Program-made: the position numbers and the translations under genes
Part shown: piece by piece, positions 1 to 64,000 of the stretch
Numbering within the stretch: the first letter of the stretch is position 1
Layout: every line of letters starts with the position of its first letter
Assembly (NCBI GenBank): GCA_027859085.1
Contig: JAQIBJ010000013.1
Location: 1,372-65,371 of the forward strand
Length of the DNA stretch: 64,000 bases
Direction: 5' to 3'
Source of the DNA: Mycoplasmatota bacterium
GTDB taxonomy: Bacteria; Bacillota_I; Bacilli_A; Izemoplasmatales; Hujiaoplasmataceae
Notes under the pieces: generated by a model
Told to the model about the DNA's origin: nothing
Databases searched by the model: none
The model's input: the letters and a program-made list of their open reading frames with translations, nothing else

Positions 1-1740
1 ACCTAAATATATATGAATATTATTTAAAGTTACATTCACTGATTCCTTTTTCTTAATAAGAATTTCTTTAATGGCTTTTCTAATCACTGTACCAATTAAG
101 CGTTCTATTTGTCTAACACCGGCTTCGCGAGTATAGTCTCTGATAATGGTTTTAATGGCTGAGTCAGTAATGCTAAATTTATCATCATCTAAACCATGTC
201 CTTTAATTTGTTTTTCAATTAAAAAGTTTTTAGCAATATGGAATTTCTCTATTTCAGTATAAGAACTGACATCAATGACTTCCATACGGTCTCTTAAAGG
301 AGCAGGAATATTTTGTAAATAGTTCGCTGTGGTAATAAACATGACTTTAGATAAATCATAATCTTCATCTACATAATGATCACTAAAATATTTATTTTGT
401 TCAGGATCTAAAACTTCTAATAATGCAGAAGATGGATCATCTTTTTGGTTTTGTGTTAACTTATCAATTTCATCAATTAAGAATACAGGATTTGTAACCC
501 CTGCTTTAATCATTCCATTCATCACTCTACCAGGTAATGCTCCCACGTAAGTTCTTCTATGACCTCTAATTTCAGCTTCATCATGAACACCACCTAAAGA
601 TGTTTTGACAAACTTACGATTCAATGCATTTGCAATTGATTTAGCAAGTGAGGTTTTACCAACACCAGGAGGTCCTGCAAGACAAAGAATTGTTTGAGGG
701 TTTTTTCCTGTTAACATTTTAACTGACAGATACTCAATAATACGATCTTTTACTTTCTTAAGACCATAATGTGATTCTTCAAGTTTATTAATAGCAACAT
801 TGATATCTTTTTCATCTTCTGTTACTTTTGACCAAGGAATTGATATTAATGTCTCAATATAAGTTCTAGCAACATTTGATTCATTTGAATTAGGTGCTAG
901 ATATTCATAACGTTTTAACTCTTTCAAAGCTTTATCTTTTACTTTTTCAGGCATATTTGATTCATTGATTTCTTTTAAAAACTTATCATGATCGCTTTGT
1001 TTAGAATCGCCCAATTCTTCTTGAATGGCACGCATTTTTTGTCTTAGATAATATTCTTTTTGATTTTGGTCAGAAGATTTTCTTACATTTTCATTGATTC
1101 TATTTTCAATGGCTTGTAATCTCTTTTGTTTTTCAACATCTTCTAATAACATTTGAATTCTTCTGTTTACAGATAATTCTTTTAAATACTTAATTTTCTC
1201 ATTTTCTGAAATGCGTAATTCTGAAGCCACCAAATCAGATAGACTTGATGATGTGATGCCTTCTTTTAAAGAACTCAAAACTTTCTTTTGATCTCTAAAT
1301 AAGAATTTAGAATTTTCAACAACTTCTTTAGACAAAATTTTAGAAGACACTTGTTGTTCATCCATATCATCAACTTTAGTAATCATTGATGTGAATTCAA
1401 TTTCGTAATATGGACTCGTAATGATTAAATCTTCTAATCTAACTCTTGTGATTGGTGTGAATTTTATTTTATAATTCCCGTTAGGCAACTTAATTTTTAC
1501 AGCTATTTTGGCCAAGATACCTACATCAATAAAATCGCCAAACTCAGGATTTTCTATTTTCGGATTTTGTTGAAAAACCAATAAAACATGACCATCACGG
1601 TTTTCTTCCGCTTCATGGATTGCTTCTTTTGTAAATTCTCTTCCAACTTCTACACGTATATCTGATACCGGTAAGAATATAATACCTCTTACTGCAATAA
1701 CAGGTAATTGGTCAGTGAATTTGTCATTTGGATTATACAT
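1..1740 (-). CDS. lon: ATP-dependent Lon protease (N-terminal part; runs off window start; not in ORF track)
   Basis: ATG at 1740 with AGGTGA RBS; reads MYNPNDKFTDQLPVIAVRG..., Walker A ILCLAGPPGVGKTS, HRRTYVGALPGR, PVFLIDEIDK. Confidence 0.96.
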   Translation of the reverse strand, partial: MYNPNDKFTDQLPVIAVRGIIFLPVSDIRVEVGREFTKEAIHEAEENRDGHVLLVFQQNPKIENPEFGDFIDVGILAKIAVKIKLPNGNYKIKFTPITRVRLEDLIITSPYYEIEFTSMITKVDDMDEQQVSSKILSKEVVENSKFLFRDQKKVLSSLKEGITSSSLSDLVASELRISENEKIKYLKELSVNRRIQMLLEDVEKQKRLQAIENRINENVRKSSDQNQKEYYLRQKMRAIQEELGDSKQSDHDKFLKEINESNMPEKVKDKALKELKRYEYLAPNSNESNVARTYIETLISIPWSKVTEDEKDINVAINKLEESHYGLKKVKDRIIEYLSVKMLTGKNPQTILCLAGPPGVGKTSLAKSIANALNRKFVKTSLGGVHDEAEIRGHRRTYVGALPGRVMNGMIKAGVTNPVFLIDEIDKLTQNQKDDPSSALLEVLDPEQNKYFSDHYVDEDYDLSKVMFITTANYLQNIPAPLRDRMEVIDVSSYTEIEKFHIAKNFLIEKQIKGHGLDDDKFSITDSAIKTIIRDYTREAGVRQIERLIGTVIRKAIKEILIKKKESVNVTLNNIHIYLG

Positions 1741-1793
1741 TCTGTCACCTCTTTTTCTAATTAATCTTCATATAGTATTTTACCATAATAATA

Positions 1794-1837
1794 GAAAAAA
1801 CCCTAATATTTTAATCTTAAAAGTCTCAGGGTTTTTC
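1794..1837 (-). terminator. Probable intrinsic terminator after tig
   Basis: GAAAAACCCTGA...TTAGGGTTTTTTC composite hairpin with U-run on the minus strand. Confidence 0.6.
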
Positions 1838-1862
1838 ATTTATAATTACTATTTATTGGTAA

Positions 1863-3203
1863 TTATTTTTCTTCTTTTTTAGTTTCTTTTTTAGTTTCTT
1901 TTTTTTCATCAACATCTGCATTTTCAACTAAGAAATCAATTGTTTCAGCAAATAAAATTTCTGATTCAATTGCAGATTGAGGAACAGATTGTTTTATTTG
2001 TTCCATAGAAACATTTTGTGATTTATATTGTTCAAGTAATTCATCATATTTAGCATTAATATCTTCTTCTTTAACTTCAAATTTTTCAGCTTTACCAATT
2101 TCAACGACAACCAATTGTTGAGAAATATTATTTTTAGCTTGAACTTTTAATTCATCTTTAAATTGTTCAACTGTTTTTCCCATATATTGTAAATAAGTAT
2201 CGAAATCTAAGCCATATTGTTTAATTTGAGCTTCTTGTTGTTTAAGCATACGATTTGTTTCTTCTTCAATCATTTCATCAGGAATCTCAAATTTGGCATT
2301 TGCAACAGCTTTTTCAATGACTGATTGTTTGATATGGTTTTCATTTTCTTTTTCTTTTGCTACTTCAAGTTCTTTTCTAACGTGTTCTTTGTAATCATCC
2401 ATTGTATTAACATTTTCAATGTCTTGTTCTTTCACAAAATCTTCGTTAAACTTAGGAACTTGTCTTTCTTTGATTTCATGAAGTTTAACAGCAAATACTG
2501 CTTCTTTACCAGCTAAAGTTTCTTGTTGGTAATCTTCTGGGAAAGTCACTGTAACTTCTTTTTCTTCTTCTGGTTTCATATCAAACATTTGTTCTTCAAA
2601 TCCAGGAATAAATTGCCCAGATCCAATTTCTAATTCATAGTTTTCTGCAGTTCCACCTTCAAATTTTTCACCATCAACTGACCCTGAAAAATCAAATACA
2701 GCTGTGTTACCTTTTTCAAGTGTACCTTCTTCTTTTAAAATCATTTCAGCACTTTGTTCTACTTTACGTTCAAGTTCAGCTTCAACTTCAGAATCACTTG
2801 CTTTAGCAGGAACAGCGCTGACTTTTAAATCTTTGTAATTACCAAGTTCAATTTCAGGTCTTACAGCAACTGTAACGCCATAAGTGAAATCTTCACCACG
2901 TGTAATTGTATTTGGATCTAAATCGATTTTAGGTTGTGCAACAACATCAATATTATTATCAACAACAGCGTTATAATATGTTTCTTGAAGAACATGTTGT
3001 ATTGCTTCATTGTACAATGACTCAATACCATACTTGTTTTCAAATACCTTTCTTGGTGCTTTACCTTTTCTAAATCCTTTAATTTCTACTTTTTCATTTT
3101 CGATCTTAAATGCATGATCTAAACCTTCTTCAAATTTCTCTGATGAAACATTTACATCAAATTTCACTCTTGATCCGTCTTGCTTTTCAATTTTTAATGA
3201 CAT
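1863..3203 (-). CDS. tig: Trigger factor
   Basis: GFRKGKAP ribosome-binding motif; FKBP domain FEGG...IGSGQFIPGFEEQ. Confidence 0.97.
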   Translation of the reverse strand: MSLKIEKQDGSRVKFDVNVSSEKFEEGLDHAFKIENEKVEIKGFRKGKAPRKVFENKYGIESLYNEAIQHVLQETYYNAVVDNNIDVVAQPKIDLDPNTITRGEDFTYGVTVAVRPEIELGNYKDLKVSAVPAKASDSEVEAELERKVEQSAEMILKEEGTLEKGNTAVFDFSGSVDGEKFEGGTAENYELEIGSGQFIPGFEEQMFDMKPEEEKEVTVTFPEDYQQETLAGKEAVFAVKLHEIKERQVPKFNEDFVKEQDIENVNTMDDYKEHVRKELEVAKEKENENHIKQSVIEKAVANAKFEIPDEMIEEETNRMLKQQEAQIKQYGLDFDTYLQYMGKTVEQFKDELKVQAKNNISQQLVVVEIGKAEKFEVKEEDINAKYDELLEQYKSQNVSMEQIKQSVPQSAIESEILFAETIDFLVENADVDEKKETKKETKKEEK

Positions 3204-3282
3204 AGTTTTTATACCCCCGTGTCGTCTATTTTTTCACTTTTCAAATTATAACAAAAATATGCACATAAAGCAAATAATTCAG

Positions 3283-4197
3283 TTAAAATATTTTGTTAAA
3301 AATTCCTTTTAATCTGCTTGGTAACTTTTTCATTGATTCTGTAATAACTCTAGGCAATAATATAACCGCTTCACCAAAGGCAAGCTTCCTTATTTGTTTT
3401 CTATCCAATCCTTTTAAATCCATGAATAAATAGTTGCGACAAATGATACCAACTCTTAATGATAACAGAGCGTTTCCTAGGCCTTGAGCAAATGAACCTG
3501 TCACTGTTTTAAGCAACGGCATTTCTTGAAGTGCATTTAAAGACGATGAAGGAAATACTTCTGAAAAATTCATATCTTCTAAGTTTTCGGCGATAATTGC
3601 TGTCGATAATACATTTAAAGATATTCTTCCTAAGCTCACATAACTAGGTCTAAACCCACATTTTTGAACCAAGGCTTTTATAAGTTTAAGATTTATAGTA
3701 ATTACAGCAATGGCATCTAAACGTCCATTTTGTGAAATGGCAGTTGATAGATACACAGTTTCTGCATGTTCAACAATCATTTTATTTAATTCTTTTTTAA
3801 TCGTTTTATCAAAAATAGTTGATAAAGTCCCCTTTAGCAATAAACTATCATTTAAACTATCGTTTAGAAGTTCTTTTTCTTCTGCACTAATATATTCCTC
3901 TTTCATTAAGTTTTTTGCGACTTTTTTGTACATACGATAATTTTTCTTAGCATTTTGTTCTTCTGTAAATAGATGATCCATCGAAAAACTAGGTGATAAT
4001 AAAACAATTAACAATGGTCTTAAAAATAAAATTATAAATAAAATTCCTGATACACCATAAAATGCATACTCTGCATATAGATGTACTGCAGAAATCCTAT
4101 CTCCTAAATTTAAAACAGCTGAAAGAATAATCAAAATTAAAAAAAACACAGAAGCAATCCCAATAAAAATCCAAAAAGGTTTACCTAACTTATTCAT
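3283..4197 (-). CDS. YcjF/DUF697-like membrane protein
   Basis: Two N-terminal TM helices; TAISQNGRLD and QGLGNALLSLRVG segments resemble YcjF-family proteins. Confidence 0.7.
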   Translation of the reverse strand: MNKLGKPFWIFIGIASVFFLILIILSAVLNLGDRISAVHLYAEYAFYGVSGILFIILFLRPLLIVLLSPSFSMDHLFTEEQNAKKNYRMYKKVAKNLMKEEYISAEEKELLNDSLNDSLLLKGTLSTIFDKTIKKELNKMIVEHAETVYLSTAISQNGRLDAIAVITINLKLIKALVQKCGFRPSYVSLGRISLNVLSTAIIAENLEDMNFSEVFPSSSLNALQEMPLLKTVTGSFAQGLGNALLSLRVGIICRNYLFMDLKGLDRKQIRKLAFGEAVILLPRVITESMKKLPSRLKGIFNKIF

Positions 4198-5111
4198 AAA
4201 TTTCTCCTCATTAAAATATTTTTAGATCTTTCAACATCTTTACGTATTTGTTTGATTAATGATTCTTTATTTGAATATCTAATTTCATCGCGCATAAATT
4301 CAATAAACTCGATAGAAATATATTTACCATATAAATCTTTATCAATATCAAAAATATAGGTTTCTAAACTAATCGATTGATCTTTAAACGTTGGTTTTTT
4401 TCCAACATTTGTGACACCAAAGTGTTCAACACCTTCAATGATTACTTTAGTTAAATATACACCCAGTTTAGGCAAATAATAATTGGTGAAGTCAATGTTT
4501 GCGGTCGGAAAGCCAAGTTGTTTTCCCATCCCTCTTCCATGTATCACTTCACCACTGATTTGATAATTTCTTCCCAATAAGTAATTGGCTAAGTCTAATT
4601 CGCCTTCATCAAGATATTTTCTAATAATGGTCGACCCAATTTTATCATCCTGATAAGTAATCTCAGGTAAAATAATGGTTTTAAACTCTTTATATTTCTT
4701 TAAATCTTCTACAGTACCTAAACTTCTAAAACCATACGTAAAATCAAAACCGACAACAAGATGAGACATATCAATGAGATATCGTTTAATAAAAGCATCC
4801 GGGTTTAAACTAATAAACTCTTTAGATACTTTAAAGACATATAAGATATCGACATCAAATTTCTTTAAAATTTCTTTTTTATCTTCAATTGATGTTAAAT
4901 AATAAAATGCTTTATTATTTAAATACTTCCCAATACTTTGGTCAAAAGTAAAAACAAATAAAGGTTTATTTGTTTCTTTTTTTATTGATTGCCCTTTTTT
5001 TATAAGTGCTTGATGAGCAATATGTAAGCCATCAAAAAAGCCTAAACACGCAATGCCATCTTTTTCTTTTATCTCATCAAGATGAGATAAATATTTAACC
5101 TTTAGCACCAT
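4194..5111 (-). CDS. ribF: Bifunctional riboflavin kinase/FAD synthetase
   Basis: GFFDGLHIAH, VVGFDFTYG, GKQLGFPTAN, GVTNVGKKPTF. Confidence 0.95.
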   Translation of the reverse strand: MVLKVKYLSHLDEIKEKDGIACLGFFDGLHIAHQALIKKGQSIKKETNKPLFVFTFDQSIGKYLNNKAFYYLTSIEDKKEILKKFDVDILYVFKVSKEFISLNPDAFIKRYLIDMSHLVVGFDFTYGFRSLGTVEDLKKYKEFKTIILPEITYQDDKIGSTIIRKYLDEGELDLANYLLGRNYQISGEVIHGRGMGKQLGFPTANIDFTNYYLPKLGVYLTKVIIEGVEHFGVTNVGKKPTFKDQSISLETYIFDIDKDLYGKYISIEFIEFMRDEIRYSNKESLIKQIRKDVERSKNILMRRNL

Positions 5112-5986
5112 TTCACCGACATTCTCATCACATCTTTGTCTTCATCGTAATAATATATTGCTAAAACTTGACCTTCACTTGAATAAATGATGGTGTCTGT
5201 TTTCTCTTTAAACAATGACAATTCTAAAAAACGTCCGTTTTCAATATAAGATTTAGCTCTTTCATCAACAATCAGTTTTTGCATGGTTAAAAATTGGAAT
5301 GGCTCTTTAATTTCTACATCTCCAGCTTTTAATTGTTCAATTGTAAAAGCATCTTTGATATGAAATTTTTCAATACTGGTTCTTCTTAATTCACCCAAAG
5401 CACCCACCATACCGAGTTTTTTTCCTAAATCTCTTGCAATACCACGAATATAAGTACCCTTTGATACTTTTAAATGGGCTTTAATTCTAAAAACTGATCC
5501 TGTTTCTAATACTTCAAAGTTTTCTATATCAAAAACTTCAATTTCTCTAGGTTCAATATGATTGATTTCAATGTCTCGTCTCGCAAGTTCATACAATTTT
5601 AAACCGTTTATTTTCACTGCTGAAAACTTAGGTGGTGTTTGCATTGATTTTCCTTTAAAAGACATTAATGCCTCATAAACATCTTTTTCTTTCAAAGAAC
5701 TTGCATCAACTTCTTCAATCACTTTACCTGTTAAATCATCAGAATCGGTTCCTTTACCAATCACCATTTCAGATTCATATGTTTTGGTGTTTTCAGAAAA
5801 GAACTTCACTAGTTTAGTGGCTTTATTCACACACAAAACAAGTACACCCGTTGCATTAGGGTCTAACGTTCCTATATGACCGATACGGCGTGTGTTTAAT
5901 GCTTTTCTAGCAACATCAACAACGTCATGAGAAGTCATATCCTTTGGTTTATCCATGATTAATACACCATTTTCTATTTCACTCAT
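5102..5986 (-). CDS. truB: tRNA pseudouridine(55) synthase
   Basis: DKPKDMTSHDVV, GHIGTLDPNATGVL, PPKFSAVKINGLKLYELAR, SKGTYIR. Confidence 0.97.
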   Translation of the reverse strand: MSEIENGVLIMDKPKDMTSHDVVDVARKALNTRRIGHIGTLDPNATGVLVLCVNKATKLVKFFSENTKTYESEMVIGKGTDSDDLTGKVIEEVDASSLKEKDVYEALMSFKGKSMQTPPKFSAVKINGLKLYELARRDIEINHIEPREIEVFDIENFEVLETGSVFRIKAHLKVSKGTYIRGIARDLGKKLGMVGALGELRRTSIEKFHIKDAFTIEQLKAGDVEIKEPFQFLTMQKLIVDERAKSYIENGRFLELSLFKEKTDTIIYSSEGQVLAIYYYDEDKDVMRMSVKWC

Positions 5987-6008
5987 CTTTTACATCTCCT
6001 CGATTTTT

Positions 6009-8339
6009 CTACTTAAAATATATAACAGTAACACCATTTCCGCCTTCAGTTTCCCCTCCGGAACGAAAATTCTTGATTTGTGGATTTTTCTTTGAGTATT
6101 TTTCTACACCTTTTTTCAATGCCATAGTACCAATACCATGAATAATATATGCAAATTCGAGATTGTTCAACAAACAATCATCAACGAACTTATCTAATTC
6201 CTCCATTGCATCGAGATATCGTTTACCATGAAGGTCTAACTCTACTTTAACATTTTTAATCGGTTTCGGTGTTGTTTTATACTTGGGTTTCTCTTTTTTA
6301 GCCTTGCCAAGGTATTCAAGTTCATCTTCTTTTGCTGTGACGGTTAAAATACCCATTTGAACTTCAAACTCATTGTTTTTAAGTTTCTTATTTACAACAC
6401 CATTGCGTTGATAGGTTAATACTTTAACACTGTCTCCCACTTTTATTTTATGATTGGTTGATTTTTGATAAACGGGTTCGTCTTTAATAATGTTCTTACT
6501 TCTATGTTTAATATCAGCCAACTTATGTTCTTTAAAATGTGCTTGCTGTGCTTGAGATTTTAATTCATCCAATTCTTCAATCAGTTGTTCAACTTCTTTT
6601 AACGCGTCTTTTTGTTTCTCTAAGTTTTCTTTTTCGTATTTAGAAATCAGTCGATTGTGTTCTTGTATTTGTTTTTGCTTTTCAGCCTTTAATGTTTCTT
6701 CTTTATTATCTAAAACTTGAGTTTTTTCATGATAGTCTTCAATTTGTCTTTCCAAATCTATACTCTGTTTTTCAAGTTTATTAATTAATTTTGTAACATC
6801 TGTATCAAAACTTATTGAAACTTTTTCTGCAGCATTACATATGGATTCATCTAAGCCTAGCCTTCTTGCAATTGATATTGCATTCGATTGACCAGGCACA
6901 CCTACTTTTAACTTATAAGTTGGTTTTAAACTCTTTAAATCAAATTCAACAGATGCATTGATGATGTCATCAAGGTTATATGCATAAGTTTTAAGTTCTG
7001 GATAATGGGTTGTAACCATTGAGTAAATATGATTCTTTCTGATATAATCCATAATTGAAATGGCTAATGAAGCACCTTCTTTTGGATCAGTTCCAGAACC
7101 AATTTCATCCAGTAACACCAATGAATCATCTTCAATATCATTTAATATTCTAATAATATTTCCAATATGAGATGAAAACGTTGATAATGATTGTTCAATG
7201 GATTGTTCATCGCCTATGTCCGCAAATATATTAGAAAAAATGATTGTTTCAGATTGTTCATTAACTGGAATTAACATACCTGATTGAACCATCATTGATA
7301 ATAAACCTAATGTTTTTAATGCAACTGTTTTCCCACCTGTATTGGGTCCAGTAATTATAATATGTCTATAATCTCTAAAGATAATATTGTTGCCAACAAC
7401 TTCTTTAGGATCAATTAAGGGGTGTCTCGCATTAATCAATTTAACGCTATCAGTTATAAGCGGTCTTGTCATGTGATAGTCACATGCATATTTTGCTTTT
7501 GCAAATATGGTGTCTAAATAAGTAAATATACTCAAATTTGTTTTTAAATCTTCTACATGTTCAGTTACATAAGACGTTAATTCTCTTAAAATTTTTTCAA
7601 TTTCATTTTCTTCTTCTAACATTAAATTTTGTAACTCATTATTCAATGTAAAACAAGCCATTGGTTCAATAAAAACTGTTTCTTTACTGGCTGATTGATC
7701 ATGAATCATGCCTTTAAAAGAATTCTTATGTTCTGATTTAACTGGTAAAACTAAACGGTTATTACGTATCGTGATAATACTATCAGTTAACTTTTTAGCT
7801 TCGCTTTTTAATAGTGATGCCATTTTTCGATCTATTTTATCTTCGGTTGTTTTAATTTGATTTCTTAATTTTGATAACTTAGGAGATGCATAATCATATA
7901 TATCGCCTTTTTTATCGATGACAGAATCGATTTGTTTTTTTAAACTTGATAAATTTACAATTCGGTCATAATAATCTTTTAAAGCACTAAAATCTATTTC
8001 AAGATTTGTAATCTTCTTAATATACTGATCTGTTCTTTGAATGGCTTCTTGGTGAGAAACCACCTTCATAAATTCTTCAATGGTTAAAACTGATTCAATT
8101 TTAGCTTTTTTAATGACTGAGCGAATGTCTAAAACACCAGTTAAAGGTGTACGATCTAATCTCAATATCATTATTTTGGCTTGTTCAACTTGTAATAAAC
8201 TACTTTCAATAGAAATACGATTATTAATCGGTTGAATTTCTAAAACATCAGAATGACCAATATCAGTTATTGTATATGAAGATAAAATTTGTTTTATTTT
8301 ATCAAATTCAAGTTTTTTTATATCTGCAATCATATTCAC
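6009..8339 (-). CDS. mutS2: Endonuclease MutS2
   Basis: ITGPNTGGKT, DIGDEQSIEQSLSTFSSH, C-terminal Smr domain LDLHG...IIHGIG. Confidence 0.96.
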   Translation of the reverse strand: MNMIADIKKLEFDKIKQILSSYTITDIGHSDVLEIQPINNRISIESSLLQVEQAKIMILRLDRTPLTGVLDIRSVIKKAKIESVLTIEEFMKVVSHQEAIQRTDQYIKKITNLEIDFSALKDYYDRIVNLSSLKKQIDSVIDKKGDIYDYASPKLSKLRNQIKTTEDKIDRKMASLLKSEAKKLTDSIITIRNNRLVLPVKSEHKNSFKGMIHDQSASKETVFIEPMACFTLNNELQNLMLEEENEIEKILRELTSYVTEHVEDLKTNLSIFTYLDTIFAKAKYACDYHMTRPLITDSVKLINARHPLIDPKEVVGNNIIFRDYRHIIITGPNTGGKTVALKTLGLLSMMVQSGMLIPVNEQSETIIFSNIFADIGDEQSIEQSLSTFSSHIGNIIRILNDIEDDSLVLLDEIGSGTDPKEGASLAISIMDYIRKNHIYSMVTTHYPELKTYAYNLDDIINASVEFDLKSLKPTYKLKVGVPGQSNAISIARRLGLDESICNAAEKVSISFDTDVTKLINKLEKQSIDLERQIEDYHEKTQVLDNKEETLKAEKQKQIQEHNRLISKYEKENLEKQKDALKEVEQLIEELDELKSQAQQAHFKEHKLADIKHRSKNIIKDEPVYQKSTNHKIKVGDSVKVLTYQRNGVVNKKLKNNEFEVQMGILTVTAKEDELEYLGKAKKEKPKYKTTPKPIKNVKVELDLHGKRYLDAMEELDKFVDDCLLNNLEFAYIIHGIGTMALKKGVEKYSKKNPQIKNFRSGGETEGGNGVTVIYFK

Positions 8340-8352
8340 TCTCCGTATCTTC

Positions 8353-8379
8353 TATTTTACCACAAATTGTGATAAAATA
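8353..8379. promoter_or_regulatory. Back-to-back extended -10 promoters for mutS2 and rnhC
   Basis: TATTTTACCACA-AAT-TGTGATAAAATA near-palindrome gives TGnTAAAAT on both strands. Confidence 0.55.
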
Positions 8380-8397
8380 AAAAGAGGAGTTGAGACA

Positions 8398-9297
8398 ATG
8401 AAGACTGTTTTCGAAATAAATGATAAATATCTAGAAAAACTTAAAAATTACTACAAATCTTGTGAAGTAGAGCCAAACACCCCACATATCAAACACCTTT
8501 TTAAAACAGATGAATTTACCATCAGTGTTTACAAATCAAATAAAGTGTTATTTCAAGGTGAAGATGCTGAAGAAGAATATCAAAAATGGGTAAAAGTTAC
8601 AGGTATTAAACCCTCTATTCCTAAACCAATTAATCAAACAGCCTATATGAATGAGTACTATAAAAAAACGGCTATTGGTACAGATGAAGTTGGTACTGGA
8701 GATTTTTTCGGCCCAGTAGTCGTAACCGCTGCCTTAATTGGTCCTAAAAACTACCCATTTCTAAAAGAATATAACATTCAAGATAGTAAAAATATCAACG
8801 ATGATGTTATTTTGAAAATCGCGCCTCACTTAATCAAACAAATACCTCACCATACAATAGTCTTAAATAACGAAAAATTTAATGAATTAACAAAAAAAGG
8901 CTATAATATGAATAAAATAAAAGCTTATCTTCACAATCACGCCATTAAAAAATTAATGAGTAAGCATAAAGAATACGACACCATCATTATCGATCAATTC
9001 TGTAGTGAAAAGAACTACTATAAATATTTAGAAGAACAAGATGTTGTAAAACAGATAGAATTGATTGAAAAAGCAGAATCTATCCATCAATCAGTTGCTG
9101 TTGCCGCAATTATTGCTAGATACACATTCCTAATTGAAATGGACAGACTAAGTGAAAGCATAAATTTAACACTTCCTAAAGGTGCATCTGGTTCAGTTGA
9201 CGCCATTGGAAAACTGATACATCTAAAATATGGAGACGACATTTTTAATCAAATTGCTAAAATAAATTTTAAAAATATGCAAAAAATAAAGGGATAA
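8398..9297 (+). CDS. rnhC: Ribonuclease HIII
   Basis: N-terminal domain with YKSNKVLFQG; IGTDEVGTGDFFGP, DSK, IDQF, AVAAAIIAR. Confidence 0.95.
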   Translation: MKTVFEINDKYLEKLKNYYKSCEVEPNTPHIKHLFKTDEFTISVYKSNKVLFQGEDAEEEYQKWVKVTGIKPSIPKPINQTAYMNEYYKKTAIGTDEVGTGDFFGPVVVTAALIGPKNYPFLKEYNIQDSKNINDDVILKIAPHLIKQIPHHTIVLNNEKFNELTKKGYNMNKIKAYLHNHAIKKLMSKHKEYDTIIIDQFCSEKNYYKYLEEQDVVKQIELIEKAESIHQSVAVAAIIARYTFLIEMDRLSESINLTLPKGASGSVDAIGKLIHLKYGDDIFNQIAKINFKNMQKIKG

Positions 9298-9304
9298 CTA
9301 TTTG

Positions 9305-10210
9305 TTAACCCTTTTTTTTATGTAAAAATTCTTTAAATTCTTCAGGTAATTCCGAATCAAACGACATCCATTCATTAGTTCTAGGATGAGTGAACCCAAT
9401 AATTTTAGCGTGTAAATATTGACCAAAGTCATCAATTTTTATACCATATAATTCATCATTCACAAGTGGATGACCAATATATTTCATATGCACTCTAATT
9501 TGATGAGTACGACCTGTTTCTAATCGACATTTAATTAATGTCATATCATTAAATACTTCAATGACTTCGAAATGTGTCACAGCACTCTTACCGCCAGAAA
9601 TGATACTCATTCTTAATCTATTATGTGGATCTCTTCCAATTGGTGCGTTTATTTTACCGCGCTTATTTTTTATAACACCTTCAACCAAAGCTATATATTC
9701 TCTTTTTGTCTCTTTCAATTGAAGTTCTTCTGCCAATTTTTCATGGGCGTAATTATTCTTCGCAACCATTAATAATCCACTGGTATCTTTATCTAAACGA
9801 TGAACGATACCTGGTCTTAAACTACCATTGATATTTGAAAGCGACTCAAAATGATACATTAAAGCATTCACCATTGTATCTTTATAATGACCAGGTGCCG
9901 GGTGTACAACCATACCTGATGGTTTATTGACAATTAGTAAGTCATCATCTTCATATACAATTTCCAAAGGAATATTCATTGGCGTAATTTCTTTTGAGTT
10001 AAGTTCAGTTTCAAAAATTTCAATTAAATCATTTTCTTTTAATTTATAAGATGATTTAGTCGATTCTCCATTGACTAAAATGTAATCTTCATCAATTAAA
10101 GATTGAATGGTAGATCTTGATATTTCATCCAACTCATTTGATAAATATTTATCTATGCGTGTTTTATTTTGATCATTTGTTACAGTCATTCTTATTACAT
10201 CATCATTCAT
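9305..10210 (-). CDS. rluD: RluA/RluD-family pseudouridine synthase
   Basis: S4 domain, NKPSGMVVHP, HRLDKDTSG, TGRTHQIRVH; follows lspA. Confidence 0.93.
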   Translation of the reverse strand: MNDDVIRMTVTNDQNKTRIDKYLSNELDEISRSTIQSLIDEDYILVNGESTKSSYKLKENDLIEIFETELNSKEITPMNIPLEIVYEDDDLLIVNKPSGMVVHPAPGHYKDTMVNALMYHFESLSNINGSLRPGIVHRLDKDTSGLLMVAKNNYAHEKLAEELQLKETKREYIALVEGVIKNKRGKINAPIGRDPHNRLRMSIISGGKSAVTHFEVIEVFNDMTLIKCRLETGRTHQIRVHMKYIGHPLVNDELYGIKIDDFGQYLHAKIIGFTHPRTNEWMSFDSELPEEFKEFLHKKKG

Positions 10211-10694
10211 GTTCTTTTCTCCTTTTGTTTTCTAAAAAGAAAACATCAATGAACAAAATGACCAAACCAACATTTAAATATACATCCGCAAAATTAAAGA
10301 CATATGTCCACAAATCACCTAATCCTCTAAAATCAATAAAGTCAATGACACCGTGATCTGGTTGAAATAAACGATCAATCGCATTACCCAGTGTACCTGC
10401 AATCAATAAAGTTAAAGCCAAAGCGTACCAATGAGTTCTCTTATCTTTAAAATCATTTTTATAAAACATTACACCAAAAATACTTAAAGCAATCAGTGCA
10501 AAAATTGTTAATACTAGTGTATAGGTTGTAGTCGCTCCTTGAAACATACCAAAAACCAACCCTAAATTTCTAACATAAGTAATATGTAAGAATCCTTCAA
10601 TGAGTCCATAATTAATCTCATAGGTAGCCACTAAAAATTTTGTTAATTGATCGAAGGCAAGTAAGCCTACCATCAATGCTATCCACTTTTTCAT
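10203..10694 (-). CDS. lspA: Lipoprotein signal peptidase II
   Basis: DQLTK, GNAIDR, VIDFI, VFNFAD motifs. Confidence 0.95.
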   Translation of the reverse strand: MKKWIALMVGLLAFDQLTKFLVATYEINYGLIEGFLHITYVRNLGLVFGMFQGATTTYTLVLTIFALIALSIFGVMFYKNDFKDKRTHWYALALTLLIAGTLGNAIDRLFQPDHGVIDFIDFRGLGDLWTYVFNFADVYLNVGLVILFIDVFFLENKRRKEHE

Positions 10695-10702
10695 AAGTCC
10701 TC

Positions 10703-11080
10703 CTAAATTTGCATCATTGGAATAAAGACAAAGATAAATAATAATCCAACAACTAAAATAACAACGCTATAAGTGATCAACAGTTTGCTAAAAAGTTGAT
10801 TAATATTTACAGATATGTCTTTCTTTTTAATCAAAATTGTCTTTTTCCACATCAACAATTGTAACATAGAAATACCGACTGAAACAAGCATTATCAAAAC
10901 AACCCAAAGATTTAACAAATAATAATACATGGATATGATTTGACCAAATATTAAAATTGTCGGTGTTAAAATTAATAACGAATAAAATAAACTGGCAAAT
11001 AATGCATCAAGTAAATCAGTCATTCCTAATTCTTTATTTAATACTTTCCAGGATTTAAAATACGCTTTCATATTATTCAA
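10703..11080 (-). CDS. Hypothetical membrane protein (about 3 TM helices)
   Basis: Hydrophobic helices; overlaps the upstream gene and lies 8 bp from lspA. Confidence 0.7.
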   Translation of the reverse strand: MNNMKAYFKSWKVLNKELGMTDLLDALFASLFYSLLILTPTILIFGQIISMYYYLLNLWVVLIMLVSVGISMLQLLMWKKTILIKKKDISVNINQLFSKLLITYSVVILVVGLLFIFVFIPMMQI

Positions 11081-12125
11081 TCCCTTCTAAATAATCAATG
11101 GCTTCTTGAATTGTTGCAACAGGTATCAACCAACCTTCAGGATCAATACCAAATTCCTCACAAGCCGCTAAAGCTTCTATATAATTATGCGAAGAATATC
11201 TTTCATCTATCGCAGGAATAAAAAAGAGATCAACTTTATTAATGTAAGCTGTCGCAATCTTTTGTTTTACACCACCGATGTATCCAACACTACCATCATA
11301 TCTAATCGTGCCAGTACCTGCTATTTTCAATCCATGAGTAATATCTTCTTGAATTAAATTGTTATAAATTGATAATGTCTGTAATAATCCCCCTGATGGC
11401 CCACCTATATTTGAATCATTTTCAGTAAACTTAGGGTTTATTTCATCTTCATTTACAAGTAAATATTCTGTTAAAATTAAGGCTCTATCTTCAATATCTT
11501 CGGTTGTTAAGTCGACTTGATATAGTGCTTCTTCATTCTTAAAATTAAATGTATATGAATTACCTTCTATCATAAAATCTGTCAAATCATTAATGTCAGT
11601 GACTAATTCATCACTTTCTCCAATCATCGAGATAAACTCATCACCTAAACCCACTGAATCATAGTTTGATAAATCCTCAGCCTTACCGGTGACCAAAACC
11701 ACATGATAAGTTGCGGATTCTTCAAAGATGATGTCATCATTATCTTCACTCGCCAATTGATACGCAACAATCACTGCTGCATCAACACTCGTCATCTTTT
11801 GAAGATAACTAATTTCTCTATTTTCTTGGTCTGTATAATGTCTATAATATTCTGGTAAAATAATCACTTCATTATATTTCGAAAAGTCATTAATAACGAA
11901 TTGAAAGAAAGTTGGTCTTTTAAAAGATATAATATAAGTTGAAGAAATTGAACCTTTTATTTCTTCAACTTCATAATCAATGTCTATCACAGATTCTACT
12001 TCTGTGATGCCTCCTGGGGCATAAATCAAATAATCAATACGATACACCAATAAAAACATCAAAATGATGTATGGAATGATTAATATCCTTATTATCGGCC
12101 ATAATTTTTTAGTAAGTTCCTTCAT
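11073..12125 (-). CDS. YlbL-like membrane-anchored S16 (Lon-type) serine protease
   Basis: N-terminal TM helix; IGGPSGGL (catalytic Ser), IAGTGTI, IGGVKQK (catalytic Lys). Confidence 0.85.
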
Positions 12126-12591
12126 AGTTTATCCTAACATCATATTTTTCTAATTTCTTAAAATTAACTCCAGCCATTTTAAATAATTTTTTTGAAGCTT
12201 TAGTCATATCAATATCTGGATATTTGTCTTCTAAATAAATAACCTCTTTAATTCCAGATTGAATAATAAGCTTTGCACATTCATTACAAGGAAATAATGT
12301 CACATATATCCGTGAATTCAGTAAATCTTTATTAGAATTCAAAATCGCATTGGCTTCGGCGTGAACCACATACGCATACTTCGTATCTAGAAATTCACCT
12401 TCTCTTTCCCATGGTAATTCATCATCTGAACAACCTATTGGAAAGCCATTGTATCCTATTCCAACAATATGATTTCTTTGATTAACAATACACGCACCTA
12501 CTTGAGAAACATTATCTTTAGATCGTTTCGAAGATAAATCCGCAACGCCCATAAAATATTCATCCCAGTGTATATAACCATCTCTTTTCAT
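12109..12591 (-). CDS. dCMP deaminase family protein
   Basis: VHAEANAI and FPCNECAK zinc-deaminase motifs; start moved to the ATG after the GAGGTG RBS. Confidence 0.93.
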
Positions 12592-12611
12592 AAACGACAC
12601 CTCATTAAAAA

Positions 12612-13127
12612 TTATTTATTTTTCTTATAAATTGGAAACTCTTGTATATTGGTTATTTTGTTTAAATTAATATGACAATAACCATTTGGGTTTTTATCCA
12701 AATAGTGTTGATGATAATTTTCTGCCACTGTAAAATCTTTTGACATTTTTACAGTTGTGACAATTTCTTTAACATATTGATTGCGTATAGAAACGATATA
12801 TTTTATTGCAACATCAATATCTGATTCGTCATAACAATATATACCAGTTCTATAAGTCAGACCAATATCATTGCCCTGACGATTCACCGATGTTGGATCA
12901 ATGATATTAAAATAATGTTCAAAAATCAGCGATAAAGAAGTCACAGATTCATCATACTCTAAATACAACGCTTCTGTATGACCACTTCCGTTGAGAACAT
13001 CTTGATAAGTCGGATTATCCATCATGCCATCAATATAACCCACAGTTGTTTTTGTAATGCCTTTTACTAAATCAAAATAAGCTTGGACACCCCAAAAGCA
13101 TCCGCCTGCCAATACTATTTTTTTCAT
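12612..13127 (-). CDS. msrA: Peptide methionine sulfoxide reductase A
   Basis: [20 protein letters not shown]. Confidence 0.96.
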
Positions 13128-13133
13128 TTGCTC

Positions 13134-13820
13134 TTATTCACTTTCTATTAAATTATTGATGACAAAAGAAGCCATCATTAGCCCTGCCGAACTAGGGCAA
13201 AACGCAGTTGAACCAAGAATTTGTTTATCAATGACCTCAGCGGGTTTTTCTTCTGAATATACCACAGGTATATCCATAGACAAACCAGCATCTTTAAACT
13301 TTCTTCTCATTACCTTGGCTAAGGGACAAACACTTGTTTTCTTTAATACAGATAATCGAATCATTTCAGGATGAAATTTATTTGCAAATCCCATGGCTAA
13401 AATAATCGGTATACCTAATGATTGACATGCTTTTGCAAGTTCTACTTTCGCAAAAACATCATCTATACAATCTAAAACAAAATCAGGTTTTCTCTTTAAT
13501 ATTTCAAAAACATTATCTTCAGTTACTTTTTGATTAACCACTTCAATTTCAATCTCTGGATTGATATCTTTGGCTCTGTTTAAGAATACTTGTGTTTTAT
13601 ATTCACCAATTGTAGATTCTAAAGCAATGAGTTGTCTATTAATATTAGTGATATCAACTGTATCATAATCAACAACTACTAAATGACCTATACCACTTCT
13701 CACCAAGGCTTCAGCTGCAAAAGAGCCAACCCCACCTAGGCCAAAGACAATGACAAATTTATCATGTAATTTTTGCAAACCATTTTCTGAAATTAAATTT
13801 TCTAATCTATTAAAACGCAT
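13134..13820 (-). CDS. tcdA: tRNA threonylcarbamoyladenosine dehydratase (ThiF family)
   Basis: GLGGVGS, DITNINRQ, CPLAKVMR, VVYSEE; start at ATG 13820 after GAGGTG. Confidence 0.88.
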   Translation of the reverse strand: MRFNRLENLISENGLQKLHDKFVIVFGLGGVGSFAAEALVRSGIGHLVVVDYDTVDITNINRQLIALESTIGEYKTQVFLNRAKDINPEIEIEVVNQKVTEDNVFEILKRKPDFVLDCIDDVFAKVELAKACQSLGIPIILAMGFANKFHPEMIRLSVLKKTSVCPLAKVMRRKFKDAGLSMDIPVVYSEEKPAEVIDKQILGSTAFCPSSAGLMMASFVINNLIESE

Positions 13821-13832
13821 AAACACCTCTAG

Positions 13833-13855
13833 AAATAAAGGCCGCACAGGCAGCC
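13833..13855 (-). terminator. Short intrinsic terminator
   Basis: GGCTGC-CTGT-GCGGCC followed by TTTATTT on the minus strand. Confidence 0.55.
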
Positions 13856-13856
13856 A

Positions 13857-14297
13857 TCATTTTCTTTTTATATAATCAAACTTAAAATATTTTCTTCCAA
13901 GAAATCCAAGTAATATTAAAGTTACAGCTGAAATAAACACCAAAATATTCGCAATATAGTCTCTATTTCCACCTAAGTAATCAAATAAAACAACAAATCC
14001 CAATATCGCAAAAGCACTGACGAAAATTAAATATATAAACTCGCCTCTATAATGTACTTTAACTTCTCTTTTTAATTTATCTTTTTTTATAAACAATAAT
14101 AAACTTCCAAAAATCGTAATAAGTCCATTAATACCCAAAATAATTACAATGTATAGTGAAGGATCAATGATTTGATCAATATCAAATGTGTATGGAAACA
14201 CAAGAACAATTGGTAAAAAACATATCATTGTCCAATAAAACATTATGAAAGAAACTTCATAGTGAGAGTATATTTTCTCTCTTCTTAGTTTCATCAT
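13857..14297 (-). CDS. Hypothetical membrane protein (about 4 TM helices)
   Basis: Four hydrophobic segments; overlaps the upstream stop codon. Confidence 0.7.
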   Translation of the reverse strand: MMKLRREKIYSHYEVSFIMFYWTMICFLPIVLVFPYTFDIDQIIDPSLYIVIILGINGLITIFGSLLLFIKKDKLKREVKVHYRGEFIYLIFVSAFAILGFVVLFDYLGGNRDYIANILVFISAVTLILLGFLGRKYFKFDYIKRK

Positions 14298-15421
14298 GTA
14301 CCCTTAGCTTCAGAAAGGTTATTTTCATTCTTTTCTTTTCGCAAATCTCTAAAGAATTGATAGAACACTCGAATTGAAGCTGCAATTGGCGAAGCGAATA
14401 TGACGCCGATTGCTCCAAAGAGGGACCCAAAGAAGAGAATGGACACTATAATTAATATCGGATGTATGGACAGTTGATGTGACATAATCAATGGTTGGAA
14501 AATATTTCCTTCTATGAACTGTAACACAAAGTTAACCATAATAATCAATAATGGTCCCGGTCCGCTTGTTGCTAACATCGAATAAATTATTGGTGGAAGT
14601 GCAGCAATGATTAAACCAAAATAAGGAATAATATTGGTAATACCTGCCAATAAACCAAATACGAAATAGTATTTTAAACCGATCAATTTATAAACAATTG
14701 TTGCAACTGATCCTAAAGCTATCATTAACATTAGCTGACCACGTAAATACGCGCCAACAGTTTCATTTAATCTTGTTGTTAATTTTGAAACTCTTTTTTC
14801 ATGTTTTTTTGGAATAATCCCTCTAATATGGTCACCAATCAATTCATAATCATATAAATAATACAATAATAAAATTGGTAATAAAGCAATACTAGTAATT
14901 AAAGGTAATATCCAATGACTGATACCAGAAATAAATCCTGGTATAAAAGATTCTAATGTGTCTTGTAGTACATTCGATTGAATAATGTAATTAGATATCT
15001 GGTCATAAATATTTTGACCAAAAATAAAATCATCTCTTAAATCGGTGGTAATATAATCAACGATATTTTGGAATTCAAATTCAAAGAAATTTTGAATTTC
15101 ATTAGTGATTAAAGGAATTAAAAAATAAAATGCTGCAAATATTAAGCCTACTGTAAATACAAACACTAATCCTAGTGAAAAACCTCTAGGACCAATACCC
15201 TTTTTTTCCAAGTAACGAATAAGAGGAAATAGTATTAAAGCAAAAATATAAGCAATACCTATTGGTATAATAACTGACCTAAATGCTGCAAAAATCCAAC
15301 TCCAAAAATCACTAAATTGCATTGCAATGAATAATGTTCCCATGCTCAGCAAAATAATGACTAAATATTTAATAATTCTATTAAGTTTTTCGTCGCTAAT
15401 TTTCTTTTTATCCATAGTCAC
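14294..15421 (-). CDS. AI-2E family transporter
   Basis: YLRGQL, NIIPYFG, QFIEGNIFQPLIM, HPILIIVS...G motifs. Confidence 0.9.
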   Translation of the reverse strand: MTMDKKKISDEKLNRIIKYLVIILLSMGTLFIAMQFSDFWSWIFAAFRSVIIPIGIAYIFALILFPLIRYLEKKGIGPRGFSLGLVFVFTVGLIFAAFYFLIPLITNEIQNFFEFEFQNIVDYITTDLRDDFIFGQNIYDQISNYIIQSNVLQDTLESFIPGFISGISHWILPLITSIALLPILLLYYLYDYELIGDHIRGIIPKKHEKRVSKLTTRLNETVGAYLRGQLMLMIALGSVATIVYKLIGLKYYFVFGLLAGITNIIPYFGLIIAALPPIIYSMLATSGPGPLLIIMVNFVLQFIEGNIFQPLIMSHQLSIHPILIIVSILFFGSLFGAIGVIFASPIAASIRVFYQFFRDLRKEKNENNLSEAKGT

Positions 15422-15473
15422 ATCCTGAAATTATTATAACATATTTTAAAATGAAAAATACTATTTTATTAAA

Positions 15474-16772
15474 TTAACAGCCACTACAACCATTTGAACA
15501 ACTGCCACCTTTTAGTTGTTTCAATAAATAATCATATAAATCATCAATTTTAACAGGCACTTGTTCGCCTGTTTCTGAATCCTTTACATTAATGATTCCT
15601 TCTTTTGCTTCTTTTTCTCCATAGATCAAATAAAACTTAGCATTTAATCTATCTGCTTGTTTAAATTGAGCTTTTAAACTTCTATTTAAAAAGTCATAGT
15701 CTATTAAAATACCGCCCATTCTTAAATCATTAATTATTTTTAAACCTTCGTTGGTAAAAATATTATCCAAACTAATAAAATAAGCATGTATTTCTGATTT
15801 AGATTCCAGTACTGGAGAATTTTCTAATGCAAGCAATAATCTTTCGGCCCCAAAAGCAAAACCAACTGCTGGTGTATCAGGCCCATCAAGTTCTTCAATT
15901 AAATGATTATAACGTCCACCACCAACAAGTGTTGATTGTGAACCCAATGAATCAGACTGACTTTGGATTTCAAAAACAGTATGTGTGTAATAATCTAAAC
16001 CACGTACTAAATTACCATCAATTTCAAAATCTAATTGAAGCGATTCAAGTCCTTGAACCACATGATCAAAATGATATCTTGCTTCATCTGTTAAATAATC
16101 AACTGGTTTAGGTGCATTCAAAAGAATAGGATTTTTTTGATCAACCTTACAATCTAAAACCCTAAGTGGATTCTCTTCATGTCTTCTTTGACAATCTTGA
16201 CATAATTCATTTATATTTGGTTCTAAATACTCTCTTAAGACTTTTATATAATTTTCCTTAGATGCTTTATCTCCTAAAGAATTAACTTTAACGATGACAT
16301 CATCTATTCCTAAAGCTTTTAAGTAAGTTAATGCAAAATTAATAATTTCAACGTCTACTAAAGGTGATGCTGATCCAATAATCTCAGCACCAAATTGATG
16401 GAATTGTCTTTGTCTCCCTTTTTGCGGTCTTTCATATCTAAACATTGGTCCAAAATAATATAATTTTTGAGGTTGAGCTGGATCTGCATATAACTTGTTT
16501 TCAATCACAGCCCTTGCAATTGGTGCAGTTCCTTCTGGTCTTAACGTATTTGAACGTTTTCCTCTATCCTCAAAGTCATAAGTTTCTTTTTTTACAATGT
16601 CACTACTTTCGCCTACTGATCGATGGAAAAGCTCTGAAGCCTCAAAAATTGGAGTTCTAATTTCTTTAAAATTAAAGATTCTTGCAACTTTTCTCATAAC
16701 ATCTTCAATTTTCTGCCACTTTTCAGCTTCTTCAGGTAATATATCATATGTGCCTTTAATTCTTCTTATCAT
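15474..16772 (-). CDS. hisS: Histidine--tRNA ligase
   Basis: LRPEGTA, FRYERPQKGRQRQFHQ, LVRGLDYY, GGGRY. Confidence 0.98.
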   Translation of the reverse strand: MIRRIKGTYDILPEEAEKWQKIEDVMRKVARIFNFKEIRTPIFEASELFHRSVGESSDIVKKETYDFEDRGKRSNTLRPEGTAPIARAVIENKLYADPAQPQKLYYFGPMFRYERPQKGRQRQFHQFGAEIIGSASPLVDVEIINFALTYLKALGIDDVIVKVNSLGDKASKENYIKVLREYLEPNINELCQDCQRRHEENPLRVLDCKVDQKNPILLNAPKPVDYLTDEARYHFDHVVQGLESLQLDFEIDGNLVRGLDYYTHTVFEIQSQSDSLGSQSTLVGGGRYNHLIEELDGPDTPAVGFAFGAERLLLALENSPVLESKSEIHAYFISLDNIFTNEGLKIINDLRMGGILIDYDFLNRSLKAQFKQADRLNAKFYLIYGEKEAKEGIINVKDSETGEQVPVKIDDLYDYLLKQLKGGSCSNGCSGC

Positions 16773-16786
16773 AGCAATTCCTTTCT

Positions 16787-16812
16787 AAAAAAAATCGTCC
16801 TAAAAAGGACGA
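16787..16812 (-). terminator. Intrinsic terminator after acpP, directly upstream of hisS
   Basis: TCGTCCT-TTTT-AGGACGA followed by T8 on the minus strand. Confidence 0.75.
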
Positions 16813-16821
16813 CATTTATTT

Positions 16822-17082
16822 CTATCCAAAATAATCGTCACTAACACTGTTAGCTACATAATCCACTAAATCTTGAACGTTTTTCATATCAGTTGCAGCT
16901 TCATCAGTGATGGTGATTAAAAATTCACTTTCAATTTGATTGAATAATTCTAATGCATCTAATGAATCAGCACCAAAGTCTTCAGCTAATCCTGCTTCTA
17001 AATTAACGATTTCAGGTTTCACTCCTAATTCTTGTACAATCATTTCTTTTATTTTTTCAAATACCTTGTCTCTTTTTTCCAT
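16822..17082 (-). CDS. acpP: Acyl carrier protein
   Basis: DFGADSLD phosphopantetheine site; start at ATG 17082 after GGAGG. Confidence 0.93.
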   Translation of the reverse strand: MEKRDKVFEKIKEMIVQELGVKPEIVNLEAGLAEDFGADSLDALELFNQIESEFLITITDEAATDMKNVQDLVDYVANSVSDDYFG

Positions 17083-17146
17083 ACTGCCCTCCATTATTTT
17101 TTTATATAAATATTATATTCGATTTTTAACCTCTAGTCAAATAATC

Positions 17147-17590
17147 TTATTCCTCTGTATCAACAATAATTGTTACTGGACCATCATTAACCAAAGATAC
17201 TTTCATATCTTTTCCAAAAAGCCCTTCTTTCACCCTTAAACCTTGTTCAACCAACAAGCGATTGAAAGTGTCATACATTTTATGTGCTTGTTCATAAGGC
17301 ATTGCATCTGAGAAGCCTGGTCGATTTTGTTTTTTTACATCACCATAGATGGTAAATTGTGAAATTGATAACACTTCCCCATCTACTTTTGATATATCTA
17401 AGTTCATTAATCCTTTATCATCAGAAAAAATTCTTAATTTGGATATTTTCTTCGCAACATACTCTAAATCTTTTAATGTATCATTTTTATGTAAACCTAC
17501 CAACAATAGAAACCCATTTTTAATGTCACTAATTAATTGATTATCCACTTTTACGTTAGCATTTTTTACCCTTTGAACGATGACTTTCAT
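17147..17590 (-). CDS. dtd: D-aminoacyl-tRNA deacylase
   Basis: VQRV, SQFT, NDGPVT; follows relA. Confidence 0.96.
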   Translation of the reverse strand: MKVIVQRVKNANVKVDNQLISDIKNGFLLLVGLHKNDTLKDLEYVAKKISKLRIFSDDKGLMNLDISKVDGEVLSISQFTIYGDVKKQNRPGFSDAMPYEQAHKMYDTFNRLLVEQGLRVKEGLFGKDMKVSLVNDGPVTIIVDTEE

Positions 17591-19770
17591 GTGCCCATCC
17601 TTTCTATTGAAAAGACGCCTTTTACTTTTTGTAAATTGGCCACAAGATTATCAAGTTCATTGACACTTGATATTTCTATTTTTGTAATAATAGTACCTTG
17701 CTTCAAATCATTTGTTTGAGCGGAAACTTGGACAATCTTACCTTTAGATGATGTTGATGCATTGATGATTTCAGCCAATATATTGTCTCTGTTTTCAACA
17801 TATATCTTTAAGCTGGTTAAATATTTTTTCGCTTCATCATCGCCCCAATAAACATCAATTAAACGATTCTCATCATAAGTTCCGACGTTATTACAAGATT
17901 TTCTATGAACCATAATACCATATGATTTTGAGACATAGCCAATAATACTATCACCATATATCGGTTTACAACAATTGGCTAATTTAATCGATGGTTTATC
18001 AACACCCTCTACAATCACATTAATATCGGAATGAACGTATCGTTTCTTTTTGGTTGATTCCTCACGATTGTACTTTTCTAATAATTCTTCTTCAGTGATT
18101 TCTGGTTTACCAACCAAGACATTCACTACATTAATGGCAGATAAAACACCTTTTCCAATCTCATAATATAAATCTTCTTCAGTTTCAATATGTCTAGATT
18201 TAAAATGCGTATTAACTGTTTTGTCATCAATAGATAATTCAATATGTCTGCTTTTTACTTCTTTATCAAAATCGTTCTTTCCTTTTTCAATTAAATAATC
18301 ACGTTTTTGTCTATTCAAAAAGTTTTTAATTTTGCTTCTAGCATTTGAAGTTTTAGCAATATTAAGCCAATTTTCATTAGGACCAACAGAATTTTTAGAT
18401 GTTTTAATTTCAACCAAATCACCGGTTTTTAACATATAGTCTAGTGGTCTAATTTTTCCGTTAACAATTGCACCAACAGTTTTTTCACCAACTTTAGTAT
18501 GAATCCTAAATGCAAAATCAAGAGTCGTCGCACCAGCTGCTAAATCAATGATGTCACCTTTTGGTGTAAATACATAGACATTGGCATTAAGAATATCTCC
18601 AGTGAAAATATCTAATATTTCTTCATCTGAGTCTGATTCTTCAGTATATTTAATCAACTCGGAATACCATCTTAATTTAGATGACATAATATTTTCAATG
18701 TCTTTTCTGTTTGAACGTTTTCCGTGTGTTTCTTTATATGCCCAGTGAGCTGCAACACCTTTTTCAGCAATCTCATCCATTTCTTGAGTTCTTATTTGAA
18801 TCTCATAGATTTTACCATTACTAACCACGGTCGTATGTAACGATTGATACATGTTAGGCTTAGGCATAGCAATATAATCTTTAAATCTTCCTGGAACAGG
18901 AATGAATTTAGAATGGACAATACCTATGGCTCGATAACAGTCACTGACACTGTCAACAATGATGCGTAACGCCAGTAGATCATGTATTTCATCGAAATCA
19001 ATTTTCTTATTTTTCATTTTTGTGTAAACGGAATGAATGTTTTTAATTCGACCTCTAATTTCAAAACTAAAATTCTCAGCTTTTAATAACTTTTGAAGTT
19101 CTTCTTCCATACGATAAACATCAGCTTCACGACTGCCTTTCTTATCGCGTAATTTTTTAGCGATTTCTTGGTAATCATAAGGGTAAAGATACTTAAATGC
19201 TAAATCTTCTAACTCAGCCTTTAAGCGATACATCCCCAAACGATGTGCAATTGGTACAAAAATATCAAGTGTTTCTCTTGAAATTCTTGTTTGCCTTTCA
19301 TCATTTAAAAATGATAATGTCCTCATATTATTTAATCTATCAGCCAGTTTTACAAAAATAACGCGAATATCTTTTGCCATCGCAAGAATCATTTTTTGGT
19401 GGTTCTTAGCTTGTTGTAAAACTTTTGAGTTTTGATATTGTAATTGTTTTAATTTTGTTAGTCCTTCAACAATATCAGCTATTTCTTCACCAAAAGTTTC
19501 AAAGATTTCTTCATAAGTTGTATCTGTATCTTCTAATATATCATGTAGTAACCCAGCAATAATTGTATTTGGATCTACTTCATATTCAGCAAGTGTAATC
19601 GCAACATCTCTTGGATGTATAATATATGGTTCTCCAGATTTACGATATTGGTCGACATGTTTAGATTGAGCATAGTCAAAAGCGCTTCTTATGAGTTTAA
19701 GATGCTTAGGTTTAGATAAGTATTTAGATAGCGCCTCTTGTAGAGGCTTATAATAATCTATTTGTGCCAA
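17587..19770 (-). CDS. relA: (p)ppGpp synthetase/hydrolase Rel
   Basis: RKSGEPYIIHP, LLHD, KLADRLNNMRTL, YQSLHT, TGS and ACT domains. Confidence 0.97.
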   Translation of the reverse strand: MAQIDYYKPLQEALSKYLSKPKHLKLIRSAFDYAQSKHVDQYRKSGEPYIIHPRDVAITLAEYEVDPNTIIAGLLHDILEDTDTTYEEIFETFGEEIADIVEGLTKLKQLQYQNSKVLQQAKNHQKMILAMAKDIRVIFVKLADRLNNMRTLSFLNDERQTRISRETLDIFVPIAHRLGMYRLKAELEDLAFKYLYPYDYQEIAKKLRDKKGSREADVYRMEEELQKLLKAENFSFEIRGRIKNIHSVYTKMKNKKIDFDEIHDLLALRIIVDSVSDCYRAIGIVHSKFIPVPGRFKDYIAMPKPNMYQSLHTTVVSNGKIYEIQIRTQEMDEIAEKGVAAHWAYKETHGKRSNRKDIENIMSSKLRWYSELIKYTEESDSDEEILDIFTGDILNANVYVFTPKGDIIDLAAGATTLDFAFRIHTKVGEKTVGAIVNGKIRPLDYMLKTGDLVEIKTSKNSVGPNENWLNIAKTSNARSKIKNFLNRQKRDYLIEKGKNDFDKEVKSRHIELSIDDKTVNTHFKSRHIETEEDLYYEIGKGVLSAINVVNVLVGKPEITEEELLEKYNREESTKKKRYVHSDINVIVEGVDKPSIKLANCCKPIYGDSIIGYVSKSYGIMVHRKSCNNVGTYDENRLIDVYWGDDEAKKYLTSLKIYVENRDNILAEIINASTSSKGKIVQVSAQTNDLKQGTIITKIEISSVNELDNLVANLQKVKGVFSIERMGT

Positions 19771-19780
19771 TGAAATCCCC

Positions 19781-20293
19781 CTAATATTTTAATAACACTT
19801 TTATCGGATATTTTCCGACTCTTTCTCTACCTTTTAATTCTAATAATTCAATAATAAATGTTAATCCAACAACCTCTCCACCAGCTTCTTCAACAAGTTT
19901 AATCGTGGCTTCTAATGTGCCGCCAGTGGCTAATAAGTCATCCATAATAATGACTCTATCTCCTTTTCCAATTGCATCTTTATGCATTGATAGTGAGTTA
20001 GAACCATATTCCAAATCATAATCATAATCAAAAGTTTCTCTTGGTAATTTACCAGGTTTTCTAATTGGAATAAATGGTAATTCTAAAGCATAAGCAACTG
20101 GTGCTCCCACAATAAATCCTCTTGCATCAGGCCCAACAATCTTGGTTGCTTTTTGTTCTTTTGCAAAATCACAAAACTCATCAATGCATGCTTTAAAAGC
20201 TTTCCCGTTTCCTATTAATGGTGTAATATCTTTGAATTGAATACCTTTAACAGGGAAATCTGGTACATTTTTAATATACTTACTATAATCCAT
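19781..20293 (-). CDS. apt: Adenine phosphoribosyltransferase
   Basis: FKDITPL, RKPGKLP, DDLLATGGT. Confidence 0.97.
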   Translation of the reverse strand: MDYSKYIKNVPDFPVKGIQFKDITPLIGNGKAFKACIDEFCDFAKEQKATKIVGPDARGFIVGAPVAYALELPFIPIRKPGKLPRETFDYDYDLEYGSNSLSMHKDAIGKGDRVIIMDDLLATGGTLEATIKLVEEAGGEVVGLTFIIELLELKGRERVGKYPIKVLLKY

Positions 20294-22370
20294 AATGATC
20301 CTCCAAATATTTATTTATTTTATCGTTCGTTGATTGATATAACCAATCAATAGTTTTCTTCTTGTCTAATAATAATTGATAGGTACTAGACTGTGTTAAA
20401 TCAGCTTTGTTTTTATCTTTTATACTATAATAATTTTTATGTCGTTTCAAGAAATTTAACTCATCAAATATCTGAATTATGATTTCTGCGACCTCCTCTT
20501 GCAAACTTAATATATTCATTATATCAAATTTTGTAAACTGCGGTAATTTTTTTAATTTCATATAAACTTTTAACAATTCGTTTCGATCAATAATTTGATT
20601 GAAATTAATGTTTAAAAATTTAGGAAACAATGCAAATGAATGATGATTTTCAAATATACTTTTTATTTCATTTGTTTTTATAACGGTTTCATCATTCAAT
20701 ACAACAAACTCAGGATATAGATTTTCTTGTATATCAACAGTATTCACAGAATGGCGATAATCAATCACTTGTAAATGATCACATTTAAGATCATTAATCA
20801 TAATTTGAACAGATTCTTTATTCCTAAAACGATTGATAGACAAACCACCACAAACATCAATGACATCATTCTCGTTTAAATTATAATAATATTCTAAACT
20901 ATTAAACTTAATGGCATCAAATAACTGATGCTCATATTCTAATGACAGTTTAACATGATTTTTACCTATAATCTGTTTTCTAACGACCCTTAATCCTTTC
21001 ATTAAGAATAAAGCAGTATGAAAAGACTTTTCTTGCAGTCTTTGAATGGTGTCTTTGGTTATATCTCTTAAATCAATTTCCATATCGATATTTAATTCCG
21101 GCTCATTATCTTCAATATCAAGTTGGTTTAATCTTTTCCTAAAAGCATTAATATTTTCAACCTTTAATTGCATACCAGCTGCTTGATCATGTCCACCGAA
21201 TCTTTCAAGCAAATCTTCAGTTTTCTTCAACATATTTAGAATAGATATTTGTCCAAAGGTTCTTGCAGAACCTTTCGCAACATCACCATCAATTGTAAGC
21301 ACAATCGTTGGTTTTTGATACTTTTCAGAAATTCGTTGAGCACATATTCCAACCACGCCTTCGTGAAACTTATCAGATCCCAATACAAGGACTTGATCTA
21401 AATGATTCACTAAATTCTCTGCTATTGCAAAAGAACGTTCTGTGTGTTTTTTTCTTAATATATGATTTTCTTCGATTTTTAAAATTAAATCATTGGCTTT
21501 CTTTATATCCTCTGTAATTAATAATTCAATTGCTAGTCCACCTTTATTTAAACGTCCACTACTATTAATCTTAGGGGCTATTTGAAATGCTATTGAAGTT
21601 TGATTAACAATATCTAAATCAGAATAATTTAAAATTTTTCTAAGTCCTAAATTTGTGGTCTTTTTAAGTTGTTTTAAACCAATGTTTACAATGGCTTGAT
21701 TTTCTGCTTCTAAAGGCATTAAATCAGCGATTGTCCCTATCATCGCCAAATCACTTAACTCTTCAGGAAACTCACCTTTAATCGCCCATGCGAGCTTAAA
21801 CGCAACCATACACCCTGCGATTTCTTTGAAAGGGTAATTATCACTCAATTTAGAATGCAATATGGTATATGCTTTTGGTAAAGTCTCTTTAAACTCATGA
21901 TGATCTGTCAAGATGACATCAATTTTATGTTCTTGAATAAAATTTATTTCTTCTATTGAAGATATACCATTATCTACTGTAATGATAAGGTTATAACCAT
22001 CATCAACAATATCATTGGCAATGTCTAAATTCAACCCATAACCATCAGTGAATCTATCAGGTATTCTATAATCAACATTCGCACCTGCATTCGATAATAC
22101 TCGATACATGATGGCAACTGATGTGATACCGTCACAGTCATAATCACCAAAGATAAGTATTTTTTCTTTGTCTTCAATCGCTTTTTTTATTCGTTCTACT
22201 GCCTTATCCATATCTTTCAGTAAATATGGAGAATGAATAGCTTCTATGCCCATAGAGAAAAATGCTTCATGATCATGAATGTCTCTGTTTTTATTAATGA
22301 GCTCAAAGATATCTTTATCTTTTACTATCCCTTCAATTTGTTTTTTCCATAAATATTTACTCTTAATCAA
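20283..22370 (-). CDS. recJ: Single-stranded DNA exonuclease RecJ
   Basis: GDYDCDG, TVDNG, TDHH, GTIAD, GGHDQAAG. Confidence 0.96.
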   Translation of the reverse strand: MIKSKYLWKKQIEGIVKDKDIFELINKNRDIHDHEAFFSMGIEAIHSPYLLKDMDKAVERIKKAIEDKEKILIFGDYDCDGITSVAIMYRVLSNAGANVDYRIPDRFTDGYGLNLDIANDIVDDGYNLIITVDNGISSIEEINFIQEHKIDVILTDHHEFKETLPKAYTILHSKLSDNYPFKEIAGCMVAFKLAWAIKGEFPEELSDLAMIGTIADLMPLEAENQAIVNIGLKQLKKTTNLGLRKILNYSDLDIVNQTSIAFQIAPKINSSGRLNKGGLAIELLITEDIKKANDLILKIEENHILRKKHTERSFAIAENLVNHLDQVLVLGSDKFHEGVVGICAQRISEKYQKPTIVLTIDGDVAKGSARTFGQISILNMLKKTEDLLERFGGHDQAAGMQLKVENINAFRKRLNQLDIEDNEPELNIDMEIDLRDITKDTIQRLQEKSFHTALFLMKGLRVVRKQIIGKNHVKLSLEYEHQLFDAIKFNSLEYYYNLNENDVIDVCGGLSINRFRNKESVQIMINDLKCDHLQVIDYRHSVNTVDIQENLYPEFVVLNDETVIKTNEIKSIFENHHSFALFPKFLNINFNQIIDRNELLKVYMKLKKLPQFTKFDIMNILSLQEEVAEIIIQIFDELNFLKRHKNYYSIKDKNKADLTQSSTYQLLLDKKKTIDWLYQSTNDKINKYLEDHYGL

Positions 22371-22385
22371 GGTAAGGCCTCTTTT

Positions 22386-23201
22386 CTAAAATTTTAATGA
22401 AATATCCATTGAGTGATAAGAATGTGTTAATGCGCCAACACTTATATAGTCAACACCAGTACTTGAAACTTCTTTAATCCTAGATAACACCATATTACCA
22501 CTTGCTTCTAATAATTTCATCCCATTGTTAATATTTACAGCTTCTTTCATCATATCCAAACTCATATTGTCTAGCATAATGACATCTGCTTCACTTAACA
22601 ACGCTTCTTTTAATTGTTCTAAAGATTCAACTTCAACTTCTATTTGAATAGATTTATCAATCTGTTTTTTCACTTTTTTGACAGCCTTAATAATCCCACC
22701 ACTTGCTTTTAGATGATTGTCTTTAAGCATGACCATATCAGATAAACTCATACGGTGGTTTATTCCCCCACCATCAAGAACAGCACGTTTCTCAAGTTCT
22801 CTTAATAAAGGTGTTGTTTTTCTAGTGTCCAATATTTTTGTATGAGTGCCTTTTGTTTCATTAACAAATTTTTTGGTCATTGAAGCAATTCCGGACATTC
22901 TTTGCAAGAAATTAAGACCAACGCGTTCTGCCTGTAAAATAGATTTTGTCTTACCATAGACTGTCGCAATCACCATATCTTTTTTAACTTCATCACTATT
23001 TTTAGCGATGATATTAAATACAGTTGACTCATCAATCTTTTTAAAGACAGCTAGGCATACATCAATACCTGAAATCACACCATCTTCTTTTGCTATAAAT
23101 TGACCTTCTGATATTTCATCATTGAATAGATACTCACTAGAAATATCAGTTGTTGGTATATCTTCTTTTAATGCAAGTTTAATGATCTCGTTAATCGTCA
23201 T
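22386..23201 (-). CDS. nadC: Quinolinate phosphoribosyltransferase
   Basis: DTRKTTP, HRMSLSD, LKDNH, EVEVE, MLDN, EASGN, ISVGALTHS. Confidence 0.95.
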   Translation of the reverse strand: MTINEIIKLALKEDIPTTDISSEYLFNDEISEGQFIAKEDGVISGIDVCLAVFKKIDESTVFNIIAKNSDEVKKDMVIATVYGKTKSILQAERVGLNFLQRMSGIASMTKKFVNETKGTHTKILDTRKTTPLLRELEKRAVLDGGGINHRMSLSDMVMLKDNHLKASGGIIKAVKKVKKQIDKSIQIEVEVESLEQLKEALLSEADVIMLDNMSLDMMKEAVNINNGMKLLEASGNMVLSRIKEVSSTGVDYISVGALTHSYHSMDISLKF

Positions 23202-24276
23202 TATTCTCTCCTAAGTGTAGTTTTAATTGTCCTTTATCATCTTTGTTGTCAACAATTTTAACCCATTTAGCACTTCTTCCTTTGCCTAAAGAACGTATAA
23301 CATTATCTTCTTGCAAACGTTTTAAAGTTCGATTAATAGTTGAATCTGATACAAGAGGATGTTTCTTTCTGATATCTTGTTTTGAAAAAGTTTCTGGCAT
23401 TTTTAAGATAATGTTTTCTATATAATCAGATTTTTTTATTGGTAAATCTTTATCATATTGAATGTCTCTTGCTAAATCATTAAGATCATCATACATTCTT
23501 TTATATATTTTAATCATAAATTTAGTCAGTGGAACCACTTCTGATAAACCTTCTTCCCACTGAAAAGATGATTGATGTAATAATTTATTATAATCTTCTT
23601 TAATCATTAATAACTTCGGAAAAAACCCAATATAATAACTAACATTTAATCCGCTTTCAATCAATAAAATATAAAACAATAAAGTGCCAATTAAATCATT
23701 GTATTTAAAGTCATAGACTTTCATATTGATAAAATCAATCATGAAATTAATGTAAAGATAAAATGGCTCTATAACTTGATTTTTTGACATTTTTTTAACA
23801 TCTTCCAAATAATTCTCAAAAACTTCTCTGATGGAAACAGAGGCTGGCTTTAACAATGATTGTTTAGAACCGTATTTACGATATCTTGGTAATTCAATCA
23901 CATCTTTAAACAAGTAACCGACCAATTCTCTAATTTCAACAACTTCTAACTTAAAAGGTTCATAACTTTCGTAATGAATTTTTCTAAAAACTTGATGTAT
24001 ATTCTTAAACAATTGTTCAGAGCGATTATTCGCCACTGAAGAATCAAGTGTTAAAGACGATAGTCTTGAAGAGGGAATGTGTTTAAAATCAGGCGAAAAA
24101 AACTGATAAAAACTCTTTGCATTATCTTCAGCGGTTTTTTGCTTATAATAATCAAGACTTTTAGAGAATAAGTCTTCATAATATTCATTCATCCCTATGC
24201 GTTTATAGAGCTTTGTCATTTCTATAAAGACATCATGAGGAATTGATTTTGTCTTGATGGTTTTAATACAATTCAT
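23191..24276 (-). CDS. Fic-fold protein with degenerate catalytic motif and C-terminal winged helix (pseudo-Fic)
   Basis: Colinear similarity to Firmicutes Fic+HTH proteins (NNRSEQ, IHYESYE, EP...F..DF, SSFQWEEG, FSKQDIR..HP.VS.STI...L..L), but HPFxDGNGR is replaced by KVYDFKYND. Confidence 0.75.
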   Translation of the reverse strand: MNCIKTIKTKSIPHDVFIEMTKLYKRIGMNEYYEDLFSKSLDYYKQKTAEDNAKSFYQFFSPDFKHIPSSRLSSLTLDSSVANNRSEQLFKNIHQVFRKIHYESYEPFKLEVVEIRELVGYLFKDVIELPRYRKYGSKQSLLKPASVSIREVFENYLEDVKKMSKNQVIEPFYLYINFMIDFINMKVYDFKYNDLIGTLLFYILLIESGLNVSYYIGFFPKLLMIKEDYNKLLHQSSFQWEEGLSEVVPLTKFMIKIYKRMYDDLNDLARDIQYDKDLPIKKSDYIENIILKMPETFSKQDIRKKHPLVSDSTINRTLKRLQEDNVIRSLGKGRSAKWVKIVDNKDDKGQLKLHLGENNDD

Positions 24277-24286
24277 TATTCCACCT

Positions 24287-25531
24287 CTATTCTGTAAATA
24301 ATAATTGAATAATCTTCTCTATAAATGGTCTTTCAAGCGTTGTAAATTGATTTTCATAAAATGATATTTTATCTAAATCGGTTGTATTCACTTCAGTTCC
24401 CTGAAGTGAGTAGTTATCAGTACTAATATAAGAAGCATACAAGCCTTCCTCAGTAATTGTATTCACGTAGTTTGAACCTATGTTTGATCCATAAGAGCCG
24501 GCCATTAATTGACTTTCTATTAACTCTGATTCAAGGACCGAAAGATTTTTGCCAATATCTAACATCCAGTTTTCACCTAATGTTAATCCAACTTGATATT
24601 TGGTAACTGAAACATTCAAATCAATCAATACAAAATTATTAAATACATTTGCGTTTTGATTATAACCAGCAAATCCACCCAAAGATAAATCAGTTGAACT
24701 TGTGATATTAAAGGTAACTTTAGCAATATTTCTATACAATAAATCTTTATCAACTGATAAAGAACTATCTGTCGTTTCTATATCATATAAAAAATAATGT
24801 CCAACCACTCCACCAACATAGGTCGATAAACCAGAATTTACTTCAATATCAACATCAATAATATCATTATCATATATTTTAATGTTTTGTGCTTTACCGA
24901 TTAAACCACCAACATAATTAATTTCACTGCCATTCATTTCTAATATACCTGTTGCATGATTATTATAAATACTCATAGGCTTAAACTCTTTAGCAATGAC
25001 TAACTTTTGTAATGAAGTTAATGCATTCCCTACTAATAATCCAGCATAAACATTACCTTGTGTAGAAGTTACTTTAATAAAACCGTCCACTGTAACATTG
25101 GAAATAGACCCATAGCTCATTCCTGCTAGTCCACCAACATTCACCAAAAAGTCAGACGTAATATTGATGTTGAAATCAGTCACATTTAAGTTTTCAACAT
25201 TCCCTTCGATATAACCAAACAAGCCGTTATAACCTTGATTATTTTTAGTGATAATGAAATTTGAAATAGTATATCCATTACCATTAAAATGGCCTCTAAA
25301 TGGTCGGTTGAAGGTTCCCAAAGGTGTCCATTCTTCTCCGTTTAAATCAATGTCTTGATCAAGTTCATAAGACTTATTGATATCCATTTCTTTTAAATCA
25401 TCAATGGTTGAAACTATTATATAATTTGTATAATCCACCTCGATATTTTCTGTTTCTTCATCATCGAGAAAATTACATCCTGTCAAAAACAAAACAGAAA
25501 ATAACATGAATAATGTCATTAATTTTTTCAT
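24287..25531 (-). CDS. Lipoprotein with GLUG-like repeats
   Basis: Lipobox FLTGC after ATG 25531 (AGGAG RBS); WTPLG..F.G.FNGNGYTISN, GLFG, repeated VGGLAG/VGGLIG/VGGVVG. Confidence 0.8.
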   Translation of the reverse strand: MKKLMTLFMLFSVLFLTGCNFLDDEETENIEVDYTNYIIVSTIDDLKEMDINKSYELDQDIDLNGEEWTPLGTFNRPFRGHFNGNGYTISNFIITKNNQGYNGLFGYIEGNVENLNVTDFNINITSDFLVNVGGLAGMSYGSISNVTVDGFIKVTSTQGNVYAGLLVGNALTSLQKLVIAKEFKPMSIYNNHATGILEMNGSEINYVGGLIGKAQNIKIYDNDIIDVDIEVNSGLSTYVGGVVGHYFLYDIETTDSSLSVDKDLLYRNIAKVTFNITSSTDLSLGGFAGYNQNANVFNNFVLIDLNVSVTKYQVGLTLGENWMLDIGKNLSVLESELIESQLMAGSYGSNIGSNYVNTITEEGLYASYISTDNYSLQGTEVNTTDLDKISFYENQFTTLERPFIEKIIQLLFTE

Positions 25532-25541
25532 AAATCTCCTT

Positions 25542-28190
25542 TTAAAACAATCTTTGTTGAATGATGTCATCGTCATCTTCTTCATCTTCTTTATCTTCAT
25601 CCTCTATAGTATCCGTTGATTCATCAACTTCGTTTGGATCATCATCAGAAATTGATATGATTTTTTCTAATTCAGACATCACATCATCACTATCTTCTTC
25701 ATCTTCTTCAATCACTTCGTCTATTAAGTTCACCAATATTTCATGAGTTTCTGGATATCTGTCTTTATCAATCATCAAGTTCGTTGGATGATCTTCTTTA
25801 GCAAATATTGGAATTCCATTTTCATAACGGTCTGGTTTAAGGTCTGGTCCTAAAATACATTTGTCTTTATTCTTTGCGGACAAGCGTATATTAATAAATT
25901 CTTTTAATCTAAAAATATTCTCTACATTCATACCAACAACTTTGTAAGGGTTCGATTTAATCAACTTAAACACCCTTTTACCTTTGGCAGGTCGGTGTGA
26001 AATGTCAATATTCGCAGTAGATTCTCTCTTTAAACCACCACGGTTTGTTAGCATCAATAATTCATCTTTATTAATCGCTGTTGCAAATTTAGCACCGACT
26101 AATTGATCTTTTCTTAAATTAATACCTTTAACACCTTTGGCCATCAAAGATTGAATTGATATTTCTTCAATTTCATATTTTATAACGTAGCTGTTTTTTG
26201 AAACCATAACAACATATTGGTCATATTCTTCTTGTAAATCCACTGAAACCAACTCATTAACTTTAGAACATGATAACACACTAAAAGTCTTATTAATCCT
26301 TGTTTTAACAAATTCTTCAAGAAGAACTCTTTTTATCGCTCCATCTTGGTTTGCAACCATCACATAACGTGATGCATCAAACTCATCAATAACAAGGTAA
26401 TCTATCACTCTTTCTTTATTTTTTAATGTTGCATAATTACCAACATAATCACCTAAATCTTTCCATTTAGCGTCCATCACTTTATGAACTGGTAGATTAA
26501 TGAAATTACCTAAATTGGTGAATAGTAATAAAGTATCTCTTGTATTGACATCAGTTTTCTTAAGAATAATATCATTTTCTTTTAATCCCGTTGAACCTTG
26601 AGTGGCTTGATAAGATTTCATTGATGAACGTTTAATGTATCCGTCTCTTGAGATAACAACCATAACATTTTCATTTTCTATTAGCTCTTGTTCATCAAAC
26701 TCGATTTTTTTAATTTCACCTTTAATAACAGACAATCTAGGCGTTGGATATTTTTCTACCAATTCCTTGATTTCATTAATGATGACAGTTTCTAATTCGT
26801 TTTCATTATTTAATATTTTTGTTAAACGTTTTATTTCTTTAGATAAACTAATAGATTCTTTTTCCATTTCAGTTACATCAGTTGATGATAAACGATACAA
26901 TCTTAATGAAACGATTGCATCTGCTTGTTCATTGGTAAATTTATATTTCTTAATTAATTTACCTTCAGCATCTTTTTTACCCGTTGACTGACGAATCATT
27001 CTAATCACTTCATCTAAGACACTCACCATTTTTAAGAAACCTAAAACAATGTGTTTTCTTTTTTCAAAACGTTGTAATTCAAAATTCGAACGATTACGAA
27101 TGACTTCTTTTTGATGAAGAATATATTCATTTAATATTTCTTCTAAAGATAATAGTCTTGGACTTCTTTGACTAATCGCAACCATATTATAATTAAATGT
27201 TTTTGATAAATCTGTATTCTTATGTAAATACGCCAAAATAACATCACTTGCGATGTCTTTTTTGAGTTTAATTTCAATTCTAATACCATCACGGTCAGAT
27301 ATATCATTGACTTCAACGATACCATCAATTTTTTTCTTTGTGGCAATATCACTGATTTTTCTAACCAAATCTGCTTTATTAACCTCAAAAGGCAGTTCAG
27401 TCACTATTAATTCAGTATCATTCACTTCAACTTTACTTCTGATTACAACTCGACCACGCCCAGTTTTAAAGGCTTTTTCAATTTCATCAATACCTTCAAC
27501 AATTCCGCCTGTAGGAAAATCTGGTCCTTTAATAAATTTTAATAAATCGTTAAAAGTTGTCTCTTTATGTTCTAATTTATAGATTAATGCATTCATCACT
27601 TCATTTAAATTATGTGGGGGAATGTTTGTTGCATATCCAGTTGCCATTCCTGAGCCACCATTAATCAAAAGGTTTGGAAACTTAGCAGGTAATACAACAG
27701 GTTCTAATTCATAATCATCGAAGTTTGGAATAAAGTTTACAGTCTTTTTATCAATATCTTGTAACAATGCTTCTGAAAACACAGTCAATCTGGCTTCAGT
27801 ATAACGCATTGCCGCAGCTGGATCATTATCTACTGAACCATTATTTCCGTGCATGTCTATTAAAAGGTTTCTCATTTTCCAATGTTGAGACATACGAACC
27901 ATGGCTTCATAAACACTAGAATCACCATGTGGATGATACTTACCAATGACTTCACCTACGATTCTCGCAGATTTTTTAAATGCTTTAGTTGAACCCATAC
28001 CAAGTTCATTCATTGCAAATAATATTCTTCTTTGAACTGGTTTTAAACCATCTCTAACATCAGGTAATGCACGTTCTTGGATAATATATTTTGAATAGCG
28101 ACTAAACCTTTCACCAACAATATCTTCTAAATTCATGGAAATAATATTTTCTACATAATCATCAAGTTTTTTCTTAACTGATTTAGCCAT
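25542..28190 (-). CDS. parC: DNA topoisomerase IV subunit A
   Basis: [27 protein letters not shown]; no GyrA box; follows parE; long acidic tail. Confidence 0.93.
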
Positions 28191-30124
28191 TATTTGCCCT
28201 CCTCAATGATGAAGTCATCTTCATTAACAAATGATACATTGTTATCAATCCATTCTTTTCTTGGTTCTACTTTATCGCCCATTAATACTGAAATACGTTG
28301 ATCAGCTTCAGCCAATGATTCAATATTTACTTCGATTAAAGAACGGGTTCTTGGATCCATGGTTGTTTCCCATAGTTGACTAGAATTCATTTCTCCTAAA
28401 CCTTTATATCGTTGAATTGAATATTTCTTATATCGTTTACTAAGAATTTCTCTTTCTTCTTCAGTCCAAGCATATTCATACTTTTTAGAACTTGTTGCCG
28501 AAATCTTATACAATGGTGGTAAGGCAATAAATAGTTTTCCTTCTTCAATTAATTCTGGCATATATCTAAAGAAGAATGTAATTAATAAAACTTGAATATG
28601 TGCACCATCAGTATCCGCATCGGTCATAATAATGACTTTATTATAATTTGATTTTTTAACTTTAAAATCGCTACCAATACCAGCACCTATTGTTGAGATG
28701 ATGGTTGAAATTTCTTCATTTTTAAAAACATCTTCCATTTTTTGTTTCTCAGCATTGATGACTTTTCCTCTCAATGGTAAGATAGCTTGGAATTTTCGAT
28801 CTCTACCTTGCTTTGCTGAACCACCAGCCGAATCTCCCTCAACTAAAAACAACTCTTTTATAGAAGCATCTTTAGATGAAGCAGGCGCTAATTTCCCAGA
28901 AAGAACAGTATCTTTCTTTTTAATCTTCTTAACAAGTCTTGCATCTTCTCTGGCTTTTCTAGCTGCTTCCCATGCGTTTCTTGCTTTAATTGATTTAGAT
29001 ATTAATTCTTGTGATGTTTGAGGATTCTCCATTAAATAAGCCGCAATATTATCATAAACTACCGCTTCAACTGCAGCTCTAGCTTCATTGGTACCTAATT
29101 TATTCTTGGTTTGACCTTCAAACTGTAATAAATATTCAGGTATTCTCACAGAAATAATTGAGGTCATACCTTCTCTAACATGAGTCCCTTCTAAAGAATT
29201 ATCTCGCTCTTTAATCAGGTTCATTTTTCTTCCGTATTCATTATAAGCTTTTGTAAAAGCCGATTTGAACCCAGTTTCATGAGTTCCACCATCTTTTGTT
29301 CTTACATTATTAACAAACGATACAATATTCTCTGAGTAAGCTTTTGTATATTGAAATGAAACCTCAACTTCAATATCATTGCTTTTTCCATTAAAGTAAA
29401 CAGGTTTATTTAAAGTTGATTTTCCTTTATTGATGTATTCAACATATTGTCTAATACCTTTTTCAAATTGAAAGATTTGTTTTTCACGACTTCGATGATC
29501 AATAACTTCCATTTTTAATCTTTTGATTAAAAATGCGTTTTCTCTAACACGTTCTTCTATCATCTTATAATTAAATAAAGTCGTACTAAAAATAGTTTGA
29601 TCTGGTTTAAACCAAACTTCAGTTCCGCTTTTTCTTGTGTTACCAGTTTCTTTTAAAAGGTAAACAGGTTTTCCACCGTTTTCAAATCGCATAGAGTAAC
29701 TCTTACCATCACGATATACATTCACTTCTAAAAATTCAGATAAGGCATTAACGACTGACGCACCAACACCATGTAGACCACCAGCAACTTTATAGGCTCC
29801 ATTCGCCGAAAACTTTCCACCTGCATGTAGTTTTGTGAAAATTAAATCAACACCACTCAACCCAGATTCATGTTTATCAACAGGCATACCTCGACCGTCA
29901 TCACTGACTTTTATTGAATTGTCTTCATTGATTTCAACTTTTATATAACTACCATACCCTGCTAAAACTTCATCAATAGAGTTATCTATAATTTCCCATA
30001 CCAAGTGATGTAGTCCTCTGGTGTCTGTTGACCCGATGTACATCGCTGGTCTTTTTCTAACAGCTTCTAATCCTTCTAGTATTTGTAGTGATTTTGCATT
30101 ATATGCATTAGACTTTGCGCTCAT
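28190..30124 (-). CDS. parE: DNA topoisomerase IV subunit B
   Basis: [35 protein letters not shown]; divergent from plsY as in Firmicutes. Confidence 0.93.
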
Positions 30125-30233
30125 ATTATCTGCTCCTTTTTGCTCTATCTTTTATTATATCAAATTTCGCGAGTTATTTCTTTATTTTTCTTGATTTTTT
30201 TGGTATAATCATTATCAATAAAGAGAGGTTAAG

Positions 30234-30872
30234 ATGGAATATATATTCTTAGTCATTGCTTATATTATTGGGGCCATTCCCTTTTCATATATTTTCGGTA
30301 AAAAATTTAAAAATAAAGATTTAAGAAATCACGGTAGTGGAAACCTTGGAACAACCAATGCTTTTAGAGTTCTTGGTAAAACAATTGGAGTGTTTGTACT
30401 CATTTTTGACATCACCAAAAGCGGTATACTGGTGTTAATTGTTAGATATAACCCAGAGTTATTTGGTGTAGATATGTTGCATCCATTGTTTTATGGTTTA
30501 GCATCTATTATTGGTCATATATACCCTGTTTGGATGAGGTTTAGAGGTGGAAAAGGCGTCGCTTCTTCATTCGGATTAGTCATCGCTTATGCACCGTGGG
30601 TTGGTATTCCTTTAATACCATATTTTATTTTAGTGGTTCATTTCACAAAATATGTTTCACTAGCCTCAACAACAACCGCATTAGCGACATCAATTATTGC
30701 AACAATTTTATATTTCACGTCAAGCAATCCAGTATATGATATAATTTTTGTAATCGTTACATGGATAGCGACCGTCTTAATATTTATTAGACATAGACAA
30801 AATTTCATAAAACTATACAACGGAAACGAAAACAAATCCTATCTATTTAAGAAAAAAGATAAAAAAATATGA
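30234..30872 (+). CDS. plsY: Glycerol-3-phosphate acyltransferase PlsY
   Basis: GSGNLGTTNAFR, GHIYP...FRGGKGVA, RHRQN. Confidence 0.96.
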   Translation: MEYIFLVIAYIIGAIPFSYIFGKKFKNKDLRNHGSGNLGTTNAFRVLGKTIGVFVLIFDITKSGILVLIVRYNPELFGVDMLHPLFYGLASIIGHIYPVWMRFRGGKGVASSFGLVIAYAPWVGIPLIPYFILVVHFTKYVSLASTTTALATSIIATILYFTSSNPVYDIIFVIVTWIATVLIFIRHRQNFIKLYNGNENKSYLFKKKDKKI

Positions 30873-30897
30873 TCCCCTAGATGGAGATCATTTTTTT
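30861..30897. terminator. Bidirectional terminator between plsY and yneF
   Basis: ATGATCCCC...GGAGATCAT stem flanked by A- and T-runs between convergent genes. Confidence 0.6.
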
Positions 30898-31115
30898 TAT
30901 TGATTTTGTTTCATTGATGCCATTACTTGTCTTACTTGTTTTTCAGAAGGTTTTCTTCCCATCTGTGACATCATTGCTCTAATCATTTTTTCATTAATTG
31001 GTGGGTTTTTATCTAGATAACTTTTAAAATATTTTCTAGAAAGGAAAAATCCAATTATTAACCCAGCAATTAAGGCGACAACTATTAATACGATTTCTAA
31101 CCATAGTTCCATCAT
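30897..31115 (-). CDS. yneF: YneF/UPF0154 family protein
   Basis: TM helix followed by [25 protein letters not shown]; start after AGGGGTGA. Confidence 0.93.
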
Positions 31116-31347
31116 TTTAATCACCCCTTTAAACTCAACTATTATTGTACCAAAACTAAGTGTTTTAATCAAGTTATTATCTTTAGAAATTATAGAATCT
31201 CTAAGATATCAGATAGACCACCTATTATATATTAATTATTTATAGTAAACAACATTACAATTGTTATTATTTTTTAATTTCTTGTTTACAAATGCATTAA
31301 TCATTGTTAGAATAGATATGAAAAGATTCTTAAGGAGGATATCAAAT

Positions 31348-31515
31348 ATGCCAAGATTTATTATAGACACATGTATTGCATGCGGAACTTGTAAAGAAAA
31401 TTGTCCTGTTGATTGCATTGAAGAAGGCGACATTTATGTAGTCGATGAAGATGCTTGTATCGATTGTGGAGTTTGTGAAGCAAACTGTCCTGTTGATTGC
31501 ATTATTACAAAATAA
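31348..31515 (+). CDS. 2x[4Fe-4S] ferredoxin
   Basis: Two CxxCxxCxxxCP motifs; ATG 31348 after AAGGAGG. Confidence 0.95.
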   Translation: MPRFIIDTCIACGTCKENCPVDCIEEGDIYVVDEDACIDCGVCEANCPVDCIITK

Positions 31516-31526
31516 CTTAATCAATT

Positions 31527-31558
31527 AAAAAACAGCGGGAATTTTCCCGCTGTTTTTT
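31527..31558. terminator. Bidirectional terminator between the ferredoxin and MarR genes
   Basis: AAAAAACAGCGGGAA-TT-TTCCCGCTGTTTTTT. Confidence 0.9.
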
Positions 31559-32001
31559 TATCGACTAAAGAATGAAGAAAGATTTCTTAATGAGTCAATT
31601 AATAATTGATCCTCATCAACATTCAATTCCTCAAAAACTGAATCAATCATTTGTTCATGAAACAAATCATGCATATGCAATACCTCTTTACTTAAATCTG
31701 TTAATTGGATAATGACCTTTCTTCTGTCATCTTCATCTTTATCTCTCTCAACAAACTTTTTTTGATAAAGTGTATTAATAGCAGTGGTTAATGACCCGAC
31801 TGTGATATGTAATTTTTTTGCAATATTAGACATACTAGGTTCTTCAACTTTTTGAATAGCTTCTAGAACATGGATTTCATTCATTGATAACTTTACATTT
31901 TGTTTTTTCATAAACTCAGCTTCAATGATTAAAATGCGGTTAAAAATATCAACCAAAAGTTCATTCACTATTTTTTTTGCTTCAGAATTCTTACTTTTCA
32001 A
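31558..32001 (-). CDS. fabT: MarR-family regulator, FabT-like
   Basis: NELLVDIFNRILIIE, LSMNEIHVLEAI, GSLTTAINTL, DRR; likely TTG start at 32001 with a GGAG RBS inside the degV 3' end. Confidence 0.8.
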   Translation of the reverse strand: MKSKNSEAKKIVNELLVDIFNRILIIEAEFMKKQNVKLSMNEIHVLEAIQKVEEPSMSNIAKKLHITVGSLTTAINTLYQKKFVERDKDEDDRRKVIIQLTDLSKEVLHMHDLFHEQMIDSVFEELNVDEDQLLIDSLRNLSSFFSR

Positions 32002-32833
32002 TATAACCCACTCCCATGGTTCCAGGTCCAGCGTGTGTTCCAACCACTGGTGTTAAAGGCACTAACATAATATCTTCGATGCCTTGTGATTCTAATTCTT
32101 TTTTAAAGACTTCCATTTCATCCTTATTGTTTGTATAAATAACAAAAGTTATTATATCTTTATCTTTTGTTTCTTCAACAAATCTTTCGATTAATAAACT
32201 TCTTGCCTTTTTAGTGGTTCTAATTTTAGAAAATGTTTCTACTTTTCCATCTTTACTAATTTCTAGCAAAGGTTTTAGTTTTAATAATGACCCAATTGCT
32301 CCAGCAACATTAGATAAACGACCATTTTTTACTAAGTATTTAAGTGTATCCACTGTAATATATATGTGATTATGATCTCTAATATAATCCATTGTTTTAA
32401 CAATCTCTTCTAATGATTGACCTTCGGACGCCATTTTTTGTGCAGTCATCGCCATATATGCTTGTATATATGATACTGATTTCGAATCATAAACTGTCAC
32501 ATCTATGTCAATCATTGAAGCTGCTAAAACAGCATTTTGGTAAGTACCACTCAATTCTTTAGAAACTGTAAAAACTAATAATTCCTCATATCCACTTTTT
32601 CTCATTTCTTCGTACATTTCTAAAATTATTCCTGTACTGGTCTGAGCGGTTGATATGTTTAAATCGGGATTCCCATTTAATCTATTGTAAAACTCATCAC
32701 TACTTATATCAACATAATCCTCGAATTCTTCTCTTTCAATAATTAAGTGTGATCTAAATATTCTTATTTCTTTGTCTCTTTCTAAATAATCAATTCCTGA
32801 ATTTCCATCTACTGCAATTCCAATTTTCTTCAT
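31991..32833 (-). CDS. DegV family fatty-acid-binding protein (FakB-like)
   Basis: STAQ, SKELSGTYQ, YDSKS, LKYLVKNGR, HAGPG. Confidence 0.93.
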   Translation of the reverse strand: MKKIGIAVDGNSGIDYLERDKEIRIFRSHLIIEREEFEDYVDISSDEFYNRLNGNPDLNISTAQTSTGIILEMYEEMRKSGYEELLVFTVSKELSGTYQNAVLAASMIDIDVTVYDSKSVSYIQAYMAMTAQKMASEGQSLEEIVKTMDYIRDHNHIYITVDTLKYLVKNGRLSNVAGAIGSLLKLKPLLEISKDGKVETFSKIRTTKKARSLLIERFVEETKDKDIITFVIYTNNKDEMEVFKKELESQGIEDIMLVPLTPVVGTHAGPGTMGVGYIEK

Positions 32834-32846
32834 CTCATAGCCTTCC

Positions 32847-32876
32847 TTTGATTTTCAAATATTTTGAAGTTCAAAA
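32847..32876. promoter_or_regulatory. Tandem FabT-type operators TTTGA-N3-TCAAA
   Basis: TTTGATTTTCAAA (32847-32859) and TTTGAAGTTCAAA (32863-32875), just downstream of a minus-strand TTGATT-17-TAAAAT promoter (32908-32880). Confidence 0.75.
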
Positions 32877-32921
32877 CATATTTTATCATAGGAAGTTTTA
32901 TTAATCAAGAAGAAAATATTT

Positions 32922-32956
32922 AAAAAAGTTTAAAGCCTAAAATAAGCCTTAAACTT
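32922..32956 (-). terminator. Terminator after the Nif3-like gene
   Basis: AAGTTTAAGGCTTA...TAGGCTTTAAACTT followed by a T-run. Confidence 0.65.
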
Positions 32957-32963
32957 GATTAAT

Positions 32964-33728
32964 CTAATATGAAATAAATGGATTTGAATTCACTTTTGAT
33001 TCAATAAAATCAACTTCTGGAAATTGATTTTTAAGTTCTTTTACTACAGATGGTACAAATATTTTCTCAGCGTGATGTCCTATATCAATGATGGTAAGAC
33101 CTAAAGCAATCGCGTCAAGCGCTGTATGATAAGTAACGTCTCCAGTTAAATATACATCGCATCCTGCTTTTTTAGCTTCATACATATGTTTAGATCCAGA
33201 CCCACCAGACACACCGATTGTTTTAATAGTCTTGTCTGTTCTGCCGATTACTTTGACAGTATCTAACTTTAATGATTCTTTAATATTTTTAATAAAAACA
33301 TCAAAATCAACTTCATCTATTGAACCAAATCTACCAATCTCATCTTGTAAATCTAACATTTGAGGTGAATTGATTTTTAAGGCTTTAGCCAATACATCAT
33401 TCATTCCACCCTCAGCTAAATCATAATTTGTATGTGCTGAATAAACAGTAATATTATGCTTTATTAAATTTTTAATAATCCACCCCTTAGGTGAATCAAA
33501 TGAAATTCTATTCATTGGCGCAAACATTAATGGATGATGAGTTAATATCATGTTCGTTTTTAATTCTATAGCTTCTTTAACAACATCTTTTGTTAAATCT
33601 AAACTCACCAATACTTTTTTTACTTTTACATTTAATGTACCAACTTGAAGGCCGACATTATCCCATTCATAAGCCAAATCCTTTGGGTATTTTGATTCAA
33701 AATATTGAATAATTTTTACAATATTCAT
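32964..33728 (-). CDS. Nif3-like dinuclear metal protein (YqfO family)
   Basis: WDNVGL, THHPL, HTNYD, TGD..YH, GHHAE. Confidence 0.93.
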   Translation of the reverse strand: MNIVKIIQYFESKYPKDLAYEWDNVGLQVGTLNVKVKKVLVSLDLTKDVVKEAIELKTNMILTHHPLMFAPMNRISFDSPKGWIIKNLIKHNITVYSAHTNYDLAEGGMNDVLAKALKINSPQMLDLQDEIGRFGSIDEVDFDVFIKNIKESLKLDTVKVIGRTDKTIKTIGVSGGSGSKHMYEAKKAGCDVYLTGDVTYHTALDAIALGLTIIDIGHHAEKIFVPSVVKELKNQFPEVDFIESKVNSNPFISY

Positions 33729-34381
33729 TTAATCGCCTCCTTCAAAAACAGAATACGTTGATTAAGTTTTTCTAGTGTTTTGTTGTTATTGGTTTGTTTA
33801 ATGGCAACTGATAATTGATCAATCATTAATTGAATTCTCTCTTTAAATATATCGGATTTTTGTTCTAAAATAACTGGCCCAAATTCTCTTTCTAACTCAG
33901 ATAAAGTCATTTTGCCTTGTTCACAAACAATTATTTGATAATATTTATCGTTTTCTTTAAGAAAGACTTCATCAACAATCTCCCATTTATGGTCTTCTAA
34001 ATACTTGCGAACTTCTTTACTTTGTGAATTTGGTTGTAATACCATTCTTTTTACATTGTATAAATAAGCTTTTGAGAGTATCTCAACAATCAAACTTCCG
34101 CCCATGCCTAAAACAGTCACAACATCAACATCGTTTTCTAAGTTTAAATAACTTAATCCATCTGCTAAAGCCGTCTTAATTTCACCATAAAGTCGATGGT
34201 CATTAATATTCTTTTTCGCTGATAAAAGCGGATGATGTTTATTGTCTGAAGCTATGGCTTTTTTGATAAAACCTTTTTCTATTGCGTAAATTGGTAACAG
34301 AGCATGATCTGTTCCACAATCAGCTAGATAATGATAACCCTTAAGAAATTGACTCGCGACTCTTAAGCGATCAGAAATCAT
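33725..34381 (-). CDS. trmK: tRNA m1A22 methyltransferase
   Basis: [22 protein letters not shown]; downstream of sigA. Confidence 0.92.
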
Positions 34382-35631
34382 CTGTAATGTCCCTCTTTAA
34401 AATCCTTTAATTTCTTAGAACGATTTGGAGTTCTAAGTTTTTTTATGGCTTTCGATTCAATCTGACGGATACGCTCCCTCGTTACATTGAATTCTTTACC
34501 AACTTCTTCTAATGTTCTTGGTTTTCCATCAAGTAAGCCAAATCTCATTCTAAGGACTTTTTCTTCTCTGTCAGTTAAAGTTGCTAAAGCAGAATTTAAC
34601 TCACGTTTTAACATTTCTTTTGTTGTAAATTCATAAGGATTTAATATATCATTATCTGGAATAAAATCTCCTAAACTTGAATCTTCTTCTTCACCCACAG
34701 GTGATTCTAAAGAAATTGGCTCTTGAGCTGTTTTTTGAATGGCTTGCACACGATCTGCAGTGATACCCATTTCAACCGCAACTTCTTCAGGTGTTGGTTC
34801 TCTTTTTAATTTTTGTGTTAATGTTCTTTGTGTTCTTACCATTTTATTAATGGTTTCAACCATATGAACAGGTATACGAATGGTTCTTGCTTGGTCAGCA
34901 ATAGCTCTTGTAATGGCCTGACGAATCCACCAAGTCGCATATGTAGAAAATTTAAAGCCTTTGGTATAGTCAAATTTACCAACCGCTTTAATTAGTCCCA
35001 TATTCCCTTCTTGAATTAAATCCAAGAATTGAAGACCTCTAGACACATATCTTTTAGCAATATTAACAACCAATCTTAGGTTGGCTTCAACTAATTTTTT
35101 TCTAGCAAAATCGCCTTTTCTAAAGACTTCATCAAATTCAAACATTTCCTCTTTACTAATCGGAACGCCTTCTTTACGTCTATATTCATATATTTCTCTT
35201 ACTTTTTTATCACGATCAACTAAAGTTGCTAACTCATATTCTTCTTCACTAGTTAGGAGGTCAACACGTCCAATTTCTTTTAAATACATACGAACTGGAT
35301 CGTCTACTTTTATTGATACAGAAGAATCAAAAACTTTTTCCTTCATCAAACGATCATTGGTTTCTTTTGAAAAATCTCGGATTTCTTTAATTTCTGTTTC
35401 AGAAACTAAATCATCAGATAAATCATTAAGACTCACTTGATCATCAGTAGTTTCATTTTTCATATAATCGAAAAACTCATCTGGTAGCATACCTCTGTGC
35501 GCAAGCGTCGCTACAATATCTTCAAAGTCATCACTCTCTTTATCAATATATTTAAAAATCTCTTTGACAGTAAGACCCTTGTTCTCTTTGAAAATTTTAA
35601 GTAACTCGCTAAATATTTGTTTTTTTGTCAT
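34378..35631 (-). CDS. rpoD: Primary sigma factor
   Basis: [43 protein letters not shown]; start at ATG 35631. Confidence 0.97.
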
Positions 35632-37414
35632 TCCTTCTCCTCCTAATAATTTCACAAGACTTTCTTTTTTCATCCAATAAAGTCTTGTATTTTGGAAATT
35701 CATCCATTTGATTAAACTTACCTAACTTCATGATTTCGTCTCTTATAGCATTAATTTCCACAAGTAAAGATTCATAAATCAAGGTGTCTATTAATTCTTT
35801 TAATTCAGACTCACTGTAATTATAATTTTCTTTTAATAATAATTTAGTGAGCGTTTCAAAACTCTCTTCACTTAAATCTGTTTTTAAATTATATAAAGCA
35901 ACTTCACGATTTGATAAAAATATTTCTCTCATGGTAATCAATATTTCAAATCGAAATCCCTTTAAAAATTTAAAATTATTAAAATCTTCTTCAATTATTT
36001 CGCGATATTCATCACTATGTAAATAATAATTAATAAGTTTTTGTTCTGCAGTAATTCTTGCTTTTGATGTTTTTGGTACAGGCATTTTTTGTTTTGTTTG
36101 TTCGATCTGTTGATATTTTCTTTGATTGAGTAAATATCGTTGATAATCCTGTTGTATCACATCAGTTGATAAACCAATTTTTTCTGCAAATTTTTGTAAG
36201 TAAATCATCGTAATTGTTTTTGAAGCTGTTTGAACTAAGAATTTAAACAAACTATTTTTAGCAGTTTCTATTTCAGTACTCGTCTTTAACCCTTTGTTGA
36301 TAATCATTTCATAAACAAAATCAAATTTATCAATTAATTGTTGATTCAATTGATTTCTAAATTTCGCTTGAGAGTACTTTTTGATGTATTCATCAGGATC
36401 TAAACCTTCAGGCATTAAAGCAATTTGCACATTCAAATGAGCGTTTTCTAAAATTTTTAACGCTCGGTAAGTTGCCTGTTTTCCGGCATCATCACCATCA
36501 TAACAAATCACAACATTATCAGTATATTTTTTTATTTTCCTTGCTTGTTCAGTGGTTAACTCAGTGCCCATTGTACAAACAGATTCTTCTATTCCAGCAA
36601 TTGATGCTTGAATAACATCAAAAAACCCTTCCATCAATACAACTCTTTTTTTCTGATTTACAAAAGGTAATGCTTTGTCTAAGTTATATAAAACCTCGCC
36701 TTTATTAAATATCTTCGTTGCTTGTGTATTGACATATTTGGGTGTGTTCTTATCATTGGTTAAGGTTCTACCACTAAAGCCAATAACTTTTCCTTGTTCA
36801 TTATGAATAGGAAACATAACGCGATCTCTAAAGACATCATAATAATTTCCGGAATCATTCCGATTGACCAGTCCTGCTTCAACAAGTTCGAATTCTTGAA
36901 AATTTTCCAATAAATTTTTCATTAATAAATTATTTCTTGCTGGTGCATAACCAATATTATATTCATTCAAAACGTGTTTTGTTAAATGTCTATCTTCTAA
37001 ATAATCAAGTGCTTGTTTTCCACTATCTAAGTTCAATAAATGTAAATTAAAAAAGTTTTTAGCAAGTTTATTCACTTCATACAATTTATTATAATTATAT
37101 TTTTGGACTTCATTTTGATCTTCTTCTAAATCAACATTATACTTATCGGCTAAAAACCGAACTGCTTCAACAAAATCTAGATGTTTATATTCTTGAATAA
37201 AGGTTATTGCATTTCCACCTTTATGACAACCAAAACAATTAAAAATTTGTTTTTCTTTACTGACATGAAATGATGGCGTTTTCTCACTATGAAATGGGCA
37301 TAAACCCTTCATGCTTTTCCCTGATGGTTGTAGTGAAACGTATTCACTAATAACATCAACAATATCAGCAGCTTGATTTACTTGATCAATCTTATCTTTA
37401 CTGATGTTAGCCAT
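35609..37414 (-). CDS. dnaG: DNA primase
   Basis: [11 protein letters not shown] zinc finger, [27 protein letters not shown]. Confidence 0.97.
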
Positions 37415-37429
37415 CACACAACCTACTTT

Positions 37430-38806
37430 CTAAAATAATTTATTAAAGTACTCTGTTAAATCATTCATATGAACACGCACTTGTTCCATGGTGTCACGGT
37501 CTCTAACAGTCACCGTTTGATCTTCTTCAGTTTGATTGTCAATGGTTACACAGAATGGTGTGCCAATGGCATCAGCCCTTCTATATCTTCTTCCTATATT
37601 ACCTGATTCATCATAAAATGCAGTGAAATTTTCTAATAAAATATCATATACTTTTTCAGCCTCTTCACTATGATATTTTTTAACAAGTGGTAATACGGTG
37701 ACTTGATATGGTGCTAAATTTCTTGGTAATCTCAATAGCGTTCTCGAAGAACCACCTTCTAATGTTTCTTCTTCTAACGCATCCATTAAAATTGCTAAAA
37801 ATAATCTTTCTACACCTAAACTTGGTTCAATAACGTACGGTAAATAATTTTCGTTTGTTTGAGGATCTAAGTATTCAAGATTTTCACCAGAATGCTCTTG
37901 ATGTCTTCTTAAATCATAATCTGTTCTTGACGCAATACCCCATAATTCATCAAATCCCCAAGGAAATTTAAACAATATATCAGTAGTCGCATTAGAATAA
38001 AAAGATAACTTTTCTTTTGGGTGATCATAAAACTGAACATGATCAGTTTTCAAACCACACTCAATCAAAAATTCCTTAGAAAAATCTTTCCAAAACTTAA
38101 ACCAGTCCAATTCAGACCCTGGTTTACAGAAAAATTCTAATTCCATTTGTTCAAATTCTCTTGTTCTGAAGATAAAATTACCTGGGGTTATTTCATTTCT
38201 AAAAGATTTTCCAATTTGTCCAATACCAAAAGGCACTTTTTTTCTTGATGTTCTTTGAATATTCTTAAAATTCAAGAAAATCCCTTGAGCCGTTTCAGGT
38301 CTTAGGTATATATCATTATTACTTTCTGAAGTGACACCTTGTTGAGTTTTAAACATTAAGTTAAATTCTCTAATCTCAGTATAATTCAGGTTTCCACAAT
38401 GTGGACAGTTAATTTTATGTTCAACGATGTAATCATACATATCTTGATAACTCCATCCATCTGCATCTACTTTCCCTTTTGAAGAAGATGAAATCAAATT
38501 ATCCGCTCTATATCTTGTCTTACATTCTTTACAATCCATTAATGGATCTTTAAAACCATCTAAATGGCCTGTGGCTTCCCAAGTCTTAGGATTCAATAAA
38601 ATCGATGAATCAACACCGACGTTTAATTTATTCTGGCTTACAAATTTCTTCCACCAAAATTGTTTGATATTATTTTTTAAATGAACACCTAAAGGGCCGT
38701 AATCCCAAGTGTTCGCCAAACCACCATAGATTTCTGAGCCTTGATAAACAAAACCATATCTTTTTGCATAAGCATTCATTTGTTCTAAAGTATATTCCAA
38801 CGTCAT
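37430..38806 (-). CDS. glyQS: Glycine--tRNA ligase (alpha2 type)
   Basis: [41 protein letters not shown]. Confidence 0.96.
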
Positions 38807-38918
38807 TTCCTCCATTTTTTCGCATAAATTCTCAGTTTAATTATAAATTAAATATAGGTAATTGTCAAATAAGCAATCGTATTTTTTCGAGATAATCCAA
38901 TGGCTTATTCTTGCACTT

Positions 38919-39392
38919 TTACATCAAATTTAATGATGTAAGCATCCATTCAATATCTGATATTGATAATGCTTCTAATTCAATGAAAAAATCCTCATAT
39001 GATTTTTCATTTAAATCATATGAATTCATTTCATCATATACATCAAAATTTACATACATTTCATCTAACAAATCAAAGTATTCAACTTTGATTTGTTCGA
39101 CAATTAAACTTGTGTCATCAATAACATCAAATTCAATAATTAATTGAACGTATTTCTGTTTATAATACATGACCAATTCAATATATTCATTCTTCTCACC
39201 CAATAAATAATAGGCATCACCATGATAATCATATGATTTTAGGTCTTGATAAAAATTTTGATCAATCTCTTTCAAGCCTATTGTTTCGATCATCTCTATA
39301 ATTTGTTCACTTGTATCTCTAGATGATACTGAACAACTAAAAAAAGAAATTGATATAATTACCGATATTAAAAATAATAATATTTTCTTCAC
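38919..39392 (-). CDS. Hypothetical lipoprotein (paralog of 39401-39868)
   Basis: Signal peptide ending FFSC; acidic; C-terminal half aligns with the neighbouring gene. Confidence 0.7.
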   Translation of the reverse strand: MKKILLFLISVIISISFFSCSVSSRDTSEQIIEMIETIGLKEIDQNFYQDLKSYDYHGDAYYLLGEKNEYIELVMYYKQKYVQLIIEFDVIDDTSLIVEQIKVEYFDLLDEMYVNFDVYDEMNSYDLNEKSYEDFFIELEALSISDIEWMLTSLNLM

Positions 39393-39400
39393 AAAATCAC

Positions 39401-39868
39401 CTACTCTATTTCATATCCTAGTTTCTCTAAAACCCACTGAATATCATCTATTCTTATTTTACTAAAATCAAAAACTAATTCATCATAAGATTCAACATCT
39501 AAAATTAAACCATCTTCCTCTTCAGATTTAACTGTAAAATAAGCTTCGTTTTCAAAATCATAATAAATGATTTGGATTAACTTAATGGTGACTTCCTCAT
39601 TAGAAAAATCTTCCCATTTGATAATAAGTTCAGAGTAAACATCATTTTTCAATAAAATCAATTTAAAGTCTTCATCACTCGCGGTGGTATAACTAGAGAA
39701 TCCACTATAAAAAAAATTGTCTTCAATAGAAACATCCTCTAAAACGATAGTTGAATGCATTTCATAGATATCATAAACTGTTTCGCGAGCTGCTTCAGAT
39801 TTCGATTGACAACCACTGAGAAATATTAACAATAATATAAGTAATACTAAATTAACTTTTTTCATCAT
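39401..39868 (-). CDS. Hypothetical lipoprotein
   Basis: Lipobox LSGC; GAGG RBS. Confidence 0.75.
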   Translation of the reverse strand: MMKKVNLVLLILLLIFLSGCQSKSEAARETVYDIYEMHSTIVLEDVSIEDNFFYSGFSSYTTASDEDFKLILLKNDVYSELIIKWEDFSNEEVTIKLIQIIYYDFENEAYFTVKSEEEDGLILDVESYDELVFDFSKIRIDDIQWVLEKLGYEIE

Positions 39869-39879
39869 ATCTAACCTCT

Positions 39880-40596
39880 TTAATAACCAATTAAATCTCT
39901 AAGTGATTTTCTAGAACGACTGCGATAATTTAGATGATATTCATAATATTCATCAATTAATCTTCTTAATTCAACAACGTCTTGTTGATCATAGTCTAAT
40001 TCTATTGGATCACTTAAATCATAATAATATAAAGACAATAATAAATGCATTGTTGCAGAATTATAGCGGCTTTTTGTTCTGTGTTCAGAACAAATCATTC
40101 CACCATCTTCTACTGAGAAATTCAAGCCTTCTTTTGAATCGCAAAAAACACAATGTTTTAATAATGGTTGTACTCCCAACAAATACAAAAGCTTTAATTC
40201 AGCCATCATAATGTAGATATCAAAAATTGGATTTTCAATAATTTTATCAATAATCTTTAAAATAAATTGAAATAATTTTTCGTGGTCATGTTCATGTTGA
40301 GAAAAATAATAAATTACTTCCATTAGATGTAGTGAATACGTATATTTAACAATATCAAGTGAAATATCTGAATGGTAATTCAAGACTTCTCCATCTCTTA
40401 GTGTCTTTAGTTCAGAGCCAGAAACGTATAGTTTTACATGAGAAAAAATCCTAACCAAATTTAAGTAAGGACTCTTTAATTTATTTGAACCATGAACCAA
40501 AACTGAAACCAAACCATGCGAAGTGTATACATAGATGATTTTCGAACTTTCTTTATAGTTCATTTGTTTTAAAACAATACCTTCTATTAATTCCAA
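39880..40596 (-). CDS. recO: DNA repair protein RecO
   Basis: GIVLK..NYKESSKII, CVFC...GGMIC zinc motif; follows era. Confidence 0.9.
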   Translation of the reverse strand: MELIEGIVLKQMNYKESSKIIYVYTSHGLVSVLVHGSNKLKSPYLNLVRIFSHVKLYVSGSELKTLRDGEVLNYHSDISLDIVKYTYSLHLMEVIYYFSQHEHDHEKLFQFILKIIDKIIENPIFDIYIMMAELKLLYLLGVQPLLKHCVFCDSKEGLNFSVEDGGMICSEHRTKSRYNSATMHLLLSLYYYDLSDPIELDYDQQDVVELRRLIDEYYEYHLNYRSRSRKSLRDLIGY

Positions 40597-40604
40597 AATA
40601 TCAC

Positions 40605-41495
40605 CTATTCAGATTCTTTAAAACCAAAATTCTTTAAATAATATTCTTTATTACGCCAGTCTTCTTCAACTTTACAAAATAATTCTAGATACACTTTACG
40701 TTTTAATAAATCTTGAATATCTTTCCTGGCTGATGTACCAATTCTTTTTAACATCGATCCATTTTTACCTATGATTATGCCTTTTTGTGATTTTCTTTCA
40801 ACCACAACTACAGCGCGTATCTCAGTTATTTTTTCTTTTTGTTTGTATTCCTCAAGATATACCATCACTGAGTGAGGCACTTCTTGATGTGTATAATCTA
40901 AAACTTTTTCTCTAATAAATTCCTGGATTATAAATGTTTCAGGGCGATCTGATATTTCACCATCCGGATAAAACTTTGGTCCCGGTTCTAAATGATTTTT
41001 AATATCTATTAATAATAAATCAACATTGTCACCTCTTAAAGCCGAAATACCAAATACTCCTTCAAACTTAAATGCTTTTTTATACTCTTCAATTGATTCT
41101 TCTAATCGTTCAAAATCTGTGATGGTATCTAATTTATTGATAATTAAAAACATAGGTGTCTTCACACTTTTAAATTGTTTTAATATTTCAATATTATAGG
41201 ATTTAACATCATCATAAGCGTTAATTAGAAACAATACCAAATCCACAGTTTTAACGGTTGATAATGCCGCTGATGAGATATATTTACCAAGTTTTGTTTT
41301 ACCTGTATGAATGCCAGGTGTATCTAAAAAAATAATTTGTGAATCATCATCATTATAAATACCCGAAAAAACATTTCGGGTCGTTTGAGGTTTACTAGAT
41401 GTAATTGCAAGTTTTTGTTTTAAAACTTTATTTAAGAACGTTGATTTACCTACATTGGGTTCACCAATAATCGTTACAAAACCAGACTTAAACAT
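40605..41495 (-). CDS. era: GTPase Era
   Basis: GEPNVGKST, KPQTTR, DTPG, NKLD, KH domain IIIGKNG. Confidence 0.97.
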   Translation of the reverse strand: MFKSGFVTIIGEPNVGKSTFLNKVLKQKLAITSSKPQTTRNVFSGIYNDDDSQIIFLDTPGIHTGKTKLGKYISSAALSTVKTVDLVLFLINAYDDVKSYNIEILKQFKSVKTPMFLIINKLDTITDFERLEESIEEYKKAFKFEGVFGISALRGDNVDLLLIDIKNHLEPGPKFYPDGEISDRPETFIIQEFIREKVLDYTHQEVPHSVMVYLEEYKQKEKITEIRAVVVVERKSQKGIIIGKNGSMLKRIGTSARKDIQDLLKRKVYLELFCKVEEDWRNKEYYLKNFGFKESE

Positions 41496-41890
41496 TAAAG
41501 ATCCTCTTTAGAGAAACCAAGTGGCAATAATTCTCTATTTTTTACAGTTTTCATCTCACCTTTGCTATTGGCCATGATGACATCTGCATCACTTTCCATT
41601 AATTCACTTAATACTTGGCGACACGCGCCACAAGGTGAAACAAAATAATCTTTATCGGTGTAAACCATGATTGATTCAATTTCTTCTTTTCTTATGCCTT
41701 TTGCATAAGCACTAAAGATTGCTGTTCTCTCTGCACAATTTGATAATCCATAAGCAGCATTTTCAACATTTATTCCAGTCAATGTTTCTCCATTTTTTAA
41801 TTTTAATACAGCAGCTACCCTAAAATTAGAGTAAGGTACATAAGCATTTTTAATAACCTCTTGTGCTTGTTTAAACATTTCTTTTTTCAT
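41495..41890 (-). CDS. cdd: Cytidine deaminase
   Basis: AYVPYSNF, NVENAAY, CAERTA, SPCGACRQ. Confidence 0.96.
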   Translation of the reverse strand: MKKEMFKQAQEVIKNAYVPYSNFRVAAVLKLKNGETLTGINVENAAYGLSNCAERTAIFSAYAKGIRKEEIESIMVYTDKDYFVSPCGACRQVLSELMESDADVIMANSKGEMKTVKNRELLPLGFSKEDL

Positions 41891-42324
41891 TATAAAGTCC
41901 TCCTATATTTCGTTTTTTCCATAATTTTATTTTGTAAATCAAACATTTCTTTTTCTTCAAGTTCATTTAAGTGATCATAGCCTATACAATGTAAAAAACC
42001 ATGTAAGGTTAGAAACGTTAATTCTCTATCAAAAGAATGTCCATAGTCTTTCGATTGTGACTCTACTTTATCCATCGAAATAAAGACATCGCCTATTTCA
42101 TCTTCCATATCTAGGTTTTCAAAGCTTAAAACATCAGTCGGTTTATCAAAACCTCTAAATTGATGGTTTAATTGATGAATTGACTGATTATCAGTCAATA
42201 TTATATTAATAATCATATCTTTGTCAATTTCCATATATTGATACGCAACTGATAAAATATCTTTTATAACAATGTCATAAGTTTGTTCATCGTTGTATTG
42301 ATTCACAATGTTGATATCAATCAT
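41890..42324 (-). CDS. ybeY: rRNA maturation endoribonuclease YbeY
   Basis: KPTDVLSF, HGFLHCIGYDH. Confidence 0.95.
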   Translation of the reverse strand: MIDINIVNQYNDEQTYDIVIKDILSVAYQYMEIDKDMIINIILTDNQSIHQLNHQFRGFDKPTDVLSFENLDMEDEIGDVFISMDKVESQSKDYGHSFDRELTFLTLHGFLHCIGYDHLNELEEKEMFDLQNKIMEKTKYRRTL

Positions 42325-43270
42325 TTTCAAACCTTTCAATAATATTTTGAACCAATGGATGTCTCACAACATCAGTACGGTCAAAATCTATGATTTTAAC
42401 TGAGTGGATATTATTTAGTATTTCTTTTGCTTTTATAAGACCAGAAGACTGATAACTAGGTAAATCAATTTGAGTAATATCACCAGTAACAATCATCTTA
42501 GAACCAAAACCTAACCTGGTTAAAAATAACTTCATTTGATTAATAGTTGTATTTTGAGCCTCATCTAATATAACAAATGCGCTATCTAACGTCCGTCCCC
42601 TCATAAATGCCAAAGGTGCAACTTCAATGATTTGTTTTTCTAATAAATCCATTCCTTCTCTTGGCCCCAGCACTTCATAGATAGCATCATATAACGGCCT
42701 TAAATAAGGATCCACTTTTTCTTTTAAATCGCCAGGTAGAAAACCGAGTTTTTCACCAGCTTCAACAGCAGGTCTAGTTAAAATAATTCTTCTAACCTTA
42801 TTTGCTTTCAGATATTTAATTGCCATTAAAACAGCCAAGTACGTTTTACCCGTACCCGCTGGTCCAATACCAAATGTTAATGTATTTGAGTCGATTGCTT
42901 CTATGTATATTTTTTGATTAAAAGTTTTAGGAAATATTGGTTTTCCAGAAAAAGTTTTAATAATCTCTTTTCTTGATAAAAACAAAGAAATCACTTCTTC
43001 TTCCGGTTCTTTATCCAATAAATGATAGATGTAGATTAAGTCTCTTTCATTAAAAGCAACATTATTATTCACAAGTTCAATCAAAATATTAATGATTTTT
43101 TTGACTAATTCTATTTTACCAGGATCATCACTTTCAATCACTAATTCAGAATGATTGGAATAAATTTTAACATTTAACAAATCTGCTAAAAGAGAAATGT
43201 TCTTGTCATTTACTCCTAAAAGATCAATCAAATTATCTAGTTTAATATTTACATCAAGTTTTTTAGTCAA
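42317..43270 (-). CDS. phoH: PhoH-like ATPase
   Basis: GPAGTGKT, RPAVEAGEKLGFLPG, MRGRT, DEAQN. Confidence 0.95.
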   Translation of the reverse strand: MTKKLDVNIKLDNLIDLLGVNDKNISLLADLLNVKIYSNHSELVIESDDPGKIELVKKIINILIELVNNNVAFNERDLIYIYHLLDKEPEEEVISLFLSRKEIIKTFSGKPIFPKTFNQKIYIEAIDSNTLTFGIGPAGTGKTYLAVLMAIKYLKANKVRRIILTRPAVEAGEKLGFLPGDLKEKVDPYLRPLYDAIYEVLGPREGMDLLEKQIIEVAPLAFMRGRTLDSAFVILDEAQNTTINQMKLFLTRLGFGSKMIVTGDITQIDLPSYQSSGLIKAKEILNNIHSVKIIDFDRTDVVRHPLVQNIIERFEND

Positions 43271-43319
43271 TACAACACACTCCTTGTATAATTATTATAA
43301 CATTATTTTAAGTATACAG

Positions 43320-43361
43320 AAAAAAATAATGACAATTCAATTGAATTGTCATTATTTTTTT
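43320..43361 (-). terminator. rpsU terminator (perfect 42-bp palindrome)
   Basis: AAAAAAATAATGACAATTCAA|TTGAATTGTCATTATTTTTTT. Confidence 0.8.
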
Positions 43362-43385
43362 GTCATATAATCTTATAAAAGACTG

Positions 43386-43553
43386 TTATTTTTGTTTGTT
43401 TTTATTTTTCTTATGTTTTTTTGTAACACTTGGTTTTTCGTAATATTCCTTTTTACGGGCTTGAGCAAGATTTCCCGCACGAGAAACGTCACGTTTAAAA
43501 CGACGAAGTGCATCTTCGATAGATTCATTCTCTCTCACGACAGTTTTAGCCAT
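43386..43553 (-). CDS. rpsU: 30S ribosomal protein S21 (55 aa; below the ORF-track cutoff)
   Basis: Manual translation [55 protein letters not shown]; AGGGGTGA RBS. Confidence 0.96.
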
Positions 43554-43693
43554 TGCTTTCACCCCTTTTCTTTACCATTAGTTATTATACTAAATATTAA
43601 TTAAAAAGTAAACTTTTTTATTTTGAATATTCTAAAATAATGTCATCTATGTTAAAATGAAAGCAATCAAATGAACTTTAAAGGAGAAAATGG

Positions 43694-44281
43694 ATGAAAC
43701 TATATCAGTTTTTGGCTTTGTCATCAGATTGGATAATCTTAGGTGCCACTATTGGTGTCGCAATATTACTCATTATCTTAAGTATCTATTTTTATAATAA
43801 AAATGTAAATGTTAGAAAATATAAACGAAAACTTAAGTACATTAATAAAACAAAAGAAAAGAAATACAATGCAAATGTATTTATTGACCAAATATACAAT
43901 AACTTTGTGACTGACGATACCAATACTTTTGAATCACTAAAAAAGAAGGGTAAAAGAAAAGTCAAAAAGTACATAAAATTCTATCAAAGATCATTGCATG
44001 ATTTGGTTGAGGCTAAAAGTAATATTTCTCCTAATAAAAAGCAAAACAAATTAGTCTTCATCTTTAAAAACAAAAGCAACCAAAATATTGGAAAGTTTTA
44101 TGTCTCACAAAAATTAAAAAAATTAAAAAAACAGATTGATAAACACCAATTATTATTCGATACGCTTGCATATCTATATGAATTACCACAATATATTGAT
44201 ACAAAGAAAGCATATCACCTAGAAAATCACGACAATCAAAATGTCATTACTTATCAAATTGTTGAAGAGATAAAAAAATAG
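43694..44281 (+). CDS. Hypothetical protein with one N-terminal TM helix and a Lys-rich cytoplasmic domain
   Basis: AAGGAG RBS; 195-aa ORF followed by a terminator. Confidence 0.75.
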   Translation: MKLYQFLALSSDWIILGATIGVAILLIILSIYFYNKNVNVRKYKRKLKYINKTKEKKYNANVFIDQIYNNFVTDDTNTFESLKKKGKRKVKKYIKFYQRSLHDLVEAKSNISPNKKQNKLVFIFKNKSNQNIGKFYVSQKLKKLKKQIDKHQLLFDTLAYLYELPQYIDTKKAYHLENHDNQNVITYQIVEEIKK

Positions 44282-44305
44282 CATCCCAAAGGATGTTATT
44301 TTTTT
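44272..44305. terminator. Bidirectional terminator
   Basis: AAAAAAATAGCATCC-CAAA-GGATGTTATTTTTTT between convergent genes. Confidence 0.8.
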
Positions 44306-45588
44306 ATTCTAGAAACAATATTTGGAAAGTCTATGCTTTCTAATATCACTTCAACTTCTTTAGCAATAATATACTTCTCACTTTTCACCTTTATTGATAA
44401 ATAGTCTTTTGAATGGCCTATATACCAACCATCTTTTTCTTGCTCAATAATGACAGATTTTGTCTTTCCTATCTGAGATTTCATGTATTGTTCTTTTAAT
44501 GCATCACTTAACTCAAGCAAACGATGTACACGAGCTTTTTTGACGGTCCCATTGACTTGATTCTTCATTTTATCCGCAGGCGTTCCTTGCCTGCGTGAAT
44601 ATGGAAATACATGTAGCTCTTGAAAATTAATTTCTTTTATAAAATCATATGCTTCTTGAAATTCTTTTTCAGTTTCACCTGGAAATCCAACAATAACATC
44701 GGTGGTAATTGAAATATCATCAAAGATATTTCTGATTTCATTAATTTTCGCTTTAAAATTGTTTTTATTATATTTTCGATTCATAGCTTTTAGTATTCTT
44801 TCACTACCACTTTGTAAAGGAATGTGTAAGTGATTGACTATTTTTTTAGAATGACGAATGACATCCAAAACTTCTTCATCTAATTCCGTGATTTCAATAG
44901 AAGAAATTCTAATTCTTTTTAAACCATCTATTTTTTCTAAGTCCTTTAACAATGATGCAAAACTATAACCGGTTAAGTCTTCTCCGTATCCACCAGTATG
45001 AATCCCTGTTAACACAATTTCAATATGACCTTTAGATACCAAATGTTTGACTTCTTCTAAAATAATATCTTTTGTCTTAGAACGTATTCTTCCTCTTGTA
45101 TAGGGAATAATACAATATGCACAAAAATTATTACAACCATCTTGGATTTTTAAGAAAGCACGTTTATGATTTTGGAAATCATTAATTTCGAGTTCTTCAA
45201 AACGTTCATCATTTTCTAATTTTTCTGATTTATCTAATAATTCACCCGTCTTTAAATACTCATTAAGATATTCAATAATCATATGTCTATTCTTTGTGCC
45301 CAAAACAATTTTAACTCCTGGGATTTCAAGCATCGCTTTGGCTTTTAATTGTGATAAACAGCCCATCACAATAATAATAGCATTAGGATTAATTGAGACT
45401 GGTCTTCTAATGATTTGTTTTGATTTTCTTTCACCTGAATTGGTGACCATGCATGAATTAATAATATATACATCACTAAAATCATCATAATCTGCTATTT
45501 CATAACCTTTATTCATAAACATTTCCATAATGGCTTCTGTTTCATATGCGTTTACTTTGCAACCCAATGTATAAAAAGCTACTTTCAT
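44296..45588 (-). CDS. mtaB: tRNA t6A37 methylthiotransferase
   Basis: TLGCKVN, radical SAM motif CNNFCAYC; follows rsmE. Confidence 0.95.
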   Translation of the reverse strand: MKVAFYTLGCKVNAYETEAIMEMFMNKGYEIADYDDFSDVYIINSCMVTNSGERKSKQIIRRPVSINPNAIIIVMGCLSQLKAKAMLEIPGVKIVLGTKNRHMIIEYLNEYLKTGELLDKSEKLENDERFEELEINDFQNHKRAFLKIQDGCNNFCAYCIIPYTRGRIRSKTKDIILEEVKHLVSKGHIEIVLTGIHTGGYGEDLTGYSFASLLKDLEKIDGLKRIRISSIEITELDEEVLDVIRHSKKIVNHLHIPLQSGSERILKAMNRKYNKNNFKAKINEIRNIFDDISITTDVIVGFPGETEKEFQEAYDFIKEINFQELHVFPYSRRQGTPADKMKNQVNGTVKKARVHRLLELSDALKEQYMKSQIGKTKSVIIEQEKDGWYIGHSKDYLSIKVKSEKYIIAKEVEVILESIDFPNIVSRIKK

Positions 45589-45589
45589 T

Positions 45590-46309
45590 CTATTCTCCCA
45601 TCATGTATCTAAAAATTGATGTGATGTATATCGCAGCTGTTTCAGCGCGTAATATGGTATTTCCTAGAGATATTGTTTTAAAACCATTTTCCATTAACAA
45701 ATTAATTTCTTTATTAGAAAATCCACCCTCAGGTCCCACCAAAATCAAGGTTGTTTCATCCTTTTTAACGTCACTAAAATATGTCTTTAATTGTTTGTTC
45801 TCTTCTCTTGCAAAAGCCACAAACAAATGATCATAATTTTTTAAATCAAGTGAATCTAATGTTTGCAAGTCATAGATGGTCGGTAAAGTCGTTCTTTCAG
45901 ATTGTTCAGAGCTCTCTTTACAAATCAAGGTAAATCTGTCTTTTTTCTTTTGAAAATCTTTTATCTTAACAACAGATCGTTCTGTTTCAATGGGGATAAT
46001 CCCTGAAACACCAAGCTCAGTTGTTTTTTTTAAAGCCAATTCAAAAGAATCTTTTTTGGTTAAACTTAAACCTAAATCCAAATTTAAATGATTATTTTCA
46101 GAAGGCATCTCTTTAATAATTTTTAATAAGACAACATTTTTTTGAAATTCAACTATTCTACATAAAAAAACTTGACCATTATAAGTATTCACAATGACCT
46201 TATCGTTGATGATTAATCGCATCACATTTTTGATGTGATGATAATCTCCCCCGTCTATTTCTACGGATTGATTTTGAATTTGTGATTGTTCAATAAAATA
46301 CCTTTGCAT
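45590..46309 (-). CDS. rsmE: 16S rRNA m3U1498 methyltransferase
   Basis: HHIKNVMR, TELGV, VGPEGGF, LGNTILRAETA. Confidence 0.96.
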   Translation of the reverse strand: MQRYFIEQSQIQNQSVEIDGGDYHHIKNVMRLIINDKVIVNTYNGQVFLCRIVEFQKNVVLLKIIKEMPSENNHLNLDLGLSLTKKDSFELALKKTTELGVSGIIPIETERSVVKIKDFQKKKDRFTLICKESSEQSERTTLPTIYDLQTLDSLDLKNYDHLFVAFAREENKQLKTYFSDVKKDETTLILVGPEGGFSNKEINLLMENGFKTISLGNTILRAETAAIYITSIFRYMMGE

Positions 46310-46366
46310 ATAACCACCTCAATTACAATATACAACTAATAATCATAACATAAAATGAAAAATTCT

Positions 46367-46395
46367 AAAAATAAAAGACCAAAAAAATTGGTCTT
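46367..46395 (-). terminator. Terminator immediately after jetC
   Basis: AAGACCAA-N5-TTGGTCTT followed by TTATTTTT on the minus strand, directly after the stop codon. Confidence 0.7.
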
Positions 46396-49300
46396 CTATG
46401 AATCGTGTTTATTCAATTGCATCGTTCTAGCTTTCTTACCATCTCTAAGTGTAATGATGGTTGTATCTGTAAATTTCTGCAATATTTCCATTTTTTGAGG
46501 TGGCGTTGATAACATAATCTGTACTGGTAATTTTTGAATGAATTTCATCATGGCTTTAATTCTTGATGAATCCATCTTATCAAATACCTCATCAAATAAT
46601 ATTAATCCAATTGGCTCTTGATTCACTTTTCTAGATGCTTGTTCAAAAACTCTTACAAATGATGCGAGTGTCGCAACATAGAAAGGTACTTGAGTTTCAC
46701 CACCAGATTTTTCTTTAAATACTTTAGAATAATTAATTTTATCGCCTGAAGTATTGGTAATTAAAATATCATAATCCATATAGGTACGGTAATCTGTAAA
46801 CTTATTAACTGTACCTTTTGAGTTTAGATCCTCTGATGCTAAATTAATAAATAACTCTTCTAATTGTCTTTGATATTTCATTTCAAAATCATAATTAAAG
46901 ATTTCTTCACCTGATATAATCGCTTCATCAGACAAAACCATGTCATAATAATCGCCATATTCTTTACTTTTCGGGAAGATAAATTCGTAACTGTCTTCAC
47001 CAAAACGAATATTTTCTAAAGTTTCATTAATCTTTTTAATCTCTTCTTGAGCTGAAATAATATAGTTTCTTAATTTAGACATGAAATCTTCTTTGAATAG
47101 TTTTTCCGCAACTTCTCTCGCTTCTCTAACTTTTGATTCATATTTCACAAGTTCAGACTTCACAAGTTTATTTCTTTCGTCTATATATTCATTGATATAT
47201 TCCAAACCAAATTGATAACTTAAATTATATTTTTGAGTATATTGAATTTGTTTGGTTCTTAATGAGTCCTCTAAATGATTGATGTTATTTAGTTCTCTAG
47301 TAATTTTAACGGTGTAATTTTCTAAGATATCCTGTATATTTTGTTGACTGGCTTCTTCTTTAAACAATGATTCTGCTTTTTCTCTTAATCCAGGATTGTC
47401 TTCGGTTTGCTGGTTAATCTCTTTATTCACATCATTTAAATTGGTTTCATATTCCAATAATCGATCATGAACATTACTTTCACGATTATTTAATGATCCA
47501 TTCTTCTCATAAGCTTTTTGTCTACTTGCATTATAATCTCTGATTTCTTCGCGAATATTTTCATATTCTACTCTTAAATCCTTTAGACTTTCTTGAGGTA
47601 GATTACGTTTTTTCTCTGCCAATGCTTTTCTTTTATCTTTTAAGGTATCAACTGAATAATAATTCTTAAGCATAGAAATATATTGACTCAAATTTAGTTT
47701 TTTGATTAACGTATTCTCTTCGCTAATATTAGACATTGCATTATTAATTCTTTGATGATCTAAACTAAGTTCCTTCGCTTTTTTTCTCCAAGTTTCTAAC
47801 TGTGCGATTTTAGCGTTTTTTCCAATAAAAGGTTTATCTCTTAATTTAAATAATGATCTAACAGTAAATGATCTATAAACCATCCCACTTAAAGTAATCG
47901 CTTGAGAGTAATTTTCTAGTTCATTAACGTTATCAACCATAATTAAGTTTCCGCAAGTCATGTTGATAAAATGTTTTGCATCTTTATTATCAGAATCAAT
48001 GATAGATGCTAAAGAATTAGATCTGAATTGATCAAATTTTTGAATTTTCTTGGTATTGACTAATCCAATCCCATAAATATTCAATGAATCTTTGACTTGA
48101 TTATACACACTTAAAGCTAAATCAAAATATCTTGGCTCTATGATTAAATTAAATCGCTGTCTACCTAAGTAATCTTCAATTGTATCTTGCCACTTAGGGT
48201 CATTTACTTCTAGCAATTCACACAATATATGAACATTGATATCAATGTTATATTGTTGTTTAACGCCATCAATAATTGCACTTTGTAACTTAAGTGTCAT
48301 TGGGTCGTATTTAAGTTTATTATTTTCTAATCCTTTTAACGTTTGATAAACTTCATTAATCTCAGTAACCAACCCTTGTTTAACATGTTGATGCTTTCCA
48401 TATTCTGAGCGATTATGATTAACAATATCATCTAACTCTTTTTCCAATTGAATGAGTTTTAATTTTGTGCTTTCATAACTTTCATCATCAATATTTACTA
48501 AATCTACTTTAGATAACTGTTTATAAATTTTTTGATTATATTCACTGTTTAAATCTTCAATGACTTCATTCATCGTCTTCGCTTTGTTTTGTGCATATTG
48601 ACGCATTTCAGCTTGTTCATTGATTTTTTTAGTTAAGTCATTCATTTCTTTATCGTAGATTTCAGATGCTTTAAATGTATCATTATTCGATAACATCGAA
48701 TATACTTCTTTTGAGCGTTCATCTAAAATTTCTAATTGTTCTTCTAACTCAGAAAGCAACTTTGAGTTTTGTTCTTTATCTAAAATGACTTTTTCTAATT
48801 TCTTATTTTCTTTTTCTATAGAATCTTTAATGTTTTCGATCTCTAATAATTTTAAAAAGTATTCATAAAAATCTTTTTGTGATATGTTTTCTTGTATTTC
48901 TTCATAAGTTTGTGCAATATCATCTAAATCATTGACTTTTTCTTTAATGATTTTCAATGTGGCTTCTAAATCTTTATATGCACGGATTGATTCCTTGATT
49001 GATTCAACATCTAAAACTCGTTCTTCTAACAAGTATTTATAAATGAATTCTTTTACATCTGATATAGGTTTAAAAGCTAGTGCTTTTGGCAATAAAGAAA
49101 AGTAATTTTCATTAATTGAACCAAATCGTTTTCTAAAAGAATATTTTGCTTCTTTTCTAGTCAAATGAACTTTATTTGCTTGTTTTGATTTTTTGAAGTT
49201 GATGGTTGTTAAAATGATACCAACTTCATCAACAAATAAATCATCGTTTATTTTATCATCAAATTCATAGAACAATACTTTTGGTGGAACAATTTCTCCA

Positions 49301-49638
49301 ACGATGTCTATCACAGTTCCCACGGTAAAATATTCATCTTTTACCTCATCATAAAATTCTAAAGCGATGTGACCTGTTGTATCACCTGCTCTTAAGTATT
49401 CTTGATTATCGATACCTAATTTACATTTAACATAACCTCTTAAATCACGTTTACTCTTATCATTAGCGGCTAAGTTAAAGATTTGATCACCTGCAGTTAA
49501 TACAAAAGCAATGGCATCAACAATCGTTGATTTACCTGTCGCGTTTTGTCCTGTAATTAAAGTGTTGTTTTTAATAACAATTGTTTCATTGGCAAAATAA
49601 TGCCAATTGATTAATCTTACTTTAGTTAACTTCTTCAT
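46396..49638 (-). CDS. jetC: SMC-family ATPase, Wadjet JetC/MksB-like
   Basis: LINWH, Walker A GQNATGKST, long coiled coils, DYRTY, signature KSGGETQ, Walker B ILFDEVFDKMD. Confidence 0.88.
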   Translation of the reverse strand: MKKLTKVRLINWHYFANETIVIKNNTLITGQNATGKSTIVDAIAFVLTAGDQIFNLAANDKSKRDLRGYVKCKLGIDNQEYLRAGDTTGHIALEFYDEVKDEYFTVGTVIDIVGEIVPPKVLFYEFDDKINDDLFVDEVGIILTTINFKKSKQANKVHLTRKEAKYSFRKRFGSINENYFSLLPKALAFKPISDVKEFIYKYLLEERVLDVESIKESIRAYKDLEATLKIIKEKVNDLDDIAQTYEEIQENISQKDFYEYFLKLLEIENIKDSIEKENKKLEKVILDKEQNSKLLSELEEQLEILDERSKEVYSMLSNNDTFKASEIYDKEMNDLTKKINEQAEMRQYAQNKAKTMNEVIEDLNSEYNQKIYKQLSKVDLVNIDDESYESTKLKLIQLEKELDDIVNHNRSEYGKHQHVKQGLVTEINEVYQTLKGLENNKLKYDPMTLKLQSAIIDGVKQQYNIDINVHILCELLEVNDPKWQDTIEDYLGRQRFNLIIEPRYFDLALSVYNQVKDSLNIYGIGLVNTKKIQKFDQFRSNSLASIIDSDNKDAKHFINMTCGNLIMVDNVNELENYSQAITLSGMVYRSFTVRSLFKLRDKPFIGKNAKIAQLETWRKKAKELSLDHQRINNAMSNISEENTLIKKLNLSQYISMLKNYYSVDTLKDKRKALAEKKRNLPQESLKDLRVEYENIREEIRDYNASRQKAYEKNGSLNNRESNVHDRLLEYETNLNDVNKEINQQTEDNPGLREKAESLFKEEASQQNIQDILENYTVKITRELNNINHLEDSLRTKQIQYTQKYNLSYQFGLEYINEYIDERNKLVKSELVKYESKVREAREVAEKLFKEDFMSKLRNYIISAQEEIKKINETLENIRFGEDSYEFIFPKSKEYGDYYDMVLSDEAIISGEEIFNYDFEMKYQRQLEELFINLASEDLNSKGTVNKFTDYRTYMDYDILITNTSGDKINYSKVFKEKSGGETQVPFYVATLASFVRVFEQASRKVNQEPIGLILFDEVFDKMDSSRIKAMMKFIQKLPVQIMLSTPPQKMEILQKFTDTTIITLRDGKKARTMQLNKHDS

Positions 49639-50227
49639 GAGCATCACTTCCTGTTTTGTTTTCAATATGATTAATGATGTTATACACATCATTAATGGTT
49701 TGCGTATTAATGGCTAAGAGAATCGTTGGATAAATGATGATAGGTGTTGATGCTTTTGTAATATCTCCAAGTGTCTCAATCAAATTGTTACGTTTAAATA
49801 ATCTTAGTATCTTAACCAAATCAGTTTTGTTGATTTTTTTCTTTAATTCTAATGAATCGTAATAATCATGTATTTCATCTACTTTAATCACAACATTGTC
49901 ATTGATTGATGTTTTAACCAAATGTTCATGGAACAAGATTCTTAAAATAAGCAAAATAATTGATTCATCTTTTTTAAGTCTTAATAGATTATTGTTTTCA
50001 CGATGAACTAATTGTACTGCGCCCATTTCTCGATCCAAATTTAATTCAAAATCCATCACATCAAAGTACTCATCAAAATATTGTTTAAAGCTGATAATAA
50101 AATAATACATTTCCTTATTATCTTCTTTATCTTTTGCTAAGAAACTGTTTGATAAAAGTCTTAAACAAGTTTTAGCAAATAACTTTTTTTGTCCTACATT
50201 TAGCTCTTCAAAATTTTCTAGTATCAT
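49622..50227 (-). CDS. jetB: Wadjet JetB/MksE-like KITE protein (DUF4194-like)
   Basis: About 200 aa; RLKKDESIILLILR and IIIYPTI segments; lies between the JetA-like and SMC genes. Confidence 0.8.
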   Translation of the reverse strand: MILENFEELNVGQKKLFAKTCLRLLSNSFLAKDKEDNKEMYYFIISFKQYFDEYFDVMDFELNLDREMGAVQLVHRENNNLLRLKKDESIILLILRILFHEHLVKTSINDNVVIKVDEIHDYYDSLELKKKINKTDLVKILRLFKRNNLIETLGDITKASTPIIIYPTILLAINTQTINDVYNIINHIENKTGSDAHEEVN

Positions 50228-50228
50228 T

Positions 50229-51632
50229 TTAATTTTCCCCCTTAATGATTTCAAAATCATCGATAATAAATCTTGAATTGTCAATCTTATTATCTAGTGG
50301 CTGAATGAAATAATTCATTTCTACTCCTGCATAAACCAATATATATAATAATCTTAAAATGCCTTCATCACTCATGTCATCATTAATAATTTCACTTGCT
50401 TTAATCAATGCATTCTTTCTAAAATACTCATCAAGATATTTCTGAATCACTTCTTCAGAATATTGAATCTCAAATTCTTTATAAAATTCATCTCTCAAAA
50501 TTTGATCAAAACGATTGTCATTCTCTTCTAAAAATTGATTTTCTATGTGTTTATAGATTCCTCTTGGTGTATATAATGATTCTTTAGAAATTTGTAGGTA
50601 TGTAGACAATGTAAACATTGGCCTAATCGTATTCATTGCTATATTTGTTTGATTATCTTTTATGCTTTCAGCAGTAAAGCTTAGTATTTTCGATAGTTTT
50701 GATATAACATTTTCATCATCTGATAATAAGAATTTAATTTTAGCGATGGTCGTATTGACATAGACTTTATTCTTATGATCAATTTCATCAATAATATACG
50801 AAACAGAATTATAGATATCAATAATATCGTCTATTTTTTTATTGACCCTCATCATCGCCATATCGTAATTGTTATGAGCCTTTACCAAATACTCTTTTGC
50901 GAGTGTTTCCATAATAAATTTATCTTCTTGTATTTCTTCTAATTTACGAATAATGTCTGCTCGATATTTATTAATATTATCCGAAGTCTTTAATCTTCTA
51001 TAAGCCTTATCCATTAATTCAGCCTTATAATTCACCAAATAATTAATTAAATCCTTGATTTCAGAATGATCAACTATCGTTTTAATATAATACTTTAAAC
51101 GAGAATCCAACTTTCTAATTTCTCTTACAAAAGCCAATGTGTTTTTATAGACTTGGTCTAAAACCATACCATATTCACCATAGTCGCTTTTTAACAAAGA
51201 ATATGAAGTGTAGATATACCCTCTAAACTCATGGCCATCATCCTCAGTATTATCATAAAAACTGTCATTTGATATTTCTTGTAAAGCTTCAATGATGGTA
51301 ATTGAATAATCTCGGAAATTTAAAATTTCTTCATAATTATTATTGACATCAATATCAATCCATTCGGTTTTTTCTAATCTTCTTATTATTTGATTAGCAC
51401 GGTCTCTGTTCGTTAATTCAGTTTCTTCATCTTGATCTTCTAACTCCTCTTCTAAAGGATTCAAATCTAAATAATCTTCTATTGCTTGTCTTGCAATATT
51501 TTTATCCATCCCTAATATAGATCCTTGTTCATAAACCCTAAAAAGTTCAAGAAGACAATTCACATAAATCGATCTATTTTTACCTGATAATAAGTTAAAG
51601 AAATTATTAGGTATAACATCAAATACATTCAT
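50229..51632 (-). CDS. jetA: Wadjet JetA/MksF-like kleisin (DUF5716-like)
   Basis: FDVIPNNFFNLLSGKNR.IY, IIRRLEKTEWI winged helix, LKTSDN...YR, SLYTPR; first gene of the SMC trio. Confidence 0.8.
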   Translation of the reverse strand: MNVFDVIPNNFFNLLSGKNRSIYVNCLLELFRVYEQGSILGMDKNIARQAIEDYLDLNPLEEELEDQDEETELTNRDRANQIIRRLEKTEWIDIDVNNNYEEILNFRDYSITIIEALQEISNDSFYDNTEDDGHEFRGYIYTSYSLLKSDYGEYGMVLDQVYKNTLAFVREIRKLDSRLKYYIKTIVDHSEIKDLINYLVNYKAELMDKAYRRLKTSDNINKYRADIIRKLEEIQEDKFIMETLAKEYLVKAHNNYDMAMMRVNKKIDDIIDIYNSVSYIIDEIDHKNKVYVNTTIAKIKFLLSDDENVISKLSKILSFTAESIKDNQTNIAMNTIRPMFTLSTYLQISKESLYTPRGIYKHIENQFLEENDNRFDQILRDEFYKEFEIQYSEEVIQKYLDEYFRKNALIKASEIINDDMSDEGILRLLYILVYAGVEMNYFIQPLDNKIDNSRFIIDDFEIIKGEN

Positions 51633-51643
51633 TTCATCACTTC

Positions 51644-51994
51644 CTATTCATATCGTTTGTATTTAAATTTACCACTCACAAGGGTGGTTAATGTATTTTC
51701 TAAAATCAGCCAGTCTTTTCGAAATTGTTTCAACGATTTTTTACCCGTATCATTTAAGTAATAATAACGACGCAACATACCTTTTTTATTTTTTTGCTTA
51801 TAACTAGATATTTTACCATCTTTTGACAATCTTTTTAAGGCAATATATAGTGTCGCTTCATTCAAATTAATCGAATCATCACTAACATCTTCTATTATTT
51901 TTGCAATTTCGTAACCATAACTATCATATTTTTCTAAAATCGACAAAATAATATAATCAGTAAAACCTCTAACATGTTCGCTAGAATTAGCCAT
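51644..51994 (-). CDS. PadR-family transcriptional regulator
   Basis: ILSIL...SYGYEI, EATLYIALKRL, RRYYYL..TG; ATG 51994 after GGAGGTGA. Confidence 0.93.
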   Translation of the reverse strand: MANSSEHVRGFTDYIILSILEKYDSYGYEIAKIIEDVSDDSINLNEATLYIALKRLSKDGKISSYKQKNKKGMLRRYYYLNDTGKKSLKQFRKDWLILENTLTTLVSGKFKYKRYE

Positions 51995-52012
51995 TATTAT
52001 CACCTCCATTAC

Positions 52013-52057
52013 ATACTTAAACTATTTATACATAAATTGTTTATACTTAACCTGTTT
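52013..52057. repeat. Three tandem 15-bp direct repeats in the padR-jetABC leader
   Basis: ATACTTAAACTATTT / ATACATAAATTGTTT / ATACTTAACCTGTTT. Confidence 0.75.
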
Positions 52058-52059
52058 AT

Positions 52060-52088
52060 ATTATAATACAACAAGTAGAATTTGTAAA
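52060..52088 (-). promoter_or_regulatory. Sigma-A promoter of padR-jetABC
   Basis: TTTACA (52088-52083), 17 bp, TATAAT (52065-52060). Confidence 0.7.
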
Positions 52089-52097
52089 TAGAAAAAC

Positions 52098-52125
52098 AAA
52101 AAAATACTGGAAAATTTCCAGTATT
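52098..52125 (-). terminator. dnaJ terminator
   Basis: AATACTGGAAA/TTTCCAGTATT stem followed by a T-run. Confidence 0.85.
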
Positions 52126-53239
52126 ATTTTGAAAAATTAGATTTAAATTTTTCCCAGAAGCCTTTCGACTCCTCAGGACTGTCTTCAACTTTTGACATTT
52201 GCTCAAATAGTTTTCGTTGTTCAGACGACAATTTCTTTGGTGTCATAACATTAACGATAACATGTTGATCACCTTTTTGTTTGGTTCTAACATTTGTCAT
52301 CCCCTTACCTTTTAATCTGAATTTAGATTCAGATTGTGTTCCTGCTGGAACAGTAAGCATCACGTCACCATAAACTGTTGGTACTTTCACTTCTGCGCCT
52401 AATGCAGCTTGCGAGAAAGTAATTGGGTATGTAATAATAATCTCATCACCCCGGCGAACAAATACATCACTTGGTTTTATCTTAATAAGAATGTATAAGT
52501 CACCATTAGGTCCACCATTAGCGCCCTTATTACCATAACTTGCTAAACGAATATGTTGGTTACTGTCGATACCTGCTGGTACTTTAACTTCAACATTTTT
52601 GCTAACTCGTTCAACACCTTCACCTTGACAATTTGAACATTTATTTTTAATTTCTTTACCAGTTCCACCACATTTTGGACATGTTGCTTGTGTTCTTGTG
52701 CGTCCAAATATAGTTTGTTGTTCCATGATAACTGTTCCATTACCATGACATTGAGAACAAGTTTTAATATCACTTTTAGATTCAGCGCCAGTACCATGAC
52801 AAACATGACACTCATCATAGACTGAAACTTTAATTTTTTCTTTTTTTCCAAAGACAGATTCTTCAAAGGAGATATTCATCACTTTACGAATATCAGATCC
52901 TTTTCGCGGCTGACTTCTTGATGATTGTGAACGTTGTCCACCGCCACCAAAGAATGAACTAAATATATCATTGAAATCAAAATCTCCGAATCCACCACCA
53001 AAGCCACCTTGGCCAGCACCAGGTGCTTGATGGCCAAATTGATCATATTGTCCTTTTTTTTGCGAATCAGACAATACATCATAAGCTTCTTGAACTTCTT
53101 TAAACTTAGTTTCAGCGTCTTTTTCAGTCGATACGTCAGGATGATATTTCTTTGCAAGTTTTCTATAAGCTTTCTTTATTTCTTCAGCAGAGGCTGATTT
53201 ATCTAACCCCAGTATTTCATAATAGTCTCTCTTGCTCAT
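52124..53239 (-). CDS. dnaJ: Chaperone DnaJ
   Basis: HPD J-domain, G/F region, four CxxCxGxG repeats. Confidence 0.98.
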
Positions 53240-53278
53240 ATCATCATCCCAACCCTTCTATAATTATTAGTTTTTCTT

Positions 53279-55105
<1,827 letters not shown>

Positions 55106-55765
55106 CTATTCTTCCTTTCCATTTTCTTTATTTTCTTCATTATTTATATTTTCTTCTTCAATTTCTTCATCAGGTTTTAAATTTATAGTAACAAAAGCTG
55201 GTCTTAACACTCTATCTTTAAATTTATAACCAGTTTTAGTGGATTTCAATATTGTATGTTCAGGTTTATCAGGATGGTATTCAGTGTCCATCGCTTCATG
55301 GATGTTTGGATTGAACTCATCACCTGCACTTGTTTCTATTGCACTAACACCTTCATCTTTTAATGCATTATAAATCATATCTTTAATCATTTTAAATCCA
55401 TATAAGAAATTTTGCATTTGTTTATCATCGGTTTTCATATTCAACGCTTGAGTGAAAACCTCCAAAGAATCAATCAATTTATCAGCCAATGGCTGTGATG
55501 CGTATTTTCTTTCTTTAATTAATTCATTTGTTGTTCTTTTTTTGTAATTCTCCATTTCAGCTAGATTACGATAATACTTATCTTTAAACTCTTTTAGTTC
55601 TTCTTCAATTTCTTCTAACTGATCTTCAACTTTTGACTTTTTCGATTTTTTCTTTTTAGTTTCTTCATTCTTGTTTTCTTTTTCTTTAGTGTTTGACGCA
55701 TCTTGTTCTGGCTTTTCTTTTTCTTCTTTGTCAAACAACTCTTTTTCTAAATCTTTTTCCGACAT
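55106..55765 (-). CDS. grpE: Nucleotide exchange factor GrpE
   Basis: AEMENYKKR, FNPNIHEA, GYKFKDRVLRPA. Confidence 0.96.
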   Translation of the reverse strand: MSEKDLEKELFDKEEKEKPEQDASNTKEKENKNEETKKKKSKKSKVEDQLEEIEEELKEFKDKYYRNLAEMENYKKRTTNELIKERKYASQPLADKLIDSLEVFTQALNMKTDDKQMQNFLYGFKMIKDMIYNALKDEGVSAIETSAGDEFNPNIHEAMDTEYHPDKPEHTILKSTKTGYKFKDRVLRPAFVTINLKPDEEIEEENINNEENKENGKEE

Positions 55766-55771
55766 ATTTTT

Positions 55772-56782
55772 TTACTCCTCTTCGTATAGTTTTTGGATAT
55801 GTTTAGCAATGTATTTGATCAATGGGATTGCTTTTCGATAATCCATTCGCTTTGGTCCCACAAGAGAAACTGTTCCTTTTTCTCCATCATTCGTATCATA
55901 AGTAGAAGATATAACGGTAATATCATTTAAAGATGTAATTTGATTCTCAGTTCCAATCTTAACTGACATACCTTCTTCTTCTGAATTAACAATCTTAAAT
56001 ATTTCTTTATTCTCAATCGTTGAAATAAATTCTCTTAATTTATCTATATCATTAAATTCAGGTTGATATAACATATTCGCTTGTCCAGTCAAATAATATC
56101 TTGATTGGGCAAATTTTGAAAATGCTTCAATAAATGAATCAACGATTGTCTCTCGATATTTTAACAGTTCTTTAATTTGATTGTGTTCAATTTCATAATG
56201 TAATTTTTCTGATACTTTTGAAATTGGTGTATCTCTTAATAATTCATTCAATAAATCTATAACTTTTGTTAGTTCTTCAACATCAAGGTTTGCGTCTAAA
56301 TTAATTTCTTTAGATTCAACATGACCGTAATTCGTGATTACCAAGATTAAACCATGTGTAAGACTTAATTGTACCAATTGTACTTTTTTAACCTTAGAGT
56401 TATAAGCATTAGGCCCCAATGAAATAGCTGTACAGTTGGTTGCTTCCGATAGTAAATTAATGGCTTCTTTTATAATGATATCTCTGGTTTCTTCTTTGTT
56501 TGAAAATATTTGTTCAAACTCAAAAAAGCCATCCGTATCTTCTTCAATAGTCTTTGCAACAGTTTCGATATAATATCGATATCCTTTTTCAGAAGGAATC
56601 CGACCAGATGAAGTATGAGTTTTTTCAATAAAACCTTCATCCTCTAAAGTACTCATATCATTCCTTACAGTAGCGGATGATACTTTAAGTATTTTAGATA
56701 ATGTTTTAGAACCAATCGGTTCTGCAGTTCTTACATACTCATCGACGATTAATTTTAGTATCTTATCCTGTCTTTCAGTCAT
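55772..56782 (-). CDS. hrcA: Heat-inducible transcription repressor
   Basis: EPIGSK, SSATVRNDM, HTSSGRIPS, GPKRMDY. Confidence 0.97.
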   Translation of the reverse strand: MTERQDKILKLIVDEYVRTAEPIGSKTLSKILKVSSATVRNDMSTLEDEGFIEKTHTSSGRIPSEKGYRYYIETVAKTIEEDTDGFFEFEQIFSNKEETRDIIIKEAINLLSEATNCTAISLGPNAYNSKVKKVQLVQLSLTHGLILVITNYGHVESKEINLDANLDVEELTKVIDLLNELLRDTPISKVSEKLHYEIEHNQIKELLKYRETIVDSFIEAFSKFAQSRYYLTGQANMLYQPEFNDIDKLREFISTIENKEIFKIVNSEEEGMSVKIGTENQITSLNDITVISSTYDTNDGEKGTVSLVGPKRMDYRKAIPLIKYIAKHIQKLYEEE

Positions 56783-56794
56783 AAAACTACCCCT

Positions 56795-56821
56795 TTAGCA
56801 CTCTGTGATTTCGAATGCTAA
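56795..56821. promoter_or_regulatory. CIRCE element 1
   Basis: TTAGCACTC-N9-GAATGCTAA (one mismatch to consensus). Confidence 0.93.
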
Positions 56822-56825
56822 TGAT

Positions 56826-56854
56826 ATTATACTAAAGACCATTGGCAATGTCAA
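56826..56854 (-). promoter_or_regulatory. Consensus sigma-A promoter of the hrcA operon
   Basis: TTGACA (56854-56849), 17 bp, TATAAT (56831-56826). Confidence 0.9.
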
Positions 56855-56868
56855 GTCTTGAGTGCTAA
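56842..56868. promoter_or_regulatory. CIRCE element 2 (degenerate, overlaps the -35)
   Basis: TTGGCAATG-N9-GAGTGCTAA; one arm is perfect. Confidence 0.7.
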
Positions 56869-56889
56869 AAACTTATAATTTATATTTTA

Positions 56890-56935
56890 TATAAAAAAAG
56901 GTCTAACAACATTAATTGTTAAACCTTTTTTTATA
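56890..56935 (-). terminator. Terminator after the sugar ABC operon
   Basis: TATAAAAAAAGGTCTAACAA...TTGTTAAACCTTTTTTTATA. Confidence 0.8.
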
Positions 56936-56974
56936 ACTAAAACTTAAATAGATAAGGAGTGAAAAATAAATATA

Positions 56975-58006
56975 TTATTCTGCTTGACGTTTTGCATTTA
57001 GCACTTTTTGCATTAAAACCGCGCCAAGAATTAGAATACCTTTAATTAAATCATTCACAAACGATGGCACTCTAAAGGATGTTAATACAGCATCAATTGC
57101 GTAAATGACGATAATACCAAAGAAGGTCCCTTGTACAAACCCTTTACCACCAGCCATGGATGTACCTCCAATGGCCACTGCTGCGATTGCATCTAATTCA
57201 AATGATTTACCTGCAGTCGCAGTATCAACGGATCCGAAACGACTAACATATAGAAACGCCGCTAAACCAGTTAATAATCCGGTTAAAGAGAAAATATAGA
57301 CTTTAATTCGATCTACATTAATACCACTTAATTTTGCTGCTTTTTCATTTGAACCAACTGCATAAACATATCTACCAAACTTAGTTTTTGACATGATAAA
57401 TATAATCAATAGTGTGACTAATACAAAAATCCAAACTATATATGGTATCTCTAAAAACTTACCATATCCAATTTCTCTTAGTTTTCCATAATACGCATCT
57501 TGGGTAATTATTATTGGTCCACCCTGGCCTTGTTGTACAGTTAATGATCTATATGCAGCCATAGTTGCTAAAGTAACAATAAAAGCCGCAACTTTTGCTT
57601 TACCAACAAAAATACCATTTATAGATCCTAAAAAAGCACCAAATATTAAAGCAAAAAATAAACTAACAATTATGCTCTCTGAACTGTTGTAGACTAATGC
57701 GGTATTTGCTGCAGTTAAAGCAAGCAATGAACCAACGGATAAATCAATGTTTCCAGACAAAATTACTAGACTCATCCCAAGAGCAATAATACCTATAATC
57801 ACTGAAGATTTCATTAAATTAACAAGACTTCCAAAACTTAAGAAGTTCGAACTTGCTATTTGACCTAAAACCAATAATAGAACAAGTGAGATAACGTAAT
57901 TATGATTGATGACTAAATTCTTTAAAACAGGTTTTCCTTTTTCTATATAGAATTTTTTTATATTTTCTTTATTAATTGATTTTAACATGGACTTTAATTT
58001 ACTCAT
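56975..58006 (-). CDS. Monosaccharide ABC transporter permease (RbsC family)
   Basis: GNIDLSVGS, GRYVYAVGSN..AAKLSGI, ELDAIAAVAIGGTS. Confidence 0.93.
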   Translation of the reverse strand: MSKLKSMLKSINKENIKKFYIEKGKPVLKNLVINHNYVISLVLLLVLGQIASSNFLSFGSLVNLMKSSVIIGIIALGMSLVILSGNIDLSVGSLLALTAANTALVYNSSESIIVSLFFALIFGAFLGSINGIFVGKAKVAAFIVTLATMAAYRSLTVQQGQGGPIIITQDAYYGKLREIGYGKFLEIPYIVWIFVLVTLLIIFIMSKTKFGRYVYAVGSNEKAAKLSGINVDRIKVYIFSLTGLLTGLAAFLYVSRFGSVDTATAGKSFELDAIAAVAIGGTSMAGGKGFVQGTFFGIIVIYAIDAVLTSFRVPSFVNDLIKGILILGAVLMQKVLNAKRQAE

Positions 58007-59504
58007 CGTTTTCATCCTTTCTGTTTGAACCTGTTGAATAGTACATAACATCTCTTTCATTCAATTTTTCGTGATTGATAATTTTATTAATTTCACCTTT
58101 ATACATAATGATACAACGATGAGATGTTTTATAAATTTCAGGAAACTCGGAAGTAAAGATAATAACAGATTTTCCTTTATCAGTTAAATCATAAATTAAT
58201 TTATATATCTCGAATTTTGCGCCTACATCAATACCTTGAGTTGGATTGTCTAAAATATATACATCAGAATTTAATTCAAACCACCTAGCAAAAACTACTT
58301 TTTGTTGGTTTCCTCCCGATAAAGAGGTAATGGAATCTTTTGGTGACCCAACTTTAATATTGGTTACTTTTTGGTTTTGACTAAAACGTTTTAATTCTTC
58401 CTTATCAGATATTATAGGGTTTTTATGTTTTGCATTAAAATTCGCCATTGAAACATTATCTAGAATATTCATATCCTTGATTATTGAACGTTCTTTCCTA
58501 TTTCTTGGAATCATTCCAACCCCGGACTTCATAACTTTTCTTATTGAAGACAACGAAAGTGGCTTCCCGTCTTTAAGTATTTGTCCAGAATCTAACTTTC
58601 TAGCCCCAAATAAAGCTTCGCTTAATTCTCCGCGTCCATCACCGAACAAACCTGTAATAGATATAACTTCACCTTTTTTTAACGTAAAACTAATATCTCT
58701 AAAAAAGGGTTCACAAGTAAAATTTCTAACTTCAAAAACAGCTTCACTATCTAATTGTTTTTTATGAATATCTTTCTCTTCAATAATACTTCTTCCCACT
58801 AATAATTCAGTGGCTCTATTTTCATCAATATCTTTAAAATCACCTGATTCAATAAATCCACCATTTCTTAAGACTGTATATTTATCACAAATAGTAAATA
58901 ATTCAGGCATTTTATGAGAAATATAGATACAACTAATACCCTGTTCTTTTAAATCCCTCATAATTTTAAAAAGATTTTCAATTTCTGTGTTTGTTAAAGC
59001 AGTCGTTGGCTCATCCATAATGATGAGTTTAGACTCAAATAAAATAGCCCTTGCTATTTCAACAAGTTGCTTTTGTAATGTATCCAATTCTCTTACATGT
59101 AATTTCGGATCAATAGAGACATTCATCCTTTTAAAGATTTCATACGATTTTTCTATCATATAATTTTTATCTAAATAAAATTTATATTTTGTAACTTCTC
59201 GATTAATATATAAGTTTTCAAAGACTTTTAAATCATTGACTAAATTTAATTCTTGATGAATAAAATTTATTCCCAGCTCATTTGCTTGGGTTGGATTCAA
59301 AGACTTGTATTCAACGTCATCTATAATAATAGTTCCGCTTGTTGGAGGTAATACGCCACCCAAAATATTCATTAAGGTGCTTTTTCCTGCGCCATTTTCG
59401 CCCAATAAGCCGTGTATTTCACTATCTCCAATAGTGAACGAGACATCTTGTAAAGCTTTAACAGCATTAAAATTTTTATAAATATTTTTAAATTCTACTA
59501 TCAT
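57999..59504 (-). CDS. Monosaccharide ABC transporter ATPase (RbsA/MglA family)
   Basis: GENGAGKST, MDEPT, LSGGNQQKV; two fused ABC domains. Confidence 0.95.
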   Translation of the reverse strand: MIVEFKNIYKNFNAVKALQDVSFTIGDSEIHGLLGENGAGKSTLMNILGGVLPPTSGTIIIDDVEYKSLNPTQANELGINFIHQELNLVNDLKVFENLYINREVTKYKFYLDKNYMIEKSYEIFKRMNVSIDPKLHVRELDTLQKQLVEIARAILFESKLIIMDEPTTALTNTEIENLFKIMRDLKEQGISCIYISHKMPELFTICDKYTVLRNGGFIESGDFKDIDENRATELLVGRSIIEEKDIHKKQLDSEAVFEVRNFTCEPFFRDISFTLKKGEVISITGLFGDGRGELSEALFGARKLDSGQILKDGKPLSLSSIRKVMKSGVGMIPRNRKERSIIKDMNILDNVSMANFNAKHKNPIISDKEELKRFSQNQKVTNIKVGSPKDSITSLSGGNQQKVVFARWFELNSDVYILDNPTQGIDVGAKFEIYKLIYDLTDKGKSVIIFTSEFPEIYKTSHRCIIMYKGEINKIINHEKLNERDVMYYSTGSNRKDENDE

Positions 59505-59526
59505 TTTAACACACCCATTAATAAAA

Positions 59527-59560
59527 TATTAGTCGGTTAGAAAATTCTAACCGACTAATA
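59527..59560 (-). terminator. Intergenic hairpin after the binding-protein gene (mRNA stabiliser or partial terminator)
   Basis: TATTAGTCGGTTAGAA-AA-TTCTAACCGACTAATA perfect 16-bp stem. Confidence 0.7.
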
Positions 59561-59569
59561 AATTAGAAT

Positions 59570-60577
59570 TTATTCTTCGTCTAAAGAATATCTTAAAGTA
59601 TAGACTGCACCTTCCATGAAAGTTTCATAGTTAGTATTGTCAACCATTTCTGTATCAACTAAGTATAAGCCTTCTACAGTGTTTCCTTCAAGTACATCAA
59701 TACCTAATTGGATAGCTTCTACAACCATTGCTGGTGAGAATGAGAAAGTAACTTGTTTGATTCCTAAATCTTCATAGTGATCAAATAAGTTTAGTAATTC
59801 TCTTGGAGCACTTACTGCTGATACTAATTCGATTCCAGAAATATCAAAGCTTCCATCATATCCTTCTAATGCAGCCAATACACCTGCAGCAACTTCAGCA
59901 TCATGAGTAAAGATACCTTTGATTGCTTCAACGGTTGCTTGGTCAGATGCAGTTAAAAACGTTTCCATTTGACCTTGAGCAGTGTCTTTACTCCATCCAG
60001 TTGACCATTCGTTAACTAAATTGAAGTTAGCATCTGCTGTACTCCAAAATCCATCAGAACGTTGGGTAGGAACAGTTGAGTTGTCTCCCTTAAATTCAAG
60101 AATATCAACTTCACCTGCAGCTAATTCAGTTGCAAAGAAATCATTGAAATATTCACCAGTTTCTTCACCAATTGTATCATTGTCTCCCATTAATTCTGCC
60201 ATCTCATCAAAGTTTGTAATAAGTCTGTCATAAATAATTAATGGAATATCTGCATCCAAGATTTCTTGAGCAGCAGATTTAACTTCGTCACCATTATGTG
60301 GCCATAAGACGATTACGTCAACACCATCAGCGATAACTTTTTCAATGTCTTGAGCTTGTTGAACAACATCGTCTGAAGTCAAGAATTGATAATCGTAACC
60401 ATATTCCTCAGCAAGACGTTGAGTTCCGGCTTGAGCATGTTGGATACTTTCGCCTAAGAAACCATGAGTTGCACTTGGCATGATTACAGCGATTTCTTTT
60501 GAATCGCTTCCACCATTACAACCCGCTAAGGCAACAACAGCAAATAACGTCAAAAATAAAGCAATTAATTTTTTCAT
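59570..60577 (-). CDS. Sugar ABC substrate-binding lipoprotein
   Basis: Lipobox LAGC; periplasmic-binding-protein type 1 features (IPLIIYDR, R..GF, W); AGGAGG RBS. Confidence 0.92.
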   Translation of the reverse strand: MKKLIALFLTLFAVVALAGCNGGSDSKEIAVIMPSATHGFLGESIQHAQAGTQRLAEEYGYDYQFLTSDDVVQQAQDIEKVIADGVDVIVLWPHNGDEVKSAAQEILDADIPLIIYDRLITNFDEMAELMGDNDTIGEETGEYFNDFFATELAAGEVDILEFKGDNSTVPTQRSDGFWSTADANFNLVNEWSTGWSKDTAQGQMETFLTASDQATVEAIKGIFTHDAEVAAGVLAALEGYDGSFDISGIELVSAVSAPRELLNLFDHYEDLGIKQVTFSFSPAMVVEAIQLGIDVLEGNTVEGLYLVDTEMVDNTNYETFMEGAVYTLRYSLDEE

Positions 60578-60634
60578 TCTTTTTTTCTCCTCCTAAATTA
60601 TATTATATTTATTATTAATTAATAAAAGCTGTGT

Positions 60635-61681
60635 TCAACATAAGTGTTGATATGGTTTAAATATATCGACAGGAAATGGTTTTTCAGATATATCTTTATT
60701 TTTTATCATAGTTTCAGTTGAAATAGCATATTGAAGCATAAATTTTTCTTGTTGGTTAAACTCTAACTTGTAATTTAGACTCTTCATGAATCTAAACCAC
60801 ATTAAATATCCTTCAAGATGCTTTGTCGAAACACCTTTGAATCTTTTAAACCAGGATTTCAATTCACTGTGATATTGATTCATAACACCTAGATTGTAAT
60901 CACCCAACTTATGTTTTCCAGATGGTATTTGATGTAATTCACATGCTAAATTCTTAGAGACTTCTTTATAAGCTGATTTACTGTCCGTGGTAATTCTACT
61001 GTGATTTACAATTTTAGTATCTAAAGATTCATAGATATCTTCTGCAAGGGGATTCCCTTGACCGATTATCTTAGTTAGTACTTGATCTGTTTCATCTATA
61101 GCGATTAATACACACACTTGTTCATTACTTAAACCTCGTTGAACACCTGCTCTCCCCCGTTTTTTCGGTCTCCTTGGCATACTTTTATTATGCCAAGGCC
61201 CTTTTAAATTAAGTAAAAAGTAGGTTTCATCTATTTGAATATCACCACTTAATTGGCTTTCCGCTTCATATTCAGCCATTGCTTTTATAATCTTATGACG
61301 CCAGTTAAAGGCGGTCGTTTTTGATATACCAACTTCTATAGCTATCTGACGTAAAGATAGACCATAAAGCATACATCTGATGTAATCAGACCACTGCTTA
61401 TAAGTTTTCTTTGTATATTTTACAATTGATTTACTAGATATAGAACTTGTTTTAGCTGTTTCTTTATCTAAATACCTTTGGCTACCATTCTTAGTTTTAC
61501 CATATTTTACTAAGTTAGCTGATAATGCTCTTTCTCGGAAGATAATCTTTACAAGTGCATCAGCTGCTTCATTAACGGCATCTTGATTAGCCATCATGGT
61601 CTTTAATAAATCATTATATTCATCCGCACATAAAGCATTGATGAGTGGCATTATATCTTTGGTCATACTAGTTTCAATCAT
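60635..61681 (-). CDS. IS1595-family transposase (ISPna2-like DDN type)
   Basis: HTH SLRQIA..VGISKTTAFNWRHK, IDETYF, TTDSKSAY, NQYHSELK, FKGVSTKHL..YL; ATG 61681 after AGGAG; stop codon inside the TIR. Confidence 0.92.
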   Translation of the reverse strand: MIETSMTKDIMPLINALCADEYNDLLKTMMANQDAVNEAADALVKIIFRERALSANLVKYGKTKNGSQRYLDKETAKTSSISSKSIVKYTKKTYKQWSDYIRCMLYGLSLRQIAIEVGISKTTAFNWRHKIIKAMAEYEAESQLSGDIQIDETYFLLNLKGPWHNKSMPRRPKKRGRAGVQRGLSNEQVCVLIAIDETDQVLTKIIGQGNPLAEDIYESLDTKIVNHSRITTDSKSAYKEVSKNLACELHQIPSGKHKLGDYNLGVMNQYHSELKSWFKRFKGVSTKHLEGYLMWFRFMKSLNYKLEFNQQEKFMLQYAISTETMIKNKDISEKPFPVDIFKPYQHLC

Positions 61682-61699
61682 GTTTGGTATTCTCCTAAA

Positions 61700-61819
61700 A
61701 AATGTCCTTAAGCAACCAGCTTGAAGGTTAAGATTCGTCGCCAAACAGAAACTCGGTTATCAAGCTGGTTGATTAAAGACATTTAATCAAAAGATTATTA
61801 TTCCGTGCTTCTGTTTGGC
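61700..61819 (-). ncRNA. Putative structured leader RNA of the IS1595 transposase (two interleaved helices)
   Basis: 61740-61756 pairs with 61803-61819 (15/17) and 61700-61724 pairs with 61760-61784 (23/25); TTGTTA-17-TAAAAT promoter places +1 near 61819. Confidence 0.6.
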
Positions 61820-61910
61820 AATAATATTTTACCAAACTTTTTAATTTTTAACAATCATTATTTTCTATTATCAACACTTATGTTGAACACAGCATTAATA
61901 AATAACTATT

Positions 61911-62900
61911 TTAATAGCCCGTTGATTCCCGATGAATAATACGATGTGGTAAAATCACTTTTTTGTTTGTAGCATCAATATTATTCAACTTTTGAAAAAT
62001 CAAATCAAAGGCTTCTTTCCCTAATTCATATCTTGGTTGTGATACAGAAGAAATTGAAGGCTTATAAAACTCAGTAATTGAAGTGTCATCAAAACCAATA
62101 ACCATCACTTCTTCACCAACATTTATCTCCATTCTTTTCAACTCGCTAATTGCACCTAAAGCTAATGAATCTGATGCACAAACTATAGCGGTTGGTGTTT
62201 TATCTCTGGAAAATATTTTTTTCACTGCTTCCGCACCATCTGTATAACGATAAAAACTTTTCACAATTAAACTTTTATCTAATTTTAAATTATGATCTAA
62301 ATGTGCTTTTATAAATCCACTTTCTCTACTTATTTCAGAATATTTATAATAGTTCCCACTAATAAATGCAATCGTTTTATGATTGTTTTCAATAAATTCT
62401 GAAGTAACATCATAAATTGCTTTTTCATTATCAATAACTACATGAGAAACTTCTGCACCAATAGTCAGTTCGCAACATTGAACAAAAGGATATTTTTTTG
62501 ATAATTGAGTAATATAATCTGCATCTAAAGTATTAAAAAAGCTAATACATCCATCGACATGATTCATTCTTAACATATGAAGATATTTCAATTCTTTACT
62601 TTCTTCTAAATTACTGACAGCAACCAAAGTTGCATATCCGTGTTCATCAGCTGTGTCTTCAATACCTTGAATAATTGTCGTGTAAAATTGATTAGCCATA
62701 GTGGGAAGTAAAACAAGGATTCTATTTGATTTTTGAGTTCTTAAACTTCGACCAGTAATATTTGGAACAAAATTATATTTATCTATAACAGATAAAACTT
62801 TTTTTCTGGTTGAAGCTGCAACTCTTGAATCATCATTGATAACTCTGGAAACCGTTGCAACAGAATATCCGCAAATTTCGGCTATTTTTTTTATATTCAT
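61911..62900 (-). CDS. LacI-family transcriptional regulator
   Basis: IKKIAEICGYSVATVSRVIN, VIGFDD, SSVSQP. Confidence 0.96.
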   Translation of the reverse strand: MNIKKIAEICGYSVATVSRVINDDSRVAASTRKKVLSVIDKYNFVPNITGRSLRTQKSNRILVLLPTMANQFYTTIIQGIEDTADEHGYATLVAVSNLEESKELKYLHMLRMNHVDGCISFFNTLDADYITQLSKKYPFVQCCELTIGAEVSHVVIDNEKAIYDVTSEFIENNHKTIAFISGNYYKYSEISRESGFIKAHLDHNLKLDKSLIVKSFYRYTDGAEAVKKIFSRDKTPTAIVCASDSLALGAISELKRMEINVGEEVMVIGFDDTSITEFYKPSISSVSQPRYELGKEAFDLIFQKLNNIDATNKKVILPHRIIHRESTGY

Positions 62901-62929
62901 AACATTACTCTCAATTTCTAATAAAATAA

Positions 62930-62949
62930 TTTTGTAATCGTTTACAAAA
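62930..62949. promoter_or_regulatory. LacI-type operator at the lacI promoter
   Basis: TTTTGTAATCGTTTACAAAA palindrome just downstream of minus-strand TTGACA (62979-62974), 16 bp, TATAAT (62957-62952). Confidence 0.8.
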
Positions 62950-63028
62950 ATATTATATCATACGATAATTTTCTGTCAAGATTTACATATAAATTTTATC
63001 AATATTTCTGATTATATCACTATTTGCG

Positions 63029-63076
63029 TTGCATTTATTATTTTAAGAATGTATAATACCTATGTAAACGTTTAAT
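63029..63076 (+). promoter_or_regulatory. Promoter and second LacI-type operator for the oxidoreductase gene
   Basis: TTGCAT-17-TATAAT (63029-63057) followed by TGTAAACGTTTAAT (63063-63076). Confidence 0.75.
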
Positions 63077-63101
63077 ATTATTATAAATAAAGGAGCTTTT
63101 A

Positions 63102-64000
63102 ATGAAGAAATTTAAAACAGGAATTGTCGGTGCTGGTTTTATAGGCATTGCACATATTGAAAACTTAAGAAGATTAGGAAATGTAGAAGTAATTGCGTTA
63201 AGCGATCGATTTGATGCAGAAAAGAAAGCAAAAAATCTATATATTGAGCACGCATATGAAAATTATCAAACAATGATAAAGGAATTAGATTTGGATTTTA
63301 TTCATATTTGCACTCCAAATAACACTCATTTTGAAATCGCTAAATTTGCGCTTGAAAACAATATAAATGTCATACTTGAAAAACCAATGACATTTACTGT
63401 TGAAGAAGCTGAAAAATTAACTAAACTTGCTAAAGATAAAAAGTTAATTAATGCTGTGAATTTTCATAATCGTCTTTATCCTACAAATATTCACATAAAG
63501 AATATTCTCCATTCGAAAGAAATTGGTGATGTTATATCTATTAGTGGTGCATATTTGCAAGATTGGCTATTATTTGATACTGATTACTCATGGCGTTTAA
63601 ACTCTAAAGAGTCAGGATTAACTAGAGCTGTAGCTGATATAGGTTCTCATTGGATGGATTTGGTAGAGTATCTTACTGGTTTAAGAATAACTGAAGTATT
63701 AGCTGAATTCAAAACTCAGTATCCAAAAAGAAAAAAACCGATTGGAAATGTTGAATCATTTTCTAAAAGTATAGATCAAGAATATAAAGAAGTTGAAATT
63801 GACACTGAAGACATTGCGTTATTATTGTTCAAATTTGATAATGGTGCAATTGGTAGTTCAACCATTTCACAAATGTCAGCTGGTAATAAAAATAATCTTA
63901 ATATTGAGATATCAGGAACAAAGGCTTCTATCAAATGGTCTTTAAAAGATTTAGAAAACATTTACCTTGGTTATCGGGATGAAGCAAACAAAGTTATTCC
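63102..64000 (+). CDS. Gfo/Idh/MocA family oxidoreductase (runs off window end; not in ORF track)
   Basis: AAGGAG RBS; MKKFKTGIVGAGFIG, HICTPNNTH, LEKP, ADIGSHW. Confidence 0.92.
   Translation, partial: MKKFKTGIVGAGFIGIAHIENLRRLGNVEVIALSDRFDAEKKAKNLYIEHAYENYQTMIKELDLDFIHICTPNNTHFEIAKFALENNINVILEKPMTFTVEEAEKLTKLAKDKKLINAVNFHNRLYPTNIHIKNILHSKEIGDVISISGAYLQDWLLFDTDYSWRLNSKESGLTRAVADIGSHWMDLVEYLTGLRITEVLAEFKTQYPKRKKPIGNVESFSKSIDQEYKEVEIDTEDIALLLFKFDNGAIGSSTISQMSAGNKNNLNIEISGTKASIKWSLKDLENIYLGYRDEANKVI

Follow-up and report, generated by a model that had tools for sequence, protein, structure and literature searches.

A JetD-less padR-jetABC operon of Izemoplasmatales as a probable domesticated condensin

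The operon and its setting

What does a Wadjet-type SMC motor do in a genome in which no JetD nuclease can be found? The question is raised by four intact genes, padR-jetA-jetB-jetC, on the minus strand of a 64,000-nucleotide stretch of DNA (the window) from an Izemoplasmatales MAG, the 87 % complete genome of a wall-less-type bacterium (Table 1). Gene starts are the likely ones, chosen from the RBS and from relatives. The tight packing described in the earlier note is borne out by intergenic gaps of 11 nt (padR/jetA), 1 nt (jetA/jetB) and -17 nt (jetB/jetC), and its figure of 86 bp between jetC and rsmE was obtained again. Operon GC content is 27-29 %, near that of the flanks.

The slot directly 3′ of jetC is the usual place of jetD. 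The terminator claimed for this site was recovered by folding, as an 11-bp hairpin with a T-run in a 63-nt stretch that folds at -14.0 kcal/mol, although the terminator scanner made no call at the jetC end. Among the jetC 3′ ends examined, 22 of 33 fold at -12 or lower. A 171-base contig lies over the jetC 3′ end in one of three metatranscriptome runs, which speaks neither for nor against expression. The "prmA position" of the earlier note holds as a location only; displacement of prmA by the operon is unsupported, as prmA falls under the family cut-off in all four Izemoplasmatales tested (it is present in one outgroup) and dnaJ is directly joined to rsmE or mtaB in five of five sister-family genomes.

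Table 1 Features of the padR-jetABC locus (positions are those of the window)
Feature	Position	Strand	Description
Predicted operon terminator	46366..46398	-	hairpin + T-run directly 3′ of the jetC stop
jetC/mksB	46396-49638	-	SMC ATPase, 1080 aa
jetB/mksE	49622-50227	-	KITE subunit, 201 aa
jetA/mksF	50229-51632	-	kleisin, 467 aa
padR	51644-51994	-	short PadR-family winged-helix regulator, 116 aa; longest ORF start at 52009
Predicted PadR operator array (52011..52050)	52050-52041, 52035-52026, 52020-52011	-	three palindromic TTATRYATAA-like boxes, 15-bp pitch
Sigma-70-type promoter	52060..52088	-	TTTACA-17-TATAAT, 11/12 matches; just past the dnaJ terminator
dnaJ terminator-like element	52093..52125	-	hairpin (stem 52125-52103) + T-run; parts the heat-shock operon from padR-jetABC

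JetA, JetB and JetC are of type I Wadjet families

HMM and PADLOC searches, proposed in the earlier note, matched all three proteins to type I Wadjet families, with PF18982 (DUF5716) in JetA (E 4.6e-70), DUF4194 in JetB (E 9.1e-28) and the PADLOC models JetA1, JetB1 and JetC1 at 2.3e-107, 3.7e-57 and 2.9e-299. The Walker A (residues 30-38), signature (977-983) and Walker B/D-loop (1016-1023) motifs of JetC were all located, as first claimed, and are invariant in 16 aligned JetC. In a Foldseek search, an AlphaFold model of JetA (pLDDT 72) came closest to JetA and MukF chains, the likeness to MukF lying at the level of the fold (11-14 % identity). Of the four components of a type I Wadjet, JetA, JetB and a JetC with intact motifs are therefore present and the Toprim nuclease JetD (DUF3322/DUF2220) is missing; defence-system annotators may count such operons as Wadjet.

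JetD is found neither at the locus nor elsewhere in the genome

We searched for JetD with Pfam JetD_C and DUF3322 and with a profile built from the 13 closest JetD proteins, and found none in the window or the host genome, which extends to the whole genome the earlier claim that jetD is missing from operon and window. The best match of the close-relative profile in the host genome had E 0.41, whereas three plasmid controls matched at 1e-64 to 1e-84. The incompleteness of the host genome is offset by single-contig relatives that agree on the absence of JetD, five of them in the host's family (f1). No JetD_C match above cut-off occurred in 61 relatives, among which a lone weak Pfam JetD match, on a small contig, belongs to another Wadjet, and none of 31 flanking ORFs scanned is a JetD.

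It could be that the operon is a defence sensor whose effector is unlinked, either a nuclease other than JetD or a JetD supplied by a mobile Wadjet in passing. The close-relative profile does match in three of the 158 genomes of the order, five genomes of the class combine a JetD-less copy with a separate jetABCD, and the JetB N-terminal helix, the predicted dock of JetD, is not shortened in f1; loss of this helix was rejected as a candidate signature on that account. Each of the three matches, however, adjoins a different jet locus and 155 genomes have none, which, with the five single-contig f1 genomes, leaves the earlier note's option of a defence sensor, taken with a JetD elsewhere, unsupported. 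The second system of one genome (G079) has its own jetABC, with a JetC only 32 % identical to that of the operon. Nor did we find a conserved candidate effector beside jetC. The genes there are housekeeping genes that differ from one host family to another (for a thioredoxin-like protein, SepF, a C1 peptidase, PTS enzyme I and GlmU-like repeat proteins), along with some that have no assigned family. We consider a sensor with an unlinked effector very unlikely.

The operon is a constrained part of the core genome

JetA is encoded in 68 of 70 f1 genomes in addition to the host genome and in nine of ten genomes of family f3; the figures for JetC are 35/36 and 9/10. Complete genomes of named strains carry padR-jetABC. 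The earlier note had proposed checking the dnaJ-padR-jetABC-rsmE synteny and looking for relaxed selection. The site is fixed, with rsmE or mtaB within three genes downstream in all 24 f1 loci in which a full jetC was called and sequence continues downstream, and no relaxation was seen, dN/dS of the jet genes being 0.022-0.079 across six congeners, comparable to era, phoH and dnaJ (approximate values, as dS exceeds 1 in most cases). Compared with 17 further f1 loci, the jet genes average 63-67 % identity, dnaJ 68 % and mtaB 56 %. Ten of 11 well-supported splits of a JetA+C tree are common to a dnaJ+mtaB+rsmE tree (r=0.88, 18 loci) and no well-supported split of the latter is in conflict with it, a congruence that is also compatible with block transfer because the flanking genes are linked. 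Judged from these comparisons, jetABC is a core, single-copy, vertically inherited and strongly constrained set of genes in f1 and f3.

Four drafts have broken or shortened jet genes (jetA in G004 and G015, jetC in G026 and G009), which may represent error or decay. These, and the absence of the operon from sister family f2, are what an ordinary Wadjet decaying after the loss of jetD would predict. Such decay is hardly credible in view of the near-universal retention in two families and the invariant ATPase motifs, and the low dN/dS largely refutes it.

A probable role in chromosome folding in place of Smc-ScpAB

The search for smc-scpAB that the earlier note called for turned up no set of Smc with a canonical hinge, ScpA and ScpB. 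ScpA was found in none of 61 relatives, ScpB in none of four (the outgroup control was positive), and an SMC hinge in two of the 158 genomes of the order, one of them that of a JetC, which leaves a true Smc once. JetABC is for this reason the only condensin-type complex detected. Being nuclease-free, slowly evolving and core, in genomes in which the usual SMC complex was not found, it is likely used by the bacterium to organise its own chromosome. We propose that padR-jetABC is probably a domesticated MksBEF-like condensin that folds the chromosome in place of Smc-ScpAB; of the options in the earlier note this is the one that genome comparison appears to support well, by core status, single copy, synteny, purifying selection and the missing Smc-ScpAB.

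If characterised relatives are a guide, JetA2B4C4 dimers would load on the chromosome without a sequence signal, extrude loops in both directions without cleaving DNA and, alongside the retained ParB system, compact and separate sister chromosomes. Loop extrusion by JetABC is reported to be equally good without JetD (PMC10889018), and MksBEF of P. aeruginosa supports segregation (10.1101/2020.05.18.101659). ParB is present in the host genome, in which no parS match was found within one mismatch of a parS consensus. Partners of MukBEF are MatP, AcpP and Topo IV; parEC sits 16 kb from the operon within the window.

The survey also draws attention to sister families in which no condensin of any kind was detected. 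In f2, jetA was found in 0/77 genomes, ScpA in 0/20 and Smc in 1/77, and JetC is nearly missing from f12 (1/20), f19 (0/21) and f20 (1/7), all of them without ScpA. Close relatives therefore live without a detected condensin, presence of the operon throughout the order is unsupported given f2, and mutual exclusion of JetABC and Smc inside the order was rejected because f2 has neither. These four families count against a condensin role. So does family f7, which has Smc-ScpAB in 12/12 genomes and a JetD-less jetABC at 8 of 15 loci, and in which, accordingly, JetD loss did not require Smc loss. The retained JetB helix and the four drafts with broken genes weigh on the same side.

A predicted PadR autorepressor

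The regulator matches the PadR domain PF03551 (E 2.5e-19) and has a winged helix-turn-helix domain. That the operon has its own promoter after the dnaJ terminator, as noted earlier, agrees with the near-consensus match and with its conservation in the upstream regions of relatives; region-wide, promoter-like matches show no excess over chance (45 found, 62 expected). The palindromic boxes downstream of it are predicted to be the PadR operator. We counted 146 boxes across 54 padR upstream regions, with a spacing of exactly 15 bp in 76 of 92 cases and the first box 15 bp past the start of the -10 element in 51 of the 54. The array at the padR promoter is the sole three-box array in the host genome, where two-box matches number three at 15 bp and three to five at other spacings. 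Its absence elsewhere leaves no sign of a PadR regulon. From the anatomy of the site, PadR dimers would bind the palindromes between the -10 element and the RBS, and PadR is predicted to repress its own promoter and so keep JetABC at a steady level. The earlier description of the operon as transcriptionally regulated gains a conserved operator-like array; this predicted control is confined to one family.

A repressor of its own, an array of several boxes that is conserved in 54 upstream regions and the heat-shock operon next door could also point to an induced genome-maintenance motor. DNA damage, supercoiling stress or a growth transition would then relieve repression by PadR and call on the motor for repair or to protect the nucleoid, instead of for routine segregation. 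Against this, padR is missing from all seven orthologous f3 loci at this site that have upstream sequence, no regulon is apparent, and a terminator parts the operon from dnaJ; we think such a motor quite unlikely.

More than one origin of JetD-less JetC

Across the class, 81 of 172 genomes from families without ScpA have a JetC of the operon's subfamily, as against 13 of 177 from ScpA-bearing families. In 350 genomes of the class, JetD-less JetC forms several clades faithful to host families, interleaved with JetD-linked copies that mix them, and the AU test rejects a single origin (p=1e-6). The JetD-bearing relatives of nuclease-free core copies have about 30-37 % JetC identity and sometimes share a genome with them.

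A further use for a nuclease-free complex would be as an anti-plasmid factor that stalls on fully extruded small circles and blocks their replication, expression or partition uncut, somewhat like Smc5/6. The Wadjet ancestry of JetABC and sister lineages that manage without a condensin would fit this, as would the report that, on tethered plasmids, JetABC lacking JetD comes to a halt and builds up (PMC10889018). In C. glutamicum, however, removing mksG affects plasmids in the same way as removing mksB does (PMC10123090), and JetD-linked copies, which mix host families, differ from the operon with its housekeeping-like rate, its fixed site and its vertical inheritance. An anti-plasmid role seems unlikely.

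It is an evenly balanced proposition that the path to MukBEF was retraced several times among wall-less Bacilli and their relatives. Smc-ScpAB would have been lost in two clades, and at least four separate type I Wadjets (f1+f3+f28; f5; f15; f26+f25+f10) would have lost JetD, become core and taken over chromosome folding. Family f7, in which Smc-ScpAB occurs with a JetD-less copy and often with a complete JetABCD as well, would be an intermediate, and the f1 motor would have gained an autorepressor with tunable operator boxes. A switch that looks replicated and has JetD-bearing relatives makes the transition from defence to housekeeping testable.

Relation to known systems

MukBEF, which replaced Smc-ScpAB across the gamma-proteobacterial lineage, is likewise nuclease-free and of the Wadjet group, and JetA has MukF among its top matches by fold. 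It is not a close orthologue, MukB matching only at E 0.004 versus 1e-18 for JetC. The defensive ancestor of MukBEF is too distant for comparison, whereas here JetD-bearing relatives persist within the class. Type I Wadjet JetABCD of E. coli (8AS8/8Q72) and P. aeruginosa PA14 (8DK1-3), and the plasmid-borne Wadjets of Cohnella, Rossellomorea and Butyrivibrio, share the A-B-C order, families and sizes; unlike JetABCD, the present operon has no JetD, is fixed in the core genome and is vertical rather than patchy.

MksBEF of P. aeruginosa is also a JetD-less Wadjet-type SMC complex acting on the chromosome, where it promotes long-range contacts and segregation, and an origin by JetD loss has been proposed for it (10.1101/2020.05.18.101659; PMC10586767). 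It differs in being of another lineage, in serving as a back-up beside Smc-ScpAB and with regard to the padR gene that heads the present operon. That MukBEF and MksBEF are domesticated Wadjets, nuclease loss having locked the motor into segregation, is a published hypothesis (10.1101/2025.03.10.642339; PMC10586767).

Our literature search, in which subscription journals were thinly covered, found no paper on the function of a padR-jetABC operon. Nuclease-less FEB operons (mksF-mksE-mksB, no mksG) in Tenericutes are already catalogued by Bürmann et al. 2025 (PMC7617805, Fig S1A, Data S1), who define them by MksB of >890 aa with Walker motifs, MksF of 400-1200 aa and MksE of 150-800 aa. The present genes run co-directionally as F-E-B, encode 467, 201 and 1080 aa, and are flanked by padR upstream and rsmE downstream in place of MksG. 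The accessible sections of that paper catalogue such operons only, and nothing seen there connects them with a lack of Smc-ScpAB, with core status, with selection or with a PadR operator. The FEB rows of Data S1 include Anaeroplasma bactoclasticum and four "Tenericutes bacterium" genomes, and one row has the f1 gene sizes and jetB-jetC overlap, a match of sizes and not of sequences.

Gene content of the operon

The padR-jetABC feature is real: the four ORFs are intact on the minus strand, and jetA, jetB and jetC all match type I models in PADLOC. JetC retains its Walker A, signature and Walker B/D-loop motifs, which are almost all invariant in an alignment of 16 orthologues; among solved structures, its sequence is closest to the JetC proteins of E. 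coli and P. aeruginosa. The AlphaFold model of JetA (pLDDT 72, alignment of 31 rows) retrieved JetA or MukF chains at all of the top 15 Foldseek ranks, with low TM-scores. The gap between jetC and rsmE is 86 bp and opens with a hairpin and T-run. Intact ORFs, retained ATPase motifs and a terminator within this short gap had all been described in the earlier note, and each was recovered here.

Coordinates and family matches of the features discussed
Feature	Location	Strand	Match or description
padR-jetABC	window 46396..52088	minus	
padR		minus	PF03551, E 2.5e-19
jetA		minus	PF18982, E 4.6e-70
jetB		minus	DUF4194, E 9.1e-28
jetC		minus	PADLOC type I JetC model, E 2.9e-299
195-aa gene	window 43694-44281	plus	no known family
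parE-parC	window 25542-30124		topoisomerase IV
ParB	G000:C74:2138-2419 (own genome)		ParB
Smc frame	G152:C29:1920-2282 (draft genome of f2)		1231 aa

We scanned 32 other ORFs in the first 40 kb of the window; every ORF assigned to a family is an ordinary housekeeping gene, and several match no family. The parE-parC pair is found roughly 16 kb downstream of jetC; in E. coli, MukB binds Topo IV. The 195-aa gene, which has a hydrophobic N-terminus, falls between mtaB and phoH and is conserved across the operon's own family (f1).

Absence of JetD

Neither Pfam JetD_C nor DUF3322 had a match in the source genome (87% complete), and JetD_C exceeded its cut-off in none of 61 relatives. We built a JetD profile from 13 JetD proteins located after the nearest JetC relatives. 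It gave 1e-64 to 1e-84 for three plasmid JetD controls, while its best E in the source genome was only 0.41; the operon is, as previously proposed, without jetD, and the cognate jetD elsewhere in the genome that the earlier note held out as an alternative did not appear. An unlinked effector is very unlikely. The profile matched three of the 158 genomes of the order Izemoplasmatales, each match adjoining a different jet locus. In G079 the dnaJ-rsmE site is occupied by a JetD-less copy (JetC 67% identity), and the genome also has a separate complete jetABCD (JetC 32%). An f1 genome carries a further, divergent Wadjet-like locus on a short contig (L032, G012:C12), in which a 292-aa JetD-like gene comes after a C-terminal fragment of an SMC protein.

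Core status and selection

JetA was present in 68 of the 70 further f1 genomes and in 9 of 10 from f3, a second family with JetA at the same site, and in none of 77 from the sister family f2; JetC, sought in a subset, gave 35/36, 9/10 and 0/14, respectively. We fetched 40 loci; wherever an f1 locus had both a full jetC call and sequence downstream (24 loci), rsmE or mtaB lay within three genes of jetC. padR was called in 27 f1 loci and preceded jetA in each of them, but in none of seven f3 loci with upstream sequence. Five f2 genomes have an empty site, reading dnaJ-rsmE-mtaB (two) or dnaJ-mtaB (three). Ten of 11 well-supported splits in a JetA+JetC tree of 18 loci are common to the dnaJ+mtaB+rsmE tree.

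Against six congeners, dN/dS of jetABC was 0.022-0.079 (approximate, with dS mostly >1, two jetB values not computable and the broken G004 jetA left out), comparable to era, phoH and dnaJ, with rsmE and ybeY mostly higher. Decay, with which broken or shortened jet genes in four draft genomes could be reconciled, is extremely improbable beside these values, and the relaxed selection that the earlier note named as its sign was not seen. In a subset of f1 loci (L043, L046, L049-L054, L056, L065) a gene of 150-169 aa, thioredoxin-like in three of eight scanned, sits between jetC and rsmE; these loci are without the jetC terminator hairpin.

Absence of Smc-ScpAB

The search for smc-scpAB, also suggested in the earlier note, detected ScpA in 0/61 genomes and ScpB in 0/4, with a positive outgroup control. 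SMC hinge matches occurred in two of 158 genomes, one being a JetC hinge and the other a 1231-aa frame in an f2 draft genome. In five near-complete genomes, SMC_N matches have lengths fitting RecF, RecN, ABC ATPases and JetC (identities from lengths), none of the top matches being of canonical Smc size. From these results, no kleisin-SMC complex other than JetABC was detected in f1 and f3, and none at all in f2. ParB is kept in f1 and f2; the source assembly has no site within one mismatch of the parS consensus, and a site may be divergent or unassembled. The 1231-aa frame is the sole canonical-sized Smc frame among the 158 order genomes and may reflect contamination or transfer.

Neither complex was detected in f2 (77 genomes), f12, f19 and f20, which are apparently condensin-free. 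That these families are mostly without both systems, and the complex therefore dispensable at lineage scale, is the strongest counter-evidence to a condensin role, together with family f7, which lost JetD from one copy and kept Smc-ScpAB.

A predicted PadR operator array

Palindromic TTATRYATAA-like boxes follow the -10 element, with 146 boxes in 54 distinct padR upstream regions; 76 of 92 spacings are exactly 15 bp, nine more are multiples of 15, and in 51 of the 54 regions the first box lies 15 bp beyond the start of the -10 element. Because the boxes sit between promoter and RBS, PadR is predicted to repress its own promoter through the array. A genome scan with a matrix that included the window's own boxes found the padR promoter to be the only three-box array, with no PadR regulon visible. 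Inducible genome maintenance, which would suit a repressor-controlled promoter, is quite unlikely.

Proposed function and relation to published work

Composition, absences, conservation and operator anatomy were established in the present analysis. We infer that JetABC probably folds and separates the host chromosome as a backup to ParABS, with PadR buffering the dose of the complex. In the portions of the literature available, dimeric P. aeruginosa JetABC extrudes loops symmetrically, unchanged by JetD, and cleavage by this Wadjet requires JetD (PMC10889018), and MksBEF lengthens cis contacts and is segregation-critical without ParABS (10.1101/2020.05.18.101659). Nuclease-free plasmid interference is unlikely; in C. 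glutamicum, loss of mksG (the jetD counterpart) equals loss of mksB for plasmid control (PMC10123090, partial text). JetD docks on JetC and possibly also on the JetB N-terminal helix (10.1101/2023.11.03.565488, partial text). This helix shows no shortening in the operon's JetB.

Domestication of a Wadjet-type motor has already been proposed (PMC10586767; 10.1101/2025.03.10.642339), and Bürmann et al. 2025 mapped MksG loss across the Wadjet group, their Data S1 including FEB operons (mksF-mksE-mksB without mksG) in Anaeroplasma bactoclasticum and four Tenericutes genomes and one FEBG (all from partial text). We found no paper that describes the operon as core, relates it to the absence of Smc-ScpAB or reports the PadR array; the accessible parts of PMC12287153, PMC10406323, PMC12786226 and PMC8665677 had no bearing on the operon.

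Distribution across the class and probable history of JetD loss

We sampled 350 class genomes evenly; ScpA is missing from 12 families, which contribute 172 genomes. The operon's JetC subfamily occurs in 81 of these 172 genomes versus 13/177 in ScpA-bearing families, counts that come from related, non-independent genomes. In a quick RpoB tree built on 30 genomes, which left out f19, the 11 ScpA-less families included fall in two starred clades. We fetched 80 JetC loci outside f1 and f3 (f15, presumably Acholeplasmataceae, being covered by 20 of 24 genomes). jetD follows jetC in 15 of them, one locus ending at a contig edge: 9/18 loci of ScpA-bearing genomes versus 6/62 of ScpA-less genomes, five of the latter six being second copies.

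In a 100-row JetC FastTree the JetD-less clades are family-faithful (f1+f3+f28; f5; f15; f26+(f25,f10), with the same branching as in the RpoB tree; and an f7 clade), a long-branched f10 trio forming a further group. Host families intermingle among the JetD-linked copies, as f25 does with f28 or f7 with f20; the tree shows at least seven changes of the JetD label. Quick AU tests (34 selected rows, LG+G4, long branches present, groups trait-defined but after the first tree was seen) rejected monophyly both of the 20 JetD-less rows taken together (p 1.4e-6) and of the 13 among them from RpoB clade A (p 2e-51). Since JetD and JetC trees nearly agree (16 JetD-linked loci), repeated loss of JetD is favoured over repeated gain; whether JetD-less motors were domesticated repeatedly we consider an even call.

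In f7 (L204-L218), ScpA was found in 12/12 genomes, five of which have two kinds of jet locus, one JetD-less and one JetD-linked. Six JetD-less copies have a conserved 295-aa gene without a known family downstream, in head-on orientation. In f28, probably Anaeroplasma-like, the usual place of jetD is taken in 9/9 JetD-less loci (L241-L249) by a cell-division gene, SepF, which comes directly after jetC or overlaps it, and the motor may there be coupled to cell division.

Follow-up and report, generated by a model that had tools for sequence, protein, structure and literature searches.

Between the promoter and the transposase gene of an insertion sequence (IS) in a Mycoplasmatota bacterium lie 138 nt in which two long stretches of complementarity cross each other, raising the question of what such a leader does. 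The sequence analyzed here, referred to as the window, is a stretch of 64,000 nt from this organism (GCA_027859085.1, contig JAQIBJ010000013.1, positions 1,372–65,371 of the forward strand). A preliminary description had read the segment as an RNA encoded by an IS1595 element, either a pseudoknot or a conformational switch. The element, the homologs of its leader, and the folds available to both are considered below.

The IS1595 element and its leader

The element is an intact IS1595-family insertion sequence of 1268 bp (60627–61894, minus strand), flanked by a sugar ABC-transporter operon on one side and the gene for a LacI-type regulator on the other, as judged from the translations of the neighbors. 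In the part of the family account cited here, IS1595 elements are characterized by terminal inverted repeats and an 8-bp target duplication (PMC8101967), and the window's element has both: inverted repeats of about 26 bp at 61869–61894 (upstream, minus strand) and 60627–60652 (downstream, plus strand), and an 8-bp duplication at 61895–61902 (upstream copy) and 60619–60626. A nested MITE remnant, which the preliminary description had named as a finding that would refute it, is absent, as the element holds one terminal-repeat pair and one target duplication. Its sole gene (60635–61681, minus strand) has an intact frame and encodes a transposase of 348 aa with a DDE_Tnp_IS1595 domain (PF12762, E = 4.4e-11), in agreement with the family named in the preliminary description. 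This is the single full copy in its assembly, and the named relatives of the transposase come from Izemoplasmatales and Acholeplasmataceae.

The same account gives every IS1595 group except IS1016 an N-terminal zinc finger (PMC8101967). In the alignment, the four zinc-ribbon cysteines are missing from the window's transposase (P0001) and its 12 closest aligned relatives, together with a short deletion, and are present in the other 19 rows. Because all four cysteines are absent, the window's element was filed to no IS1595 subgroup. The cysteine-less form has nonetheless been mobile, since one genome (G220) carries six identical copies, five of which have distinct 8-bp target duplications.

The leader is read on the minus strand, to which all of the following coordinates refer, and its four arms were found where the preliminary description had placed them, in the order A-B-A′-B′. 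Arm A (61803–61819) pairs with A′ (61740–61756) to form the 17-bp helix P1, and arm B (61760–61784) pairs with B′ (61700–61724) to form the 25-bp helix P2, with linker L1 (18 nt, 61785–61802) between A and B and linker L3 (15 nt, 61725–61739) between A′ and B′. On this transposase-sense strand, P1 comprises 15 Watson-Crick pairs, one G-U pair, and one A.A mismatch, and P2 comprises 23 Watson-Crick pairs, one G-U pair, and one U.C mismatch, so that a G-U pair does take the place of one mismatch in each helix, as had been claimed. B′ stops at 61700, 3 nt ahead of the Shine-Dalgarno sequence (61692–61696), and a U6 run at the base of P2 (61697–61702) is a candidate intrinsic terminator tail.

Smaller hairpins are predicted around these helices. 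Hairpin C (61769–61790), the third hairpin of the preliminary description, is seen in the predicted fold of the leader's 5′ part and, in the P1 state, would sequester arm B's 5′ half. A 3′ hairpin (61706–61727), whose loop complements the part of B left free, would do the same for B′. In the P2 state the end of A′ is predicted to refold with L3 into a small hairpin, P4 (61736–61748), and the L1 segment 61794–61787 is predicted to pair with the Shine-Dalgarno sequence once P2 forms.

A promoter scan recovered the extended -10 promoter reported earlier, a predicted sigma-A-type site (61826–61854) with the -35 box at 61854–61849, TG at 61834–61833, the -10 box at 61831–61826, and the predicted +1 at 61819, where arm A begins. 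A segment upstream of +1 (61830–61837) could pair with the beginning of arm A when transcripts read through from upstream. The fold of the leader has z-scores of -7.1 (sense strand) and -5.3 (opposite strand), and for neither strand is any of 200 shuffles equally stable. The weaker of its crossing stems scores 18.6, a value that can be set against random 200-nt windows of the same genome, of which 10/2500 reach 11 and 0/2500 reach 15.

Some further features of this genome and locus were noted. A second, multi-copy IS1595 element of the same genome is collapsed at contig ends (the ends of C4 and C98, the starts of C7 and C34), and the C7 and C34 ends carry the same promoter, arm A, and beginning of arm B. 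A near-consensus promoter-like site (11/12) lies just within the transposase gene, in the sense direction (61677–61650, minus strand). Contigs of all three metatranscriptome runs of a saline spring study cover 59600–59971, in the sugar-binding-protein gene beside the element; they reach only this neighboring gene and are uninformative on the transcription of the element.

A family of covarying leaders

Transposase relatives were gathered from genome, metagenome, and viral collections and by family-, order-, and class-level genome searches, and their upstream regions were scanned with a crossing-stem detector. Same-genome duplicate loci and identical leaders were removed, as were L176, a false model match, and L179, which equals L178, before folds and linkers were counted (L178 and L179 are identical elements of G115 contig C49 in direct tandem, 1154 bp apart). 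The upstream regions yielded 33 distinct full leaders, whose transposases are 28% to 73% identical to that of the window; with 11 more from a covariance model, the total is 44.

The covariation that an RNA structure predicts, and on whose absence the preliminary description would have given way, is pronounced. In a sequence-only alignment of the 33 leaders, 34 of 36 pairs changed on both sides (P1 12/12, P2 22/24), these counts being of cells over related sequences rather than of independent events. Paired cells make up 92.8% of 1173, compared with 76.1% in shuffles (0/500 as high) and 29–47% when slid. The strand bias proposed as a sign of RNA also extends to the homologs, with 91 G-U cells on the sense strand against 18 A-C cells. 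Sequence is conserved at the base of P1 and in the middle of P2 down to 28% protein identity.

The covariance model holds the P2 pairs only and includes the primary sequence of P1, but not its pairing. It matches 12/151 genomes of the order and 7/150 of the phylum. Of 13 new places found by it, 12 have P1 as well, and 11 lie ahead of an ORF matching the transposase profile; one other precedes an apparent broken remnant, and one is a false match.

The -10 box lies 6 nt (28/33) or 7 nt (5/33) before P1 in these homologs and mostly carries the TG of an extended promoter. The first base of the transcript is therefore predicted to be paired in P1, as the preliminary description had put +1 at about the first base of arm A. 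The in-frame upstream extension of the transposase ORF, the frame that was scanned, is open for 1–42 codons and is not conserved. In Rfam, the window's leader reaches the gathering score of no family, the sub-threshold matches being mir-2483 (21.6 of 75 bits) and StyR-143 (16.2 of 176), and 16 homologous loci returned only tRNAs. No RNA was found described for IS1595 leaders in the literature searched, mostly non-subscription papers, and the author of the preliminary description knew of none; the main text of PMC5737381 does not mention IS1595, and its 224-motif supplement, outside this check, could hold such a motif.

With strong covariation, a G-U bias on the sense strand, a predicted start at arm A, and no Rfam match, the proposal of an IS-encoded structured RNA has held up, and the region can be taken with high confidence to be one. 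The leaders form a strongly covarying family in several lineages of low-GC Bacilli, for which no earlier description was found.

Not every IS1595 element has such a leader. Many others, ISSag10-type elements among them, have short leaders without crossing helices, and 0/21 leaderless IS1595 loci, ISSag10-type elements included, match the leader model. In the viral collection the crossing-stem detector found no crossing helices at 53 loci, and the plasmid and viral collections contributed distant transposases only. On a quick tree of 102 rows, leader presence needs 8 gains or losses compared with 26.7 in shuffles, where the group without leaders takes in truncated and deleted copies and L013, L031, and L032 are omitted as too short. 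The leader is clustered on the tree without occupying one clean clade, and a single origin is not established.

Some relatives have lost parts of the leader. It is deleted or truncated in L044, L135, L064, and L008; the deletions in L044 and L135 run between short direct repeats inside the leader, and that in L064 fuses arm B to the gene start. In the leaderless relatives L070, L110, L148, and L152, a simple hairpin is predicted whose span begins ahead of the promoter and reaches the ribosome site, and this hairpin resembles the IS10-type protection from read-through.

Two folds and the competing explanations

The two crossing helices of an H-type pseudoknot are present in the leader, and both covary. 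Both can stand at the same time only if L1 spans P2, for which a coarse model requires about 13 nt. In 19/44 leaders L1 is 0–2 nt, too short for a helix of 23–25 bp (L032, L034, and L036 were mis-segmented in the linker count; L036 is not among the 19). For this reason P1 and P2 are most likely alternatives in the modeled folds rather than parts of a stable pseudoknot, so that of the two possibilities in the preliminary description the switch is favored and the standing pseudoknot is not.

Each alternative is a complete nested fold, computed for all 44 leaders. State 1 consists of P1, the inner hairpin on B, and the 3′ hairpin on B′, whereas state 2 is the P2 rod, in whose loop a small hairpin forms. 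In nested-only energy models, state 2 is the more stable in 32/33 leaders, by 3.3 kcal/mol in the window and by a median of 7.9 kcal/mol over the 44. The terminator-excluding alternative fold that defines an attenuator would be supplied by the computed P1 state in the 44 leaders, with geometric exclusion in 19/44.

The accessory helices are partly supported and less firm than P1 and P2. Compared with shuffled L1 sequences, hairpin C reaches p = 0.01 in the window and p <= 0.05 in 10/24 leaders; compared with shuffles, the 3′ hairpin reaches p = 0.33 in the window and p <= 0.05 in 10/43. P4 includes one covarying pair (G-C/G-U/A-U) and is weak against shuffles (2/43), and the pairing of L1 with the ribosome site beats shuffled linkers in 2/24 only. 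An L1-L3 helix was rejected as a general feature, being strong in 5/23 leaders but with p = 0.6 in the window. An anti-Shine-Dalgarno sequence in L1 and hairpin P4 were likewise rejected as general features, as both fall within composition expectation in most leaders.

A rival reading is that in long-linker members, the window's included, both helices form together as a threaded, truly knotted RNA. When the window's 17 + 25 bp are fully paired in the coarse model, loop paths compatible with L1 = 18 and L3 = 15 nt produce a 5_2 knot or a trefoil, and an unknotted form requires L1 of at least 28 or L3 of at least 19 nt; the control pairs of 6+6 bp and 12+12 bp gave an unknot and a trefoil, respectively. 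This coarse model traces the phosphates under an assumed geometry and leaves an L3 margin of just 4 nt, and the knots were named from determinant values. Threading would be feasible for a terminated RNA of about 125 nt, because its 5′ end (+1) and its 3′ end (U-run) adjoin the helices. In the portion of PMC4829277 cited here, interleaved helices of at least 10 bp are prime knot candidates and the best listed pair has 13 and 25 bp, and one natural RNA knot is known according to the available parts of two further papers (PMC13725558, PMC11218946). The knot is, however, impossible in the 19/44 leaders with L1 of 0–2 nt, and since these short-linker homologs cannot form both helices it is not the conserved trait of the family; hairpin C and P4 also compete with the arms. 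A knot in the long-linker members is thus unlikely. The bolder version, in which the terminated leader of these members would be a deliberately encoded trefoil or 5_2 knot and the family would gate expression by strand topology instead of strand competition, is also unlikely, if by a hair less so.

Three further explanations place the function elsewhere. The terminated leader might act in trans as a small RNA, either serving the transposase as a cofactor or sensing copy number through pairing with the transcripts of other copies. Its own promoter and the U-run would yield a discrete RNA, and the sequence kept in the P1 base and P2 middle at 28% protein identity would suit such a role. Yet the leader invariably lies directly 5′ of the transposase, and inspection by eye of the insertion targets in two genomes (6 and 5 copies) showed AT-rich sequence only and no guide-like match. 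Many IS1595 relatives do without it, as the 0/21 leaderless loci matching the model attest, and the leader is therefore unnecessary for IS1595 transposition in general; a trans-acting RNA has a small probability. Comparably small is that of a switch thrown by an outside signal, whether an antisense RNA, as in pIP501, or read-through from a host promoter, the classic case of IS protection. An opposite-strand -10-like hexamer about 61 nt into the gene, present in several members of the window's subclade (11/12 in one), is explained by conserved Asp/Glu-Tyr-Asn codons. The best antisense promoter scores average 8.3 against 8.4 in shuffles over the 33 leaders, and no conserved antisense promoter across these leaders was found beyond shuffles. 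As for read-through, the sequence upstream of +1 pairs with arm A better than shuffles do in 8/33 leaders, all of the window's subclade, but the read-through barrier is lower by more than 1 kcal/mol in a similar number of leaders with native (11/33) and shuffled (10/33) upstream sequence. Read-through-assisted refolding is not supported on this ground, the computed barrier not being lowered; the direct-path barriers (median 31 kcal/mol), which leave pseudoknotted intermediates out of account, are upper bounds. Much the least probable is that the repeats act as DNA, as protein-binding inverted sites or as a single-stranded structure in transposition. Both arms are partly conserved in sequence, G-T pairs are possible in single-stranded DNA, and such motifs are computationally hard to separate from RNA (PMC5737381). 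Nevertheless, pairing starts exactly at the predicted +1 in 33/33 leaders and stops at the U-run or the ribosome site, the strand bias follows the transcript, and the element is already equipped with ordinary terminal repeats and 8-bp duplications.

Predicted control of the transposase

The reading preferred over these is that the two folds are exchanged in cis. That alternative folds control transposase expression is probable on the modeled structures, and hardly less so is the fuller statement that the leader is a cis-acting two-state folding switch limiting transposase synthesis. State 1, with P1 and hairpin C, would form first during transcription, because A′ is synthesized ahead of B′. 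P1 would confine B in a closed loop, and because of this closure B′ could pair with no more than roughly one turn of B as long as P1 stays shut; once P1 opens, the leader would refold to the P2 rod of state 2. In the window's state 2, P2 followed by U6 would resemble an intrinsic terminator, and the ribosome site would be covered. P1 may then serve as a kinetic anti-terminator, delaying completion of the terminator helix so that some polymerases pass. Only fresh mRNA would be extended and translated, and only briefly, until refolding to P2 shuts translation. Such brief expression would hold the transposase low and near its own element, a cis preference that leans on general properties of IS transposases. 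The trigger could be time alone, a protein, or an antisense RNA, with time as the best guess.

The output of the two states appears to differ between leaders. In the window, opening the ribosome site has a computed cost of 2.3 kcal/mol in state 1 compared with 5.0 kcal/mol in state 2, and across the family the predicted opening is costlier in state 2 for 22/44 leaders and in state 1 for 14/44. That P2 is the OFF state in the window's element is, on these models, about an even bet. In a short class (L025, L165, L171–L175, L178, and L184–L186), L3 is complementary to the Shine-Dalgarno sequence, and a decoy resembling that sequence follows arm A. Members such as L025, L165, L173, L178, and L185 are predicted to close the site with L3 in state 1 and to have L3 withdrawn by P2, a reversed polarity. 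Because the predicted polarity is reversed in 14/44, the leader is read as a timed-refolding module that can be coupled to either output. Arm A is repeated within the first codons of L166 and L183 (an 11-bp match to A′) and just ahead of the start codon in the window's subclade (61689–61682 in the window), and a freed A′ could therefore cover the start region as well.

Control of translation by the leader is so far a prediction, and termination, which the preliminary description had not raised, is from the modeled folds at least as likely. At least 5 U occur in the 8 nt after P2 in 30/33 leaders, a count made without shuffled controls in AT-rich hosts and starting two columns within the base of the helix. 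The candidate terminator at P2 was not called by a short-loop terminator scan, because its loop of 35 nt far exceeds the limit of the scan.

Relation to known systems and significance

Other mobile elements offer partial precedents. In the attenuation system of pIP501, to which that of pT181 is comparable, terminator and anti-terminator share strands, unlike P1 and P2, whose exclusion is largely geometric. IS10 and IS50 are protected by read-through sequestration, an effect that computation does not support for the IS1595 leader. IS110 encodes a bridge RNA, an IS-encoded guide RNA.

Closer comparisons rest on the cited portions of the respective papers. In IS200, a stem-loop in the 5′ UTR of tnpA covers the Shine-Dalgarno sequence and keeps the transposase low, alongside a left-end terminator and the antisense RNA art200 (PMC4513863). 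The window's leader is predicted to be alike in lowering transposase through an IS-leader structure that covers the Shine-Dalgarno sequence, but IS200 has one nested stem-loop, a terminator upstream of the promoter, and an antisense sRNA, whereas the IS1595 leader has two long crossing helices downstream of +1 that form alternative folds. The repR leader of pIP501 also governs the rate-limiting gene of a mobile element by termination through alternative folds in low-GC Gram-positives, and it needs a countertranscript (PMC4981023); by promoter scores over 33 leaders, none was found for the IS1595 leader. RNA-IN/RNA-OUT of IS10 resembles it in damping transposase post-transcriptionally and in loop-initiated pairing that grows to a long duplex (PMC4513863), although the pairing is intermolecular in IS10 and intramolecular here. 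The A-B-A′-B′ order and knot-capable lengths are shared with the ColIb-P9 repZ and pMU407 repBA pseudoknots and with synthetic X-Y-X′-Y′ knots (PMC4829277, PMC13725558), but no helix pair in the table of PMC4829277, in the part cited, matches P1 and P2 (17 and 25 bp) in length, and many homologs cannot form both. A conserved structured RNA beside an IS enzyme likewise recalls the omega RNA of IS200/IS605 (PMC10055086) and the IS110 bridge RNA; unlike these guide RNAs, the leader is missing from many relatives and accompanies a DDE transposase with ordinary terminal repeats. The flanks of 11 IS copies, inspected by eye, are AT-rich, and no match to the leader was seen. With no antisense RNA found and a different architecture, the IS1595 leader is a member of neither the IS200 nor the pIP501 type.

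IS1595 elements are relatives of the eukaryotic Merlin transposons and carry resistance genes in some groups. The control of their transposases is little described, and no structured RNA for IS1595 was found in Rfam or in the literature searched. The long-linker leaders exceed the natural-knot candidates in the cited parts of the published work in helix length, which makes the question of natural knots testable on a 125-nt RNA. More broadly, the natural short- and long-linker forms, the apparent reversal of polarity, and the deletion alleles provide a comparative series on co-transcriptional folding, topology, termination, and translation.
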